In this document: positions 1-64,000 of the stretch, in pieces
How positions within the stretch are numbered: the first letter of the stretch is position 1
How the letters are laid out: every line of letters begins with the position of its first letter
NCBI GenBank assembly: GCA_964513515.1
Contig: CAZEMP010000003.1
Location: 40,927 to 104,926 of the forward strand
Length of the DNA: 64,000 nt
Source: an uncultured Candidatus Saccharibacteria bacterium
GTDB taxonomy: Bacteria; Patescibacteriota; Minisyncoccia; Phycocordibacterales; GWA1-40-21
Direction: 5' to 3'
Made by a program: the position numbers and the translations under genes
The notes under the pieces: generated by a model
Database searches by the model: none
Seen by the model: only the letters and a program-made list of their open reading frames with translations
What the model was told of the DNA's origin: nothing

Positions 1-79
1 CACATATTTTTCAGTATAGCAGAATAGACCGAACAATTACAAACATGATATACTCTTGATATTAATATTGATTAAAATT

Positions 80-799
80 ATGACAGAAGTACTTCCAGCA
101 ATAATCCCCGAATCATACGAAGATCTTGTTTACAAAATGTCTCTTGTAAAAGGGATTGTTAAGGCAGTTCAAGTAGATATTTGTGATGGAAGGTTTGTTC
201 CGTCAAAAAGTTGGCCATATGTTGGTGACGATGAAAATCATTTTGATAAAATAGTTCACAATGAAGAGGAGGGTTTTCCACTTTGGGAGAATATGGATTT
301 TGAAGCAGACTTGATGGTGGAGATGACAAGAGATATTGCAGAAAATTGGATAAAGGCTGGAGCAAAAGCAATAATACTTCATATAGAATCTTCTGATGAT
401 ATGTTGGGTATTGTAAAAGAAATTAGGAAAAATCATGGCTATTCTGATGAATCTGTTGGTATTGAGATAGGAATTGCCATAAATATAGATACTCCAAATG
501 AAGTTCTTTATGAATTCTTTGAGCCAAACACAGAAGACAGAACACTAGCCGACTTTGTGCAGTTTATGGGAATTAAAAAAATAGGATATCAAGGTCAGGA
601 GTTTGATGCTCTTGTACTTGATAAAATATCTGCATTTAGAAAAAAATATTTGAATATAAAAATCGCAGTTGATGGTGGAGTAAACTTTGATACTTATAAA
701 TATTTAATAGGCGCTGGAGCAAATAAGCTTGTTTCCGGATCCGCTATTTATGAAAGTGAGAATATAGCTGAAGCAATTAAGCTTATGCAAGGAGCTTAA
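80..799 (+). CDS. rpe: ribulose-phosphate 3-epimerase (ORF track start 56; ATG at 80 more likely)
   Basis: Motif VDICDGRFVP and overall TIM-barrel RPE-like sequence; ends TAA. Confidence 0.7.
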   Translation: MTEVLPAIIPESYEDLVYKMSLVKGIVKAVQVDICDGRFVPSKSWPYVGDDENHFDKIVHNEEEGFPLWENMDFEADLMVEMTRDIAENWIKAGAKAIILHIESSDDMLGIVKEIRKNHGYSDESVGIEIGIAINIDTPNEVLYEFFEPNTEDRTLADFVQFMGIKKIGYQGQEFDALVLDKISAFRKKYLNIKIAVDGGVNFDTYKYLIGAGANKLVSGSAIYESENIAEAIKLMQGA

Positions 800-861
800 T
801 TGCCTAAGAAAGTTTAAAGGTTGAAAGTATAAAATTATAAAGTAATAAATAAAAAAATAAA

Positions 862-1080
862 ATGAAAACAGGAATATACAAACATTATAAGACAGGGAAT
901 CTTTATAAGGTTATTGGTGTAGGTAAACACTCAGAGTCTTTAGAGGACTTAGTTTTCTATGAGGCTTTGTACGATAATAAAATGTCTAAACTTTGGGCAA
1001 GACCATTAAAAATGTTTACTGAAGAGGTTGAAAAAGATGGAAAGATGATCCCAAGGTTTACATTTGTTAAAGAAAGTTAA
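862..1080 (+). CDS. DUF1653-family small protein
   Basis: 72 aa, GIYKHYKTGNLYKVIGVGKHSESLEDLVFYEALY matches DUF1653 pattern. Confidence 0.55.
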   Translation: MKTGIYKHYKTGNLYKVIGVGKHSESLEDLVFYEALYDNKMSKLWARPLKMFTEEVEKDGKMIPRFTFVKES

Positions 1081-1081
1081 A

Positions 1082-1948
1082 ATGAAAACATTAAGACAGT
1101 ATATAAAAGAAGCGGGTGAGAAGAGGGTGGCAATAGGTCACTTTAACATTTCAAATTTAGAAACCTTACACGGAATCTTTAACGCAGCAAAGCGATTAAA
1201 TGTTCCGGTGATCATAGGTACAGCTGAAGGTGAGAGAAAATATATAGGCACCAATGAGGCAGTAGCTATGGTAAAAAGTCTGAGAGAAGAATACAGTTAT
1301 CCGATTTTTCTTAACGCTGATCATACATATACATTTGAAGGTGTAAAAGAATGTATAGATGCAGGATATGATTCAGTTATTTTTGATGGATCAAGTCTGC
1401 CCTATGAAGAAAATGTAAAGATAACAAAAAAATGTGTGGAGTATGCAAGATCTGTTAATAAAGAAGTTTTAGTTGAAGGTGAGTTAGGTTTTATCGGAGC
1501 TTCTTCAAAAGTTTTAGATAAAATTCCAGAAGGGGTAAAAATAACTGAAGAGTATTTGACCAAGCCTGATGTGGCTAAAAAATTTATTGAAGAGACCGGT
1601 ATAGATATGCTGGCTCCAGCAGTGGGTAATATTCATGGCATGTTGAAGGGTGGAATAGATCCAAGCCTCAATATTAAAAGAGTGGCCGAGATACAAAAAG
1701 TTATAAATATCCCAATGGTGCTCCACGGCGCCTCTGGTAATTCAAAAGAAGATATACAAGATGCTATAAAAAACGGTATGTCTGTAGTGCATGTAAATAC
1801 GGAAATAAGAGTTGCTTTTAAAGAGGCTCTAGAAAAAGAATTGAAAGATAAAGTAAATGAAGTAGCTCCTTATAAATATATGGAACAGACCATACAGGCT
1901 GTAGAAAAAGTTATTGAAGAAAAATTAAAAATCTTTAATTTTATTTAA
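1082..1948 (+). CDS. fba: class II fructose/tagatose-bisphosphate aldolase
   Basis: N-terminus MKTLRQYIKEAGEKRVAIGHFN and C-terminal HGASG motif typical of class II ketose-bisphosphate aldolases; ATG at 1082 avoids overlap with upstream gene. Confidence 0.8.
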   Translation: MKTLRQYIKEAGEKRVAIGHFNISNLETLHGIFNAAKRLNVPVIIGTAEGERKYIGTNEAVAMVKSLREEYSYPIFLNADHTYTFEGVKECIDAGYDSVIFDGSSLPYEENVKITKKCVEYARSVNKEVLVEGELGFIGASSKVLDKIPEGVKITEEYLTKPDVAKKFIEETGIDMLAPAVGNIHGMLKGGIDPSLNIKRVAEIQKVINIPMVLHGASGNSKEDIQDAIKNGMSVVHVNTEIRVAFKEALEKELKDKVNEVAPYKYMEQTIQAVEKVIEEKLKIFNFI

Positions 1949-1954
1949 ATAAAT

Positions 1955-3034
1955 ATGAAATCGTTAGAAATTATGGCACACGGCACAAGTTCTAGTGATG
2001 ATGCTACAAAAATAGAAAAAGAAGGCTTTAAGGCAAAGGAGGGTCGCGCCACTGTTTCTGGTGATTTGATTTTTGCTTTTGATTGGGCGACCCATCCTGA
2101 AAAAAGAAAAGGAAGTCAAAGCGAAGCCAAAATCCATGAAGGAGAAAAAGGCAGAATTATTATAATGAGTGTGCCTGAGGACAAATTAATAAATTACGCT
2201 ACTCATACTAGTATTGAAGTAGATGATGATTTGAAAGAAATAACAGGGTATTCTTCAAAATATGAATCTGGCAGGAGACAACTAGCAATTTTTGGTGAAG
2301 ATGATGTAATAAATAGAAGAAAAGAGATTGAGGAGGCCAAAAAAGAATTAAGAAAAATTAAAGATGAATTTCAAGATTTTCTTGACGAAAATAATGTAAA
2401 AATTAATCTAGATAATATTAAGAGTAATGAAGATAAAGATAATTCTAGAAAGAAATTGGCTGAATCGGTAAAACTTTTGCCTATCTCAAAGCAACTTGAG
2501 ATTTTTCAAATGACTGAAGAATTTGAGAAAAGAATGGTAGACAAAAGAAAAGATGCTGAGCCTGCTATAAATATAGAAAAAGATAATATTTTAATGAATA
2601 TATCTCCAAGTAAGGAGCTCGGTGAAAAACTTGAGGAACTTAAATTTAAAATAGAAAATTTAGATAGAATTGATTTACAAATATTTACTGAAGAAATATC
2701 AAAAATTATTATTAATAATAAAGAAAATTTTGTAATACCAGGTTTGGATGTTAAAGATGTGGTTCTATATCTACTAACTAAAACTATAGAGACTGAAGTT
2801 GTTAGTATGGTGAGATCAAGAGCCCTAGATGTAAAAAGAGTCAATGGATTTAAAATATATAATCGAGGCAACGACGAAATAAAAGAAAAAGAGATAAATA
2901 AGAGTGAGTTAAAATTAACTTTAGAAAAAGCTCTCTCTATTGTCGAATCTAAAAATTTTGATATTGGAATAGAAAATTTGAATAGATATCTTAAATTAAA
3001 TATAAAAAAATTATTAGAAGAATTGAACAAGTAA
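1955..3034 (+). CDS. hypothetical charged (K/E-rich) coiled-coil protein
   Basis: 359-aa ORF, no recognisable motif, long coiled-coil-like central region. Confidence 0.45.
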   Translation: MKSLEIMAHGTSSSDDATKIEKEGFKAKEGRATVSGDLIFAFDWATHPEKRKGSQSEAKIHEGEKGRIIIMSVPEDKLINYATHTSIEVDDDLKEITGYSSKYESGRRQLAIFGEDDVINRRKEIEEAKKELRKIKDEFQDFLDENNVKINLDNIKSNEDKDNSRKKLAESVKLLPISKQLEIFQMTEEFEKRMVDKRKDAEPAINIEKDNILMNISPSKELGEKLEELKFKIENLDRIDLQIFTEEISKIIINNKENFVIPGLDVKDVVLYLLTKTIETEVVSMVRSRALDVKRVNGFKIYNRGNDEIKEKEINKSELKLTLEKALSIVESKNFDIGIENLNRYLKLNIKKLLEELNK

Positions 3035-3252
3035 AAATCAAGATTTTAATAATAAGTGATAGTGTTTTTTATGGCCAGTATCTTGCTAATAAGCTTGTTT
3101 TATGTATAATTGACCCGGTAAAGTTTTTGTTGACGTTATTGAGAATGCTTTTTAAAGCTCGTGTTATTTATAGAAATATGGCTAAATTTTTAGAAGTAAA
3201 AGTATATAAAAACAATAACATTTTTGTCAGTAAAAATTTTCTCAGATAAAAT

Positions 3253-3936
3253 ATGATTACATTAAAAGTAGAAAAGAGAGATATAAAAGAGAATCTAGCT
3301 GAAATAAGAAAGGGCGGTAAAATACCCGCAGTTTTTTATGGTAAAAAAGAGGCGTCAACTCCAATAAAACTTTCATATGCACTTTTTGAAAAAGCTTTGA
3401 AAGAAGCTGGAGAATCGACAATATTACATCTCGAGGGAGAAGGGATTGATGTAGATGTTTTGATACATGAAGTTGACCTAGATCCAGTTACAGATAAAGC
3501 AAGACATGCAGACTTTTATGCTATTGAGAAAGGAAAGAAGCTTGAAATAAAGATTCCACTAGAATTTATCGGTGTTGCTCCTGCAGTAAAAGATTTGGGA
3601 GGTATTTTGGTAAAAGTTATGCACGAAGTTGCAATTGAGGCGTTACCAAAAGATTTACCACATAAACTTGAAGTAGATATATCAAGTTTAACAACATTTG
3701 ATAGTGTAGTAACAGCATCAAGTATAAAACTTCCAGAAGGAGTTACACTAAAAGCTAAAGCCGAAGAGGTGGTAGCTTCTGTTTATGAACCTAAAGAAGA
3801 AGTGGTTGAAACAACTCCAGTAGATCTTTCTACGATTGAAGTTGCAAAGAAAGGTAAGGAGGCAAAAGAAGGTGCGGAGGGTGCAGAAGCAACAGAAGCC
3901 CCAAAGAAAGAAGCGAAAGCAGAAACAAAGAAATAA
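3253..3936 (+). CDS. rplY: 50S ribosomal protein L25 / general stress protein Ctc
   Basis: N-terminal L25 domain (KRDIKENLAEIRKGGKIPAVFYGK) plus Ctc-type C-terminal extension. Confidence 0.8.
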   Translation: MITLKVEKRDIKENLAEIRKGGKIPAVFYGKKEASTPIKLSYALFEKALKEAGESTILHLEGEGIDVDVLIHEVDLDPVTDKARHADFYAIEKGKKLEIKIPLEFIGVAPAVKDLGGILVKVMHEVAIEALPKDLPHKLEVDISSLTTFDSVVTASSIKLPEGVTLKAKAEEVVASVYEPKEEVVETTPVDLSTIEVAKKGKEAKEGAEGAEATEAPKKEAKAETKK

Positions 3937-3940
3937 AAAA

Positions 3941-3975
3941 TTACCTCGCAAAACGCGAGGTAATTTTTTATTTTT
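3941..3975 (+). terminator. rho-independent terminator
   Basis: ttacctcgc-aaaac-gcgaggtaa hairpin followed by T-run. Confidence 0.7.
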
Positions 3976-4025
3976 GTCTATATTTTTTCGATAAAATATA
4001 GTAAAATATAAAAGTGTTTTTAAAG

Positions 4026-5387
4026 ATGAAAAGATTATTTATCGGGCTTTTTTATATTGGTTTATTGTCATTTCCGGCATTTGCAGGGGCTGTTATATGT
4101 GACTCAAATTTGGATGGTAAGACTGATCTAGAGTTGCAGGCTATATCCATTCAGTGTGATGCAGACCTTCTAGAGTTAAATAATAAGTTTAGTAGTACAA
4201 AACAATATTCGTCTGAGTTAGAAAAGGGAATTGCTGACTTAAATTATAATATTAAAAAAATACAATTAGAAATAAAAGCAAAAAACGCAAAAATCAAACA
4301 ACTTGGTGATAATATTGAAGTAAAAACAGAATATATTGGAAAGCTTTCAGATAGAATGGAAGATATAAAAAGGACTATAGGAAAGATGTTGAGAGACACA
4401 TATTCTATGGATGACGCATCAATAATTAGTGTTCTTTTGTCTAGTGAAAATTTATCACAATTTTTTATTGACACAGATAATTACGGAACAATAAATCAAA
4501 AACTTCAGGATCTTATAGAAGAACTTTCTGGCGTAAAAAAGACTTCAGAGGAGGAGAAAAAAGATTTAGAGACAAAGCAAGCAAAAGAGGCAAAATTAAA
4601 ATATGAACAAGAGCAAGCAAAGAAAAAAACTGAAAGTTATAAGACAGAAAAACAAGCAATTTTATCACTAACAAAAAATAAAGAAGCTGAATATAAAAAA
4701 CTTATTGCAGAAAAAGAAAAACTAAAGAATCAAATAAGAAATAAGCTTTACAGAACATCTGGCGGGGTAGAAATATCCTTCGGAGACGCATTAAAGATCA
4801 TACAACCATATGAAAGTACAATTGGGGTGGATTCTGCTCTGGTCCTTGCGGTATTATTTCAAGAGTCTGCGGTAGACAATACAATTGGCAAAAATATTGG
4901 TAAATGTACTTATAATCAGCCATCATCATGCATAAATGGTAAAACTGTTATGTCTGACACACAAAAACCTACTTTTTTATCTATTATGAATAACCTCGGT
5001 CTTAATCCAAATGTTATACAAGTTTCCTGTGCAATATGTAGAGATGGAAATTATGGCGGGGCTATGGGTCCAGCACAATTTATGCCAGTGACTTGGGAGG
5101 GTATATCAAAAAGGGTTTCTAATATTATTGGGGTTTCTTATCCCTCACCATTTGAGAACCTTGCCGCATTCACTGCTTCCGCAGTATTGCTTAAGGACAA
5201 TCAGGATAGATGTAAAACTGCATTTAGTAAAAGAAATGACATTTGGTCATGCGCGGCATCTAAATATTACGGAGGTTTAAGTTTAAAGGGTAGTAAACTT
5301 ACAAATTTTATGCGTTATGGCTACGGAGCGTCAGTTTTAAAAAGAGCACTACAATTTGAAAAGGATATAGAGACACTGACTTTGTAG
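4026..5387 (+). CDS. secreted coiled-coil protein with C-terminal lytic-transglycosylase (SLT)-like domain
   Basis: Signal peptide LFIGLFYIGLLSFPAFA; long K/E coiled coil; C-terminal LFQESAVDN ... GAMGPAQFMP resembles SLT catalytic ES / GLMQ motifs. Confidence 0.55.
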   Translation: MKRLFIGLFYIGLLSFPAFAGAVICDSNLDGKTDLELQAISIQCDADLLELNNKFSSTKQYSSELEKGIADLNYNIKKIQLEIKAKNAKIKQLGDNIEVKTEYIGKLSDRMEDIKRTIGKMLRDTYSMDDASIISVLLSSENLSQFFIDTDNYGTINQKLQDLIEELSGVKKTSEEEKKDLETKQAKEAKLKYEQEQAKKKTESYKTEKQAILSLTKNKEAEYKKLIAEKEKLKNQIRNKLYRTSGGVEISFGDALKIIQPYESTIGVDSALVLAVLFQESAVDNTIGKNIGKCTYNQPSSCINGKTVMSDTQKPTFLSIMNNLGLNPNVIQVSCAICRDGNYGGAMGPAQFMPVTWEGISKRVSNIIGVSYPSPFENLAAFTASAVLLKDNQDRCKTAFSKRNDIWSCAASKYYGGLSLKGSKLTNFMRYGYGASVLKRALQFEKDIETLTL

Positions 5388-5435
5388 AAGTTATTGGGTT
5401 GCTTTTTTAACCTAATTTTGTTAGTATCTCGAGTT

Positions 5436-5678
5436 ATGAAAGCAGACATACATCCAAAATATTTTACTAAAGCAAAGACCACATGTGTATGTGGGGCTAC
5501 TTATGATTTTGGTTCTACTAAAGAGACAATAAACGTAGAAATTTGTGGTAACTGCCACCCATTTTATACAGGAAATGAAAAGGTACTTGATACTGCGGGT
5601 AGAGTAGAGAAGTTTAAAGCAAGAAAAGCCGCAGGTGTCACAAAAGCAGCAAAAAAAGCTCCTAAAACAGGTAAATAA
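5436..5678 (+). CDS. rpmE: 50S ribosomal protein L31
   Basis: MKADIHPKY start, CxxC...CxxCHPFYTG zinc ribbon typical of L31. Confidence 0.85.
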   Translation: MKADIHPKYFTKAKTTCVCGATYDFGSTKETINVEICGNCHPFYTGNEKVLDTAGRVEKFKARKAAGVTKAAKKAPKTGK

Positions 5679-5690
5679 CTATTTTTAAAT

Positions 5691-5722
5691 AAAACCGAGC
5701 TTTTAAAGTTCGGTTTTATTAT
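5691..5722 (+). terminator. rho-independent terminator
   Basis: aaaaccgagc-ttttaaag-ttcggtttt hairpin plus T-run. Confidence 0.65.
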
Positions 5723-5749
5723 TTCTGCATAAAAATAATATTACTTAAA

Positions 5750-6751
5750 ATGAATACAAACCAAGAATTAATTGAAGAGTTTAGAAAAAATAGAAAAACG
5801 ACTTTTTTAGCCGAAGAGTATATTCGTCTGGAAAATGAAGAAGAATCTATAAAGAAAATGTCCGAAAAAGATCCAAGTATGTTTTCATTGGCTGAAGAAG
5901 AAATAAAAAGCATAAACGCTCAAAAAAATGATTTGTTGGAACAGATGAAAAGCATAACTTGTGCAGATGAAGAAGTGGATAAATTTCCAAATGAAGTAAT
6001 TATGGAAATTCGTGCAGGAGTAGGTGGAGAGGAAGCTGCGATTTTTGCAGAAGACTTGGCAAGAATGTATAAAAGATTTTGTGAATTAAAAGGATGGTCG
6101 TTTAATTTTGTAAACGAATCAAGGTCTGCTCAAGGTGGCTATAAAGAAGTCTCAATAGAAATCAAGGGTAAAGAAGTATATAAAGACTTGAGATTTGAAA
6201 CTGGTGTGCATCGTGTACAGAGAGTTCCAGAAACAGAAAAGTCAGGAAGGGTTCATACGTCTACCGCATCAGTGGCTATTTTACCTATTAGAAAGAAAAC
6301 AAAAATAGAAATAAAACCTTCGGATTTATTGATCGAAACTTCTCGTTCTGGTGGAGCAGGAGGACAAAACGTAAACAAGGTTGAGACAGCAGTGAGAATA
6401 GTACATATTCCAACAGGAGTTGATGTTCGTTCAACGGCCGAAAGGACACAAGGTAAAAATAAAGAGAGGGCAATGTCTATTCTTTTAGCAAAACTAGAAA
6501 TGCAAAAAGAAGAGGAGGAAGCGAAAAAATTTGCTGGAGAAAGAAAGGAACAAATAGGAACTGCCGATAGATCTGAAAAGATAAGAACATATAATATCTT
6601 ACAAGATAGAGTTACAGATCATAGAGTAAAACATTCTTGGTATAATATAGAAAATATATTGGCTGGAGATGGTATGGGAGATATTATTGATTATGTTGTT
6701 AAAAATGACTGCAAACCACAGCTAAACGATCTTGAAGATGATGATGAATAA
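5750..6751 (+). CDS. prfA: peptide chain release factor 1
   Basis: GGQ motif (SRSGGAGGQNVNKVETAVRIVHIPTG), RF1-type PET/PxT region rather than RF2 SPF. Confidence 0.9.
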   Translation: MNTNQELIEEFRKNRKTTFLAEEYIRLENEEESIKKMSEKDPSMFSLAEEEIKSINAQKNDLLEQMKSITCADEEVDKFPNEVIMEIRAGVGGEEAAIFAEDLARMYKRFCELKGWSFNFVNESRSAQGGYKEVSIEIKGKEVYKDLRFETGVHRVQRVPETEKSGRVHTSTASVAILPIRKKTKIEIKPSDLLIETSRSGGAGGQNVNKVETAVRIVHIPTGVDVRSTAERTQGKNKERAMSILLAKLEMQKEEEEAKKFAGERKEQIGTADRSEKIRTYNILQDRVTDHRVKHSWYNIENILAGDGMGDIIDYVVKNDCKPQLNDLEDDDE

Positions 6752-6805
6752 GAGCCAATAAAAGGTTGCTAAACAGACTATTTTCTGATAGACTGTTCTT
6801 CACTT

Positions 6806-7516
6806 ATGACAGAAGAAATGAAAACAAAAGGTAATGATGTAATCGATACAATGTTTAATGCAGGGGCTCATTTTGGTTACCAAAAATCAAGAAGAGACGC
6901 TTCAACATCACCATTTATTTTTGGAATAAAAAATAAAGTAGAAATAATTGATCTTGAAAAGACAAATGAACAGCTTGAGAAAGCCAAAGAGTTTGTTTTT
7001 AATCTTGCAAAATCCGGTAAACAAATGTTGTTTGTAGGAGGAAAGAGTGAGGCAAAAGTAGCAGTGAAAATTGCAGCTATGTCTATAGATATGCCATATG
7101 TCGACGGAAGATGGATTGGAGGCGCAATTACTAATTTTCCTGAAATTAAGAAAAGAATCGCTAAATTTGAAGATTTACAAAAACAAAAAGAAAAAGGAGA
7201 ATTATCTAAATATACAAAGAAAGAGAGACTTCTTATTGATAGAGAAATAGAAAATCTAGACACGATGTTTTCCGGAATAGTAAGTATGAAGGAAGCACCA
7301 AAGGCTTTGTTTGTAATAGATCCAAAAAAGGAATTTATAGCCGTTGCTGAAGCTAAGAAAGCAGGCATTCCGGTCATTGCACTTTCAAATACAGATTGCA
7401 ATATAAAGACTATAGATTTTCCTATAGTTGCGAATGACGCATCTGTCTCAAGTATTTCATTTTTTGTTACAGAAATAGCAAAAGCTTATACTGCAGGTAA
7501 GTCATCTAAGGTTTAA
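6806..7516 (+). CDS. rpsB: 30S ribosomal protein S2
   Basis: AGAHFGYQ motif, S2 family; followed by tsf as in conserved rpsB-tsf operon. Confidence 0.9.
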   Translation: MTEEMKTKGNDVIDTMFNAGAHFGYQKSRRDASTSPFIFGIKNKVEIIDLEKTNEQLEKAKEFVFNLAKSGKQMLFVGGKSEAKVAVKIAAMSIDMPYVDGRWIGGAITNFPEIKKRIAKFEDLQKQKEKGELSKYTKKERLLIDREIENLDTMFSGIVSMKEAPKALFVIDPKKEFIAVAEAKKAGIPVIALSNTDCNIKTIDFPIVANDASVSSISFFVTEIAKAYTAGKSSKV

Positions 7517-7588
7517 ATTTTTATCTTCCTTTTAATTTTTATAAAAGGAGACTGAGTTAGTTCTTATTAAAATAAATTATTTTTTGTT

Positions 7589-8197
7589 ATGGAAATATCA
7601 ATGGAACAAGTTAAGGAATTGCGTGAGAAGACAGGTATATCAATAATGCAATGTAAAAAAGCTCTTGAAGAGGCTGGTGGAGATATGAATAAAGCCATGG
7701 TTTACCTTCAGAAAAAGGGAGCAGAAACTGCAGCAAAAAAGGCTGATAGAGTCTTAAAATCAAGCAGAATAGTATCTTATGTGCACGGAGTGGGATCTGT
7801 AGGGGTTCTCGTTGAGCTTTGTAGTGAATCAGATTTCGTTTCAAAACATGAGGATTTTCAAAAACTTGCATATGATATAGCGATGCAGATAGCGGCTACA
7901 AATCCAGCATATATTAAGAAAGATGATGTATCACTTGAAGAGAGGACAAAGGTTCTCGATGCTTTTTCTCATGAAGTAAAAGATAAGCCGGAAGCAATGA
8001 GAGAAAAAATACTTAATGGTAAACTAGACGCATTCTTTAAAGATAGAATATTGGTGGAACAGGATTATATAAAGGATCCAAGTATCACAGTAAATACACT
8101 TATTCAAAACGCCATACAAAAATTTGGCGAAAAAATAGAAGTTGATAGATTTGTTCGTTTTAGTGTTGGAGAAGGTAGAAGCGCTCAGATGTGTTAG
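7589..8197 (+). CDS. tsf: elongation factor Ts
   Basis: VKELREKTGISIMQCKKALEEAGGDMNKA UBA-like N-terminus typical of EF-Ts. Confidence 0.9.
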   Translation: MEISMEQVKELREKTGISIMQCKKALEEAGGDMNKAMVYLQKKGAETAAKKADRVLKSSRIVSYVHGVGSVGVLVELCSESDFVSKHEDFQKLAYDIAMQIAATNPAYIKKDDVSLEERTKVLDAFSHEVKDKPEAMREKILNGKLDAFFKDRILVEQDYIKDPSITVNTLIQNAIQKFGEKIEVDRFVRFSVGEGRSAQMC

Positions 8198-8232
8198 TTT
8201 TGGTTAGTGATAAGTAAAGTACTTATTTTATC

Positions 8233-8598
8233 ATGATAGCAATATATTTATTTTACACATCCCTCTTGCTCTTAGTCGTTATGTTTGCGATGAAGTATTT
8301 TGGTGTATCTTTTACACATCATGAGGTTATATCGAATATTGTTGATAAAAATGACGAGCACTTTCATGAGATTTTTCATCATGGTAAAAATATTTTCTCA
8401 AAAATAAAGTTTAAAAATTTTCACAGACTTACTTTAATTGTAGCAAATTTTATAAAAGAGGAGACAATTTATTTAAAGAGAAGATTCGATAGTAAGCAAC
8501 CAGCATTTTTTTTGAGCCCACAAAAACCAAGTCATTACAATAAGAATTCTGTATCTTTTTTCTTAAGAAAAGTTTCGGAGTATAAAGATACAAAATAA
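8233..8598 (+). CDS. hypothetical membrane protein
   Basis: 121-aa ORF with N-terminal TM helix, no motif. Confidence 0.35.
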   Translation: MIAIYLFYTSLLLLVVMFAMKYFGVSFTHHEVISNIVDKNDEHFHEIFHHGKNIFSKIKFKNFHRLTLIVANFIKEETIYLKRRFDSKQPAFFLSPQKPSHYNKNSVSFFLRKVSEYKDTK

Positions 8599-8615
8599 TA
8601 ATATAATTTGTACTT

Positions 8616-8640
8616 AAAAAAGCGCTTACAGCGCTTTTTT
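8616..8640. terminator. bidirectional hairpin terminator
   Basis: aaaaa-agcgc-ttaca-gcgct-ttttt between convergent hypothetical CDS and tRNA. Confidence 0.6.
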
Positions 8641-8645
8641 AAATT

Positions 8646-8721
8646 TGGAGCCACCTCCCAGATTTGAACTGGGGACCTTCACTTTACAAAAGTGTTGCTC
8701 TACCAACTGAGCTAAGGTGGC
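8646..8721 (-). tRNA. tRNA-Thr (anticodon UGU)
   Basis: Reverse complement reads GCCACCTTAGCTCAGTTGGTAGAGCAACACTTTTGTAAAGTGAAGGTCCCCAGTTCAAATCTGGGAGGTGGCTCCA: 7-bp acceptor stem, GCTC/GAGC D-stem, anticodon loop TTTGTAA, T-arm GTTCAAATC, encoded CCA. Confidence 0.85.
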
Positions 8722-8809
8722 ATATTCTTTTGAGATATTATACATAATATTATAAAAGAATCCAGCATTAATACCACCGTTAAGTATTGCCCGTGGTATA
8801 ATAAGAGGC

Positions 8810-9217
8810 ATGAAATGTATAAACTGTAAAACAGAATTGAAGAGACGTTCCCAGATAAAATATTGTTCAAATAAATGCCAAATAGAACATCAGTATAAAA
8901 AGTACATAATTCAATGGAAAAAAGGTAAGAAAGATGGTACAAGAGGAATTTTAACTAAAAATATTTCAAAATATATAAAAAGATATTTTATAGAGAAAAA
9001 TGGAGAATCTTGCGTTTTGTGTGGTTGGAATAAAAAAAATTTATCGACAGGAAGAGTGCCGCTTGAAATCGATCATATTGATGGTGATTCAGAAAATAAT
9101 CTGGAAGAAAACTTAAAGCTTATTTGTCCAAATTGTCATTCACTTACAACAAATTTTAGGAATCTAAATAAAGGCAAAGGTAGGTTGTGGAGGAAAAATA
9201 AATATATTAGAAAGTAG
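8810..9217 (+). CDS. HNH endonuclease with N-terminal zinc ribbon
   Basis: CINCKTEL...C..C zinc ribbon; IDHIDGDSENN...LICPNCH HNH motif; extended -10 tggtataat just upstream. Confidence 0.75.
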   Translation: MKCINCKTELKRRSQIKYCSNKCQIEHQYKKYIIQWKKGKKDGTRGILTKNISKYIKRYFIEKNGESCVLCGWNKKNLSTGRVPLEIDHIDGDSENNLEENLKLICPNCHSLTTNFRNLNKGKGRLWRKNKYIRK

Positions 9218-9219
9218 TA

Positions 9220-9933
9220 CTAATTTGACCCACTAAGATTTTTAGTACTAGATGCCAATGCCTCCTTATCCCACATCTTAGTTTCCGGAATAATTTTTCG
9301 TATCTCATCTAAATTTTTTAAACCATATAAAATCTTTCCACTAACAAATAGGGCAGGTAGCTTATTTTCAATATTGTATATAGATTTTAACGTTTCTATG
9401 GTTGGTATATTAAAATCATAATCAAAAGAGTAAATTCTGATTTGCGGGTACATCTCATGAAGTTTTGTAAGAACATAACCTTGATTCTCACAGTCAAAAC
9501 ATGATCCGCTATTTGAATAGAAATAAAGTATAAATATTTGTTTGTCTTTACACTTATCACTTATTTTTTTCATAAGTAAATAGTCTTTTATTTCAAGAAG
9601 AGAATAGTAGGTTTTTAGATTTTGGAAGTCTATGTTGTTTGCACCTATTTTCTCCTCTGCATAAGCTAGTTTTTGACCAAGTTGCGCTACCTCCTTTGAT
9701 AAAGTATTGTCAGTCATGTTATTACAAGAAGATTCAGCAAGTAAGGAAAATTGAGTTTCTGAAGAAAGAATATCAAGAGATATCTTATCTCCCATAACTT
9801 TTAATTCCGATATTTTATTTGTATTAAAATAATTACTTATATATATTGCAGTTACAAATATAAAAGTAGTTATTAAAAATGTATAAAAATATTTTGACCA
9901 ATCTGTTTTTTCCCTTTCGTTTTTTATCTCCAT
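9220..9933 (-). CDS. membrane-anchored protein with thioredoxin-like CxxC (CFDC) motif
   Basis: N-terminal TM helix, FILYFYSNSGSCFDCENQGYVL resembles thioredoxin-fold active site; overlaps downstream-in-operon GT2 gene by 10 bp. Confidence 0.4.
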   Translation of the reverse strand: MEIKNEREKTDWSKYFYTFLITTFIFVTAIYISNYFNTNKISELKVMGDKISLDILSSETQFSLLAESSCNNMTDNTLSKEVAQLGQKLAYAEEKIGANNIDFQNLKTYYSLLEIKDYLLMKKISDKCKDKQIFILYFYSNSGSCFDCENQGYVLTKLHEMYPQIRIYSFDYDFNIPTIETLKSIYNIENKLPALFVSGKILYGLKNLDEIRKIIPETKMWDKEALASSTKNLSGSN

Positions 9934-11153
9934 GTTGTTGTTTTTGAAAATATAGTATTAACTACTGCGCCAACTAGCCAAAACGGAGTAATGACTGGAT
10001 ATATAAACATAAAATAAAATAGCTCAGGTTTTAATTTTAACTTCTCATTGGATAGTTTCATTGATATAAAAATCAATATTAGGCTAAAAATGAGTGTTAG
10101 CATTGCCATCACTGATAACAAGCTTGTGTTTATATAAAATAAATCAAACTCTGGTCGACTTAAAGCAAACCCCACCATTTCAAACTTTGATATTTGATCT
10201 AATATTCTATCTATATTTGAGACAATAATATTTGTTGTAAAATAAAGCGCAGAAAATACTGACAATACTCCAAAAGGAAGTATAAACATACTTAACTCTC
10301 CATATTCTCTCTTAAACAACATGTGTTTATAGTCAATCATATTTTTTATAAAACCATAAGCCCACCTTAGTCTTTGTTTATAGAGCGTTTTAATTGTATT
10401 GGGAGGAACAGTAAAAACAAATGATCTGTGGCTATTTGCAATTTTAAAGTGGTTTTCTTGCATTCTTAATGCCATTTCAAGATCTTCTGTTAGATATGCG
10501 TGTTTGTAAATACCGATTTGATCAAATACTTTTCTGCGAAATATTGTAAATGGACCAGGAGTTATATGTAGTGAATTTACATATGTTAAAATTTTTCTTA
10601 CAAAGATACTCCAATTATATTCAACATTTTGCATCTGTTGTATAACATTATTTGCTTTGTGTATTTTTATTGCCGGTACAACCGCCATTATTTTTTGATT
10701 TTCAAAATAAGGGATCATGTTTTTTAAAGCATCTTTATGTACAAAAGAATCAGCATCAAGACAGCCAACAAGATCAGATTTGCTATTTTCTATACCAAAA
10801 TTTAAGGCAGTATATTTACCACCATTTTTTTTATGATGAACTTGTACTTGAGGATTATTTTTAAAGATATTAAGAACTTTCAATGTATCGTCTGTACTGC
10901 CATCATCAATTACCATTATTATTAATTTATCTTTAGGATAGTCCAAATTTAGTAAAGAATTAACTGTGTTTATAACAGTTTTACTTTCATTCCAACAAGG
11001 AACAATTATTGTTGTGGATGGCCAGTTTTGTTTCTTTATCTCTAAATACTCTTTTTTTATATTTTCTCTTTTCTCTAAATATGTAATCAGTAAGAATATT
11101 TCAAAATATAATGAAAAAAACAAGAATATTTGCATTATTAAATCCGAAATCAT
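9924..11153 (-). CDS. processive family-2 glycosyltransferase (PgaC/IcaA/NodC-like synthase)
   Basis: DDGSTDDT, DAD, TED and QRLRWAYG (QxxRW) motifs with N- and C-terminal TM helices. Confidence 0.8.
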   Translation of the reverse strand: MISDLIMQIFLFFSLYFEIFLLITYLEKRENIKKEYLEIKKQNWPSTTIIVPCWNESKTVINTVNSLLNLDYPKDKLIIMVIDDGSTDDTLKVLNIFKNNPQVQVHHKKNGGKYTALNFGIENSKSDLVGCLDADSFVHKDALKNMIPYFENQKIMAVVPAIKIHKANNVIQQMQNVEYNWSIFVRKILTYVNSLHITPGPFTIFRRKVFDQIGIYKHAYLTEDLEMALRMQENHFKIANSHRSFVFTVPPNTIKTLYKQRLRWAYGFIKNMIDYKHMLFKREYGELSMFILPFGVLSVFSALYFTTNIIVSNIDRILDQISKFEMVGFALSRPEFDLFYINTSLLSVMAMLTLIFSLILIFISMKLSNEKLKLKPELFYFMFIYPVITPFWLVGAVVNTIFSKTTTWR

Positions 11154-11238
11154 TTCAACAATATAGCACTTTTTTTTAGTTTAGAATAGGTAGTTTGTCA
11201 GGGTTTATCTTTTTATAATTTTCTGTATAATCATAAAT

Positions 11239-12009
11239 ATGAATATAGAAGATACAGAACAGATTACTATTCATGTACATCCGATTACTCGTGTTATTAA
11301 TGACATCAATAGAATTTTCTTTGAGATGGGTTTTACGCTTATTGATGGACCAGAACTTGAAACAGAATATTATAATTTCGATGCCTTAAACGTTCCAAAA
11401 GATCATCCCGCACGTGATATGCAGGATACTTTTTGGCTAAAACCAAACAAAGATTTTTCTGGAGTAGAAAGAAGACTCATGCGCACTCACACATCTCCAA
11501 TGCAGGTTCACTTTATGGAAGAAAATAAAGATCTGCCTTTCAGGATTATTTGTCCAGGAAAAACTTACAGAAAAGAAGCTACAGATGCTACACACGAAAT
11601 ACAGTTTCAGCAATTTGAGGGTTTGTTTGTGGATAAGAATGTTTCTTTAGCTACTCTAAAATCAGTTTTAAATAAGTTTTTTGATGAATTTTTTGAAAAA
11701 GACATTGAGGTTAGATTTAGACCGAGTTATTTCCCCTTTGTTGAGCCTGGAGCAGAAATAGATATATCTTGTTTTAAATGTGCCGGCAAAAATCCTAACT
11801 GTTCTATTTGTAAGGGTACGGGTTGGGTAGAGGTTATGGGGGCAGGATTAGTACATCCAAAGGTTTTGAAAAATGTTGGAATAGATTCTAATGAATGGAA
11901 AGGTTTTGCTTTTGGTGGATCCGTAGAAAGATTGGCAATGATGAAATACGGCATAGATGATATCAGACTTTTTTATTCCGGAGATCTAAGGTTGGTTAAT
12001 CAATTCTAA
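11239..12009 (+). CDS. pheS: phenylalanine--tRNA ligase alpha subunit (short form)
   Basis: Class II aaRS core: [45 protein letters not shown]; lacks long N-terminal extension. Confidence 0.9.
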
Positions 12010-12010
12010 A

Positions 12011-13939
12011 ATGAAAGTTTCTTATAATTGGCTAAATGAATATTTGAATACAAAAGCTCCAAGTCCAGAAAAGGTTTCAGAACTTTTGACTATGCATTCA
12101 ATGGAAGTCGAGGGATTAGAAAAAGTTGGAGAAGATACGGTTTTAGATGTAAAAACTCTTCCCAATAATAATCATAGCTGTCTTTGTCATAGAGGTATTG
12201 CTCGTGAGATTGGAGCCTTAGTAAAAATTAAACCAAGCCTATATTCAAGAAATTTTATCAACTTAGAAGCTAAACCTTCAAGTGAGAGAAAGCTTACAAT
12301 CAAGATTGAAAATAAAGATCTTTGTAGAAGATATGCAGGTAGGATAATAGAGAATATAAAAGTCGGTTCCTCACCAGATTGGCTAAAAAATAAACTTGAG
12401 ACTCTTGGCCAGAGATCAATAAATAACATTGTGGATGCTACAAACTTTGTAATGCTTGAAATCGGTCAGCCATTGCATGCTTTTGATGCGGATAAAATGG
12501 ATTCAATGATAGTTGTAAAAAATGCTACAAATGGTCAGAAAATAAATACTTTAGATAAAAAAGAAGTAATCTTAGATGAAAGCGTTTTATTAATAACAGA
12601 TGGAAAAAATCCGTTAGCAATTGCTGGTGTTAAGGGAGGTAATTTTGCCGAACTTGAGGTAAATACTAAAAATATAATTTTGGAATCTGCAAATTTTAAC
12701 CCAGTTTTAATAAGAAAAACAGCACAAAAAATAAAAATACAAACCGACGCATCAAAAAGATACGAAAACGATCTTACACCAGAGCTTGTTCTTGAAGCAA
12801 TGGATATTTTGACTAGTCTCATTGTGGAAATAGCTGGAACTAAAGATACAAAGATTGGGGAAATAGTAGATAATTATCCAAACAAAGCTGAGAAAGTAAA
12901 GCTCGGTATATTAAAAGATGAAGCCGGCTCTATAATAGGAGCTGATATATCAGAATCAGACATTGAAGATGTTTTTAATAGACTTGGCTTTGATTGGTAT
13001 AAAGATAGAAATCAATTTGTGGTGAATATACCTAGTGAAAGACTAGATTTAAGAATAAAAGAAGATTTGGCAGAAGAAATAGGTAGAATATATGGATATG
13101 AAAAAATAAAGAATATATCAGTTCCTAAGATTGATAATAAACTAAAGATAGATAAAGCTTTTGTTTATAAGGAAAAAATACGAAGAGTTCTTTATGAAGA
13201 GGGTTTTTCTGAAGTAATAAATTATACTTTTACGAATAAAGGGGATATAGAAGTTGCAAATCCAATGTCACCTGACAGGAGTTTTTTGAGAACAAATCTT
13301 ACAGACGGCTTGGCTGAAGCGCTACTTTTTAACAGTAGATATTCTGAAATAGTGGAAATGCCACAGATAAAAATCTTTGAATTTGGACATGTGTTTAAAA
13401 AAAGTGGTGAAGAGAATAATTTTGTAATTGGTGTAAAAAATCCACTAGGAATTAAAAAACATAAAGAAAAAGATGTGTTGGAAAATGCACTAAAAGTTCT
13501 TTTGGAAAAGCTAAATCTTAAATTACAAAAAATAAATAAAGATGAAAATATTGCTGAGTTTAATTTTGGCAATATGATCGAAAAATTACCTGAAGCGAAT
13601 GAATATGATTTTTCTGAAGTTGGCGACAAAAATAAAAAATATAATAAAATATCTCATTTTCCATTTATGATTCGCGATATTGCTGTTTTTACAGAAGAGG
13701 GTACAAAAGCTGAAGAGGTTTTTTCTATTATAGAAAAAGAAGCAGGAAATCTTATGATAAAAAACAAACTTTTTGATGTATTTACTAAGACTTTTCCTGA
13801 TGGGTCTACAAAAACATCATACGCATATAGATTGGTATTTCAGTCGTATGAAAGGACACTCACTGATTTAGAAGTTAATAAGATAATGGAGAAAATTACG
13901 GAAAAGATGAATTCTAAAGATGGTTGGCAGGTTAGATAA
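12011..13939 (+). CDS. pheT: phenylalanine--tRNA ligase beta subunit (short form)
   Basis: MKVSYNWLNEYL start typical of PheT, B3/4 and B5 region similarity; immediately follows pheS. Confidence 0.85.
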   Translation: MKVSYNWLNEYLNTKAPSPEKVSELLTMHSMEVEGLEKVGEDTVLDVKTLPNNNHSCLCHRGIAREIGALVKIKPSLYSRNFINLEAKPSSERKLTIKIENKDLCRRYAGRIIENIKVGSSPDWLKNKLETLGQRSINNIVDATNFVMLEIGQPLHAFDADKMDSMIVVKNATNGQKINTLDKKEVILDESVLLITDGKNPLAIAGVKGGNFAELEVNTKNIILESANFNPVLIRKTAQKIKIQTDASKRYENDLTPELVLEAMDILTSLIVEIAGTKDTKIGEIVDNYPNKAEKVKLGILKDEAGSIIGADISESDIEDVFNRLGFDWYKDRNQFVVNIPSERLDLRIKEDLAEEIGRIYGYEKIKNISVPKIDNKLKIDKAFVYKEKIRRVLYEEGFSEVINYTFTNKGDIEVANPMSPDRSFLRTNLTDGLAEALLFNSRYSEIVEMPQIKIFEFGHVFKKSGEENNFVIGVKNPLGIKKHKEKDVLENALKVLLEKLNLKLQKINKDENIAEFNFGNMIEKLPEANEYDFSEVGDKNKKYNKISHFPFMIRDIAVFTEEGTKAEEVFSIIEKEAGNLMIKNKLFDVFTKTFPDGSTKTSYAYRLVFQSYERTLTDLEVNKIMEKITEKMNSKDGWQVR

Positions 13940-13948
13940 TAAAAATAT

Positions 13949-14461
13949 ATGAAACTAGTCATGTTAAATGGAAGTTCAACCTCAGGCAAAACTACCATTA
14001 TAAAGAATATAATTAAGGAGAAGAAACATTATTTTCGTATATCATACGATTCACATAAATGGTCATTTTCTCAATACCAGCCAGATAAGCATCGCTTAGA
14101 TATTCAAAAAGTTATGTTGGCTGTTGCGGAGGCGGTATTTAAGATGAAATATAATATAATCTCTGACGCAACATTATACAAAAAGTTTAGAAAAAAACTC
14201 ATAACATTAGCAAAAAAACATAAATATGAAATATTGGAAATAAATCTTGAAGCTGATTATGAAGTCTTAGCAAAAAGATTTGATGAAAGGGTTGAAAACG
14301 CCAAATTAAACCCAGAAAAGAGAATATCCAATACATCAAAAGACAGATTTAAAGAACTTCACGATATCTTTCATAAGGAAAAAAATCCATCAGCGATTAC
14401 TTTAAGAACAGATATAAAAACTGAAAAAGAAATTTTGGAGAATATATTTAAACTATTATAG
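13949..14461 (+). CDS. P-loop kinase, chloramphenicol-phosphotransferase-like (CPT) family
   Basis: MLNGSSTSGKTT Walker A at extreme N-terminus, ~170 aa, as in CPT-like AAA_33 kinases. Confidence 0.5.
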   Translation: MKLVMLNGSSTSGKTTIIKNIIKEKKHYFRISYDSHKWSFSQYQPDKHRLDIQKVMLAVAEAVFKMKYNIISDATLYKKFRKKLITLAKKHKYEILEINLEADYEVLAKRFDERVENAKLNPEKRISNTSKDRFKELHDIFHKEKNPSAITLRTDIKTEKEILENIFKLL

Positions 14462-14510
14462 AGCTTTTTACTACACAAGTATTTTGGTATACTACCTATA
14501 GTAAATTATT

Positions 14511-16802
14511 ATGAGTAATAAAAGTAATATATTAAGTTCAACAAAAAGAACACAAACTCTTCTGGGCTTACTGGCATTTTTATTATTTTTAGTCTTAATT
14601 ACCTATTATCTTACTCTAACACCTGTTAACAGAAGGATTAATGACACGATTCAATTTGCGACAGCTTTTGAACCTGCGTTAAATATATCAATTACTTATC
14701 CTAGTCAAGATAATGCGGTTGGTTTTGGTTTGGCTACTATCACCGCCACAGTGTCTGAACCCGAACGTATAACAGGGGTTAGATTTTTTATTCATTTTCC
14801 TGGTAGTGATTGTACAGATGGTCTCCCTGACGCTGATATATGTATTATTCACGACCACAATACTGGTAATTCTGATATTACAGCCGCCCCATATTCAATT
14901 ATTGCCGACAGTACACAAGTTCCTGATGGTCAATATACAATTTATGCAACTGCTTATGATAATAACGGAAATACTGCAACAGCAGAAAGAATTGTTCAAA
15001 TTCAGAATAATCCACCACCAAGTAGTGGGGGTGGAGGAGGATTTGATGAACCAGTACCACCTCCAATTGTTCCTATAGAAATAAATTTTGCAGCATCATC
15101 CACGTCGGTTAACCAGGGTTCTTCCACAAGTCTTTTTTGGGAAACTACAGGAGCAGATTCATGTAATATTACAAAAGATAATATTCAATGGGGAACAGGC
15201 ACATCGTCATCTCAGTACTCACCACCACTTTCTTCAGGTCCTATTTTTGTAACAACTAATTTTCAAATTACATGTACAAATAGTAATAACTCAGCATCAA
15301 AATCTATTGATGTATCAATTGCATTGATTAGAGTTGTAACATTAAATTTAACATCAGCTACTACGTCAGTACTATCAGGAAGTTCTACAACTATATCTTG
15401 GGATACGACAAGTGCTGACTCTTGTAATGTTTTAAAAAATGGTACTTCTTTTTCTACAGCAACATCTAGTAACGGTATAAGTTCTGGAGCACTTTCAACC
15501 ACAACAAATTTTATTGCAACATGTTTAAATAATGATAGTTCAGAAACAAAATCTATAACTATAAATATAATAGGTGAATCATTGCCACCACCTCCACCAC
15601 CAAGTAATACAGTTCAACCACCACGAAGAGGCGGACAAATAGGTGGCGGGGGCGATACAGAAGTAATGCCTATAATTATACCTACTTCAAGTACCAGCAC
15701 ATCAGATATTCAATCACCAAGCATAGTTGAATCTATTAAACAAAGTTATGATCAAGCTGTTATTGTTGTGGAAGAAGTAGTCCAGAAAGCAGCAGAAGTA
15801 GCAGAAGAATCCCTAAAAGTAACTAAAGAAATAGTAAATACTCCTACCGGCTCTGTTGTGACAAAGGCAGTTTCCACAACAGGTATAGTAGCTGGAGCCA
15901 GCGCTTCTATAGGGACAGTAGCTTTTGCAAACCCTGTAGCGATTGCCGAAATTTGGCTCATTCCTGCTAAATTATTTGGAATACTTATGGGGGCACTCGG
16001 TATTAGAAAAAAGGGTAGACAGTGGGGAACGGTATTTGATTCTGTTACAAAGAGACCTTTAGACCCTGTATATGTATCACTTATTGATACTGAAACTGAT
16101 AAAGAAATATCTGGAGCTATCACTGATATAGACGGAAGATATGGCTTTTCGGTTCTTCCAGGAAAATATAAGATTCAAGTAAAGAAAACAAACTACATTT
16201 CACCTTCAGTAATAATGAAAGGTAGATTTTCTGATGAGGTTTACAATGATCTATATTTTGGTGAAGAATTGCAAATAAAAAGTGGTGGTGAAATAATTAC
16301 AAAAAATATTCCTATGGACTCACTTTCTTTTGATTGGAATGAATTTGCAAAAACCAAGATGAATGTAAATACTTTTATAAAAACAAAAGATATACTTTGG
16401 GCAAAAATATCGAATATTTTATTTGCACTCGGTTCTATAATATCTTTAGTTGCTGTAATTGCTGCACCTGCACCTTACAATATAATCATTGCTGTATTTT
16501 ATGTTATAGCTTATATTGTCAACAATACCGTTTGGAAGACAAAAAAATCTGGTATCTTAAGGGAAAAAAAGACAAATATTCCGTTATCATTTGCAATAGT
16601 AAAAATATATAGAGAAGGCGAGACGGCTCCGGCTGTAAAAAAAATTGCAGATAAATTTGGTGCATATTATTCTTTGGTGCCAAATGGTAGATATTTCTTG
16701 GAAATAGACAAAAAGAATGATGACGCAACATATACCAATGTATTACGTACAGAAATTATGGATATAAAAAACGGTATTATCAACTCAGATTTTGAGCTAT
16801 AA
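14511..16802 (+). CDS. large cell-surface protein with tandem Ig-like repeats, Pro/Gly linkers, TM segments and CarboxypepD_reg-like domain
   Basis: N-terminal TM; two ~80-aa repeats (..SSTSVNQGSSTSLFWETTGADSCNI.. / ..TTSVLSGSSTTISWDTTSADSCNV..); PPPSSGGGGG and PPPPPPSNTVQPP linkers; ITDIDGRYGFSVLPGKYKI motif; C-terminal TM helices. Confidence 0.55.
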   Translation: MSNKSNILSSTKRTQTLLGLLAFLLFLVLITYYLTLTPVNRRINDTIQFATAFEPALNISITYPSQDNAVGFGLATITATVSEPERITGVRFFIHFPGSDCTDGLPDADICIIHDHNTGNSDITAAPYSIIADSTQVPDGQYTIYATAYDNNGNTATAERIVQIQNNPPPSSGGGGGFDEPVPPPIVPIEINFAASSTSVNQGSSTSLFWETTGADSCNITKDNIQWGTGTSSSQYSPPLSSGPIFVTTNFQITCTNSNNSASKSIDVSIALIRVVTLNLTSATTSVLSGSSTTISWDTTSADSCNVLKNGTSFSTATSSNGISSGALSTTTNFIATCLNNDSSETKSITINIIGESLPPPPPPSNTVQPPRRGGQIGGGGDTEVMPIIIPTSSTSTSDIQSPSIVESIKQSYDQAVIVVEEVVQKAAEVAEESLKVTKEIVNTPTGSVVTKAVSTTGIVAGASASIGTVAFANPVAIAEIWLIPAKLFGILMGALGIRKKGRQWGTVFDSVTKRPLDPVYVSLIDTETDKEISGAITDIDGRYGFSVLPGKYKIQVKKTNYISPSVIMKGRFSDEVYNDLYFGEELQIKSGGEIITKNIPMDSLSFDWNEFAKTKMNVNTFIKTKDILWAKISNILFALGSIISLVAVIAAPAPYNIIIAVFYVIAYIVNNTVWKTKKSGILREKKTNIPLSFAIVKIYREGETAPAVKKIADKFGAYYSLVPNGRYFLEIDKKNDDATYTNVLRTEIMDIKNGIINSDFEL

Positions 16803-16933
16803 ATTTTTGCAATAATAATCCCTATATTATAGATACTTTTTCTGCTTTTTATTCAAAATATGTGCTAATTTTGCCTTTCTTTTATATATCAAATTTGCTA
16901 TAATAGCTGTATAAAATAAAGATAAAATTACTT

Positions 16934-19039
16934 ATGGCAAAAGAAAAAGAAGTAAAGAAAGATGGTCACTATGGAGCAAGCTCGATACAGGTCCTTGAAG
17001 GGTTAGAACCGGTCAGAAAGCGCCCTGGAATGTACATTGGAACTACTGGTCCAGACGGATTACAACATCTTATAACTGAGATTTTTGACAACTCACGCGA
17101 TGAAGCAATGGGCGGTTTTTCAAATCACATTGAGGTTGTTTTATTGCCAGGAAATAGAGTGAGAATAACAGATAATGGAAGAGGTATCCCAGTAGATATT
17201 CATAAACAAACAAAAGTTTCAGCACTTGAAACTATTATGACCGTACTTCATGCCGGAGGAAAATTTGGAGGAGAAGATACCGGATATAAAGTTTCTGGAG
17301 GACTTCATGGAGTAGGAGCTTCTGTAGTAAATGCACTTTCTACTTATATGAAAGTTATTGTTCATAAAGACGGGGCTGTTTATACACAAGAATATTCAAA
17401 AGGAAAAGTAAAATTTGCTGTAAAGAAAATTGGTAAAACAGATAAACACGGAACAATAGTTACTTTTGAGCCAGATCCTGAAATTTTTAAAGAAGGAGTT
17501 GTTTTTGATTTCAACAGAGTCGTCTCTCATATGAGACAGCAAGCTTACTTGGTAAAAAGTTTGAGAATTACAGCTATAGATGCGCGAGAGGCAACAGAAA
17601 AGTTTAATGAAAATGAAGTTTTCTATTTTACAGAACTCGGTTTGGAAGCACCATCACAATCTTTCTGCTTTGAAGGAGGTTTATTGTCTTTGGTTAAGTT
17701 TTACAATCAATTCCAAAAGCCAATACATAAAAGTGTTTTTTATATTGAGAAGAAAGCAGCAGGTGTGGAGTCGGTGGAGGTTTCTTTGCAGTACGTAGAC
17801 GATATTTCTTCCAGAATGCTTGCTTTTGCAAACAATATTGAAACTCCAGAAGGAGGTACTCATGTTACTGGTTTCAAAACTTCTCTTACAAGATCTTTAA
17901 ATAGTTATGCAAGAAAAAATAATCTTACAAAAGAAAGTGAAGACAATTTTACTGGAGATGATGTACTTGAAGGTCTTACTGCTGTAGTTTCTGTTAAGAT
18001 CCGTGAAATACAGTTTGAAGGACAGACTAAAGCAAAGCTCGGGTCTGTAGAGGCACGAGGGGCAGTAGAGGAAGTCTTTGGAGAGGCTTTTGGCATGTTT
18101 CTTGAGGAAAACCCAGATGATGCAAGATCCATAATCTCTAAGGCAATTTTGGCCCTAAAAGCGAGAAAAGCTGCTAAAGCTGCAAAGGATTCTATCCTTC
18201 GTAAAGGTGCACTTGAAGGTATGACACTTCCCGGAAAGCTAGCAGACTGCCAGAGCAAAGATGCTTCAGAATCAGAGCTTATTATTGTGGAGGGAGATTC
18301 TGCAGGAGGTACCGCAAAAATGGGAAGAGATAGAAGAACGCAAGCCATCCTTCCACTTAGAGGTAAGATTTTGAATGTAGAAAGAGCAAGACTCGACAAA
18401 ATGCTTGATTCTGAACAGATTAAAAATCTCGTTGTTGCACTCGGTGCGGCTATTGGAGATACATTTGATATTGAAAAATTGAGATATCATAAAATAATTA
18501 TTGCTACCGATGCGGACGTGGACGGAGCACACATTAGAACTCTTTTGCTCACTTTGTTTTATAGATACTTTAAACCCCTCATATCCATGGGACATATCTG
18601 TATAGCCCAACCACCACTTTATAAAGTTAAAATTGGTAAGGATTTACATTATTTCTATTCTGAAGAAGAGAAGGATTCATTTTTTAAGAAATCTAAAATT
18701 TCTGATAGTGAGATAAGTGAAGAAGATTCTTCATCTGAAGAAGTGATGGCAGAAAATGCTGAAGTGGCAGAAGTGGAAGCAAAGGGCGGTGGTTCTATTA
18801 AGCTCGCTACAGGAAAAGCTCCGAAAGTTTCAGTTCAAAGATATAAAGGTTTGGGAGAAATGAACTCAGATGAGCTTTGGGAGACAACTCTAGATCCTGT
18901 AAGAAGAATGATGAAAAGAGTTACTATAGAAGATGCTCAAGAAGCAGATAAAATATTTGATATGCTTATGGGAACAGATGTTCCATCAAGAAAGGCTTTC
19001 ATACAATCAAATGCGAAGTTAGCGAATATAGATATTTAG
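16934..19039 (+). CDS. gyrB: DNA gyrase subunit B
   Basis: GHKL ATPase motifs (GLHGVGASVVNALS), TOPRIM EGDSAGG, C-terminal QRYKGLGEMN; acidic Ser/Glu-rich insertion near C-terminus. Confidence 0.95.
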   Translation: MAKEKEVKKDGHYGASSIQVLEGLEPVRKRPGMYIGTTGPDGLQHLITEIFDNSRDEAMGGFSNHIEVVLLPGNRVRITDNGRGIPVDIHKQTKVSALETIMTVLHAGGKFGGEDTGYKVSGGLHGVGASVVNALSTYMKVIVHKDGAVYTQEYSKGKVKFAVKKIGKTDKHGTIVTFEPDPEIFKEGVVFDFNRVVSHMRQQAYLVKSLRITAIDAREATEKFNENEVFYFTELGLEAPSQSFCFEGGLLSLVKFYNQFQKPIHKSVFYIEKKAAGVESVEVSLQYVDDISSRMLAFANNIETPEGGTHVTGFKTSLTRSLNSYARKNNLTKESEDNFTGDDVLEGLTAVVSVKIREIQFEGQTKAKLGSVEARGAVEEVFGEAFGMFLEENPDDARSIISKAILALKARKAAKAAKDSILRKGALEGMTLPGKLADCQSKDASESELIIVEGDSAGGTAKMGRDRRTQAILPLRGKILNVERARLDKMLDSEQIKNLVVALGAAIGDTFDIEKLRYHKIIIATDADVDGAHIRTLLLTLFYRYFKPLISMGHICIAQPPLYKVKIGKDLHYFYSEEEKDSFFKKSKISDSEISEEDSSSEEVMAENAEVAEVEAKGGGSIKLATGKAPKVSVQRYKGLGEMNSDELWETTLDPVRRMMKRVTIEDAQEADKIFDMLMGTDVPSRKAFIQSNAKLANIDI

Positions 19040-19080
19040 GCAGGAAGTAGCTCGTAGCTTCTTAACTTTTTAGAAAAATA

Positions 19081-19124
19081 CAAAGAGGGGTTTCGGCAAA
19101 GCCGAAACCCCTCTTTGTATTTTT
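19081..19124. terminator. bidirectional hairpin terminator
   Basis: caaagagggg-tttcggc-aaa-gccgaaa-cccctctttg perfect long hairpin flanked by A-run and T-run. Confidence 0.8.
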
Positions 19125-19162
19125 CTAGAAGCTAGAACCTAAAATCTAGCACCTAGTTTAGT
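19125..19162. repeat. CTAG-heptad short tandem repeat (ctagaag ctagaac ctaaaat ctagcac ctagttt)
   Basis: 7-bp periodic CTAGnnn units; related array at 28553-28630. Confidence 0.5.
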
Positions 19163-20147
19163 ATACAAACGTACTACATGATTTTGTTAGTATTGAACCA
19201 TTATTATTCACAGTGACGGTGGCTATTTTTGTTCCAGGAGAAGAATATGTTGTGGTTACTGAATTTTGATTCGAATAAAATGGATTTGATGGGTCTGATC
19301 CAGTCCAAGAGTATGAATAGTAGCCATTTCCACCAGAAACTACAGCATACCAAGTTACAGGGCTACCTACATATGATGTTTGTGGATAAGCATAACAATT
19401 TACACTTAAATTTGACCAACTATACAAAGTTCCGTATGGAAGAGTTATTGAGGGATTACTTCCATAGTTATAATTATAATTGTAAGAAGTACCTTCTATT
19501 TTAATAGGAACTGTAAGTAGGTTATTACTTTCAGAAACCTCTTCAATCATATTTAGTGGATCGGCTGTGATATATGCGTTATTTACACCTGTAGTTATTG
19601 GGCTATCAAATGTTGTTGTGAAAATAATCCTATCTCCTGGCTTTATAGAAACCTGATCTTCTGAATCGTAATAAGGAGTTGTTCTTGATGGTGTATTGAT
19701 TCTAAGTCTCCATGCACCAGTTACATTTGTTCCTATATTTTTTACTTGAAATCTAATTGCGATTTCGTCATTAAATCCTACATAATTTGTTGGAATAAAC
19801 TGTTTAGTTGTAGGATCTAGAATACCAGTACTGATAAGGGTAATCTCAAAGTCTGGATAACCTGAATATTTTTTTTGTACAGGTGAAGATACTGTTTTAT
19901 TTTCTGTTGCATTTGTAGTGTTCTCATTAGCATCATTTGCCTCTTTAGAAGATTTTTCCACGTCTGAAACAAGCATTGATGAAAGGGTGGTGGATACAAA
20001 GTTTGTACCATTACCAACCATATAGGGGATAGCCTTAAATGGAATCCATACCAAAAGTAATACTGCAAGGACAATTCCTGCTGGCATTAGTGCTGCATAG
20101 AATGATTCAAGCAACTTTTCCTTAGTTATTTTTGTGTCTTTTTCCAT
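19158..20147 (-). CDS. membrane-anchored surface protein with CARDB-like domain and Y/S/N-rich C-terminus
   Basis: N-terminal TM; EITLISTG..FQVKNIGTNVTGAWRLRI resembles CARDB; NYNYNYG and SGGNGYYSYSWTG low-complexity. Confidence 0.45.
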   Translation of the reverse strand: MEKDTKITKEKLLESFYAALMPAGIVLAVLLLVWIPFKAIPYMVGNGTNFVSTTLSSMLVSDVEKSSKEANDANENTTNATENKTVSSPVQKKYSGYPDFEITLISTGILDPTTKQFIPTNYVGFNDEIAIRFQVKNIGTNVTGAWRLRINTPSRTTPYYDSEDQVSIKPGDRIIFTTTFDSPITTGVNNAYITADPLNMIEEVSESNNLLTVPIKIEGTSYNYNYNYGSNPSITLPYGTLYSWSNLSVNCYAYPQTSYVGSPVTWYAVVSGGNGYYSYSWTGSDPSNPFYSNQNSVTTTYSSPGTKIATVTVNNNGSILTKSCSTFVY

Positions 20148-20232
20148 ATTTTTGATTAAGTTAATGAGCCACTATTGTACACTACTTGACTTTTAGTGTC
20201 AAGTTGATACAATTGTCACGAAATCCTGCATT

Positions 20233-20305
20233 TTGTCATTCCCGCGGAGGCGGGAATCTAGGTCGAATTAAATTAAACCTGGATCCCCGCGTTTGCGAGG
20301 ATGAC
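20233..20305. repeat. imperfect inverted-repeat element (copy A of palindromic element family)
   Basis: tgtcattcccgcggaggcgggaatctagg ... cctggatccccgcgtttgcgaggatgaca; arms each contain internal GC hairpin. Confidence 0.7.
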
Positions 20306-20336
20306 AATTCTAGAAATTACACACAAACGTATAAAT

Positions 20337-20969
20337 ATGATCGACAAGCATAAAAACACAGGGATCATAAGCTTAATTAGAGAAAATAAAGTGTATTTCT
20401 TTATTAATCTTTTTATTATATTGACCATGTCTTTTTCTATTTTGTATCTTCTCGGCTTAGTACCAGAGGAGTTTAAATATACTGTAGGAAGAGAACCACT
20501 TAAAGAATCTAAAGGAAATAGGACTGGAGAATTACCCCTAAGTATCAATATTCCAAATATTGGAATAGATTCTCAAATATACAATCCTGCTACAACATCA
20601 ATAGATGTTTTGGATAGCTATTTATTAAAAGGAGCTGTTAGATATCCTGGTTCTGGACTTTTGAACGGCGACGGAAATATTTTTCTTTTTGGACACAGTA
20701 CGGGTATAAGAATAGTAAACAATCAAGCATTCAAGGCTTTTAATGGTCTTAAGAATTTAAAAGGCGGAGATTTGATTTACGTTTATTCAGAAAAATATGA
20801 ATATACCTATAAAGTATTATCTGTAAAAACAATAAGTGCAGATAAAGCTTTGGTGGAGTTTAATACAGATAGCAGAATGTTAACTTTATCTACATGTGAT
20901 AGCTTTGGTGCAAAATCTGACAGAATTGTTGTACAATCTGAACTTGTGTCTAGAAAAAAGATAAATTAA
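20337..20969 (+). CDS. sortase (cysteine transpeptidase)
   Basis: N-terminal TM, LFGHSTG (His) and TLSTCD (Cys) sortase catalytic motifs; ORF-track start 20301 lies inside repeat, ATG 20337 preferred. Confidence 0.75.
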   Translation: MIDKHKNTGIISLIRENKVYFFINLFIILTMSFSILYLLGLVPEEFKYTVGREPLKESKGNRTGELPLSINIPNIGIDSQIYNPATTSIDVLDSYLLKGAVRYPGSGLLNGDGNIFLFGHSTGIRIVNNQAFKAFNGLKNLKGGDLIYVYSEKYEYTYKVLSVKTISADKALVEFNTDSRMLTLSTCDSFGAKSDRIVVQSELVSRKKIN

Positions 20970-20972
20970 AAA

Positions 20973-22721
20973 CTATTTTCTACTTACTTTTTCTTCGTTT
21001 ATTTTTTCAATAAACTCTTTCAAATCCATCTGCCCAAGCTGGCCTTTGTCGCGAGATTCTATAGATACTTTTTTAGCTTCAATGTCCTTATCTCCAATGA
21101 TTATTGTGTAAGGAATTTTATTATTTTTTGCATCTCTTATTTTTCCACCCATATTTCCTTCTCTAGTATCACAATCCACTCTAAAACCAAGATTTTTTAA
21201 TTCTTTTGCAACTTTTTCTGCATGATCATTATGATTTTCTCTGACAGGAACTATTTTTATTTGTACTGGGGAAAGCCAAAGAGGGAATGCACCGGCAAAA
21301 TGCTCTATCATTACACCCATAAATCTTTCAAGCGAGCCTGATATGGCTCTGTGTATAACGACAGGTCTTTCTAGAAGTCCTTTTTCATTTGTAAACGAAA
21401 GATCAAATCTTTCTGGTAAATTAAAATCACATTGTATTGTTGCGAGCTGTTGTTCTCGTCCGATGGCATCTTTAAACATAAAGTCGAGCTTTGGACCGTA
21501 AAATGCAGCTTCACCTTCAATTCTTTTGTAATTTAGTTTATTTTCTTTTGCAGAACTTTCTAGAGCCGACTCAGCTTTTTCCCACACTTCATCACCTCCT
21601 AAATATTTACTTTTATCATCTCCACGCACAGAAAGTCTTACCCAGTATCCGTCCATCATATTCATGGTGGTGTAAAAGTTTTTGATAATTTTTACGATTG
21701 TTCCAACTTCTTGCGAGATCTGATTTACTCTACAGAATAAATGCCCATCATCTTGAGTGATAGCCCTTACTCTTGTGAGCCCTGAAAGTTGTCCAGCTTT
21801 TTCATATCTATATACTGTAGCTGGTTCAAAATATCTGACAGGCATATCTCTGTATGAGAATTGATTGTCGCAGAATATCTGCATATGATGCGGACAGTTC
21901 ATCGGCTTCATATAGAATTCCTCATCACCTCCAGAAACTTTGAAAAGTTCATTTCCAAACTTTACTGCATGTCCTGAAGTTTCGTAAAGTGTTTTCTTTG
22001 TAATATGAGGAGTCCATACTCTGTCATAACCTTCATTTTTATGTAAATCCCAAAGATATTCTTCAATTTCTTTTCTTATTACCATTCCTTTTGGCTGCAA
22101 AAGAGGAAGTCCTGCTCCTATAAGATCTGAAATCGTAAATAGCTTTAGTTCCTTTCCAAGTTTTCTGTGATCTCTTTTTCTAGCCTCTTCTTGTTGTTTT
22201 TCATAAGCCTCAAGTTCTTCTTTAGAATTGAATGCAAGACCGTAAATTCTTGTAAGCATTTTATTTTTCTCATCTCCACGCCAATATGCACCAGCAATCC
22301 TATCTAGTTTGAAAGCGTCTTTTTTAATTTCTTTTACATCTTCAACGTGTCCTCCAGCACAGAAATCTAAAAAATCTCCAGATTTATAAGTAGTGAGCTT
22401 ATCTCCTTTATCCGCATGCTCTTTAATGAGTTCAAGTTTATAGGGATTCTTTGGAAAAATCTTTTCTGCTTCTTTTTGAGTAACTTCTGTTTTTTCAAAA
22501 CCCTTCCATTTTTTCAAAAGTTCTTTCATTTTTTGCTCAATCTTTCCTAGATCCTTGTCTGTAATAGGAGATGAAAATTCAAAGTCATAATAAAAACCAT
22601 TATCAATAGCTGGACCAATTGCCAAATGTGTATCTGGCCAAAGTTCTAATACAGATGCACCCAAAAGGTGAGCGAGAGAATGTCTTATTTGTTTTAATTT
22701 TTCTTCCATAATGTTTCTCAT
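20973..22721 (-). CDS. thrS: threonine--tRNA ligase (lacks N-terminal TGS domain)
   Basis: HSLAHLLG editing-domain motif, class II core and anticodon-binding domain; 582 aa. Confidence 0.9.
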   Translation of the reverse strand: MRNIMEEKLKQIRHSLAHLLGASVLELWPDTHLAIGPAIDNGFYYDFEFSSPITDKDLGKIEQKMKELLKKWKGFEKTEVTQKEAEKIFPKNPYKLELIKEHADKGDKLTTYKSGDFLDFCAGGHVEDVKEIKKDAFKLDRIAGAYWRGDEKNKMLTRIYGLAFNSKEELEAYEKQQEEARKRDHRKLGKELKLFTISDLIGAGLPLLQPKGMVIRKEIEEYLWDLHKNEGYDRVWTPHITKKTLYETSGHAVKFGNELFKVSGGDEEFYMKPMNCPHHMQIFCDNQFSYRDMPVRYFEPATVYRYEKAGQLSGLTRVRAITQDDGHLFCRVNQISQEVGTIVKIIKNFYTTMNMMDGYWVRLSVRGDDKSKYLGGDEVWEKAESALESSAKENKLNYKRIEGEAAFYGPKLDFMFKDAIGREQQLATIQCDFNLPERFDLSFTNEKGLLERPVVIHRAISGSLERFMGVMIEHFAGAFPLWLSPVQIKIVPVRENHNDHAEKVAKELKNLGFRVDCDTREGNMGGKIRDAKNNKIPYTIIIGDKDIEAKKVSIESRDKGQLGQMDLKEFIEKINEEKVSRK

Positions 22722-22788
22722 GTCTTTACGAGCAAAGCGAAGTAATCTAGGTTAATTTCTGGATTGCTTCGTTACACTCGCAATGACG
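22721..22788. repeat. imperfect inverted-repeat element (copy E), abutting thrS start codon
   Basis: tgtctttacgagcaaagcgaagtaatctagg ... ctggattgcttcgttacactcgcaatgacg. Confidence 0.7.
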
Positions 22789-22809
22789 TTATTCTTAATA
22801 AAATAAATA

Positions 22810-22847
22810 GCCCCGACAAAAAACGATACTTCGTTTTTTGTCGGGGC
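22810..22847. terminator. long perfect hairpin terminator (bidirectional)
   Basis: gccccgacaaaaaacga-tact-tcgttttttgtcggggc, 17-bp stem, flanked by A/T runs; downstream of dnaE. Confidence 0.75.
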
Positions 22848-22992
22848 GATTCATGACCGCGGTTCCACCCGATTTTTTACTCTTTATATAGAAATTTTTC
22901 TTACCCAAAGAAAATTATTTAGAATTTTGACGGGTATTGTGGTTGGTAGCCACTAATTTCTATATCTCTATAATAGTCAATTAGCTTTTTGA

Positions 22993-23070
22993 TGTCAAAC
23001 CCTGTAGTAGATTTTGGCATTACGCATTCGCGTTTGAAAAACAATGCCAAAATTCACTACGGGGTCAAAC
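22993..23070. repeat. distinct long inverted repeat just 3' of dnaE stop
   Basis: gtcaaaccctgtagtagattttggcatt ... aatgccaaaattcactacggggtcaaac (about 28-bp arms, 22-bp spacer). Confidence 0.65.
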
Positions 23071-23073
23071 TCA

Positions 23074-26000
23074 CTATTCAAGAACCTTCAATCTCTCAAT
23101 TATCAAGCTTACTTCACCATTTCTTTCTGAAACTTTACAAATAGCCGCAATACATTTGTCGGGCAATATAGAACTTTTGTATTGGGCATAAGTTTTTGGA
23201 AAAACCACAGCATCTATAGATCCAGTAAAATCGGCAATTTTTATGAATGCCATCGGCTCGTTATTTTTTGTCATTATCTCTCTGACCTCTTCTATAATTC
23301 CAGCAACGGGCTGTCCACCATTTACCAATTCTTTAATAGATTTAGTTTCTCCTGCCCCGTGAAGTTTTGCATTTTCTACTTCACTGGGGTCTTTAATTTT
23401 TTTAATACTTACCGGCTGTTTTTCCAAAGTTGATCTGTATTTATCGAGTGGGTGACCAGAAATATAAAGACCAAGCAATTCCTTTTCCCAAGCAAGTTTA
23501 TCTTTTACACTAGCTTTTTCAGCAGGTTCAAGATGAAATGCTTCTTTTGGTTTTTCGTTATCTGATGTTGGACCGTCAAACATTCCAAAAAGCGAATCTT
23601 GATTTTGATTATGCTTACTAACTTCTTTGTTGTATTTAAGCATATTTTCAATATTTGCTAGCATTACACCTCTATCTGCAAATTCATCTAGCGCTCCAGT
23701 TTTTATGAGCGGTTCAAGAGATCTTTTATTTAAATTTTTATCCACAATCCTTTCTAGAAAATTTGAGAGAGAAGTATATCTTCCGTTTTTCTTTCTTTCT
23801 TCAATTATTACTTTTGATATTTCATCACCGAAATTTTTTATTGTTGTAAGACCAAATCGTATTTTATCTCGATCTTCACCTGTAGAGTGTACGTCCGCAC
23901 CTTTTGTTTTTACTACTGTAAAGTCACTATAACTTTCGTTCACGCTTGGTGGTAGTACTGGTATTCCCATTTTTTTACAATCTGCAATAAATTCACCAAT
24001 TTTTTCAACATCACCAGAATCCGCAGTAAGGACAGCGGACATATAAATAGCAGGGAAGTTTGCTTTCATGTACGCAGTCTGATACGAGACACGTCCATAA
24101 CTTGCGGCATGTGCTTTGTTGAATCCATAACCCTGGAACGGCTCGAAAAGATTCCAAAGTGCTTCTGCTTTTTTCTCTGTCATACCACCATGTTTTTGTG
24201 CACCATCGACGAACTTAACATGTTGCTTTGCCATTTCTTCCGGAATCTTTTTTCCAACAGCTTTTCTAAATTTATCTACTTCACCCCAACTGTATCCAGC
24301 CACTTCGATAGCTGTCATTAAAAGATCGTCCTGATACACAAGCACTCCAAATGTCGTATCAAGAAAATCCTTCATTTTTGGATGCACAAATGTTACCGGT
24401 CTTTCGCCATGTTTTCTTGCAATATATTCGTGAATGTTATCCATCGGTCCTGGACGATAAAGAGCGACCATGACATTGATATCGTGTATTACCGTTGGCT
24501 TAAGTTCTTTAAGGGCTTTTGTCATACCCTGGCCGTTTAGTTGAAATACTCCCACAGTTTCACCTCTAGCAAGCATCTCGTACGTCCTTTTATCATTGAA
24601 AGGTATAGCCTCTATATCTATTTTTATACCCTCTATTTTTTCTACACGATTTACCGCATCAGCAAGTATGGAAAGATTTTTTATACCAAGAAAATCAAAT
24701 TTCAAAAGTCCAACACCATCTTCACCCACATCATTCATGTCATATTGGGTGATAATTTTATTTTCGCCTTTTTGATCGTACTGAAGCGGGACATAATTTA
24801 TAAGTGGAGTTGGAGCGATCACTACACCAGCAGCATGAACAGAAATGTGTCTTGCACAACCCTCAATTTTTTTTGCCATATCAATAATGGTTTTTGCATC
24901 TTTATCATTGTTGTATATATCGCGAAGATCAGCGACATCTTCCATCGCTTTATCTATTGTCATAGGGAAGCCCTGCGCTCCCATAGGTATGAGTTTGGCG
25001 ATTTTATCTGCAAGCGGAAGAGGGAAGCCCATAGCACGAGCAACATCACGGCAGGATCCGCGTGCCATCATTGTTCCGAATGTTCCTATTTGTGCTACAT
25101 TTTCTCTACCGTATTTTTTCTTTACATATTCAATAACCTCATCACGTCTATTATCCGCAAAGTCCATATCTATATCTGGAGCAGAAGGTCTTTCTGGATT
25201 TAAGAATCTTTCAAATGGCAATTTATATTCAAGCGGATTTACTTTTGTAATGCCAGTAAGATAGGTAACAATGGATCCTGCAACCGATCCTCTGATGTTT
25301 GTATAGATTCCATTTTCTGATGCATATCGTAATAGATCTGATACTACAAGGAAATATTTTGAATATGCTTTATCTTTGATAATCTTCAGCTCATATTCAA
25401 GTCTCTCTAGAATTTCTTTCGAATGAGGTAAACCCCTTTTGTCTATTCCTTCAAACGCAATTTTTCTCAATTCTTCATCATGTGTAAGTCCGTCTTCCAC
25501 AACAAAGTCTGGGAAAACCCAAGCGTCTTTACCAAGTATTATTTCCACATTGCACATATCAGCAATTTTGAGAGTGTTTTCTAGTGCTTGTGGCGTATCT
25601 TTGAAATATTTTTCTGCCGTATCAGACGATATAAAAGAAAAATCATCATTACTTTCCCTTTGTTCACGATCTGTAAAGTCGGAATGAGAATTTACTTGTA
25701 CAAGTGTGTCGCGAGCAGCCTTATCTTCCGGATGGAGATAATAAACATCGTGTGCAGCAACAAGTTCAGCATTCGTGTCTTTTGAAAGTTTTATAATTTT
25801 CTCTTTTAGTTCTATTTGACCTTCAATTTCTGGATGATGAGTTATTTCTAGAAAAAAGTTATCTATTCCATAAATTTTTATATACCAATCCAAAATATTT
25901 CTAGCTTTTTCTGTATCGCTCGTTTTTAGGGCTTGGGATATTTCTCCAGAAAAATGAGGCATAATACAGACGAGGCCTTGCGAATATTTTTCTATAAGTT

Positions 26001-26367
26001 CACGATCTATTCTTGGTTTATAATAAAAACCCTCAAGATAAGAATCTGTTACAAGCTTGATAAGGTTTTTGTATCCAGTTTCATTTTTAGCCAAAAGTAC
26101 CAAACGAGTTCTTCTATTGTCTATCCCACCTTGTTTGTCTTTTCTTGATCTTGATGAGACATAAAAATCTACTCCAATAATTGGTTTAATATTATTTTTT
26201 TTACAGGTTTGGTAGAATTCGATTGCCCCATACATATTACCAGCATCTGTCAGTGCTAGTGCTGGCATACCCATTTCTTTTGACGTTTTAACAAGCTCTT
26301 TTATTTTTGGGAGAGCATTCAAAAGAGAATAATGAGAATGAGTATGTAAATGAATAAACTTTGACAT
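23074..26367 (-). CDS. dnaE: DNA polymerase III alpha subunit
   Basis: PHP domain HLHTHSHYSLL, polymerase core and OB fold; 1097 aa. Confidence 0.95.
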   Translation of the reverse strand: MSKFIHLHTHSHYSLLNALPKIKELVKTSKEMGMPALALTDAGNMYGAIEFYQTCKKNNIKPIIGVDFYVSSRSRKDKQGGIDNRRTRLVLLAKNETGYKNLIKLVTDSYLEGFYYKPRIDRELIEKYSQGLVCIMPHFSGEISQALKTSDTEKARNILDWYIKIYGIDNFFLEITHHPEIEGQIELKEKIIKLSKDTNAELVAAHDVYYLHPEDKAARDTLVQVNSHSDFTDREQRESNDDFSFISSDTAEKYFKDTPQALENTLKIADMCNVEIILGKDAWVFPDFVVEDGLTHDEELRKIAFEGIDKRGLPHSKEILERLEYELKIIKDKAYSKYFLVVSDLLRYASENGIYTNIRGSVAGSIVTYLTGITKVNPLEYKLPFERFLNPERPSAPDIDMDFADNRRDEVIEYVKKKYGRENVAQIGTFGTMMARGSCRDVARAMGFPLPLADKIAKLIPMGAQGFPMTIDKAMEDVADLRDIYNNDKDAKTIIDMAKKIEGCARHISVHAAGVVIAPTPLINYVPLQYDQKGENKIITQYDMNDVGEDGVGLLKFDFLGIKNLSILADAVNRVEKIEGIKIDIEAIPFNDKRTYEMLARGETVGVFQLNGQGMTKALKELKPTVIHDINVMVALYRPGPMDNIHEYIARKHGERPVTFVHPKMKDFLDTTFGVLVYQDDLLMTAIEVAGYSWGEVDKFRKAVGKKIPEEMAKQHVKFVDGAQKHGGMTEKKAEALWNLFEPFQGYGFNKAHAASYGRVSYQTAYMKANFPAIYMSAVLTADSGDVEKIGEFIADCKKMGIPVLPPSVNESYSDFTVVKTKGADVHSTGEDRDKIRFGLTTIKNFGDEISKVIIEERKKNGRYTSLSNFLERIVDKNLNKRSLEPLIKTGALDEFADRGVMLANIENMLKYNKEVSKHNQNQDSLFGMFDGPTSDNEKPKEAFHLEPAEKASVKDKLAWEKELLGLYISGHPLDKYRSTLEKQPVSIKKIKDPSEVENAKLHGAGETKSIKELVNGGQPVAGIIEEVREIMTKNNEPMAFIKIADFTGSIDAVVFPKTYAQYKSSILPDKCIAAICKVSERNGEVSLIIERLKVLE

Positions 26368-26373
26368 AATGTT

Positions 26374-27024
26374 GTGTTAATATTACTTCAAAAGATGAAA
26401 AATAAAAAGTTGTCAAAAGCTATAAAATTTGTTGTGGGAATAGATGAAGTCGGAAGGGGGCCACTTGCTGGTCCGGTGGCTGTATGTGCATTTAAAATGC
26501 CGATAAATTTTAGAACAAATAAATTCGGCAAATTAAAGGATTCTAAAAAATTAACCGAAGATAAGAGAGAAGAAATTTTTGAGAAATTGAAAGAAGTAAA
26601 AAATAGAGGGGTTGTCGATTATTTTGTTTCTTACGAGAGCGCCCAAAAAATAGATAATATTGGAATAAGTAAGGCAATCAAAAATTGTTTAGAAAAATCA
26701 CTTAACAAACTTAAATTGGAACCAAATAGTTGTCTCATTTTGCTTGATGGAGGACTTAAAGCGCCAGAAATATATAAATACCAAAAGACAATAATAAAAG
26801 GAGATGAAAAAGAAAGATCTATAGCTTTTGCTTCAATCGTAGCAAAGGTTTCAAGAGATAGCCTCATGTATAAATTTTCGAAAAAATACCCGAAATATTT
26901 TTTCGATCTTCATAAGGGATATGGCACAAAAAAACATTGTGAAGCTATAGTTAAAAATGGACTTTCTTCTTTACATAGGAAAAGTTTTTGCAAATCTTTT
27001 TTATTTGACTCTTTTAATAAATAG
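26374..27024 (+). CDS. rnhB: ribonuclease HII
   Basis: GIDEVGRGPLAGPV motif. Confidence 0.9.
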   Translation: MLILLQKMKNKKLSKAIKFVVGIDEVGRGPLAGPVAVCAFKMPINFRTNKFGKLKDSKKLTEDKREEIFEKLKEVKNRGVVDYFVSYESAQKIDNIGISKAIKNCLEKSLNKLKLEPNSCLILLDGGLKAPEIYKYQKTIIKGDEKERSIAFASIVAKVSRDSLMYKFSKKYPKYFFDLHKGYGTKKHCEAIVKNGLSSLHRKSFCKSFLFDSFNK

Positions 27025-27047
27025 ACTTAATATTCTTGTGAAGTTCT

Positions 27048-27258
27048 TTTGTACAAAAAGGGGGTGATTGTCACGAAAGGCACAGAAAACTTACGGGAGC
27101 CATCACTACTTTGGATATTCGCTTTCATGGCCGTGGCTTTACCGATAGGTTGCTTTCTTTTGTTCTTGGGAAGCTTCGAGAACAAGAAAAGGCAAGAAGT
27201 ATCAGCTATGTCATAAAGCGAGAGGCGCTCCATTGTTGGAGCGCTTTCGTTTTAAATA
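27048..27258 (+). ncRNA. candidate structured noncoding RNA or highly structured rpmF leader (identity unresolved)
   Basis: GC-enriched about 200-nt segment starting GGGGGTGATTG with multiple hairpins and ending in gcgctccattgttggagcgc + T-run terminator; no credible CDS (only a 68-aa antisense ORF). Confidence 0.25.
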
Positions 27259-27321
27259 AAACAAAAGATGTGGGTTTTTAGGCTTTGCTTTTTTAATAAA
27301 ATAAGCTATACTCTTTTCACT

Positions 27322-27528
27322 ATGGTAAATCGAATGAGACATAATAGATCCCAGAGAGGAAGCACAAGATCACATCATGCGCTCTCAGGATTAGCACTTA
27401 CAAAGTGCCCAGATTGTAACGCTCCTGTTATGAGACATCAGGCATGTTCAAACTGTGGAAAATATAGAGGCAAAACAGTAATAAATTTAGAAAAAAAGAC
27501 AAAGGCTAGTAAAGTAGCAAAAAAATAA
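27322..27528 (+). CDS. rpmF: 50S ribosomal protein L32
   Basis: RSQRGSTRSHHAL...CPDC...CSNCG zinc-ribbon L32 signature; ORF-track start 27268 is upstream extension. Confidence 0.8.
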   Translation: MVNRMRHNRSQRGSTRSHHALSGLALTKCPDCNAPVMRHQACSNCGKYRGKTVINLEKKTKASKVAKK

Positions 27529-27648
27529 GAAAAGATCGAGACTCATAAAGTCTCGGTTTTTCATTATCATTACTTTGTCTTTTCTTTTTAATATTTTTGG
27601 GATACAATATAGGAAGTAATATATAAGCTTAAAAACTAAGCAAAAAAT

Positions 27649-28548
27649 ATGTCTAGCAGGCACCTTGCAAGATCAATAGTATTTCAATCCGCTTTTGAGT
27701 GGGATTTCAGAAATTCTTCTAGAGAAGAAGCCTTGTTGTCTTTAGAAAGAAACAATAAAGAATTTGGAGATGGTGATTTTGAAAAGTCTTTTTCTGAAAA
27801 TCTTCTTAAGGGTGTTATAGATAAAAAAACAGATTTAGATAATATTATTGTGAAAGCAGCGCCAGATTGGCCTATAGAGAAGATTTCTATTGCTGATAGA
27901 AATATTTTGCGCATAGGGCTTTATGAGCTTTTGTTCTCTGATAGAAAAGAAGTTCCAGCAAAAGTTGCGATCAATGAAGCTATTGAGCTTGCAAAGGCTT
28001 ATAGCGGAGAAAAAAGTGGCGGTTTTATAAATGGAGTACTGGGTACTATTTACAAAGAGCTTGGAGAGCCTGGTAAAGAAGAAGTTTCTAAAAAACATAG
28101 AGACATTCCATTTGAAAAAATGCCCATAAAACAACTCGCTGGGGCGGTCGTTTATAGCATTGAAGATGGTAATATTTATTTTGCACTCGTCCATGACATT
28201 TTTGGAAAATGGACGCTTTCTAAAGGAAAGATAGAGCCAGGGGAGGATCCAAAAGTTGGAGCAATGAGAGAAATAAAGGAAGAGATGGGTATTGATATAT
28301 CTATCGAAGATGAGCTTTTGAAAAATGAATATGTAGCCAATCATCCGCAAGAGGGTAAGATTAGAAAACAAGTAATATATTTTCTAGCCCGCGCTGAAAG
28401 AGCTGATTTGAAGCTTGGTGATAGCGGAGGACTAGACGACGCAAAATGGTTTAAACTTCAAGAAATTCAAAATCTTAATTTCTATAACGATATATTACCG
28501 ATTATTACAAAAGCGATTACCATAATAAGTAGCAAACAAAATAAATAG
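27649..28548 (+). CDS. nusB: NusB-like antitermination domain fused to C-terminal NUDIX hydrolase domain
   Basis: N-terminal ~145 aa NusB-like (ARSIVFQSAFEW...VAINEAIELAKAYSGEKSGGFINGVLG); C-terminal Nudix box GKIEPGEDPKVGAMREIKEEMGI. Confidence 0.7.
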   Translation: MSSRHLARSIVFQSAFEWDFRNSSREEALLSLERNNKEFGDGDFEKSFSENLLKGVIDKKTDLDNIIVKAAPDWPIEKISIADRNILRIGLYELLFSDRKEVPAKVAINEAIELAKAYSGEKSGGFINGVLGTIYKELGEPGKEEVSKKHRDIPFEKMPIKQLAGAVVYSIEDGNIYFALVHDIFGKWTLSKGKIEPGEDPKVGAMREIKEEMGIDISIEDELLKNEYVANHPQEGKIRKQVIYFLARAERADLKLGDSGGLDDAKWFKLQEIQNLNFYNDILPIITKAITIISSKQNK

Positions 28549-28552
28549 TTTA

Positions 28553-28630
28553 TAGTTGCTAGGTTCTAGGTTTTAGAAACATTTAAAATTTCTAACTAGA
28601 AACTAGAAGCTAAAACCTAACACCTAATTT
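28553..28630. repeat. CTAG-heptad iteron-like array arranged as inverted halves, directly upstream of rnc
   Basis: ctagttg ctaggtt ctaggtt ttagaaa ... aactaga aactaga agctaaa acctaac acctaat; right half nearly identical to 19125-19162. Confidence 0.55.
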
Positions 28631-29332
28631 ATGAAACCAGATTTTTTAGAGTTTGAAAAAAAAATAGGAATTACTTTTAAAAATAAAGATATTCTAAGAC
28701 AAGCATTTACGCACAGATCGTACCTCAATGAGCACAGAGATTCTGAGTTTGTGCACAATGAAAGATTAGAGTTTTTAGGAGATGCAGTTCTTGAACTTAT
28801 TGTTACAGAGCATCTTTATCATAAGTACCCAGATCATACAGAAGGAGAGCTAACCTCTTTTAGATCAGCTCTTGTTAATGCGATTACTCTTTCAGATGCT
28901 GCTTCAAAGATAGGTATAAATGATTATTTATTGCTTTCAAAGGGTGAATCCAAAGACACAGGACGAGCAAGACAAATAATCCTCGCCAATACTATCGAGG
29001 CTCTTATTGGTGCTATATTTCTTGATCAAGGATATGATACAGCAAAATACTTTATATCAAGAAATATTTTTAATCTTATAGAGAAGATTGTCGAGGAGAA
29101 GACTTGGCTTGATGCAAAGAGTAAGTTTCAAGAACAGGCACAAGATTATGAGAGTGTGACCCCACTTTACAAGACATTGAAAGAAGAAGGACCAGATCAT
29201 GATAAGCAATTTACAGTGGGTGTATATTTGGGTAAAAGTAAAATAGCTGAGGGTTCTGGTAAATCTAAACAAGAGGCAGAACAATCTGCGGCAGCAAATG
29301 CTTTGAATGTTAAGGGTTGGATGCTTAATTAG
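28631..29332 (+). CDS. rnc: ribonuclease III
   Basis: ERLEFLGDAVLEL RNase III signature plus C-terminal dsRBD. Confidence 0.9.
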   Translation: MKPDFLEFEKKIGITFKNKDILRQAFTHRSYLNEHRDSEFVHNERLEFLGDAVLELIVTEHLYHKYPDHTEGELTSFRSALVNAITLSDAASKIGINDYLLLSKGESKDTGRARQIILANTIEALIGAIFLDQGYDTAKYFISRNIFNLIEKIVEEKTWLDAKSKFQEQAQDYESVTPLYKTLKEEGPDHDKQFTVGVYLGKSKIAEGSGKSKQEAEQSAAANALNVKGWMLN

Positions 29333-29410
29333 AATTAAAATTACTTGTCCCGTTAGAAGTCTCATAAAATAAATTGTAGAAATAAAATATATTTAAAAAT
29401 AGGTATCAAT

Positions 29411-29764
29411 ATGAAAGAAAAATCAGATAATAAAAACTTTCTAACTGGGATGGAACAGGGTTCGGAAAGAAAACAAAGGCCAATACCAGAAGGATTAACA
29501 AAAGAAGAGATAGTGGTTTGGCATGAGGTCAATGAAATATTAGACAGATATGGCATTTCAATAAAAACACTTTCGACTGAAAAAATAGATGAAATGCTAA
29601 AGAAAAAATTTGATTTTAAAAAGGAATTGAAAGATAAAGGTATTGAGCCTCAAGAATATATATTATGGCATAGGGTTGTGGGAAGTACTTTACCAATAGC
29701 AGGAGTTACAAAGTTTGATACACTTAATCATGATATTGAGAATTTTGTAAGAACTCAATATTAA
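29411..29764 (+). CDS. hypothetical protein with internal duplication (EEIVVWHEV / QEYILWHRV)
   Basis: 117-aa ORF, no known motif. Confidence 0.4.
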   Translation: MKEKSDNKNFLTGMEQGSERKQRPIPEGLTKEEIVVWHEVNEILDRYGISIKTLSTEKIDEMLKKKFDFKKELKDKGIEPQEYILWHRVVGSTLPIAGVTKFDTLNHDIENFVRTQY

Positions 29765-29796
29765 TAACGGATAGAGATCACATTTTTATTACCAAC

Positions 29797-30102
29797 ATGG
29801 AAAAAGAAAAAGATATAATTTTATCGGCAGAACAAATAGAGCAGCAAGAAAAGCTCGATGATCTTTTTGTTTTGATAAAGGCCATTTCTAAAAGAGTCAG
29901 TTCAGATATTACAGGAGATTTTATGGAATTCCTAGATGATCATAAATTGAATCGTGAAGATTTTTATCTTGCAATGCTTTTTGTTGCAATTATTAGTGGT
30001 GGTAAATTACCCAATAAAGAGGATTACGAATCTATTGATACAAACGATGAAAAAATAGAAGCTCTGATTAGGGATTTGGCAAAAATTGAGCCAAATAAAT
30101 AA
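29797..30102 (+). CDS. hypothetical acidic protein
   Basis: 101-aa ORF followed by strong terminator. Confidence 0.4.
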   Translation: MEKEKDIILSAEQIEQQEKLDDLFVLIKAISKRVSSDITGDFMEFLDDHKLNREDFYLAMLFVAIISGGKLPNKEDYESIDTNDEKIEALIRDLAKIEPNK

Positions 30103-30115
30103 ACTTTTTTATCTT

Positions 30116-30152
30116 AAAAGGCGAGTTTCTGCAAAGCAGAAACTCGCCTTTT
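30116..30152 (+). terminator. rho-independent terminator
   Basis: aaaag-gcgagtttctgc-aaa-gcagaaactcgc-ctttt perfect hairpin. Confidence 0.8.
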
Positions 30153-30214
30153 AAAATAGGTATTAATTTGTTAAAATTAGTAAGAATTTAATAAATTATA
30201 ATTTAAACTACAGA

Positions 30215-32503
30215 ATGTATCTCAAGAGTATAGAAATATCAGGATTCAAGTCATTCGGAAAGAAATCAGTCCTCGATTTTAATGTACCTATATCTTCTAT
30301 TGTGGGTCCAAACGGTAGCGGTAAATCCAATGTTGCGGAGGCTTTTTCTTTTGTTCTTGGAGAGCAATCTATAAAGTCTTTAAGAGGTAAAAGAGCAGAA
30401 GATCTAATTTTTAATGGAGGAAAAGATGCACCTCGTTCAAATCGCGCTTCTGTAAAGCTCGTTTTTAATAATATACAAAGAATTCTTAATATAGACTTCG
30501 ATGAAGTTTCTATTGAACGTTCTGTGAATAGAGACTCTTCGAGCGAATATTCTATAAACGGAAGTGCTGTTCGTCTGAAAGATATCGTGGAGCTTCTTTC
30601 TTCTGCCCACATAGGCGCTTCTGGACACCAGATCATATCTCAAGGAGAGGCTGATAAAGTTTTGAATTCAAATATTCGTGAAAGAAGGGAAATGGTAGAA
30701 GATGCTTTGGGTTTAAAAATATTTCAAAATAAAAAAGATGAGAGTGTTCGTAAGCTCGAAAAAACAGAAGAAAATATTAAACAAGTAGAATCTTTAAGAC
30801 GAGAGATCGCGCCTCATATTCGTTTTCTTCAAAAACAAGTAGAGAAAATAGAAAAGATGCATCAGATGAAAGACGATCTTACACAAATGTATCACGACTA
30901 TTTTAGACGTGAGGAAGAATATATCAAATTTGAAAAGCAAAATATATTTAGAGATAAAAACCCTCTTATTGAAGGAAATCAAAATCTAGAAAAAGAACTT
31001 TCTTCAGCAAAGCAAGTATTGGCTAAATCTTCTTCAAAAGATTCAAGATCTGATGAAGTGGTAAAAGTAGAGGCACGATTAAAGGAGGCTCGTAGTTTGA
31101 AAGATACTATCTCAAGAAATATTGGTCGAATAGAAGGAGAAATTTCTTCACTTTTACGTTTGATTAAGAAACAAAATGAAGCAAGCAGGGCAATGTCAGC
31201 AAAGACGGTGGATTTGTCCGCTGTGGAAAATATTGCCAAGCAAATAGATCTTGAGATCAATGATGTAGAAAATATTTCTGATTTTTCAAAAGTAAAAGAG
31301 ATTTTCTTTTCAATAAAAAAGATACTTCGCGATTTTATTGAAAAAAATAGGGAAAATGAAGACAAACAAGCAACACTCGATCTTGAAAATGAAATCAAAA
31401 AACTTGAAGTTGAAAAGAAAAATCATGAAATAAAGTTAAAAGAAGCAGACAATCTTGAGACTGAGCTTTCAGAACAATATTCATTTTTGAAAAGTGATAT
31501 TGAAAAAGAGAAAGATTCAAATAGAGATGCTGAAAAATCCCTGTTTAGAATAGTGGCAGAACAAAATGAAATTAGAGGCAAATTAAACATAATCGAGAGT
31601 AGGGAATCAAGACTTAAGCATGATGAAGAAGAATTACAGAGAGAATTGCAGGAAGCTAGTATTCTTGTGGGAATTTCTGCACTTAGATACAAAGATTTCT
31701 GGCCTATGGACGCTGAAGGCAAGACTTTGGGTGTGGAGCAAATTGTAAATGAGCCAAGACAAGTTCAGGAAGATAAAAAGCGAGCAATGGAGAAAATAAA
31801 GATTCGCTTAGAAGATGCCGGTGTCTCTGGCGGAGATGATGTTGTAAAAGAGTTTAAAGAAACAACAGAAAGAGACATGTTTCTTGAAAGAGAGCTCGAG
31901 GATCTTATTAAGTCAAAGGAATCTTTGAAGAATTTAATAAAAGAATTAGAAGAAAAACTTACTACAGAATTTAGGAATGGTGTGACCAAGATAAATGTTC
32001 AATTTCAGCAATTTTTTACTGCAATGTTTGGCGGAGGTTCAGCTTCACTATCTCTTGTAAAAGAAAAGAAGAAAAAGAAATCCGATACTGACATCTCCGC
32101 TATAACTGAGATGGATGGAGAAGAGATTCAAGAGGAAGAGGAAGCTGAAGAAGGTCTTGATATTGAAGTCTCCTTACCAAAAAAGAAAATCAAAGGTTTG
32201 ATGATGCTTTCAGGAGGCGAGAGAGCCCTTACCTCTATTGCACTTCTATTTGCAATTTCACAGGTAAATCCTCCACCATTTATTATTCTTGATGAGACTG
32301 ATGCTGCGCTTGATGAGGCAAACTCCAAGAGATATGGAGACATGATTACCGAACTTTCAAAGTATTCTCAATTAATTTTAATTACCCACAATAGAGAAAC
32401 TATGTCTCGTGCCGGAGTAATATATGGAGTGACAATGGGTATGGATGGGGTATCAAGACTTCTCTCAATTCAGTTTGATGAGGCAGTGCAAGTAGCAAAA
32501 TAG
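30215..32503 (+). CDS. smc: SMC-family chromosome-partition ATPase, short form (762 aa, hinge apparently reduced)
   Basis: N-terminal Walker A GPNGSGKSN, long coiled coils, C-terminal LSGGERALTSIALLFA signature and ILDETDAALD Walker B. Confidence 0.7.
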   Translation: MYLKSIEISGFKSFGKKSVLDFNVPISSIVGPNGSGKSNVAEAFSFVLGEQSIKSLRGKRAEDLIFNGGKDAPRSNRASVKLVFNNIQRILNIDFDEVSIERSVNRDSSSEYSINGSAVRLKDIVELLSSAHIGASGHQIISQGEADKVLNSNIRERREMVEDALGLKIFQNKKDESVRKLEKTEENIKQVESLRREIAPHIRFLQKQVEKIEKMHQMKDDLTQMYHDYFRREEEYIKFEKQNIFRDKNPLIEGNQNLEKELSSAKQVLAKSSSKDSRSDEVVKVEARLKEARSLKDTISRNIGRIEGEISSLLRLIKKQNEASRAMSAKTVDLSAVENIAKQIDLEINDVENISDFSKVKEIFFSIKKILRDFIEKNRENEDKQATLDLENEIKKLEVEKKNHEIKLKEADNLETELSEQYSFLKSDIEKEKDSNRDAEKSLFRIVAEQNEIRGKLNIIESRESRLKHDEEELQRELQEASILVGISALRYKDFWPMDAEGKTLGVEQIVNEPRQVQEDKKRAMEKIKIRLEDAGVSGGDDVVKEFKETTERDMFLERELEDLIKSKESLKNLIKELEEKLTTEFRNGVTKINVQFQQFFTAMFGGGSASLSLVKEKKKKKSDTDISAITEMDGEEIQEEEEAEEGLDIEVSLPKKKIKGLMMLSGGERALTSIALLFAISQVNPPPFIILDETDAALDEANSKRYGDMITELSKYSQLILITHNRETMSRAGVIYGVTMGMDGVSRLLSIQFDEAVQVAK

Positions 32504-32540
32504 TATAAGGAGCTAGTATAAGTATAAGAAAATATAAAAG

Positions 32541-32569
32541 GGCCACTTGGAAGCCTTGCTTCCAAGTGG
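32541..32569. terminator. hairpin terminator
   Basis: gccacttggaag-ccttg-cttccaagtggc followed by tttgtgtcttt. Confidence 0.65.
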
Positions 32570-32573
32570 CTTT

Positions 32574-32610
32574 GTGTCTTTGCGAGGAGTAGAGCGACGT
32601 GGCAATCCAG
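32574..32610. repeat. solo arm of palindromic element family
   Basis: tgtctttgcgaggagtagagcgacgtggcaatccagg matches left arms of copies C/E; no right arm. Confidence 0.55.
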
Positions 32611-32701
32611 GTTTAGTTTAATTGTTGAGTGGAGTCAATCTATTTTATAAAAATGAAATGGGCTCCACGTAAACAAACGCGGAGCCCATTTTCACTCGGT
32701 G

Positions 32702-32911
32702 TTAGAGCGAGTGTTCTTTCTTTGCCTCGTCGGTAAGGATCCAACCCTTTCTCCTCAAGGACTGAAGGAGCTTGCGATCCTCCGAAATGTGACCTTCAAG
32801 GACCATCACATTTTTCTTCGGGTTATATCCCTCAAGCTCACATTCGACCTTTCTCTCGAGTACAACGTACTCTTTGAGAAGTGACGCGAGCATTTTAGGA
32901 GTCAGCTTCAT
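32702..32911 (-). CDS. hypothetical 69-aa protein in GC-elevated patch (SD-dependent start)
   Basis: ATG (MKLTPKML) preceded by AAGGAG 6 nt upstream; ORF-track version starts at TTG 32974; local GC about 47% vs about 31% background; downstream hairpin 32653-32690. Confidence 0.45.
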   Translation of the reverse strand: MKLTPKMLASLLKEYVVLERKVECELEGYNPKKNVMVLEGHISEDRKLLQSLRRKGWILTDEAKKEHSL

Positions 32912-33122
32912 CTGGAACTCCTTTTTACATAGAATCGGAGTGGGAGCGTTTCCGTAGATTGCTTCTCCCAACAATCTAGCTTTTACGTTTATCTTTATGA
33001 TAAATCTCTCCTTGTTTAATCTGGCAAATTTTTCAAAACGAGAACGACTAAAACAAAGTTAGCATATCTGAAAGTACTATTCAAATATTCTCGTATTTCC
33101 TAATAAGCTAAAAAGCTACAAG

Positions 33123-35114
33123 TTACTCTACTATTTGGTAATCCATCTGTCTTTTGTCCAAATCTGCAGATACCAATTTTATTTTTATTTTTTGCCCAAG
33201 CGAGTACACTTTTTTTGTTTTTTCTCCAATGAGTGAATATGTCTTTGCATCAAGTTTATAGAAGTCATCTCCGAGTGATGAAAGTTTTATCATACCTTCT
33301 GCTCTTGTTTCTGAATCTTCCGCATATATACCCCATTCAGTCACACCGGTGATGAGGCCATCAAAGGTTTTTCCAACTTTATCGAGCATATATTCTATCT
33401 GTTTGTATTTTTTACTATCTCGCTCTGCTTCTGAAGCTTTTATTTCTCTATCTGTGCTATGTGAGCAAGCTTTTTCATAAAATACTAAATTCTTTTCCGC
33501 AATATTTTCTTTACTTAGTATTTTTTGCAATATTCTGTGTACCAAAAGATCAGGATATCTTCTAATGGGCGAAGTGAAGTGTGCATAATATTCAAATGCT
33601 AGTCCAAAGTGTCCAATATTTTTTGTTGAATATATAGCTTTTGACATAGAACGGATAGCAGCTGTTTTCACCAGAGCTTCTTCGGCTTTTCCTTCCACTT
33701 GAGCAAAGAGAGCCTGCATATCCTTTCCGGTAACACTGCCAGTTTTTCCAATAACGAGCTCATGTCCTAATGCTTTCACAAACACCGCAAGTTCACTGAT
33801 CTTGTCTTTATCAGGAAAGTCATGTGTACGATATGGAAGAGGGAAGAGTTTGCCAGATTTTTTCTCAAATTTATACACATATTCAGCTACCTCTTTATTT
33901 GCAAGAAGCATGTATTCCTCGACAAGCTTATGAGTATCAAGTCTTTGTTTTTTGTATATTTTTATCGGTTTACCTTTTGAGTCTAATTCAAAAGCAACTT
34001 CTTCTTGTTCAAAATCTATAGCGCCTTTTTGGAATTTTTCTTTTCTAAAAAGCTTTGCGAGTTTGTTTAGGGTATTGAGCTCCTCGAAGTATTGACCAGA
34101 CTTTGCATCAAGCACTTCTTGTGCATTTTCATACGTAAATCTTTTTGCAGATTTAATAACAGATTTTCCAAACCATCTTGAATGAATCTTGGCTTTAGGA
34201 TCGATCTCAAAAATAGCGGAAAAGGCAAGTTTTTCATCTCCCTCACTCAAGCTACAAAGATTGTCAGAAAGCTCAAACGGAAGCATAGGAATAGTTCTGT
34301 CTGGAAGATACACAGAACAACCTCGCTCATAAGCTTCTTTATCGAGCTCACTTTTTTCCGTTACATAGTGAGATACATCTGCAATGTGAACTCCTATTTC
34401 ATAGTTTCCGTTTACCAATTTTTTGAAAGAAATTGCGTCATCGAAGTCCTTTGCTGTTTTTGGATCTATAGTAAAAGTAAGAGTATTTCTTAAATCTTTT
34501 CTTTTGGCGATTTCTTCTTGTGATATTTTTCTATTATGCTCAAAAACATTTTTAGACTCCTCCAATACCTTTTCAGGAAACTCAATATCAAAACCTTTAT
34601 CTATAGCAATAGAATTCATCTCAGTAGAGTTATCTCCCTTTTTTCCAAGAATATTTACAATTTCTCCTTCCGAATATCCAGGGTACGCAGTCCACTTCGT
34701 GATTTTTACTCTAACTTTATCTTCATTTTTTAATGAACCAGCTTTCTCTTTTGGTATTTTTACAGAAATTTTTACTCTTCTGTCATCAGGTATTATAATC
34801 GTACCTTTTTCAGTCACAGAAACTACACCCACAAAATAATTTTTTGCTCTAGTTATTATTTTTGCTACTTCAGCCTCATGAACACCAGATTTATTTTTTT
34901 TGAAAAGCTTTACTTCTACCTTGTCTCCAGCCATAGCTGTGGCTAGCTGTCTGGTAGGTATTTCAGCTGAAATATTATCTGTATCGGATATGAAATAGGC
35001 TATATATCCTCTTATAGCCTTTATTTTTCCTTTGATAATCTTAACTTTATGACCATTAGCCGGTTTTATGCTATTTCTCGTATCTTTTTTCCAGAATTTC
35101 TTATTTTTTTCCAT
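33123..35114 (-). CDS. rnr: ribonuclease R (RNB-family 3'-5' exoribonuclease)
   Basis: RNB motif HFGLAFEYYAHFTSPIRRYPDLLVHR, N-terminal CSD-like, C-terminal S1 domain. Confidence 0.85.
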   Translation of the reverse strand: MEKNKKFWKKDTRNSIKPANGHKVKIIKGKIKAIRGYIAYFISDTDNISAEIPTRQLATAMAGDKVEVKLFKKNKSGVHEAEVAKIITRAKNYFVGVVSVTEKGTIIIPDDRRVKISVKIPKEKAGSLKNEDKVRVKITKWTAYPGYSEGEIVNILGKKGDNSTEMNSIAIDKGFDIEFPEKVLEESKNVFEHNRKISQEEIAKRKDLRNTLTFTIDPKTAKDFDDAISFKKLVNGNYEIGVHIADVSHYVTEKSELDKEAYERGCSVYLPDRTIPMLPFELSDNLCSLSEGDEKLAFSAIFEIDPKAKIHSRWFGKSVIKSAKRFTYENAQEVLDAKSGQYFEELNTLNKLAKLFRKEKFQKGAIDFEQEEVAFELDSKGKPIKIYKKQRLDTHKLVEEYMLLANKEVAEYVYKFEKKSGKLFPLPYRTHDFPDKDKISELAVFVKALGHELVIGKTGSVTGKDMQALFAQVEGKAEEALVKTAAIRSMSKAIYSTKNIGHFGLAFEYYAHFTSPIRRYPDLLVHRILQKILSKENIAEKNLVFYEKACSHSTDREIKASEAERDSKKYKQIEYMLDKVGKTFDGLITGVTEWGIYAEDSETRAEGMIKLSSLGDDFYKLDAKTYSLIGEKTKKVYSLGQKIKIKLVSADLDKRQMDYQIVE

Positions 35115-35205
35115 TTGTATTAGTATCGTAGCAAGAAACAGTTAGTTTGTACATTTTTCTATTTTTGACTTGCAAACCTTACGCTTTCTTGTTAGGATTT
35201 GCTCC

Positions 35206-35604
35206 ATGTTAATAATCAGATTACAAAGAGTTGGAAGAGCACATGAACCAAGTTTTCGTATTGTACTTACAGATTCAAAATTTGGACCAAAGTCTGGTAA
35301 GGCCGTTGAAGTCCTTGGTTCTTACGACGCAAGAAAAGGAAAAGGTAACAATCATGTAGACGGTGAAAAAGTAAAATATTGGATTTCAAAAGGAGCTCAA
35401 GTTTCAGATACTGTCCACAATTTCCTTGTAGATCAAAAAGTTCTTACAGGAAAGAAAATAAATGTACTACCAAAGAACAAAATATTAAACGCAAAGAAAG
35501 CTAAAGAAGACGCCGCAAAAGCAGAGGAGGCTGCAAAAGCTCCAAAGCCAGCCCCAGAACCAGTGGCAGAAGCCCCTAAAGCAGAAGAGGCACCGGTGGC
35601 ATAA
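35206..35604 (+). CDS. rpsP: 30S ribosomal protein S16 with K/A/E-rich C-terminal tail
   Basis: MLIIRLQRVGRAHEPSFRIVLTDSK S16 N-terminus; ORF-track TTG start at 35170 rejected for ATG 35206. Confidence 0.85.
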   Translation: MLIIRLQRVGRAHEPSFRIVLTDSKFGPKSGKAVEVLGSYDARKGKGNNHVDGEKVKYWISKGAQVSDTVHNFLVDQKVLTGKKINVLPKNKILNAKKAKEDAAKAEEAAKAPKPAPEPVAEAPKAEEAPVA

Positions 35605-35747
35605 ACAAAGAAAAAAACAAAAAACTTCCTAAAGGAAGTTTTTTGTTTGCCAACAATTTTTAATATGATAAACTTTGAGCAGGCAGTATTTTATCATTTA
35701 CCGGTCGAACTGCTACGAATATCAAAATCAGAATTACAATTATAAAC

Positions 35748-36086
35748 ATGCAAGAAAACGACACAAAATTCTTAGAACTCGTTATTAAGTCTTTGGTTGA
35801 TGCCCCAGAAAAGGTAAAGATCACAAGAACTGTAGATGAGATGGGTGTATTACTAACTCTTGTTGTAGACAATGCCGATATGGGCAAAGTCATCGGAAGA
35901 TCAGGTAATACAGCAAAAGCTATAAGAACACTTCTAAGAGTTGTTGGAATGAAAAACAATTCAAGAGTTAATTTGAAGATCAATGAACCAGAAGGAGCAG
36001 AACCAAGAGCTCCAAGAATGGCCACTCTTTCAAAGGAACCTGTTCAGAAAACAGTAGACGAAGCGATGGCAGATTTGAAATTATAA
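35748..36086 (+). CDS. KH-domain RNA-binding protein (KhpA/YlqC-like)
   Basis: VIGRSGNTAKAIRTLL KH GxxG motif; position between rpsP and trmD as in conserved operon. Confidence 0.7.
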   Translation: MQENDTKFLELVIKSLVDAPEKVKITRTVDEMGVLLTLVVDNADMGKVIGRSGNTAKAIRTLLRVVGMKNNSRVNLKINEPEGAEPRAPRMATLSKEPVQKTVDEAMADLKL

Positions 36087-36097
36087 TTTCAAAAATA

Positions 36098-36126
36098 TAA
36101 AAGCGCGCCCTCTGGGCGCGCTTTTA
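36098..36126 (+). terminator. hairpin terminator
   Basis: aaaagcgcgccc-tct-gggcgcgctttt. Confidence 0.7.
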
Positions 36127-36171
36127 TATTGATTGTATTTTAAGGTTTTTTATTGTATTTTGAAGCTGTAT

Positions 36172-36840
36172 ATGAATTTCCACATAATCACATTATTTCC
36201 TGATGCGTTCACCTCATATCTCAATGAGTCTATTTTGGCAAGAGCGATAAAAGAAAAGAAAATTAAAGTTTCTTTTTATAATCCTCGTGACTTTGCGAAG
36301 GTTACAAAAGCTCAAAAATCAAAAGATAAGCCATATAAAAGGGTAGATGATATTCCATACGGTGGTGGACCAGGTATGGTAATGCAAGCAGAGCCGGTAC
36401 TTAGGGCTATAGAAAAAGCTCTTAAAAAATCAAAGAAAGGTAAAACTAAAATAATTTTCCTTACACCAAAAGGAAAACAATTTGATACAGAATATGCAAA
36501 AAACTCAGCAAAAAAATATACAGATATAATAATTATTTCTGGTAGATATGAAGGAATAGATGAGAGAGTCAATAAAATATTCAAGACGGACAAAATTTCC
36601 GTAGGAAATTTTGTTCTAACAGGCGGAGAGCTTCCTTCAATGATAATTATGGATTCTGTATCACGTCAGATAAATGGAGTACTAGGAAACAAAGCTTCAC
36701 TTGAAGAGGAAAGAGTTTCAAGCTCTGAAGTATATACGAGACCAGAAGTTTTAGAATATAAAGGTAAAAAATATAGAGTACCCAAAGTATTACTTTCAGG
36801 AAATCATAAACTGATAGATGAATGGAGAAAAAGTAAATAG
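36172..36840 (+). CDS. trmD: tRNA (guanine37-N1)-methyltransferase
   Basis: MNFHIITLFPDAF start, SPOUT-fold GGELPSMIIMDSVSRQ motif. Confidence 0.9.
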   Translation: MNFHIITLFPDAFTSYLNESILARAIKEKKIKVSFYNPRDFAKVTKAQKSKDKPYKRVDDIPYGGGPGMVMQAEPVLRAIEKALKKSKKGKTKIIFLTPKGKQFDTEYAKNSAKKYTDIIIISGRYEGIDERVNKIFKTDKISVGNFVLTGGELPSMIIMDSVSRQINGVLGNKASLEEERVSSSEVYTRPEVLEYKGKKYRVPKVLLSGNHKLIDEWRKSK

Positions 36841-36863
36841 AAAATGATATAATCATTTTCACC

Positions 36864-38534
36864 ATGACTCAAAAAGATGCACTCGACATATTGAAGATGG
36901 GATACAACTGTTACATCACAGGTGCAGCAGGTTCTGGTAAAACACATCTACTAAATGAATATATAAAATTCCTTAAAAATAAAGGAGTTGAAGCCGGTAT
37001 TACAGCATCTACCGGTATTGCAGCGACTCATATGGGCGGTACGACTATTCATTCTTGGAGCGGGCTTGGTATTCGTGATGAGCTTACAGAATACGATCTT
37101 GAAGATCTAGAAAGTAAAAAATATCTCCATGATAGATTTAAAAATACCGATGTCCTCATCATAGACGAGGTTTCAATGCTCCATCATTTTCGTCTGGACT
37201 TAATAGAGAAAATCGCAAGACATTTAAAAAGGAACCAACTTCCGTTTGGTGGCATGCAAGTTATTCTTTGCGGAGATTTTTTCCAGCTTCCACCAGTATC
37301 AAGAATGGGCGAAAGAGAAGCACTTTTTTCTTATAAATCAGAAATTTGGAAAAATCTCAATTTGAAAATCTGTTATTTGGAGGAGCAATATAGACATAAG
37401 GATAATATTTTCATAAAAATTCTCAACGGCATACGCGGGAACAATATGAGTGAAGAATCTTTATCTCATCTAAGAGGAAGACATAATGCAAAATTAAAAG
37501 AAGGATTGGAACCAACAAAACTCCATACTCATAATATAAATGTTGATACTATAAACGATGGAGAATTAAACAGTCTTCCTGGTCAGATTTTTACATATCA
37601 GATGGAAGATAAAGGAAGAAAGGCCCTTGTAGATGCACTGAAAAAAAGCTGTCTTGCACCCGAATTATTGCGTTTAAAAGTTGGTGCAAGGGTGATGTTT
37701 GTTAAAAATAATTTTGATGGGGGCTATGCAAATGGAACTCTTGGAAAGATAATAGAATGTTCAAATTATGGCCCCAAAGTATTGCTTACTTCGGGGAAAA
37801 TAATTATTCCAGAAAAAGTCTCTTGGGTTATAGAAGAAGATGGAAAAGTAAAAGCCACTATCACTCAATATCCGCTTCGTTTGGCTTGGGCCATCACTGT
37901 ACATAAAAGCCAAGGAATGAGCTTAGATGCAGTTGAGGTAGATCTTTCAAAATCTTTTGAAAAGGGAATGGGTTACGTTGCTCTTTCTCGTGTAAGGACA
38001 CTAGACGGACTCAGACTTATCGGTATGAACAAGAACGCCTTAGAAGTGAGCGAAGATATTATGTTGTATGATGAGGATCTTAAAGAAATGTCTGATCAAG
38101 ACAAATCCTGGCTATATTCCATGTCTGATACTGAAATAAAGAAAAAACAAGAAGAGTTTTTGAAGAAAGTTGCACCGCCCGAAGGTACAAAAATTGATAA
38201 AAAGAAAAAAAGTAGAATTTCACCAATTGAGGAAACAAAAAATATGCTCAAGCAAGAAATGGGGCTAAAGGAAATGTTGGAAATAAAAGGTGTAAAAATT
38301 GGAACACTACTTGATCATATAGAGAAGATTATTGTAGATGAACCAGATTTTAATATTGCTCATTTGAAAAAGGAAGTGCCAACTGGAAAATATAAAAAAA
38401 TATGGATGGTATTTCGTGAACTTTATGGAGAGAATCGTGATTTTCTGCTTTCTCCAATAAAAAATAAGCTTGGATCAGCTTATACATATGAGGAGCTAAG
38501 AATTGTAAGACTTTTTGTGAAGAGAAATCTTTGA
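36864..38534 (+). CDS. Pif1/RecD-family ATP-dependent DNA helicase with C-terminal extension
   Basis: Walker A GAAGSGKTH, motif ILCGDFFQLPPV, LAWAITVHKSQGMSLD; about 120-aa uncharacterised C-terminal tail. Confidence 0.75.
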   Translation: MTQKDALDILKMGYNCYITGAAGSGKTHLLNEYIKFLKNKGVEAGITASTGIAATHMGGTTIHSWSGLGIRDELTEYDLEDLESKKYLHDRFKNTDVLIIDEVSMLHHFRLDLIEKIARHLKRNQLPFGGMQVILCGDFFQLPPVSRMGEREALFSYKSEIWKNLNLKICYLEEQYRHKDNIFIKILNGIRGNNMSEESLSHLRGRHNAKLKEGLEPTKLHTHNINVDTINDGELNSLPGQIFTYQMEDKGRKALVDALKKSCLAPELLRLKVGARVMFVKNNFDGGYANGTLGKIIECSNYGPKVLLTSGKIIIPEKVSWVIEEDGKVKATITQYPLRLAWAITVHKSQGMSLDAVEVDLSKSFEKGMGYVALSRVRTLDGLRLIGMNKNALEVSEDIMLYDEDLKEMSDQDKSWLYSMSDTEIKKKQEEFLKKVAPPEGTKIDKKKKSRISPIEETKNMLKQEMGLKEMLEIKGVKIGTLLDHIEKIIVDEPDFNIAHLKKEVPTGKYKKIWMVFRELYGENRDFLLSPIKNKLGSAYTYEELRIVRLFVKRNL

Positions 38535-38570
38535 AATTATCTGTTATAATATTCCTATATGGAACAAGTG
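38490..38570. repeat. about 80-bp unit U (3' end of Pif1 CDS + -10/leaderless start region), intact copy
   Basis: gagctaagaattgtaagactttttgtgaagagaaatctttgaaattatctgttataatattcctatatggaacaag; second split copy at 40484-40520 + 40956-40993. Confidence 0.7.
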
Positions 38571-40463
38571 AACGATAATTTAGATACACCTCAAACGTCT
38601 AAATTTATAAAGTGGTATTTATTAGCCTCAATTATATTTTCTTTTACACAAATAATTCTGAATCTCTTTTTTTATTATCATAAAGTTCCTAGTTTTTTAA
38701 TGATTTTATGGTACACAATAAATTTTATATGGTTAGTTTTTAATATAGTTACTATCACGATAATATTTGTAAAGAAATTTAAAAAGAAGTATCTTGTTGT
38801 TCCAATTCTATATTTCTTAGAAAATCTTATTATTCCAATTGCAGTGATTGTAGCTACTATATTATACATTAATTTTTTAGGCATTGTTGAGCTAACTAAT
38901 AATGAAACATTACTAATTGCTATCACAATTTCTTCAGTTTTTTATTTAGGAATGACAATACTATCATGTCTGTTTATTTTTACATTACAAAAAAATAGTT
39001 TATTGTTATGGATAATCGGAGGAGTTGCTTTAGTATCTGTGGTTACGATTATTTTCCCGGTAATAAAATATTTTTCAAAGGATATAAATCAAGAGAAAAA
39101 ATATATTCAAACATCGGTAGAGACTATAAAAAGATCTTTGGCTGGTCCATCTCCAACTAAAAAAGATTGGGCAATTTATACAAATTTAGATTATAAATTT
39201 TCTATCGAGTATCCATGGGAATATGAAGCAGAAAATTATTATCCAGGTGGTACTTATATGAGTACATATGAAATTAATACCATAGATCTACCCACATTGG
39301 ATCCAGATAAGAAAATTTACCTTACTTTAATGACTTTCAGTGATACAAGTGTAAATGATTACAAAAAAAATTGGGAATATGTTGGTGGCAAACCAGAGGA
39401 GCTTCGTTTTTATTATTCACTCCCAAAAATGCGAGAGGCAATCACTTTATCTTTAGGACAATCTTGCCAGGTATTAGATGAAAATAATATTCGTTATTCA
39501 GAAGCGCCAAGTCGTCCTTGTACGGTGACTTCGATAGATGGACAAGTAGCACTTCAGATTATGCCAGCCCCATATTCTATTGATACTTATATAACTTACT
39601 TTATTCCAAGGGAAGATTCGATGTGGTTAGAAATTCGTAAGATTCCAAGTAGTTACAGTGATGAAGTAATGAATACCCTAAAACTTGAATCATTAACAGC
39701 ATCTCAAAATGTACAACAGTTAATTCAGCCGGTTTTAGTAAAAGATTTACAAGAAGAAACTTTAAAACAATTGGGGTGGTCATGGTATGGCCCAACTCCT
39801 GTTTATGGTTCCATTTTAGATTGGGCTGATATAAACACTCTTGAAATATACAAAGGTACTCCGTATGTTAAAGATAAAAATGGAGTATATAGTTCATATT
39901 TTGGTGGAATATCAAGAATGGAAGGAGCTGATCCAAATACATTTATTGTTTATAGTTATGAACTTGCAAAAGACAAAAATCATATCTACATTACTGGAGT
40001 AACAGAATATCCTCAGGATCTAGATGTGCCAACATTTCAAAAAGTTGGTGCGAATTATTTTAAAGATAAAAACTTAGTTTATTTAGGAGATGTAATTTTT
40101 GAAAAAAAATACAACCAGTTATCACATTGGCGTCTAGAAAAAATTTTGGAATTACATGCACCAACTTTTCAATATTTGAATATTTGTGGTTGTGTTGAAA
40201 AATCTTGTACTTTTTACACTAAAGATAAACAAGGTGTGTATTGTGGTTATGATAATAATTTTGAAAAAATTCAAGGAGCAGATTCTTCGACCTTTGAGTA
40301 TGTCGAATCATATTCTCCAGGTGAAATGTTAAATTCTGGTATCGCAAAGGATAAATTTTGTGTATATAACGGTGGCGAAAAAGTTGTTGATGCAAATAAT
40401 GTATGTATAAATCCTAGTACCTGTACAAGTGATAATTTGGTCGCCGGCTGTGGATTAAAATAA
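38559..40463 (+). CDS. polytopic membrane protein with C-terminal DKNYY-type repeats
   Basis: About 6 N-terminal TM helices; repeats DKNGVYSSYFGG / KDKNHIYITG / KDKNLVYLGD / KDKQGVYCGYD / KDKFCVYNGG resemble DKNYY family repeats. Confidence 0.55.
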   Translation: MEQVNDNLDTPQTSKFIKWYLLASIIFSFTQIILNLFFYYHKVPSFLMILWYTINFIWLVFNIVTITIIFVKKFKKKYLVVPILYFLENLIIPIAVIVATILYINFLGIVELTNNETLLIAITISSVFYLGMTILSCLFIFTLQKNSLLLWIIGGVALVSVVTIIFPVIKYFSKDINQEKKYIQTSVETIKRSLAGPSPTKKDWAIYTNLDYKFSIEYPWEYEAENYYPGGTYMSTYEINTIDLPTLDPDKKIYLTLMTFSDTSVNDYKKNWEYVGGKPEELRFYYSLPKMREAITLSLGQSCQVLDENNIRYSEAPSRPCTVTSIDGQVALQIMPAPYSIDTYITYFIPREDSMWLEIRKIPSSYSDEVMNTLKLESLTASQNVQQLIQPVLVKDLQEETLKQLGWSWYGPTPVYGSILDWADINTLEIYKGTPYVKDKNGVYSSYFGGISRMEGADPNTFIVYSYELAKDKNHIYITGVTEYPQDLDVPTFQKVGANYFKDKNLVYLGDVIFEKKYNQLSHWRLEKILELHAPTFQYLNICGCVEKSCTFYTKDKQGVYCGYDNNFEKIQGADSSTFEYVESYSPGEMLNSGIAKDKFCVYNGGEKVVDANNVCINPSTCTSDNLVAGCGLK

Positions 40464-40483
40464 ATTATTACTGTCACCTCTTA

Positions 40484-40520
40484 AGAGTTGAGAATTGTAA
40501 GACTTTTTGTGAAGAGGAAT
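40484..40520. repeat. copy 2a of unit U (duplicate of Pif1 3' end, noncoding here)
   Basis: gagttgagaattgtaagactttttgtgaagaggaat: 33/36 identity to 38494-38529. Confidence 0.7.
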
Positions 40521-40601
40521 TTATAATTAAATAAAAAGAGACCCGCCGTCTGCTCATAGTCGTAGATATTTTCCTTGACTAGATAGCGCGGCGGGCCTTT
40601 T

Positions 40602-40871
40602 TTACTTTTTTGAGAACAGGAGGATGTCGGCATATTCGCCTTTTTTCTCCTCCGATTTCGGGCAGTCATGCCAGAAACCGGCATGTTTATATCCCAAAGG
40701 TGCTTCATCGGGACCAGGGCTCTCCACATTGTTAAGGCATCTTGCTGTTCTCGTGACAAACGTCCGGTGGCCTTTTGAGATCAGCGTTTTGATCTTGGCC
40801 AACATCGCTCTTGCCTTGGCGGGGCTTTTGGGAAACTGCACTCCAACCAAGATGCTCTCTGACTCAGACAT
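40602..40871 (-). CDS. hypothetical 90-aa protein in GC-rich insert (SD-dependent)
   Basis: AAGGAGG 6 nt upstream of ATG (MSESESIL...); local GC >50%; large GC hairpin 40541-40596 adjacent. Confidence 0.45.
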   Translation of the reverse strand: MSESESILVGVQFPKSPAKARAMLAKIKTLISKGHRTFVTRTARCLNNVESPGPDEAPLGYKHAGFWHDCPKSEEKKGEYADILLFSKK

Positions 40872-40955
40872 ATACACCTCCTTGAGTTCTTTAAAAATAC
40901 TACTTTATTACTAAACTTTTGTCTATCGAATGATTTTTTATAATTTCTTATATAA

Positions 40956-40993
40956 CAAATCTTTTGCTATAATACTCTAATATGGAACAAGAA
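40956..40993. repeat. copy 2b of unit U (promoter/start region, now serving xfp)
   Basis: aaatcttttgctataatactctaatatggaacaag vs aaatctttga...tataatattcctatatggaacaag. Confidence 0.65.
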
Positions 40994-43330
40994 TTGGAGA
41001 ATATTAAAAAGTATGTTCGCGCAGCGAACTATCTTTCTGTTGGTCAGATCTATTTACAAAATAATTTTCTATTAAAGGACAAATTAAAATTTGATGACAT
41101 CAAGACTAGACTTTTAGGACATTGGGGAACATGTCCAGGTGTTAATTTTACATATGGCTGTTTAAACAATTTGATCATAAAAACAAATGCAAATATGATG
41201 TTTGTGCTCGGTCCAGGTCATGGTTTTCCTGCGATACAGTCAAACGTATTTTTAGAAGGAACTCTCAGTAAATATTATAAAGAAGCAGAGAAGAATGAAT
41301 CTGGTATAGCTTATATTACAAAGAATTTTAGCTGGCCTTATGGTTTTCCTAGCCACTCTAGTCCGGCAACCCCCGGGGTTATTCTTGAGGGAGGAGAGCT
41401 AGGATACTCACTTTCTACTTCATACGGAGCAGTTTTGGACAATCCAGACCTTATTGTAGCATGTCTTGTTGGTGATGGTGAAGCAGAGACAGCGGCTCTT
41501 GCTACATCATGGCATTTGAATAAATTTATTGATCCAGCAAAAAACGGTGTCGTACTTCCTATACTTCATTTAAATGGATACAAAATTTCTGGGCCAACTA
41601 TCTTTGGAAGAATGAAAAATTCAGATCTCAAATCTTTATTTAAAGGTTATGGTTACGAGCCCATTATTGTGGAAGGACATTCTGATAAAGTGTATGAGAA
41701 AATGGTAAAGGCACTAGACGAAGCCTATGCATCAATAAAAGCAATTCAAAAAGAGGCAAGAGAGAATCCGGATAAGCCACGAGAAGATTATTACAGATTT
41801 CCAATGATTGTTTTAAAAACTCCTAAAGGTTGGACCGGTATTAAGAGTTTGAAGGATGAAAAAATCGAGGGGAACTTTTTGTCTCATCAGGTTGTGGGTA
41901 AAGAAATGAAAACTGACAAAACTGAATTGAAAGCTTTGAATAAATGGATGAGATCTTATAAGTTTGATGAACTTTTTGATTCAACAAATGGTTTTATAAA
42001 AGATATTGAAGATAACATTCCAAAAGAAGGTTATAGAATGGGAGACAATCAAGTTGCATTTGGTATTAAAAAAGGGGATCGCTCTCGAGATTTAAATTTA
42101 CCAAAACCAGAAGACTTTGAGACAAAAGTCGGAGATACTGCTGGCTCAATGTACAAAATCGGCGCATATTTTGCAGAGGTAGTAAAATTAAATCAAGAAA
42201 AAAGAAACTTTAGATTATTCTCACCAGACGAGACATATTCAAATCGTCTTCAAGATATGTTTAAGTACACAACTCGTGCATTCACAGGAAAACTTGAGTC
42301 ATGGGATAAAGATATGTCACGTGATGGAAGAGTGATAGAAATGCTTTCTGAAAATTCATTACAAGGACTTGCACAAGGTTATGTCATAACTGGACGATAT
42401 GGTGTCTTTGCTTCATATGAATCTTTTCTTGAAATAGTTTCTAGTATGACCGAGCAATATAGCAAGTTTTTAAAAACAGCCAGAAAGACAGAGTGGCGCG
42501 GAGACATACCATCTCTCAATTATATTGTGTCTTCAACTGGATGGAGACAGGAACATAATGGATTCTCACATCAAAATCCAGGTTTTATAGACGGCTTATT
42601 GCAAAAAAATAATGATTTTACGAATGTATATTTTCCAGCCGATGCAAATGAGGCAGTTCTTATAGCTGAAAAATGTTTGTCTTCCAAGAACGAAATAAAT
42701 GTAATTGTTGCGGAGAAAACCTTTGAACCAACATGGCTTACAATGCAAGAAGCAAAATTGGAAGTTGAAAACGGTTTATCTGTTTGGAAGTTTGCATCTG
42801 ACGAGAATCCTGACATTGTAATCGCTGGTTGTGGGCAATATTTAACTAAGGAAGCTCTAGCCGCAGTTCAATTATTAAAAGAGGAAGTTGATAATGCAAA
42901 AATACGATTTATAAATATTGTAGAGCTTTCTCCAAACAGTGTTGGACATTCAAAGCGGATTACTCAATCAGAGTTTGAAAAATATTTTACAAAAGATAAA
43001 CCGGTTATATTTAATTTTCATGGATACCCAGAAACTTTAAAACAAATAATTTTTGATTACCAAAATGCCTTAGGAAGGATTTCTGTATTTGGATATATGG
43101 AAAGTGGATCAACTACGACACCACTTGATCTTCATATAAGAAATAAGACAGATAGATATAGTTTGCTTATAGAAGCAGTAGAAAAACTATCAAAAAGTGG
43201 AGTAGTGGCTCAGGATAAGGCCTTGAAAATAGTAGAGAAGTATAAGCATAAAATAAAAGATCATAAAGATTATATTATGAGAGTGGGGGATGATCCAGAA
43301 GAAATTTTGAATTGGAAATGGAAGAAGTAG
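40982..43330 (+). CDS. xfp: xylulose-5-phosphate/fructose-6-phosphate phosphoketolase
   Basis: LLGHWGTCPGVNFTYGCLN signature, TPP-binding regions, 782 aa. Confidence 0.9.
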   Translation: MEQELENIKKYVRAANYLSVGQIYLQNNFLLKDKLKFDDIKTRLLGHWGTCPGVNFTYGCLNNLIIKTNANMMFVLGPGHGFPAIQSNVFLEGTLSKYYKEAEKNESGIAYITKNFSWPYGFPSHSSPATPGVILEGGELGYSLSTSYGAVLDNPDLIVACLVGDGEAETAALATSWHLNKFIDPAKNGVVLPILHLNGYKISGPTIFGRMKNSDLKSLFKGYGYEPIIVEGHSDKVYEKMVKALDEAYASIKAIQKEARENPDKPREDYYRFPMIVLKTPKGWTGIKSLKDEKIEGNFLSHQVVGKEMKTDKTELKALNKWMRSYKFDELFDSTNGFIKDIEDNIPKEGYRMGDNQVAFGIKKGDRSRDLNLPKPEDFETKVGDTAGSMYKIGAYFAEVVKLNQEKRNFRLFSPDETYSNRLQDMFKYTTRAFTGKLESWDKDMSRDGRVIEMLSENSLQGLAQGYVITGRYGVFASYESFLEIVSSMTEQYSKFLKTARKTEWRGDIPSLNYIVSSTGWRQEHNGFSHQNPGFIDGLLQKNNDFTNVYFPADANEAVLIAEKCLSSKNEINVIVAEKTFEPTWLTMQEAKLEVENGLSVWKFASDENPDIVIAGCGQYLTKEALAAVQLLKEEVDNAKIRFINIVELSPNSVGHSKRITQSEFEKYFTKDKPVIFNFHGYPETLKQIIFDYQNALGRISVFGYMESGSTTTPLDLHIRNKTDRYSLLIEAVEKLSKSGVVAQDKALKIVEKYKHKIKDHKDYIMRVGDDPEEILNWKWKK

Positions 43331-43350
43331 TAAAAAGTTTTGTCTAAAAT

Positions 43351-44532
43351 ATGAATAAATACTTAATTGTAAATACAGGCTCTGTTTCTGCAAAATACGC
43401 AATATATTCTGAAAAATCAGAGTTATTTTTTGGACACTTTGAAATAGAAGTTGGTAAAGCAATAGCTACTTTTTATAAAGATGGAGATAAATCAAAATCG
43501 GAAACTATAAGTATAAGTGATCAAATATTTAAAAATTCTTTAGAATTTTTTATTGATGAAGCTATAAAAAATAATATTATAAAAAGTAAGAATGATATTT
43601 TTTCTATAGGTATTAGAATAGTTTCTCCAGGAACTTATTTTCAATCTGATAGAATTATTGATACTTCTTTTATATTGAAAATAACGAAAGAAAAAGATGA
43701 AGCGCCACGCCATATACCAGGTACTTTAAGAGAAATAGGCGAGATAAGAAAAATTTTTAAAGTGACCCCTATTATCGGTATATCAGATAGTGCTTTTCAT
43801 AATAATGTTCCAGATTTTGTTAAACACTATGCAATACCAAAGAAAATAGCAAAAGACTTGGACATATATCATTTTGGATATCACGGTATTTCAATAAGGT
43901 CCATCATTAAGAAATTATCAAGTAAAAAGAAACTTCCTAAAAGGATAGTCGTCTGTCATCTCGGTGGTGGTTTGAGTGTAGTTGCAGTTCGAGACGGTAA
44001 AACTTTTGATACATCAATGGGATATTCGCCTCTTGAGGGTCTTGTAATGTCCACTCGCGTAGGAAATATAGATCCAGTTGCCGTTATACATCTTGGACAA
44101 AAATTAGGTAAAAATAATAAAGAGTTAGAAGCATATTTTAACAATGAATGTGGACTTTTAGGGCTTTCTGGAAAAAGTTCTGATGTTCGAGATCTGATAG
44201 AGCTTGAAAAAGATGGGCATGAGGATTCCAGGCTTGCGCTTGAGAAATTTGTAATGAGTATTAAAAAATATATTGGTTCATATATTGCAGAAATGGGCGG
44301 TATAGATACTTTAGTATTTTCCGGAACGATAGGGGAAAGATCATTTATTATGCGAGATAGGATTTGTGATGGTTTGGAATCATTGGGAATCAAGATAAAC
44401 AAAAGAGTAAATAATAAAACAGTTGGTATTGATAGGAAAATAAGCACTTTGTTCTCAAAAGTTGAAGTTTTAGTTGTTTGTACAGAAGAGATGAAGGATA
44501 TGGCAGAAAGATTAAATCAGTTTAAAGTATAA
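43351..44532 (+). CDS. ackA: acetate kinase
   Basis: MNKYLIVNTGSVSAKYAIY N-terminus; VVCHLGGGLSVVAVRDGK; ASKHA fold; follows xfp. Confidence 0.9.
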   Translation: MNKYLIVNTGSVSAKYAIYSEKSELFFGHFEIEVGKAIATFYKDGDKSKSETISISDQIFKNSLEFFIDEAIKNNIIKSKNDIFSIGIRIVSPGTYFQSDRIIDTSFILKITKEKDEAPRHIPGTLREIGEIRKIFKVTPIIGISDSAFHNNVPDFVKHYAIPKKIAKDLDIYHFGYHGISIRSIIKKLSSKKKLPKRIVVCHLGGGLSVVAVRDGKTFDTSMGYSPLEGLVMSTRVGNIDPVAVIHLGQKLGKNNKELEAYFNNECGLLGLSGKSSDVRDLIELEKDGHEDSRLALEKFVMSIKKYIGSYIAEMGGIDTLVFSGTIGERSFIMRDRICDGLESLGIKINKRVNNKTVGIDRKISTLFSKVEVLVVCTEEMKDMAERLNQFKV

Positions 44533-44629
44533 GTATATAGTTTAAATAAAATATAAATAACAAAATACTCACTCAGAGGCTTTGCCACTAAGTGAGTATT
44601 TTGTTTAAAAAGTCATTACTACAAACTAC

Positions 44630-44923
44630 TTAATAAGATGTAGCAATTCTCTTCATCATTTCTATTTCAAGAGCGTTCAATTTTTCTATAGAAATATGAT
44701 GAACATTCATATGTTGTCTCATGTATTGTAGACCTTTTACTAATTCATTTGTATCTATACCGGCATCTTTATATTTTTCCTCACTCATATCACCTCTAAA
44801 AATTCCCTCGACTATATCCAGTTCTTTTGTGGTAAATCGATGAGTACTATAAAGTGTACTTCTAACTTTTTTCCACTCCTCTTTTGTTACTCTTGGTTTT
44901 GGACTATCAAAAAATATTCCCAT
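44630..44923 (-). CDS. hypothetical protein
   Basis: 97-aa ORF, no motif. Confidence 0.35.
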   Translation of the reverse strand: MGIFFDSPKPRVTKEEWKKVRSTLYSTHRFTTKELDIVEGIFRGDMSEEKYKDAGIDTNELVKGLQYMRQHMNVHHISIEKLNALEIEMMKRIATSY

Positions 44924-45065
44924 AATTTAAATGTAAAGTTAAAAATGAAAAATGTAAAAATAAAATCATTTTATATCATCACAATTACTTGATATTGTAT
45001 CATTTATAAAATACAAATCAAAAGGTTGGTTTTTCCTTATACTTATACTAAATACTTATACTACT

Positions 45066-46166
45066 TTACTGATATTGAATATATATCGGTTGAGGAGTGA
45101 GCTCTAGTATTTCTTCTGGAGCCATCATTCCAAGACTCGGTTTCCATAGATCGTTTCTATAAAAGAGTTTAAACCCAGTAAATTGTACTGGTTCTTTATA
45201 AATATATTTTTTATATGAACTTAATTTATCAGATTTTTGACCCCATCCATCCATATGCATGACTATTTGTACTTCGGGCACAGTTTTTATAAGTTTATAG
45301 TTAGTGACCATCTCTTGTAAGTAGCGATGTATGATAAAAATTTTTGGTGTAAGATTATTTTCTTTTACTAATTGTGCTAAATAATCAGTAGCATAATTTA
45401 TCTCCTCCGCATCATAATTTCCAACATGAATTCCTGGAAGTCTCCCATTTTTCATGGAAAATTCAGGATCTATAGCCAAATGTACTTGAGGCATTTTTAA
45501 ATATTTTTCCAACAATGGTAGTTCTTCCTGAATTGTACTTTGACCTATTTGTATATCAAGAAAAACAATAGCATTTATTTTTTCAGCCATTGTCAATATT
45601 TTATTTATTTCAGTTTCTGGCATTCTGAGCCTATATTTTCCTTCTTCACCCGGTCTTGCCTGGGCTGTTACGGCAATATAATGTAAAGCGGGAACAGCTT
45701 GCGTATTTGGATCGGCAATGTTCCATTTTTGCACTTCAGCATCCAATTTTGCCAACATTTCTTCTTCTGGATATTCACCAAGTACACCCATAGATTTTGA
45801 CAGTAAGTTCCCATAGTATGCTATTACTCTTTTAAATGGCAATATTGCTCCAGCATTTGGATAAACAGTTTTTACCGGCCATAAAGCAGGCTTTGTAGAA
45901 GATGATACTGATGTCGTGCTAACCTTGGTTGTTGTAGTTGAAAACATTGTTGAAGTAGCAATATGTGCAAGCAAATTCAACCTCATATCATAATCTTCTT
46001 TGTCTAATGGTGGCAATTTTATGACAAAGTTATTTATCAAACGTCCGCTCCCATCTAATTTAAAAGAAATAGTTTTACTAAAAACAAAACCAGAGAGTAT
46101 CACCAAAAGTAAAACTACAGAAGTTATATATAGATGAATTTTTTTATTATCAACCACCTTTCTCAT
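45066..46166 (-). CDS. hypothetical exported/membrane-anchored protein, possibly TIM-barrel glycoside-hydrolase-like
   Basis: N-terminal TM, S/T-rich linker, about 270-aa globular domain with alternating beta/alpha pattern; no firm motif. Confidence 0.35.
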   Translation of the reverse strand: MRKVVDNKKIHLYITSVVLLLVILSGFVFSKTISFKLDGSGRLINNFVIKLPPLDKEDYDMRLNLLAHIATSTMFSTTTTKVSTTSVSSSTKPALWPVKTVYPNAGAILPFKRVIAYYGNLLSKSMGVLGEYPEEEMLAKLDAEVQKWNIADPNTQAVPALHYIAVTAQARPGEEGKYRLRMPETEINKILTMAEKINAIVFLDIQIGQSTIQEELPLLEKYLKMPQVHLAIDPEFSMKNGRLPGIHVGNYDAEEINYATDYLAQLVKENNLTPKIFIIHRYLQEMVTNYKLIKTVPEVQIVMHMDGWGQKSDKLSSYKKYIYKEPVQFTGFKLFYRNDLWKPSLGMMAPEEILELTPQPIYIQYQ

Positions 46167-46233
46167 GGTTTTATTTTAACATAGTAAAACACTCTAACAA
46201 AAGTTAGATTAGCAAATTATAAAATTAAATATT

Positions 46234-47451
46234 TCAAAAAATATTTTTCCACCAAGGAATCTTATTATTAATACTGTATATTTTTGAATAAGGATTGTTT
46301 TTATCAACTAATTGATCAGTAAATATTTTACTAGCAATATAGCTATAGGTGAGACCGTTTCCAGAAAAACCAAATGCATAAAAGATATTTTCACCATTTG
46401 CCTGCCCGGCCAGGGTTTCACCTATACAAGCTATTTTATTTACTGGTTCTGATATGGATCCGGACCAATGACGTACTTCCTCAAAGTCATTATTTTTAAA
46501 TAATTCTTTCGTATAATCTTTTATAACTTTTGAACCCAGCTCATGATCTATTTTAAGAGCGCTCAAATTGTCGTTCCCACCAATTATTAGACGGTCAAAA
46601 TCTGCTTTACTGTCTATCCTAAAATAATGATATGGTTTTAATGTATCCTCATACGTACCTTCACGCATAATATTTTTAGGAATTTTATATTCCACAACAT
46701 ATGAGCGGTACATATTGTATTTACGCTCGAGATGCGGTGGTTTTCCAAATGGCATATAGGTAGCTGAAAAAACTTTCTTTGCTTTTATGCCCGGCACATT
46801 TTCGATTTCAACAAGAACGCCTTCTTTTTCCTTTTTTAAGTTCAAGACTTTTGCATTTTCAGAAATTATAGCTCCATTTTTTACAGCTATTTGTGCAAGG
46901 GAATTGACATATTTTAATGCATGAAATTTTGCCTGATTAAATATTTCAATATAGCCAAAGCTATTAAATTTTAGCTTGTTATCCTTTTTATACTCAGCAT
47001 TTACTCCAAGACTTTTATATTTCTCAGTGAGTTTTAAAAGTAATTTTTCTTCCTTTTTTGAATTTGCATAAATATAGTTTGAACAACGTTCAAACTCACA
47101 CTCTATTTTTTCTGAAATTATTATCTTTTCAATCTCATCAATTGCATTTTGATGAGATTTAAAAATCTCTCGCGCCGTATCTTTACTATATAAACTAACA
47201 AGCTTACTGGGAGCAGTATCTAATATTTGAGTTAAAAATCCTGTGGTTGCGCAAGTAACAAACTCTCCGATCTCGTTTTTTTCTAGCAGTATAGGATTTA
47301 TTCCTTCTTTGGCTAATAAGTATGCACTTGTTATACCAGTGATACCACCACCAATTATTAATACGCCAGTTTTACTCGGTAGAGAAATAGGTGAGTAAAT
47401 TGCATGTTCTACACCCTCATGCCATATTTCATAATTTTCCTCACGAATCAT
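46234..47451 (-). CDS. FAD-dependent oxidoreductase (DAO family)
   Basis: GVLIIGGGITGITSAYLLAKEG Rossmann dinucleotide motif; ORF-track start 47496 overlaps upstream gene, ATG 47451 preferred. Confidence 0.7.
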   Translation of the reverse strand: MIREENYEIWHEGVEHAIYSPISLPSKTGVLIIGGGITGITSAYLLAKEGINPILLEKNEIGEFVTCATTGFLTQILDTAPSKLVSLYSKDTAREIFKSHQNAIDEIEKIIISEKIECEFERCSNYIYANSKKEEKLLLKLTEKYKSLGVNAEYKKDNKLKFNSFGYIEIFNQAKFHALKYVNSLAQIAVKNGAIISENAKVLNLKKEKEGVLVEIENVPGIKAKKVFSATYMPFGKPPHLERKYNMYRSYVVEYKIPKNIMREGTYEDTLKPYHYFRIDSKADFDRLIIGGNDNLSALKIDHELGSKVIKDYTKELFKNNDFEEVRHWSGSISEPVNKIACIGETLAGQANGENIFYAFGFSGNGLTYSYIASKIFTDQLVDKNNPYSKIYSINNKIPWWKNIF

Positions 47452-47942
47452 TATTTTACAATTATCTGAGCTTTCATAGATGGGTGAATGGAGCAAATAT
47501 AATCAAATGCTCCGGCTGTATTAAAGGTGAAAGAAAACGTTCCTCCTCTACTCATAACCGGACTTTTAAGCCCACTTAAATTATTTCCAACGACATCGTG
47601 TGGAGCAGAATCGTTGTTTGTCCAAACAACAGTGTCGCCTTTATTTATAATTAAAGATTTTGGATTAAAAGCAAAATTAACTATCGATACTTTATACGTT
47701 TTTGCTTCCACAATCTCAGTAGTTGGGGCTGGTTCCGTTTCTGTATTCACTACAGGGGTGGTATTTATAGGTGATTTCTCTGTTTGTGAATTTTGTGTTT
47801 GTTCTTTTGTTAAGGTCTCTGCTTGATCGACAGATGTTTGTCCACCACTCTCTTTTTGAACCTCAGATGGTTTAATAAAATAAAGTGCGCCAGAAATAAT
47901 TATTACAGCAATTAAAACATATATACTAATTTTATTATTCAT
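47451..47942 (-). CDS. secreted cupredoxin (blue-copper, plastocyanin/amicyanin-like)
   Basis: N-terminal TM/signal; copper ligands in APHDV ... YICSIHPSMKAQIIV (His, Cys, His, Met). Confidence 0.65.
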   Translation of the reverse strand: MNNKISIYVLIAVIIISGALYFIKPSEVQKESGGQTSVDQAETLTKEQTQNSQTEKSPINTTPVVNTETEPAPTTEIVEAKTYKVSIVNFAFNPKSLIINKGDTVVWTNNDSAPHDVVGNNLSGLKSPVMSRGGTFSFTFNTAGAFDYICSIHPSMKAQIIVK

Positions 47943-47978
47943 TTTTTTAAAATTAATTTTAATAATGTAAACGTAAAC

Positions 47979-48200
47979 TTAAATATATAATATAAAACCG
48001 AGTATCACATGAATTAGAACTAAAACAGAAAGTATCAGAGCGTTCAACTTATGGTATTTGAGCATGTCCGATCTTCCGTGTGTAAGCTTGTATCCCAAGT
48101 ACAATTGATAAATAAAACTAATAAGCGTTATTATATCGAGCCAAAATATTAAAGGTTTACCGATTATTATAAAAAACATAATGACAATTATATCATTCAA
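47979..48200 (-). CDS. small hydrophobic membrane protein
   Basis: 73 aa, two predicted TM helices. Confidence 0.3.
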   Translation of the reverse strand: MNDIIVIMFFIIIGKPLIFWLDIITLISFIYQLYLGYKLTHGRSDMLKYHKLNALILSVLVLIHVILGFILYI

Positions 48201-48415
48201 GTTTTATGTTTGCCAATATTATTCTTTTAGTATATGATTGTTTACACTATGGCAAAAAGAATGGCAGTAAATACTAAAAATAAGGCTTCTCGTTCTAAAA
48301 AAACGAGTAAGAGGCTAGCAATAAAAAATGCAAGAATTGCAGCTCGAAAAAGAATTATTAAATAATGTTTAAAAATTACTCCTTAATGGAGTAGTTTTTA
48401 ATTATAAATAACACA

Positions 48416-48808
48416 ATGACATATACTTGGTATTCACAATTGATTAAACCTTTTTTTGCACCACCTGCTTGGATATTTGGTCCGGTATGGTCAGTTTTAT
48501 ATGTTTTAATAACAATATCTTTTGGATATGTTTTCTACCTTTATTTTAAAGGCAGAATACCTTTTATTGTCCTTCTTCCATTTATATTTAATCTTATTTT
48601 TAATTTTGCTTTTACGCCCCTTCAGTTTGGCTTACAAAATAATTTTTTAGCTGCTATTGATATAGTCTTGGTTTTGGGAACACTTATTTGGTCTGTTTAT
48701 GGAATATTGCCTTATGCTTCTTGGGTTACATATATAAACATACCTTATTTACTTTGGGTATCCTTTGCTACAATTTTACAACTTACAATTACTTGGTTGA
48801 ACAGATAG
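48416..48808 (+). CDS. tspO: TspO/MBR-family tryptophan-rich sensory protein
   Basis: PPAWIFGPVWSVLYVL motif and 5-TM architecture. Confidence 0.75.
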   Translation: MTYTWYSQLIKPFFAPPAWIFGPVWSVLYVLITISFGYVFYLYFKGRIPFIVLLPFIFNLIFNFAFTPLQFGLQNNFLAAIDIVLVLGTLIWSVYGILPYASWVTYINIPYLLWVSFATILQLTITWLNR

Positions 48809-48882
48809 TATAAGTAATTTTCCTTTTTTATTTAAACAATAAAAATGCTATAATTGTCGTATTAATATAATGTATAAAAATT

Positions 48883-49263
48883 ATGACAGAACAACCTAAC
48901 AGTGGAGAAGGATTAATGAAGCTGATGAGTGAAAAGCTTGATATATCTGAAAAAAATGCACAGATTACTAAAGAGGTAATAGATGAGGCAGAATCAATAA
49001 TGAAGATAGGACATATTGAGGCTGTACTTAAACATATTTCTGATTTTTGTGAATCTGAAAAATTGACAAGTGAAAATGTTAATGAAGTTATAAATTTACT
49101 CATTGTTATATTTAAAGCTTACCCAGAGTCAGAAGATTTTTTTAAGAAAAATTTAAAGGAAGCAATCGATAAACGTGGTATTCCAAATAAAAAAATTGAT
49201 ATAGACAAAATGAATCCTTTAGAAAAAATAGGATATTTTTTCCTTGATTTACAAAATGAATAA
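48883..49263 (+). CDS. hypothetical acidic helical protein, paralog family member 1
   Basis: Shares KAYPESEDFFKKNLKEAID motif with next two ORFs. Confidence 0.45.
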   Translation: MTEQPNSGEGLMKLMSEKLDISEKNAQITKEVIDEAESIMKIGHIEAVLKHISDFCESEKLTSENVNEVINLLIVIFKAYPESEDFFKKNLKEAIDKRGIPNKKIDIDKMNPLEKIGYFFLDLQNE

Positions 49264-49290
49264 TAATTTATAGTTAAAATTTATATAAAT

Positions 49291-49986
49291 ATGAATGAAA
49301 AAGAACCAAAAGATATAATAGATGAACTGTCCCCAGAGGAGCGTGTCTCAAGATTTAATAAGATCATGGGAATAGAACCTGAAAGAAAAAATAAAAGTGT
49401 TGAATCTGTAGATATAGGTGCTTTAGTTGTTGGAGTTGAGCTATTGATTATTAATTCGGTATTAAAAAACAATATAGATATTGCTCTAACGGGGCTTCAA
49501 AAATTAATTTCTAAATATCCTGAACTTAATATCAGAGATATGATAAAGGATAAGGTTGAAAGTCTAATTGATTGGCCAAGGTTAAATGTGGAACAAAAAA
49601 ATGGTCCAATAAAGGTTCTAGAGGATGTTGATTCAGATAATAGATTCAAAATTCTCGGTGAACTTAGAAACGCTTGTATCGCAGAAGGAATATACGGTAA
49701 AGAGTCAGAAGTCGCTCTTAAGGCGAGGCAATTGATAGAAGAATTAAGAGCGGATTTTTTGATTGCCAAATATTATGATAATGCTGAAAATATCAATAAT
49801 ATTTTAGCAAAATTTAGAGCTAAATTGGATAAATCTCCATCATTAAAAAAGAGCATTAAGGAGGAGATTGAAAAACTACTAAAAGACATTGATGGAAAAA
49901 TGCAGGATGAAACCCTTGCTGATGAGGAAAAGATTAATTTTCAAAACAGAAAATACTTTTTAATAGAACAGTTGGAAAATTTATAA
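49291..49986 (+). CDS. hypothetical acidic helical protein, paralog family member 2
   Basis: KYPELNIRDMIKDKVESLID ... ELRNACIAEGIYGKE. Confidence 0.45.
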   Translation: MNEKEPKDIIDELSPEERVSRFNKIMGIEPERKNKSVESVDIGALVVGVELLIINSVLKNNIDIALTGLQKLISKYPELNIRDMIKDKVESLIDWPRLNVEQKNGPIKVLEDVDSDNRFKILGELRNACIAEGIYGKESEVALKARQLIEELRADFLIAKYYDNAENINNILAKFRAKLDKSPSLKKSIKEEIEKLLKDIDGKMQDETLADEEKINFQNRKYFLIEQLENL

Positions 49987-50002
49987 TATTTCCTCATTAA
50001 TT

Positions 50003-50491
50003 ATGGAAGGTGAATTTGAAAAATTTGATCCACAAGACAAAATAAATGATATAAACGCAAATCGTGACAGATTATTACTTCCCAACGAACGCTTTATGAA
50101 GAAGCCTACTCGGGACAATAAGTCTCTCTTGAAAAAAGAAGGCAACACTCTTTATAGTAATAAATATAAAAGATTCATGTCAGATCAAGAATTAGAAGAT
50201 GAGTTTAATATACGCTTATTTATTTCTATGTGTTTAGAAAAAAAACAAGTAGAAGCGATTATTCTTGAATTGAAAGTATTGATAGAAAAACAACCACAAT
50301 TAAGACTTAAAGACGATATTAAAGAGGAAATCGACAGGCTTATAAATGAGACTCAACAGGAAATTGATACAACATTGAGAAAAAACCCACATTCTGAAAT
50401 AACCCCATCAATGAGAAAAGAAACATTAATGGAGCTCAAGAAAGCCTGTATAAAAGCTAAAATATATGGAGAACCTAAAAAAAGAAAATAA
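50003..50491 (+). CDS. hypothetical acidic helical protein, paralog family member 3
   Basis: KQPQLRLKDDIKEEIDRLIN ... ELKKACIKAKIYGEP. Confidence 0.45.
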   Translation: MEGEFEKFDPQDKINDINANRDRLLLPNERFMKKPTRDNKSLLKKEGNTLYSNKYKRFMSDQELEDEFNIRLFISMCLEKKQVEAIILELKVLIEKQPQLRLKDDIKEEIDRLINETQQEIDTTLRKNPHSEITPSMRKETLMELKKACIKAKIYGEPKKRK

Positions 50492-51680
50492 CCCAAAACC
50501 GAGACTTTTCGGATTACCTAGAAATGTTTTTTTTCTAGGCATTACTAGTTTTTTTAATGATTTTTCTTCCGAAATGGTTTTTTCTGTTTTTCCAGCCTTT
50601 TTTACCTCGGTGCTTAATACGGGCGCAGCATCTATAGGCTTTGTTGACGGAATTGCCGAAGGATTTTCAAATTTTTTCAAAATATACTCTGGCAATCTTT
50701 CTGACAGACTTCAGAGGAGAAAGCCTTTTGTTGTTGTTGGTTATATTCTCTCCACGCTTACTAGACCATTTTATATGTTCACATACACAGTACCTGGCGC
50801 ACTTGGACTACGTGTGCTCGATAGAATAGGAAAAGGTCTTCGTGATGCACCTCGCGATAGTATACTTTCTCTTTCTTCTCCTAGGAACGAATTAGGAAGA
50901 TCGTTTGGTTATCATAGGGCTATGGATACAATGGGCTCTATATTAGGACCTTTGGCTGCGTATTTTATACTTAAGTATCTTCCTTTAAATTTTAATGCCG
51001 TATTTTTGACCGCATTTCTGGCCGGAACAGTTACTATTTTTACATTCTTTTTCATATCAGATATTGTCTTATCGCAGCCATCTGTGAAAAAAAATAATAT
51101 CCTATCTGCTTTCAAAAATCTTTCTCTTCAATTTAAGTTATTTATATTGTCTATTTTTATTCTCTCTGTCGGTAGTTTGCCAGTAGTGGTAGTTTTACTG
51201 AAAGTCCAATCAATTGGTCTTTTGATTGCTAACATTCCTCTTTTTTATATGATTTATAATCTTTCTTTTGTGGTTTTTTCAACGATTGCTGGAAAGATGA
51301 GTGATAGTTTTGGCTCAAGGAAAATTATATTTTCAGGTTACACAATCTTGCTTATAAGTTATTTTTTTATAGGTATTGCAAACACACCATTAGCGCTTTC
51401 ATTTGGTTTTTTGTTATTTGGCCTTTTTCCTGCACTCACCGATGGTGTTCAACGCTCTTTTGCATCACAAATGTCAGAAGATGATATGCGTGGAAGCGCA
51501 TTAGGACTGCTTAATGCATCTGTGGGTATGGGTATTATTATAGCTGGAATAGGCGGAGGTTATCTTTGGCAGACTTTTGGTCCAACATTTACATTTTTTA
51601 TTTCCGGAACAATTATAATTATCGGTTTATCTTTATTTTTCATTTCTTCTATGAAGAGATTTAGGGTACAATCAAACTAA
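50466..51680 (+). CDS. MFS transporter
   Basis: 12 predicted TM helices, MFS-like GxLxDRxGRRK-type loop (LSDRLQRRKPF). Confidence 0.7.
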   Translation: MENLKKENNPKPRLFGLPRNVFFLGITSFFNDFSSEMVFSVFPAFFTSVLNTGAASIGFVDGIAEGFSNFFKIYSGNLSDRLQRRKPFVVVGYILSTLTRPFYMFTYTVPGALGLRVLDRIGKGLRDAPRDSILSLSSPRNELGRSFGYHRAMDTMGSILGPLAAYFILKYLPLNFNAVFLTAFLAGTVTIFTFFFISDIVLSQPSVKKNNILSAFKNLSLQFKLFILSIFILSVGSLPVVVVLLKVQSIGLLIANIPLFYMIYNLSFVVFSTIAGKMSDSFGSRKIIFSGYTILLISYFFIGIANTPLALSFGFLLFGLFPALTDGVQRSFASQMSEDDMRGSALGLLNASVGMGIIIAGIGGGYLWQTFGPTFTFFISGTIIIIGLSLFFISSMKRFRVQSN

Positions 51681-51682
51681 CA

Positions 51683-52390
51683 ATGAAATTAATTTTTTTA
51701 GATACAGAAACAACAGGAATAGAAATAGGTAAGGATAGGCTTTGTCAAATCTGCTATAAATACGCAGATGAAGTGAAAGCCGGATATTTTAAACCACCAC
51801 TACCTATGTCTGTGAAAGCTATGAGTGTTACTCATATCACAAACAAAATGCTTGAAGATAAGCAAGATTTTTCTAGTAGCGAAATGTTCAAGGAGTTGAA
51901 AAATCTTTTGAAAGACGGAATACTCGTGGCTCATAATGCACGTTTTGATATTTCCATGCTCGAATCAGAAGGTCTTAAAGTGCCAAAGTTTATATGTACC
52001 TTAAGAGTGGCGAGATTTTTGGATAAAGAAAATAAAATCCCAGAGCACAATCTACAATTTTTGAGATATTATCTAGATCTTAATATTGATGCTCATGCCC
52101 ATGACGCAAAAGATGATGTGAAAGTACTACACGCACTTTTTTATAGACTTTTAGATAAGATAAAAGAAGAAACAAAGGATGAGGATAAGGCAATAGAGAA
52201 AATGGTAGAGATCTCTGCAACTCCAACTTTATTTACAAAATTTAGCTTTGGCAAGTATAAAGATAAAACTGTAGAAGAGGTTTTTAAGAATGATAAAAAA
52301 TATTTAGAGTGGATGCTTGGCGAAAAGCTTAAAAATGAAGCTGGGGAAGAGGACTGGATTTATACTTTAAAATACTATTTAAATAAATAA
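51683..52390 (+). CDS. DEDDh 3'-5' exonuclease (DnaQ/epsilon-like)
   Basis: FLDTETTG (Exo I), LVAHNARFDISML (Exo II), HDAKDDVKVLHALF (Exo III). Confidence 0.8.
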   Translation: MKLIFLDTETTGIEIGKDRLCQICYKYADEVKAGYFKPPLPMSVKAMSVTHITNKMLEDKQDFSSSEMFKELKNLLKDGILVAHNARFDISMLESEGLKVPKFICTLRVARFLDKENKIPEHNLQFLRYYLDLNIDAHAHDAKDDVKVLHALFYRLLDKIKEETKDEDKAIEKMVEISATPTLFTKFSFGKYKDKTVEEVFKNDKKYLEWMLGEKLKNEAGEEDWIYTLKYYLNK

Positions 52391-52446
52391 TGACATTTTA
52401 AAATTTTTCTGTTAATCTTAATTATAGAAGGTCTTATGGAGGCGGC

Positions 52447-52617
52447 ATGTCTAAGTTAGATGATTCTATTTTTTGTGGCTGTGTTTGCCACAAGAATAAA
52501 GCCATAAAACATTGCATGCCGTGCTGTCAGCAATGTTTTAAGTGCTTTAAAAACATTAAGTTCGAACATTGGGAAAGTCACAACAAGACTTGTCCCAAAG
52601 TAGAGCCCTCACCTTAA
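52447..52617 (+). CDS. unannotated cysteine-rich 56-aa protein (11 Cys, 5 His)
   Basis: GGAGG SD 6 nt upstream of ATG; MSKLDDSIFCGCVCHKNKAIKHCMPCCQQCFKCFKNIKFEHWESHNKTCPKVEPSP; terminator immediately downstream; below ORF-track 60-aa cutoff. Confidence 0.5.
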   Translation: MSKLDDSIFCGCVCHKNKAIKHCMPCCQQCFKCFKNIKFEHWESHNKTCPKVEPSP

Positions 52618-52640
52618 AAGGAGGGCTTTCACTTTTCTTT
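52603..52640 (+). terminator. rho-independent terminator
   Basis: agccctc-(loop)-gagggct followed by ttcacttttcttt. Confidence 0.55.
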
Positions 52641-52675
52641 CATTTTATACAAAAATAATGTAATCTAGAGCATCT

Positions 52676-54127
52676 ATGGCTGATCACGGCGAGATTATAT
52701 TAAAATTTGAGGAAGTGTCTTTTGAATTTGGACACAATAAACCCATTCTTAATGAGGTAGATTTTACTGTACGTCGTGGAGCAAAGATCACTCTTATGGG
52801 TCAAAACGGCTCGGGAAAGAGTACTATTTTTAATCTTATAACTGGGCACTACAAACCAGAATCTGGAAAAGTACATATACAAAATAAGTTAACAATAGCC
52901 ACAGCGAAACAGGTTATTCCAAGATCGGATTTACATTTAACCGTAAAAGAATTTTTTGAAAAATGTTTTAAACATAAAGTTTATGATATTGAGCCAAAAA
53001 TTAAAGAGGTGCTTGATGTTGTAAATCTTAAGGCACCACTTGATAGGGAGGTAAAAACTTTTTCTGGAGGTCAGCAGGCAAGACTTCTTCTTGCTTCAGC
53101 ACTTATTCAAGATCCAGATCTTTTACTTTTAGATGAGCCGACAAACAATTTGGATAAGGCTGGTATCGCACATCTTACACAATTCTTAGTTGAATATAAG
53201 AAAACCTGTATTGTGATTTCTCACGATGCGGAATTTTTGAATGCTTTTACTCATGGTGTCTTATATTTGGATGTTCATACAAAAAAGATAGAGCAATATG
53301 TTGGAGACTATTTTGATGTTCGTGATCAGATTACGGCAAGAATAGAGAAGGAAAATATGAAAAATGCTCAACTGGCTAAAGAGATTCAAGAAAACAAAGA
53401 CAAAGCAAACTTTTTTGCCATGAAAGGAGGTCAGATGAGACTTGTAGCAAAGAGAATGAGAGAAAAAGCTGAAGAACTTGAAGAAGAGAAAGTAGATGTG
53501 AGAAGGGAGGATAGGACCATAAAGCCATTTAAAATACCAGCTCAATATGTACTTGGAGAAATTTTACACATTTCAGAGTTTGTGATTTTTAAGAATCATA
53601 AAAAAGTTGCTCGAAAGGCGAATATTTCTTTAAAGAAGAAACAGCATTTACTACTCACTGGTCCAAACGGCATAGGAAAGTCTACTTTGCTTGAATCACT
53701 TGCAAAAGGTGAAGCTAAGGGCGCAAAGATAGCAGACGGAGTAAAAGTCGGATATTATAGACAGGATTTCTCAACGCTCAATTTTGAAGACACTGTTTTT
53801 GATTCTTTGATGTCTGTGATGGATAAGCACATAGAACAAGAGATGAGAAATGTGGCTGCAGGATTTTTAATAACAGGTGATATGGTTTATACAAAAATCG
53901 GTAGTCTTTCAGAAGGACAAAAAGGACTTGTGGCTTTGGCCAGACTTGTTTTACAGAAGCCTGGACTTTTAATTTTAGATGAACCGACAAATCATATGAA
54001 CTTTCGCCATTTACCTGTTATAGCAAAAGCTCTAAGTGAATATGAAGGAGCAATGATACTCGTAAGCCACGTACCAGAATTTGTAAAACAAATAAGGATT
54101 GATGAAACTTTTGATTTGGAGAAATAA
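52676..54127 (+). CDS. ABC-F family ATPase (tandem NBDs, no TM domain)
   Basis: Two Walker A (GQNGSGKST, GPNGIGKST), two signatures (LSGGQQARLLLA, LSEGQKGLVALA), inter-domain linker. Confidence 0.8.
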   Translation: MADHGEIILKFEEVSFEFGHNKPILNEVDFTVRRGAKITLMGQNGSGKSTIFNLITGHYKPESGKVHIQNKLTIATAKQVIPRSDLHLTVKEFFEKCFKHKVYDIEPKIKEVLDVVNLKAPLDREVKTFSGGQQARLLLASALIQDPDLLLLDEPTNNLDKAGIAHLTQFLVEYKKTCIVISHDAEFLNAFTHGVLYLDVHTKKIEQYVGDYFDVRDQITARIEKENMKNAQLAKEIQENKDKANFFAMKGGQMRLVAKRMREKAEELEEEKVDVRREDRTIKPFKIPAQYVLGEILHISEFVIFKNHKKVARKANISLKKKQHLLLTGPNGIGKSTLLESLAKGEAKGAKIADGVKVGYYRQDFSTLNFEDTVFDSLMSVMDKHIEQEMRNVAAGFLITGDMVYTKIGSLSEGQKGLVALARLVLQKPGLLILDEPTNHMNFRHLPVIAKALSEYEGAMILVSHVPEFVKQIRIDETFDLEK

Positions 54128-54155
54128 TGAAAATTAACTCATAATATCTATATTA

Positions 54156-54183
54156 TTGACATAACTAAATAAAATGTTAGAAT
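54156..54183 (+). promoter_or_regulatory. sigma70-like promoter TTGACA-16-TAGAAT driving GC-rich island
   Basis: ttgacataactaaataaaatgttagaat; near-consensus hexamers. Confidence 0.55.
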
Positions 54184-54193
54184 CCAAAAAGAT

Positions 54194-54219
54194 GTGTAAT
54201 CCCAGATCGGGATTATAAT
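54194..54219. promoter_or_regulatory. operator-like palindrome TAATCCC-agatc-GGGATTA overlapping a TATAAT
   Basis: gtgtaatcccagatcgggattataat between promoter and SD of XRE-HTH gene. Confidence 0.45.
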
Positions 54220-54247
54220 TGTTGTTTGAAAGGAGGTTGAACAAAAG

Positions 54248-55063
54248 ATGTCCAATAAGTCCCCGCCGAAGAAAGAAGTGTTTGGGGGTTACTTGAAAGA
54301 GTGCCTCCAGCATTTCACTAACTGTTTCAATTCACAGATAGTGAAAGGGTCAAAAAAAGCAAATATGACCAGGAGACCTATAGCTGACTTCTGTGGTGTA
54401 AAAACCTCGGCAGTAGCCACATGGTTCAGGTCTCAAAATCCACCTGTTGGGGAAGTGCTCATTAAGTTGATGTGCTATCTCGACATGATTGGATACCGAG
54501 TGATGGAGTTGGAAAAACTCGGTCGTGGTCATATGATCAGGCGGAATTTCATGGAGCTAGTTGGCTTCGGAATTCTGTCTGGTCCGAAGGCTGCTGAGCT
54601 TATCGGTAAGGTCTCTGCCCCGGGTTTGTATCAAGTATTTTGGGGTAGAGAGGGCCTTAGCGGTCAGAAGCAGCAGTTGATGTGGGACATTTGGAAAGTA
54701 CATCGGGAGGTGTTAGAGAAAAAAAAGGAAGAGTCGTGGCGATTGTATCGTCCCAGATTTTCTCTGAGGGCTATTCCCAAAGAAAAAAAATCTGGGCAAC
54801 AGGTGTTGACTTCTAAAGCTGCTGTTATACCACCTAATGGTGAAAAAACAGCAGTACCTGTTGGGCCGATCTTTCGCCAGAAAGCGGCGGTCAACATCAT
54901 GGAAGGATTATTGTGCTTGTTCAGGGAGGGTATGTTTGAAAACCTCTCGGAAAGTGAGCTCAAGATCCTGAAAGAGTCACCAGCCATGAAGACGTTCTTT
55001 GACCTTTCAGCTCGTTTGGGCTTGTTATGCTCAAAGCTGGATCGGCGGTTGGTGAAACGTTGA
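54248..55063 (+). CDS. XRE-type helix-turn-helix protein with uncharacterised C-terminal domain (GC-rich island ORF A)
   Basis: AAAGGAGG SD; HTH RRPIADFCGVKTSAVATWFRSQNPPVGEVLIKL; about 48-50% GC. Confidence 0.5.
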   Translation: MSNKSPPKKEVFGGYLKECLQHFTNCFNSQIVKGSKKANMTRRPIADFCGVKTSAVATWFRSQNPPVGEVLIKLMCYLDMIGYRVMELEKLGRGHMIRRNFMELVGFGILSGPKAAELIGKVSAPGLYQVFWGREGLSGQKQQLMWDIWKVHREVLEKKKEESWRLYRPRFSLRAIPKEKKSGQQVLTSKAAVIPPNGEKTAVPVGPIFRQKAAVNIMEGLLCLFREGMFENLSESELKILKESPAMKTFFDLSARLGLLCSKLDRRLVKR

Positions 55064-55368
55064 TGATGATCGAGGAGGTCAGTGGAAAGACCATGCCAAG
55101 TAACGAGAGTTATGAAGCAATGGTTGAAAAGGTTATACCGGAAGGTCCTCACGGACCATACGGTGTTGCCCGATCGGAAAAATTGGACGGATCAATTACT
55201 TTCTCGCTAAACAAACCAGTTTGGCAAGAAATTTATCCGCCCGATTCTGGGACAATAGTGATATTGTCTCAAATCCGAAAGAAACGTGCTGGTTGGCGTG
55301 CCAACTATGCACGCTTCGTGACGCCCGATGATGTAACGAAAAGTAAGCTTGGAGGATGGTACAAATAA
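55063..55368 (+). CDS. hypothetical protein (island ORF B), translationally coupled to ORF A
   Basis: ATG overlaps ORF A stop (TGATG); alternative SD-led start MPSNESYE; ORF-track start 55027. Confidence 0.4.
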   Translation: MMIEEVSGKTMPSNESYEAMVEKVIPEGPHGPYGVARSEKLDGSITFSLNKPVWQEIYPPDSGTIVILSQIRKKRAGWRANYARFVTPDDVTKSKLGGWYK

Positions 55369-55447
55369 GTAAAACGTGATGGATGATTTATCAACCAGTC
55401 ATGTTTATGAACATCAACCAGAAGTTTAAGGAGCAAGGAGAAACAGC

Positions 55448-56224
55448 ATGAAGATCGTGAAAGTGCAGTTGAAGGATCTGAAGACGAACCTGTTCGTTCG
55501 ACAGGCGCTCAACCAAGACCACGCGCTTCGTCTGGCCGAGCTGATCGATGCGGGGGTGAAGCTCCCGCCGATCTTGATCACGGATCAGAGGGTCGTCATC
55601 GACGGCCGCCATCGCATCGAGGGGTACGATCTCAACAAGGTCCTCGAAGTCGAGGCCGAGGTCATCCACGTCGACAGCCAGGCCGACATGATCGCGAGGG
55701 CCTTCCTGGCCAACGTCGGAGGCGCGCTGCCGCCGACGAAGGAGGACTTGGAGCACACGGTGAAGACCATGCTCGAGCTCGGCGAGAGCAAGAAGAGCAT
55801 CGCGGAACGGCTGAAGCTCCCGATGGGCTTGGCTCGGAAGTACGTCAATTCCGTGCAGGCACGCATGATGCACGCGAAAAACGAGCGGGCCATCTCGGCC
55901 GTCTTGAACGGCGGGATGAGCGTGGCCAAGGCCGTGGAGTTGCACGGGGCGGACATGGCCGCGGTGAAGCACAAGCTCGGCGGCGGTCGCAAGCCGAAAA
56001 AGGGCATCCAGGAGATGCACCGGGCGCTCACCCAGACCCAGAAGTCCTTCGGTTCGAAGAATGCCGCGCTCTTGCGCAGCCTTCTCGAGAAGTACGAGGA
56101 CGGTGAGGTCTCGGCCAAGCAGGTCCAGGAGATCATCGAGCACCTCGAAGACCTCCAGCGCGGGCAGGCCCGCAACCTGGCCGACTGGAAGAAGCGGTTC
56201 AACGGGCTGTTCAAGAAAGCCTAG
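55448..56224 (+). CDS. ParB-like nuclease (ParB/Srx N-domain) + HTH protein (island ORF C)
   Basis: LPPILITDQRVVIDGRHRIEG ParB-box-like; HTH SIAERLKLPMGLARKYV; about 63% GC; AAGGAG SD. Confidence 0.6.
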   Translation: MKIVKVQLKDLKTNLFVRQALNQDHALRLAELIDAGVKLPPILITDQRVVIDGRHRIEGYDLNKVLEVEAEVIHVDSQADMIARAFLANVGGALPPTKEDLEHTVKTMLELGESKKSIAERLKLPMGLARKYVNSVQARMMHAKNERAISAVLNGGMSVAKAVELHGADMAAVKHKLGGGRKPKKGIQEMHRALTQTQKSFGSKNAALLRSLLEKYEDGEVSAKQVQEIIEHLEDLQRGQARNLADWKKRFNGLFKKA

Positions 56225-56241
56225 TTCAACCACTGAAATAC

Positions 56242-56283
56242 AAATGCCCCGGACGCGCTTGCGCGTCCGGGGCATTCTTTTTA
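56242..56283 (+). terminator. GC-rich hairpin terminator ending the island
   Basis: aaatgccccggacgcgc-tt-gcgcgtccggggcattt + ctttttta. Confidence 0.8.
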
Positions 56284-56490
56284 TACTTTATTTTTATAAA
56301 AATTCACAACCATTTGACAAAAATGACTTTATTTGCTACTATCAATAAGTAAATAAATCTCACTTAGAGATTATCTCACTGATTAAGCGTAAGAACACAT
56401 GTCGCCGAATCCGTGCGACATTTTTACATTTAATAATACAACCTATTTTAAATAGGTCTAATAAATCTTTAGTTACAAAATTTCTAGTAT

Positions 56491-56562
56491 TGTCATCCTC
56501 GCGGATGCGGGGATCCAGAATTAATATAATCTGGATTGCCACGCTTTGCTCGCAATGACACA
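56491..56562. repeat. imperfect inverted-repeat element (copy B, hybrid arms)
   Basis: tgtcatcctcgcggatgcggggatccag ... ctggattgccacgctttgctcgcaatgacaca. Confidence 0.7.
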
Positions 56563-56596
56563 AGGGAAATTGTGCGATTAAGATTAAAATAATAAT

Positions 56597-58003
56597 ATGC
56601 GTAAGATAGTAAGAAAGGTTGCGCCTTTTGATAGATTTGATCATAAGAAGTCTAGAAAGCCAGCAAGTCATAGAAGTGATAGTAGAAGTGAAGTAAAAAC
56701 TCACGGTAGTTTTAGTAATGCGGGTTCTAGTACAAGATCTGCACATTCCGGAAGCTCATCTTTTGGAAGTCAAAGTGGTCCTAGAAGACCAGCGTTCGGT
56801 GGAGGTAATAGATTTGGAGGAGATAGAAGACCTTCATTTGCAGGTAGATCTCGTTTTGGTGGAAGAGGTGGATTTTCAAATTCACGTAGAAGTAACAAGG
56901 GTTCAGATATTCATTTTTCAAAATTTATAAATAAGGCAATAATCACAGAAGAGACAACTAAGTTTGTGCCGGACCATCTTTTTAAAGATTTTAATATTGA
57001 TGATAGATTGAAAGCAAATATTTTTGCAAAAGGTTACAACGAACCAACCCCTATTCAAGATAAAATAATTCCACATGTTTTGCGTGGATCTGATGTTGTG
57101 GGTATTGCAAATACAGGAACTGGTAAAACAGCAGCCTTCCTCATACCTCTTATTCAGAAGGTTTTGATGAATCCTAAAGAAGAAATACTTATTGTTGTTC
57201 CAACAAGAGAGCTTGCTCAGCAAATAGAAGCCGAACTCAAAGGTTTTACTGAAGGTATGAAAATATTTTCTGTATGCTGTGTTGGAGGTGCACCAATCGG
57301 AAGACAATTATCTATGCTTAGATACTGGAACAATTTTATAATTGGTACACCAGGAAGATTGAAAGATTTGGTAAATAGAAAAGCACTCAATCTTAGACCG
57401 TTTTCTACCATAGTACTTGATGAGGCAGATAGAATGCTTGATATGGGATTCATCGCAGATATGAAGCTGATCATGTCTCAAATGTCAGCGAAGAGACATA
57501 CACTATTCTTCTCAGCTACTGTTTCTCGCGAAGTTGAGAAATTAATTCAAGATTTTTTGAAAGAGCCAGTTACTGTATCTGTAAAAACAGGAGATACTTC
57601 AAAATCTGTTGATCAGGACGTTGTGAGAACAAATGGAAAAGAAAAAATAGATGTTTTACATGAACTTTTGAATAATCCAGAGTTAAGCAAGGTGCTTATT
57701 TTCGGAAGAACAAAACATGGAGTAGAAAGATTATCCAGAACTTTAGAGGATAGAGGTTTTAAAGCCGATTCTATTCATGGAGATAAGAATCAAGGTGCAA
57801 GACAAAGAGCTCTTGGAAAGTTTAAAGATGATCATATTCAAATACTTGTTGCTACAGACGTAGCCGCTCGTGGTCTTGATATACCAGATGTAACTCACGT
57901 TATAAACTATGACATTCCTGCTACTTATGAAGACTATGTTCACAGAATAGGTAGAACAGGTCGTGCAAATAAGAAAGGAAAGGCTTTAACTTTCATTGGC
58001 TAA
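56597..58003 (+). CDS. DEAD-box ATP-dependent RNA helicase with N-terminal R/S/G-rich disordered region
   Basis: Q motif, AQTGTGKT-like (ANTGTGKT), VLDEADRMLDMGF, SAT, HRIGRTGRA motifs. Confidence 0.9.
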   Translation: MRKIVRKVAPFDRFDHKKSRKPASHRSDSRSEVKTHGSFSNAGSSTRSAHSGSSSFGSQSGPRRPAFGGGNRFGGDRRPSFAGRSRFGGRGGFSNSRRSNKGSDIHFSKFINKAIITEETTKFVPDHLFKDFNIDDRLKANIFAKGYNEPTPIQDKIIPHVLRGSDVVGIANTGTGKTAAFLIPLIQKVLMNPKEEILIVVPTRELAQQIEAELKGFTEGMKIFSVCCVGGAPIGRQLSMLRYWNNFIIGTPGRLKDLVNRKALNLRPFSTIVLDEADRMLDMGFIADMKLIMSQMSAKRHTLFFSATVSREVEKLIQDFLKEPVTVSVKTGDTSKSVDQDVVRTNGKEKIDVLHELLNNPELSKVLIFGRTKHGVERLSRTLEDRGFKADSIHGDKNQGARQRALGKFKDDHIQILVATDVAARGLDIPDVTHVINYDIPATYEDYVHRIGRTGRANKKGKALTFIG

Positions 58004-58093
58004 AAGCTAGTTTTTATCGACTTGCCTAATATAATATAAGTTTGTACAATTATAGACGTATAAAGGTCGTTTTAATTATTTAATTAAAAAACA

Positions 58094-58306
58094 ATGACAA
58101 AACTTAATTGGTTAGATTGGACAGCACTTGTCCTTGTAACTGTTGGAGGTTTGAATTGGGGACTAGAAGCTTTGAATTGGAACTTGGTTGATGCACTTTT
58201 TGGTGCTGAATCAATGCTTTCAACAGCTGTTTACGCTCTTGTAGGGCTATCAGCTCTATACATGATATATTTGTCAAAGAGACTTATGTCAGATTCATCA
58301 ATGTAA
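58094..58306 (+). CDS. DUF378-family small membrane protein
   Basis: GGLNWGLEALNWNLVDALFG matches DUF378 pattern. Confidence 0.6.
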   Translation: MTKLNWLDWTALVLVTVGGLNWGLEALNWNLVDALFGAESMLSTAVYALVGLSALYMIYLSKRLMSDSSM

Positions 58307-58325
58307 TTTCATTGAGATCTAAAAC

Positions 58326-58364
58326 AAAAAACTATTTACCAACGGTAAGTAGTTTTTTGTTTTG
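58326..58364 (+). terminator. rho-independent terminator
   Basis: aaaaactatttacc-aacg-gtaagtagtttttt. Confidence 0.65.
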
Positions 58365-58399
58365 AACTTGGTAAGATGTATGAATTACATAAAGTTGAA

Positions 58400-58476
58400 T
58401 GTCTTTGCGAGTATAACGAAGCAATCCAGGCTAATTAAACCTTACTCTGGATTGCCACGCTACGCTCGCAAAGACG
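58400..58476. repeat. imperfect inverted-repeat element (copy C)
   Basis: tgtctttgcgagtataacgaagcaatccagg ... ctggattgccacgctacgctcgcaaagacg. Confidence 0.7.
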
Positions 58477-58497
58477 TAATATAAAAAACGTAAACAG

Positions 58498-59268
58498 ATG
58501 AAAAATTTTATTTCTGAAATAACAGCAGAAGATTTAAAGAAGGAATTAGGTTTTTTTGCTGATTTTGAAAAAGCAAATATTTTACAAAGATTTTTCAAAA
58601 CCGGAAAAGATCAATATGGAGAAGGAGATATTTTTTTGGGTATAGTTGTACCAAATACAAGGAAAGTTGCTAGAAAGTTTACAGGATTATCCTTAGGGGA
58701 AATTAAGAAACTTCTATATTCAAAAATACACGAAGAGAGACTTTGTGCTTTATTAATACTAGTTGATAAGTTCACTATAGTGAACTTGAGAGAACAAAAA
58801 AAGATTTTTGATTTTTATATAAAAAATGCCAAACAAGTAAATAATTGGGACCTTGTTGATCTTTCAGCACCAAAGATAGTTGGGGATTATTTACTCAATA
58901 AGCCTAAAAATCCCATTAGAACTAACGCGGCAAGCACTACTTCTAACGGGACAGGTATTTTATATAAGCTTGCAAAGTCTAAAAATCTTTGGGAGAAAAG
59001 AATTTCTATAATATCTACACTGACTTTTATTAAAAACGGTAAATATAAAGATACTTTAAAAATTGCAGAAATTTTAATGCTAGATAAACATGATTTAATA
59101 CATAAAGCGGTTGGGTGGATGTTGCGAGAAGTGGGGAAGAAGTCATTAAAAGATGAAGAACTTTTTCTTAAAAAATATTACAAAAAAATGCCAAGAACTA
59201 TGCTTCGTTATGCAATAGAAAGATTTTCTGAAGATAAGAGGCTACAATATTTAAAAAATCATATTTAA
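58498..59268 (+). CDS. DNA alkylation repair protein (AlkC/AlkD-like HEAT-repeat glycosylase family)
   Basis: NNWDLVDLSAPKIVG and HKAVGWMLREVGKK motifs typical of DNA_alkylation family. Confidence 0.65.
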   Translation: MKNFISEITAEDLKKELGFFADFEKANILQRFFKTGKDQYGEGDIFLGIVVPNTRKVARKFTGLSLGEIKKLLYSKIHEERLCALLILVDKFTIVNLREQKKIFDFYIKNAKQVNNWDLVDLSAPKIVGDYLLNKPKNPIRTNAASTTSNGTGILYKLAKSKNLWEKRISIISTLTFIKNGKYKDTLKIAEILMLDKHDLIHKAVGWMLREVGKKSLKDEELFLKKYYKKMPRTMLRYAIERFSEDKRLQYLKNHI

Positions 59269-59280
59269 TGAAAATAAGAA

Positions 59281-59307
59281 GGGCCCCACACACGTGTGTG
59301 GGGCCCC
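59281..59307. terminator. perfect GC palindrome hairpin
   Basis: gggccccacacac-gtgtgtggggccc. Confidence 0.6.
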
Positions 59308-59431
59308 GCAAGCAAAAGAGAGGCTAGGTTCTTATTCTGTCTCAAGCCGTCACATAGTGACGGGAGAGCCAATTACCCCTTTATGGAACAACTGTGTTCC
59401 AACCTATTCTTTGCTTGCTGTGCGAATGAAC

Positions 59432-59695
59432 TTACTTCTTTTGCTTCTTGAGCTCCGCGAGCTTCGCCTCGATCATCGCGAAGTGCTCCTGCGTGAGCTC
59501 CTTCATGATTTCGAGATAGATCTCGAGGATCTCGATCTTGTTTAGGGGAGAACTCAACTTGTGTCTGTCGTTGAACCCTTTCTCCTCCTGACCCAAGCCA
59601 CGGAGTAGGTCGTTGCGATCGAAATGCAGACCTTTGTCCCTCAGCTTGTCTTTGATGAACGCACGATACAGCTCATTTTGTCTTGCCGGGTCCAT
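59432..59695 (-). CDS. hypothetical 87-aa helical protein in GC-elevated patch (SD-dependent)
   Basis: AAGGAGG SD 4-5 nt upstream of ATG (MDPARQNELYRAF...); ORF-track start 59788 extends into AT-rich DNA; patch GC about 52%. Confidence 0.45.
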   Translation of the reverse strand: MDPARQNELYRAFIKDKLRDKGLHFDRNDLLRGLGQEEKGFNDRHKLSSPLNKIEILEIYLEIMKELTQEHFAMIEAKLAELKKQKK

Positions 59696-59810
59696 GAACC
59701 CTCCTTGCAACACAGAGTATGGTATTTTTACGAAACACCACATTCTGTTCCAAACTGAATTATACCACTTATTATAATAAGTGGTCAATAGAAATAAAAA
59801 TCCCTATTAA

Positions 59811-62288
59811 TTAAGAAACTTTAGTCGATAGAGTATTATTATCAATAGAAAAACTTATAACTTTTCCAGGAACAGCCTCACCTTTAAGAATTAGATTTGC
59901 AATATTGCCCTCTACAGAATCTTGAATAAATCTATTCATTGGTCTTGCACCGAAGGCTTTGTTTGATCCATTTTTTACAATATATTCTATGAGCTCATCT
60001 GATATTTTTAGTGCTAGTCCTTTTTCTGTCATTCTTGCAGCAACTTTTGCTAGCATTATTTTTGCAATTTGCTTCAAGTCCTCATTTTCCAGTGGTCTAA
60101 ATATAATTGTTGAATCAAAGCGGTTTATAAGCTCTGGTTTGAATAATCCTTTTCCAATTATTTCTGCCAAAATCTCTTCCATTGAATCTTTTGGATTTTT
60201 ACCAGCATTTACCATAGAAAATATTGTATCTGCAGCTGCGTTTGAAGTGGCTATAAACATAATATTTCTTGTATTTATTTTTTGCCCAGTCATATCAGAG
60301 AAAAATCCTTCATCAAGTATTTGTAAGAACAAATTCAAAACATCTTTATTTGTTTTTTCAAATTCATCCAAAAGTATCACACCGTATTGTTTTTCACGTA
60401 TCATGTTTGAAAGGACACCAGGTTTGCCAGAAGTAAAAGAACCGATAAGTTTGTCCATTGCATCATCAGATTGGTATTCAGACATATCGAGTCTCATCAT
60501 ATTATCTTCGCTTCCAAAAAATACATAAGCCAAAGCCTTTGCAGTTTCTGTTTTACCTACACCAGTAGGACCGAGGAACAAGTAGGAGCCAATAGGTTTG
60601 TTTGGATTTCTCACCCCTGTTCTTGCTCTTCTTAGAGAACCACTTAATGCGACCAATGCATCTTTCTGCCCCACAACTCTCTTACTCAATAGTTTTTCAA
60701 GGTTTTGTAGTTTTTCTTTTTCCTTCGGGGCAATTTTGCCGCTTGTAGGGATACTAGTTTTTTGTTCTATGTATTCAAGTACCTCATTTTTTCCAATCAA
60801 ATTATAATGATTTCTTTTTGCCCAAGGACAAATTTCATTCAATAAATCCATAGCTTTGTCTGAAGTCACACCATTAGAAAAGTAATAGCTAGCACTATTT
60901 GCAAGTTCTTTTATGGCTTGATATGTAAAAAATATTTCATAATCATTTTCAGAATCCAATGCCGCGGAATATATTATCTGTGTTATTTCTTCATTGTTTA
61001 ACGGTCGCACTTGTACAACCTCAAAATCGTTCATAAGTACTTTGTCTGTCTCAAAATGTTGATGAAAATCAGATATGTTTACAAGGGCAACTACCTGTAT
61101 ACCAGAATGGGAAATGAAAGGTTCGATAAGATTTGTAAAATTACCACCAAGACTTTCTGCGTGTTTAAATAGCTCTGTAAAATTGTCTATTATTAAAATA
61201 ATATTTCCAGCATTTGCTACCTCAATAAATATTTTACTAATCTGGTTCTCTAGTGAACTCTTATCTTTACATGCAGCAATGATTAAGTTTGATATTAAAA
61301 GTATAGGTTTTTTATTCTGAAGTGCAGAAGCTACATTTTTGTTTTTTATATTTCTACAAAGACTCCAAATAACCTGCATCTTTTCTTGTCCGGGCTCACC
61401 AACAAGCATTGCATTTGAACCGATAGATTTGGATAGGGCATTTTCTATTTGGCCGATCTCTGCTTCTCTCGTCGTAAAGGACATTGCAAGAGAGGTAACT
61501 TCAATATCGCCCAAAAGTTTTCTGCTATATTTATCTAACAAAAATGTTTGCCCAAAGGACCAGTCATCTGCCAGATTTTTTATTCTAGCTAAAGCTTCTG
61601 GTCTCCACCACTCAGAGTTATACTCTCTTGTTTCAATCTCATATATGACCCAATCTATTGCTCCCAAGAACTCTTTATCTGTTATACCTCTATCATTCAA
61701 AAACTTTGTAAAATCTTTTTTTATTGAGTATAAATATTTCGCAATATCCTTTATTTTCAGGATCACATCTTCTGCTTTTGGGATTTCTTCTCCAGAAATT
61801 ATTTTTTGCGACTTATAAAAGGACTTAATGTCTTTGTTGTTTATACCAAGTCTTAACAATATTTTTTTGCCAATATTTGAATCTAGAAAACCGTGTAATA
61901 TATCTTTGTTTCTACTTGCATAAAGTATTCTTCCTGCAGAAAATGTAAAAAGATCATCTTTCCTATAGTTATTTTTTGTTACTTTTTCAAAATAGTATGT
62001 AGAGGAGAAATAAAACCCAACTAATTGTGAATATATGTAAATGCCAAAATTTAAAATTATGACACCCACAGCTCTGCTCACTAAGTCATAATTGTCTACA
62101 AAATTCTTAAACCCAGTCAGTAAAGGAAGATTTTTTGTAAAATAGAAAAAAAGTAATACAAAAAATAGTACAGATATTATAGTTTTTGATATTTTTGAAA
62201 GTCTTTCTCTAAAGTCTACCGATACTAAAGATTCAGTTGCAAGGACATTGTATATAGAACTTTGTTTTAAATATTCATTAATGCTCAT
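59811..62288 (-). CDS. membrane-anchored Clp/Hsp100-family AAA+ ATPase with degenerate D1 and intact D2
   Basis: N-terminal TM helices; D1 Walker A degenerate (GEPGQEKM); D2 GPTGVGKTETAKALA, ILLDEFEKT, sensor-2 GARPMNR. Confidence 0.7.
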   Translation of the reverse strand: MSINEYLKQSSIYNVLATESLVSVDFRERLSKISKTIISVLFFVLLFFYFTKNLPLLTGFKNFVDNYDLVSRAVGVIILNFGIYIYSQLVGFYFSSTYYFEKVTKNNYRKDDLFTFSAGRILYASRNKDILHGFLDSNIGKKILLRLGINNKDIKSFYKSQKIISGEEIPKAEDVILKIKDIAKYLYSIKKDFTKFLNDRGITDKEFLGAIDWVIYEIETREYNSEWWRPEALARIKNLADDWSFGQTFLLDKYSRKLLGDIEVTSLAMSFTTREAEIGQIENALSKSIGSNAMLVGEPGQEKMQVIWSLCRNIKNKNVASALQNKKPILLISNLIIAACKDKSSLENQISKIFIEVANAGNIILIIDNFTELFKHAESLGGNFTNLIEPFISHSGIQVVALVNISDFHQHFETDKVLMNDFEVVQVRPLNNEEITQIIYSAALDSENDYEIFFTYQAIKELANSASYYFSNGVTSDKAMDLLNEICPWAKRNHYNLIGKNEVLEYIEQKTSIPTSGKIAPKEKEKLQNLEKLLSKRVVGQKDALVALSGSLRRARTGVRNPNKPIGSYLFLGPTGVGKTETAKALAYVFFGSEDNMMRLDMSEYQSDDAMDKLIGSFTSGKPGVLSNMIREKQYGVILLDEFEKTNKDVLNLFLQILDEGFFSDMTGQKINTRNIMFIATSNAAADTIFSMVNAGKNPKDSMEEILAEIIGKGLFKPELINRFDSTIIFRPLENEDLKQIAKIMLAKVAARMTEKGLALKISDELIEYIVKNGSNKAFGARPMNRFIQDSVEGNIANLILKGEAVPGKVISFSIDNNTLSTKVS

Positions 62289-62297
62289 ATGTTTTAT

Positions 62298-62690
62298 TTA
62301 AGAAAAAATTATCAATACTATACCGTAAATAACAAGAAACAATATAAAAAGTGGTAATAATAACCAAACTATCAAAGAAATTGGTAATAGTACTATGTAG
62401 GCTATACAAAAAAGTAGACCCACAATTATTACCACAGATCTTAAAAGTACACCCACGATCCTCATGAGGGTATTTGAAATAAATGTAAACAAATATATCT
62501 TAATGTTGAAACTTTCTGGATAATTGTCGGCCAATCTCTTCCATGGAGTGAAAAAGTTTCCTAAAAGGCTTCTAATTGAGAAAAAATTAAATAAAAATAC
62601 CAAAATATTTTTCCAAAAAGAAAAAGTAGTTATAAGTGCTCGGCCATAATGCCATTTTAAATAGCCAACAAAAGCTTTTAAAAATTCCAT
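62298..62690 (-). CDS. hypothetical polytopic small membrane protein
   Basis: 130 aa, about 4 TM helices. Confidence 0.35.
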   Translation of the reverse strand: MEFLKAFVGYLKWHYGRALITTFSFWKNILVFLFNFFSIRSLLGNFFTPWKRLADNYPESFNIKIYLFTFISNTLMRIVGVLLRSVVIIVGLLFCIAYIVLLPISLIVWLLLPLFILFLVIYGIVLIIFS

Positions 62691-62708
62691 ACCTAAATTG
62701 TAACATTA

Positions 62709-62785
62709 TGTGTCATTCCCGTGAAGACGGGAATCTAGGTTGTGTTGAATTAATTCTGGTTTCCCACCTGCGCGAGAATGACACA
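62709..62785. repeat. imperfect inverted-repeat element (copy D)
   Basis: tgtgtcattcccgtgaagacgggaatctagg ... ctggtttcccacctgcgcgagaatgacaca. Confidence 0.7.
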
Positions 62786-62830
62786 GGAAGTTTATAGTGT
62801 GTTTTATATTTGTATTATATAATATAAAGT

Positions 62831-63910
62831 ATGATTTTTTTGCATAGAAATTATAAAAAGGTATTAGTTGTAGGCCTTTTTCTATCATTATCTGTTTTTT
62901 CTAATGTAGCAAAAGCTAATACTATTACTGATGATTTTTCATATTTTTTCAATTTTATTAATAAAAATATTATCGGTCAGGTAAAAAAAGATTTTTGCAG
63001 AAACTATATCTTATCTGTTTCAAGCGGGGAGTGGAAAGAGAGTGAATTTAGAACAAAACTTGGAAAAAGGGTCTGTACTTCTTATAGTGTCCCAAGTGGA
63101 ACTTCTGGAAAAATAAATCAATTACCAGTACAGCCCATAAACGGCAATACATCGGTATCTAAAGCCGAAAGTTTGAGTACTTCATCGATAAATAATCCTA
63201 CGCCAGATGTTTATGCTCCAAATTTAAATGTAGTCAGTTCCGATCTTGATGGTAGTAAGATTTTATATCTAACTAATATAGAAAGAAAAAATAATGATCC
63301 TAGTCTTGTTAATTTAAAAGAAAATAGTCTTTTAAAAAAGATTGCCGCTATAAGAGTTAAGGATATGTTTGATTATCAATATTTTGAACACAATTCTCCA
63401 ACAGGGGACAATGCTTCGAAGGAAGCGGAAAAGAATGGTTACACTTATATAACTATTGGTGAAAATATAGCTCTGGGTAACTTTGAAGGACCTTCCGGTC
63501 TCGTGAAGGCTTGGATGGATAGTCCAGGACATAGGGCAAATATTTTAAATAAAAATTATACAGAAATAGGTGTATATCAAATGAAAGGTATATATAATGG
63601 TCAAAGTGTTTGGATAGCAGCACAGATTTTTGGTAAACCAATTGCGGGATGTATAGCACCAGACCCACTCTTAAGAGATAAGATTAATAAATATAAAATT
63701 TCAGCCGATAGTATGTTTGCAAGTATATCTTCTATAGAAACACAATTAAAGGTGCTCGCATCTTCTGATGTTCAAGCTTACAATATAAAAGTTGCAGAAT
63801 TAAATACTTTGGCTGGTTTATATAATAATCTTGCTTCAGAAATAAAAATATTGGTAGCACAATACAATAATCAAGTCTCAATATATAATTCTTGTATTAA
63901 AACTATATAG
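62831..63910 (+). CDS. secreted CAP/SCP/PR-1-domain protein (YkwD-like)
   Basis: Signal peptide; GENIALGNFEGPSGLVKAWMDSPGHRANIL CAP motif; TATAAT 6 nt upstream of ATG suggests leaderless mRNA. Confidence 0.7.
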   Translation: MIFLHRNYKKVLVVGLFLSLSVFSNVAKANTITDDFSYFFNFINKNIIGQVKKDFCRNYILSVSSGEWKESEFRTKLGKRVCTSYSVPSGTSGKINQLPVQPINGNTSVSKAESLSTSSINNPTPDVYAPNLNVVSSDLDGSKILYLTNIERKNNDPSLVNLKENSLLKKIAAIRVKDMFDYQYFEHNSPTGDNASKEAEKNGYTYITIGENIALGNFEGPSGLVKAWMDSPGHRANILNKNYTEIGVYQMKGIYNGQSVWIAAQIFGKPIAGCIAPDPLLRDKINKYKISADSMFASISSIETQLKVLASSDVQAYNIKVAELNTLAGLYNNLASEIKILVAQYNNQVSIYNSCIKTI

Positions 63911-64000
63911 AAATAGGGGTTTTGACGATAAAACAAATATATGTTACTCTGCATCTAGACGGGAGTGTGCTGGCATTACCCGGCAGTCAAGTGCATCCCG

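Follow-up and report, generated by a model that had tools for sequence, protein, structure and literature searches.

The C2HC zinc fingers of the UBZ4, TRAF and Sgf11 kinds are eukaryotic and bind ubiquitin, proteins or nucleosomes. The prokaryotic metallothioneins SmtA and BmtA are tiny proteins of about 56 aa with the composition Zn4Cys9His2, and SmtA contains a zinc-finger-like sub-fold. In the CXC/pre-SET (Zn3Cys9) and Gal4-type (Zn2Cys6) clusters, a dense run of the CxC type goes with fewer ligands than independent tetrahedral sites would need. Small Cys-rich families such as Cys_rich_CPCC, Cys_rich_CPXG and Cys_rich_KTR are short, stand-alone bacterial proteins with conserved cysteine motifs. 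Here we describe a very short ORF from an uncultured Candidatus Saccharibacteria bacterium that resembles each of these systems in some respect and differs from all of them. It lies on the forward strand of a 64,000-nucleotide stretch of DNA, the whole of which is referred to here as the window, between genes for an exonuclease and an ABC-F ATPase:

51683-52390, + strand: gene for an ExoX-like DEDDh exonuclease, the upstream neighbour (Pfam RNase_T and ExoX-like_C)
52438-52442, + strand: GGAGG, a Shine-Dalgarno-like motif 4 nt 5' of the ATG, read from the sequence
52447-52617, stop included, + strand: 56-aa Cys/His-rich ORF (MSKLDDSIFCGCVCHKNKAIKHCMPCCQQCFKCFKNIKFEHWESHNKTCPKVEPSP), from the reading-frame translation and phmmer relatives
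52597-52635, + strand: GC-rich hairpin with a T-rich tract behind it, a probable intrinsic terminator that would serve the ORF as well as the operon before it
52633-52678, + strand: ABC-F upstream block, TTTTCTTTCATTTT...TAATGTAATCTA...ATG, from DNA alignment and independent of the ORF
52676-54127, + strand: gene for the ABC-F ATPase (core), the downstream neighbour (two Pfam ABC_tran matches and the NCBIfam ABC-F family)

The frame at 52447-52617 is present, and its translation is identical to the peptide given in an earlier, sequence-only reading of this DNA. Its ATG is the earliest possible start downstream of the preceding in-frame stop. The peptide contains nine cysteines (positions 10, 12, 14, 23, 26, 27, 30, 33 and 49) and four histidines (15, 22, 41 and 45), so that the 11 cysteines and five histidines counted earlier were wrong. 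The GC content, put at about 40% in that reading, is 37.4% by computation, a slight rise only over the 33.8% of the window and the ~32% of the local DNA. In cysteine density, at 16%, the ORF ranks first among the 169 ATG-started ORFs of 40 aa or more in the window, the runner-up reaching 10.6%. An Rfam scan of the ORF region gave no match. An identical sequence is found on a public ENA metagenome contig, on which no gene has been called for the ORF.

When 1.84 billion representative proteins were searched exhaustively with phmmer, 58 of them, mostly 50-80 aa long, matched at E<1e-3 (best 1.6e-10). The skeleton CxCxCH-x(5-9)-H-x3-CC-x2-C-x2-C-x(10-12)-H-x(3-4)-C/H is common to 56 of them, and five of the matched proteins carry it in tandem copies. 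A homology search for small ORFs with a similar cysteine pattern had been proposed as a check, and its outcome is positive: because 58 relatives share the Cys/His skeleton, the ORF is more than a product of chance. Searches that depended on word indexing were far less productive, giving no match with the single peptide and only 10 unnamed proteins with the alignment. In the window ORF the shared skeleton takes the following form:

52474-52593, + strand: conserved Cys8His3 domain of ~40 residues (residues 10-49), CxCxCH-x6-H-x3-CC-x2-C-x2-C-x11-H-x3-C

Ten columns of a 61-row alignment of the family (alignment A1) are invariant, namely C10, C12, C14, H15, H22, C26, C27, C30, C33 and H45, while position 49 is either C or H. 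These ten and C49 make up 11 ligand positions, all of which are intact in the window ORF; the two remaining candidates in its peptide, C23 and H41, are variable across the alignment. The ORF is 31-51% identical to the members of alignment A1. Among the matches listed, the best are ~45-54% identical to it, and no near-orthologue was found. The C-terminal tail of the PSP type also occurs in some relatives (P0003, P0005 and P0011).

For a wider survey, a degenerate DNA pattern representing the first nine ligands was scanned against IMG/VR contigs and metagenomes. It matched 22 IMG/VR contigs, ~18 of which are genuine, and at least 120 metagenome stretches, and an HMM made from alignment A1 gathered at least 180 different copies of the domain. 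The DNA pattern stopped short of H45 and C49, which hence were not pre-selected. Among the matches listed, H45 is found in 162 of 180 instances, the remaining ones being gaps, and position 49 is C in 130 and H in 16 of the 180. Substitutions at ligand positions are few and are mostly swaps between His and Cys (H22 to C, C27 and C49 to H), a pattern typical of metal ligands and not of disulfides. Among the matches listed, host GC content varies between 27 and 70% from locus to locus, and between 27 and 67% for the genuine IMG/VR contigs; the breadth of the range over the loci implies that conservation acts at the level of the protein. The surface is a different matter. Net charge among the short members runs from -7 to +14, meaning that the surface is not conserved, and an analysis of charge and pI in these members found no consistent basic character and no general nucleic-acid-binding signature.

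Two kinds of variant bear on how the ligands might be grouped. A degenerate paralogue at one locus (L133) has lost C14, H15 and H22 together and kept the other eight positions, and in the second repeats of tandem proteins a change of C14 to Y or F goes together with a change of H22 to C. These are variants of one lineage, and they hint weakly that C14, H15 and H22 may constitute one separable site. We consider it very probable that the ORF truly belongs to a conserved family of metal-binding proteins.

An AF2 model calculated on alignment A1 has a mean pLDDT of 84 and a pTM of 0.61, with pLDDT values of 89-92 over residues 11-50. Strands 27-29 and 36-38 of the model pair in a beta hairpin, and residues 39-48 form a helix. 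C30 and C33 sit at the turn of the hairpin and H45 and C49 on the helix, an arrangement that together with the sequence defines one further feature:

52534-52593, + strand: C-terminal C2HC beta-beta-alpha finger, C30-x2-C33-x11-H45-x3-C49

A profile search against PDB sequences gave marginal matches (E 0.003-0.09) that cover the C-terminal half only. They include TRAFD1/FLN29 (E 0.003) and RAD18 UBZ4 (E 0.009), as well as WRNIP1, Sgf11 and LYAR. Foldseek found no match at E<0.5 in the PDB or among viral models; the PDB comparisons were at E>1, and the non-significant top entries were TRAF4, Cep104 and Sgf11. The Pfam models zf_UBZ or Sgf11 are touched weakly by two of 61 family members (E about 1e-3), and for the window peptide itself Pfam gives nothing at E<=1. 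Whether the peptide or its relatives were scanned, Pfam, PHROGs and NCBIfam produced no family model for the domain, nor does the PDB contain such a family. The N-terminal CxCxCH...H...CC module, with its seven invariant ligands, is without a detectable counterpart. With the low-complexity filter on, tblastn searches of 50,697 GenBank phage records with three members, and of 72,556 plasmids with one member, likewise gave no match. A search of the literature for the motif string and related concepts turned up nothing relevant.

The fixed spacing of 11 Cys/His positions, the His/Cys swaps, the confident model and the weak matches to UBZ4, TRAF and Sgf11 all agree with the earlier suggestion of a metal-binding or zinc mini-protein. 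The term zinc ribbon, also offered at that point, does not suit the fold. Judging from the ligand pattern, the core of the domain would contain several zinc ions, three being the most plausible number. The beta-beta-alpha C2HC knuckle at the C-terminus would bind one of these through C30, C33, H45 and C49, and the remaining seven ligands (C10, C12, C14, H15, H22, C26 and C27) might form a compact N-terminal cluster. With 11 ligands for a presumed three metals, either one ligand would be shared or one coordination position would be open.

Iron-sulfur clusters are another use to which such cysteines could be put. The stretch CC-x2-C-x2-C and other cysteines might ligate one or two clusters in a tiny redox protein, given that C27-x2-C30-x2-C33 resembles the CxxCxxC triad of ferredoxins and that eight cysteines are invariant. 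The resemblance ends at that triad, the full ferredoxin motif CxxCxxCxxxCP being absent, and neither Fer4 nor any other Fe-S family was matched at E<=1. Three invariant histidines, the exchange of C49 for H, and the placing of C-x2-C...H-x3-C on a hairpin and a helix are classic features of zinc fingers, and the neighbours of the domain in sequence and fold are all zinc fingers. An Fe-S protein is for these reasons very unlikely.

The contexts in which relatives occur are diverse. The family is common in uncultured phages, in integrase-bearing elements and in cellular contigs resembling Patescibacteria. In one case the homolog's gene directly overlaps a phage integrase gene at the beginning of the latter, others are found among very short ORFs with genes for HTH_17 (excisionase-type) or transposase-type HTH proteins, and homologs also occur near a Y1 transposase. 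On IMG/VR contigs the family gene is part of modules in which small genes lie tightly packed in the same direction; its neighbours there include ThyA, DHFR, the anti-CBASS protein Acb1, the beta sliding clamp, class II RNR, a PD-(D/E)XK nuclease, FolE2, Macro and RuvC. T4-like contigs have the order ThyA-x-Cys-DHFR-Acb1, where Cys stands for the family gene, and on a cellular contig of 66 kb from groundwater, genes for ArgRS, dUTPase and SHMT are divergent from the Cys gene, ThyA and DHFR. Three CPR-like contigs, of which one is 565 kb long, have a version with tandem domains in a syntenic position, between a TruB-Sua5 fusion gene and UvrC, with a dUTPase in one contig. The domain is also found N-terminal to enzymes, in fusions with thymidylate kinase, a YspA-type SLOG domain and YunG.

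At six independent loci of 86, genes for dNTP synthesis are found close to the Cys gene, as against one of 80 background Patescibacteria loci, a comparison that is partly circular in that the queries were taken from Cys loci; the 64-kb window contains none of these genes. The association with thymidylate and dNTP synthesis is suggestive and serves as a lead only. A more specific proposal would be that a structurally new tri-zinc Cys8His3 domain, with a binuclear or open-site N-terminal cluster and a C2HC knuckle, is a dedicated accessory factor of thymidylate/dNTP or DNA metabolism in uncultured phages and CPR bacteria. It may, for example, be a regulator, an assembly or adaptor subunit, or a phage counter-defence protein. 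We regard so specific a role as speculative and rather unlikely. The thymidylate kinase (Tmk) fusion, the cluster dUTPase-SHMT/Cys-ThyA-DHFR, the order ThyA-x-Cys-DHFR-Acb1 and the RNR and clamp neighbours are the observations that point in its direction.

All-against-all clustering of 230 neighbour proteins from 79 distinct loci revealed no universal or recurrent partner, a result that weighs on the idea of a cysteine-rich RiPP precursor, put forward in the sequence-only reading. A small Cys-rich ORF with an MFS transporter gene two genes upstream is what might catch the eye in this respect. The neighbours in the window are MFS, ExoX and ABC-F only, however, and no radical-SAM, YcaO, lanthipeptide, cyclodehydratase or peptidase gene is among them. 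What is conserved is one compact, confidently folded domain and not a leader followed by a variable core; this domain turns up in tandem copies and in enzyme fusions as well, and its His/Cys swaps indicate metal ligation. A RiPP precursor is, on these grounds, barely conceivable.

A metallothionein-like peptide had been proposed as well; it would serve in metal buffering or detoxification, analogous to SmtA and BmtA. In its favour, size and ligand count are comparable, with 11 conserved Cys/His in ~56 aa, and several metals are to be expected. Against it, the peptide matches no prokaryotic metallothionein family in Pfam, and neither in the window nor in relatives is a metal sensor or metal transporter linked to the gene. 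Phage replication and nucleotide-metabolism contexts, and fusions to Tmk, SLOG and YunG, are unlike metal homeostasis, and the sites look structural, given their rigid spacing and the confident beta-beta-alpha fold. We consider a metallothionein-like function improbable.

Since the ORF immediately precedes an ABC-F gene, the sequence-only reading had also raised a leader or regulatory small ORF, and it had named conservation of the pairing in related genomes as a check. The window is part of a Patescibacteria (Paceibacterota) genome. Its ABC-F protein is 70-90% identical across 80 species-level Patescibacteria genomes, and the Cys/His motif was found within 4 kb of the ABC-F gene at none of the 80 related loci. 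About ten close relatives have the same ExoX-to-ABC-F synteny. In these relatives the gap between the two genes varies from ~45 to 1750 nt and contains differing small genes. The block at 52633-52678 is kept, as judged by DNA alignment, in relatives that lack the ORF (L003, L005 and L008, and weakly L010), and the same block stands behind other cargo in L002, L007, L009 and L015. GC-rich hairpins that differ from one another abut the ABC-F block or its T tract in the window and in L002, L003, L005, L007, L009 and L015. As the block is conserved without the ORF, behind lineage-specific hairpins, the ABC-F gene has an upstream element of its own, insulated by a terminator. The slot 5' of this element is a hot spot for cargo. 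No direct repeats or transposon ends were found flanking the 243-bp insert (~52391-52633).

Such a leader would control ABC-F by translation-coupled attenuation at the hairpin, in the way of the ABC-F operons of antibiotic resistance. Two observations would suit it: the ORF terminates inside a terminator-like hairpin 58 nt ahead of the ABC-F start, and the best NCBIfam model for the ABC-F protein is the generic 'ribosomal protection-like ABC-F', with a score below the cutoff. Opposed to it are the absence of the ORF within 4 kb at 80 of 80 related ABC-F loci and the ORF-less relatives that keep the ABC-F block behind unrelated hairpins of their own, which means that the hairpin slot belongs to the upstream content and that ABC-F control is independent. 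The peptide, moreover, belongs to a folded-domain family seen in many unrelated contexts, and a structured domain of 56 aa is unlike the known short stalling leaders. A leader function is extremely improbable; the ORF is not linked to ABC-F, and its adjacency is almost certainly an accident of insertion, not a matter of regulation.

The sequence-only reading had spoken of a strong RBS and a hairpin terminator. GGAGG is indeed present ahead of the ATG, yet a Shine-Dalgarno (SD) motif is atypical here: an SD-like 4-mer precedes three of the 54 window ORFs of at least 150 aa, the level of the random background, and the ExoX, MFS and ABC-F genes of the window are all without an SD motif. The full GGAGG precedes 0.7% of random positions. 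In the family elsewhere, an SD is present before 32 of 67 genes, compared with ~8% of random positions. In an SD-poor host, GGAGG by itself is no proof of efficient translation. As an outlier in this SD-poor window it fits a foreign origin of the Cys ORF. A scan for consensus promoters on the + strand just upstream of the ORF detected no promoter-like site.

As for the hairpin, it is stable (-17.1 kcal/mol, z = -3.8, with none of 200 shuffles folding equally well) and is followed by a T-rich tract. It is the one stable hairpin seen in the region of the ORF and the ABC-F gene. It spans the stop codon, the TAA lying within its loop, and the end of the ORF in this hairpin lies 58 nt before the ABC-F start. 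A simple terminator scan did not call it, because the loop is 10 nt long and the T run is interrupted. We conclude that it is probably an intrinsic terminator for both the ORF and the upstream operon. A weak inverted repeat (I1; 52457-52473 with 52651-52667, 76%) is probably due to chance.

Could the ORF be a non-functional relic, a piece of recent transfer whose frame merely happens to be intact and which its host does not express or use? Set against 80 relatives, this strain is the only one to have it, apart from its presence on the identical contig; its SD is a foreign element in a host poor in such motifs, with no promoter-like site on the + strand just upstream; and no near-orthologue was found that would show selection on the window copy. 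The ORF has nevertheless kept its start codon, all 11 ligand positions and the PSP-type tail that it shares with P0003, P0005 and P0011, and it forms a compact cassette with its own terminator directly behind an operon, where co-transcription is possible. We judge a relic to be unlikely.

The reading we prefer, and think reasonably likely, is that the ORF is an acquired accessory gene encoding a stand-alone Cys8His3 multi-zinc mini-protein with a variable, partner-binding surface. The cassette of ~240 bp, with its SD, ORF and hairpin, would be horizontally acquired cargo in the variable slot between ExoX and ABC-F. The ORF would probably be co-transcribed with the MFS and ExoX genes, or else transcribed from a weak promoter of its own, and transcription would stop at the hairpin, ahead of ABC-F. 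In the protein, a conserved metal core may display a fast-evolving surface for the binding of a target, either protein or nucleic acid, and the protein would then be a small adaptor or modulator and not an enzyme. The contexts of its relatives point loosely to modules of DNA-precursor and DNA metabolism in phages and CPR bacteria.

Small proteins are systematically missed, and this ORF remained uncalled even on the identical public contig. The domain is compact, strongly conserved and predicted to bind several metals, and it is absent from Pfam, PHROGs, NCBIfam, the PDB and the searched records of cultured phages. Its characterisation would bring a zinc-binding architecture of a new type, in which 40 residues supply 11 ligands, and could reveal a small adaptor or regulator that acts in nucleotide or DNA metabolism, or in conflict between phage and host, in uncultured organisms. 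The locus also holds a lesson for annotation: proximity to an ABC-F gene is no evidence of a leader peptide, and the ExoX-ABC-F junction is a terminator-insulated hot spot for cargo.

Among known systems, the short bacterial Cys-motif proteins bear a superficial likeness to the window peptide in its 'PCC', and none of the models Cys_rich_CPCC, Cys_rich_CPXG and Cys_rich_KTR matches the ORF at E<=1. With the CXC/pre-SET and Gal4-type clusters the family has in common a dense CxC run and a number of ligands too small for independent tetrahedral sites, and by this analogy the formation of a cluster is hypothesised for it as well; it differs from them in having no sequence similarity to them and in counting His among its invariant set. 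SmtA and BmtA are alike in being tiny, in having 11 Cys/His ligands and in the several metal ions to be expected. The ligand spacing of SmtA is unlike the Cys/His spacing of the window ORF, which does not match the Metallothio_Pro HMM and whose family is found in phage and DNA-metabolism modules, not at metal-regulated loci. The closest likeness is to the UBZ4, TRAF and Sgf11 C2HC fingers, which have the same C-x2-C-x11-H-x3-C spacing with a predicted beta hairpin and helix, and which are the sole neighbours in sequence (E 0.003-0.09) and in fold, all of them weak. The overlap extends over ~23 residues only, and these fingers have no N-terminal seven-ligand module. The family described here occurs in phages and bacteria, in contrast to the eukaryotic fingers, and the window shows no evident ubiquitin system. 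None of the libraries searched catalogues the full 11-ligand domain, its distribution or its architectures; the C-terminal half of the domain is a zinc finger of a known kind.

Shine-Dalgarno (SD) motifs are essentially missing from the window, with GGAG, GAGG or AGGA found at -18 to -4 in 3 of the 54 ORFs of at least 150 aa, which equals the random background of 8%. None of the three motifs was found in that interval before ExoX, the MFS gene upstream of it, or the ABC-F gene. GGAGG itself occurs 60 times on the + strand and 19 times on the - strand, a threefold excess that agrees with the purine skew. The lineage seems to start translation without SD sequences. The genes around the Cys gene, whose ATG has GGAGG 4 nt before it, are:

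51683-52390, +, ExoX
52447-52617, +, the 56-aa Cys/His-rich ORF (Cys gene)
52676-54127, +, ABC-F ATPase

A conserved block of ~45 nt (TTTTCTTTCATTTT...TAATGTAATCTA...ATG, window 52633-52678) lies 5' of the ABC-F gene. The same block is found upstream of ABC-F in many Paceibacterota genomes (loci L002-L015 and the window), and its 5' side is always abutted by a GC-rich, lineage-specific hairpin. The block is likely a promoter or a short leader lacking an SD; a sigma-70 consensus scan made no call there. The length of the ABC-F N-terminus varies between close relatives. Compared with the window start at 52676, ~11 additional residues follow the start in L003 and L005, and these are missing in the window, L008 and L010.

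The interval between ExoX and ABC-F carries different cargo in different relatives (L002, L004, L006, L007, L009, L015), and this junction is an insertion hot spot. The proteins encoded there are:

L002, L004 and L015: recurring protein of ~155 aa
L002, L006, L007 and L015: recurring protein of 55-70 aa, starting MNFLK.. or similar
L004: 211-aa protein
L009: 124-aa protein

Directly 3' of ABC-F, an island of raised GC (48% vs. ~33%) spans window 54248-56276. It contains:

a 271-aa HTH protein, matched weakly by HTH_3
a 113-aa protein with no assigned function
a 258-aa ParB-like protein (phrog_1033)
56243-56276, a perfect 16-bp inverted repeat that terminates the island

The HTH protein has a counterpart in none of the 80 related loci compared. 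The island appears to be of foreign or mobile origin, the second such piece next to ABC-F and separate from the first.

Relatives of the Cys protein were also sought in metagenome and viral contigs using a degenerate DNA pattern encoding the first nine Cys/His ligands. Seven matches (L089, L098, L131, L152, L156, L158, L165) were rejected as false positives, since their TGC/CAC-type low-complexity repeats translate to poly-Cys/His. A protein with two Cys domains in tandem is syntenic across three CPR-like contigs, L133 (4113-7731), L174 and L184, one of which is 565 kb long. Its gene is flanked by UvrC and by a TruB-Sua5/YrdC fusion, a single 398-aa protein with two tRNA-modification domains; in L133, a degenerate one-domain paralogue lies just 5' of the tandem gene. 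Elsewhere, the Cys domain is fused N-terminally to other domains:

L107 1798-2289: thymidylate kinase
L091 5947-6471: YspA-type SLOG / DprA-like domain
L108 5676-6248: YunG domain

A complete thymidylate cycle is grouped around a family member in L171 (3515-7170), a cellular contig that encodes ArgRS. There, dUTPase and SHMT lie on one strand, with the Cys gene, ThyA and DHFR divergent on the other. Two T4-like viral contigs, L105 (934-3560) and L100, share the order ThyA, small ORF, Cys gene, DHFR and Acb1, the last an anti-CBASS phosphodiesterase.

Upstream in the window (45066-48805) are genes for a cupredoxin/plastocyanin-like protein, an FAD-dependent oxidoreductase and a TspO/MBR protein, all three, to our knowledge, atypical for minimal CPR genomes.
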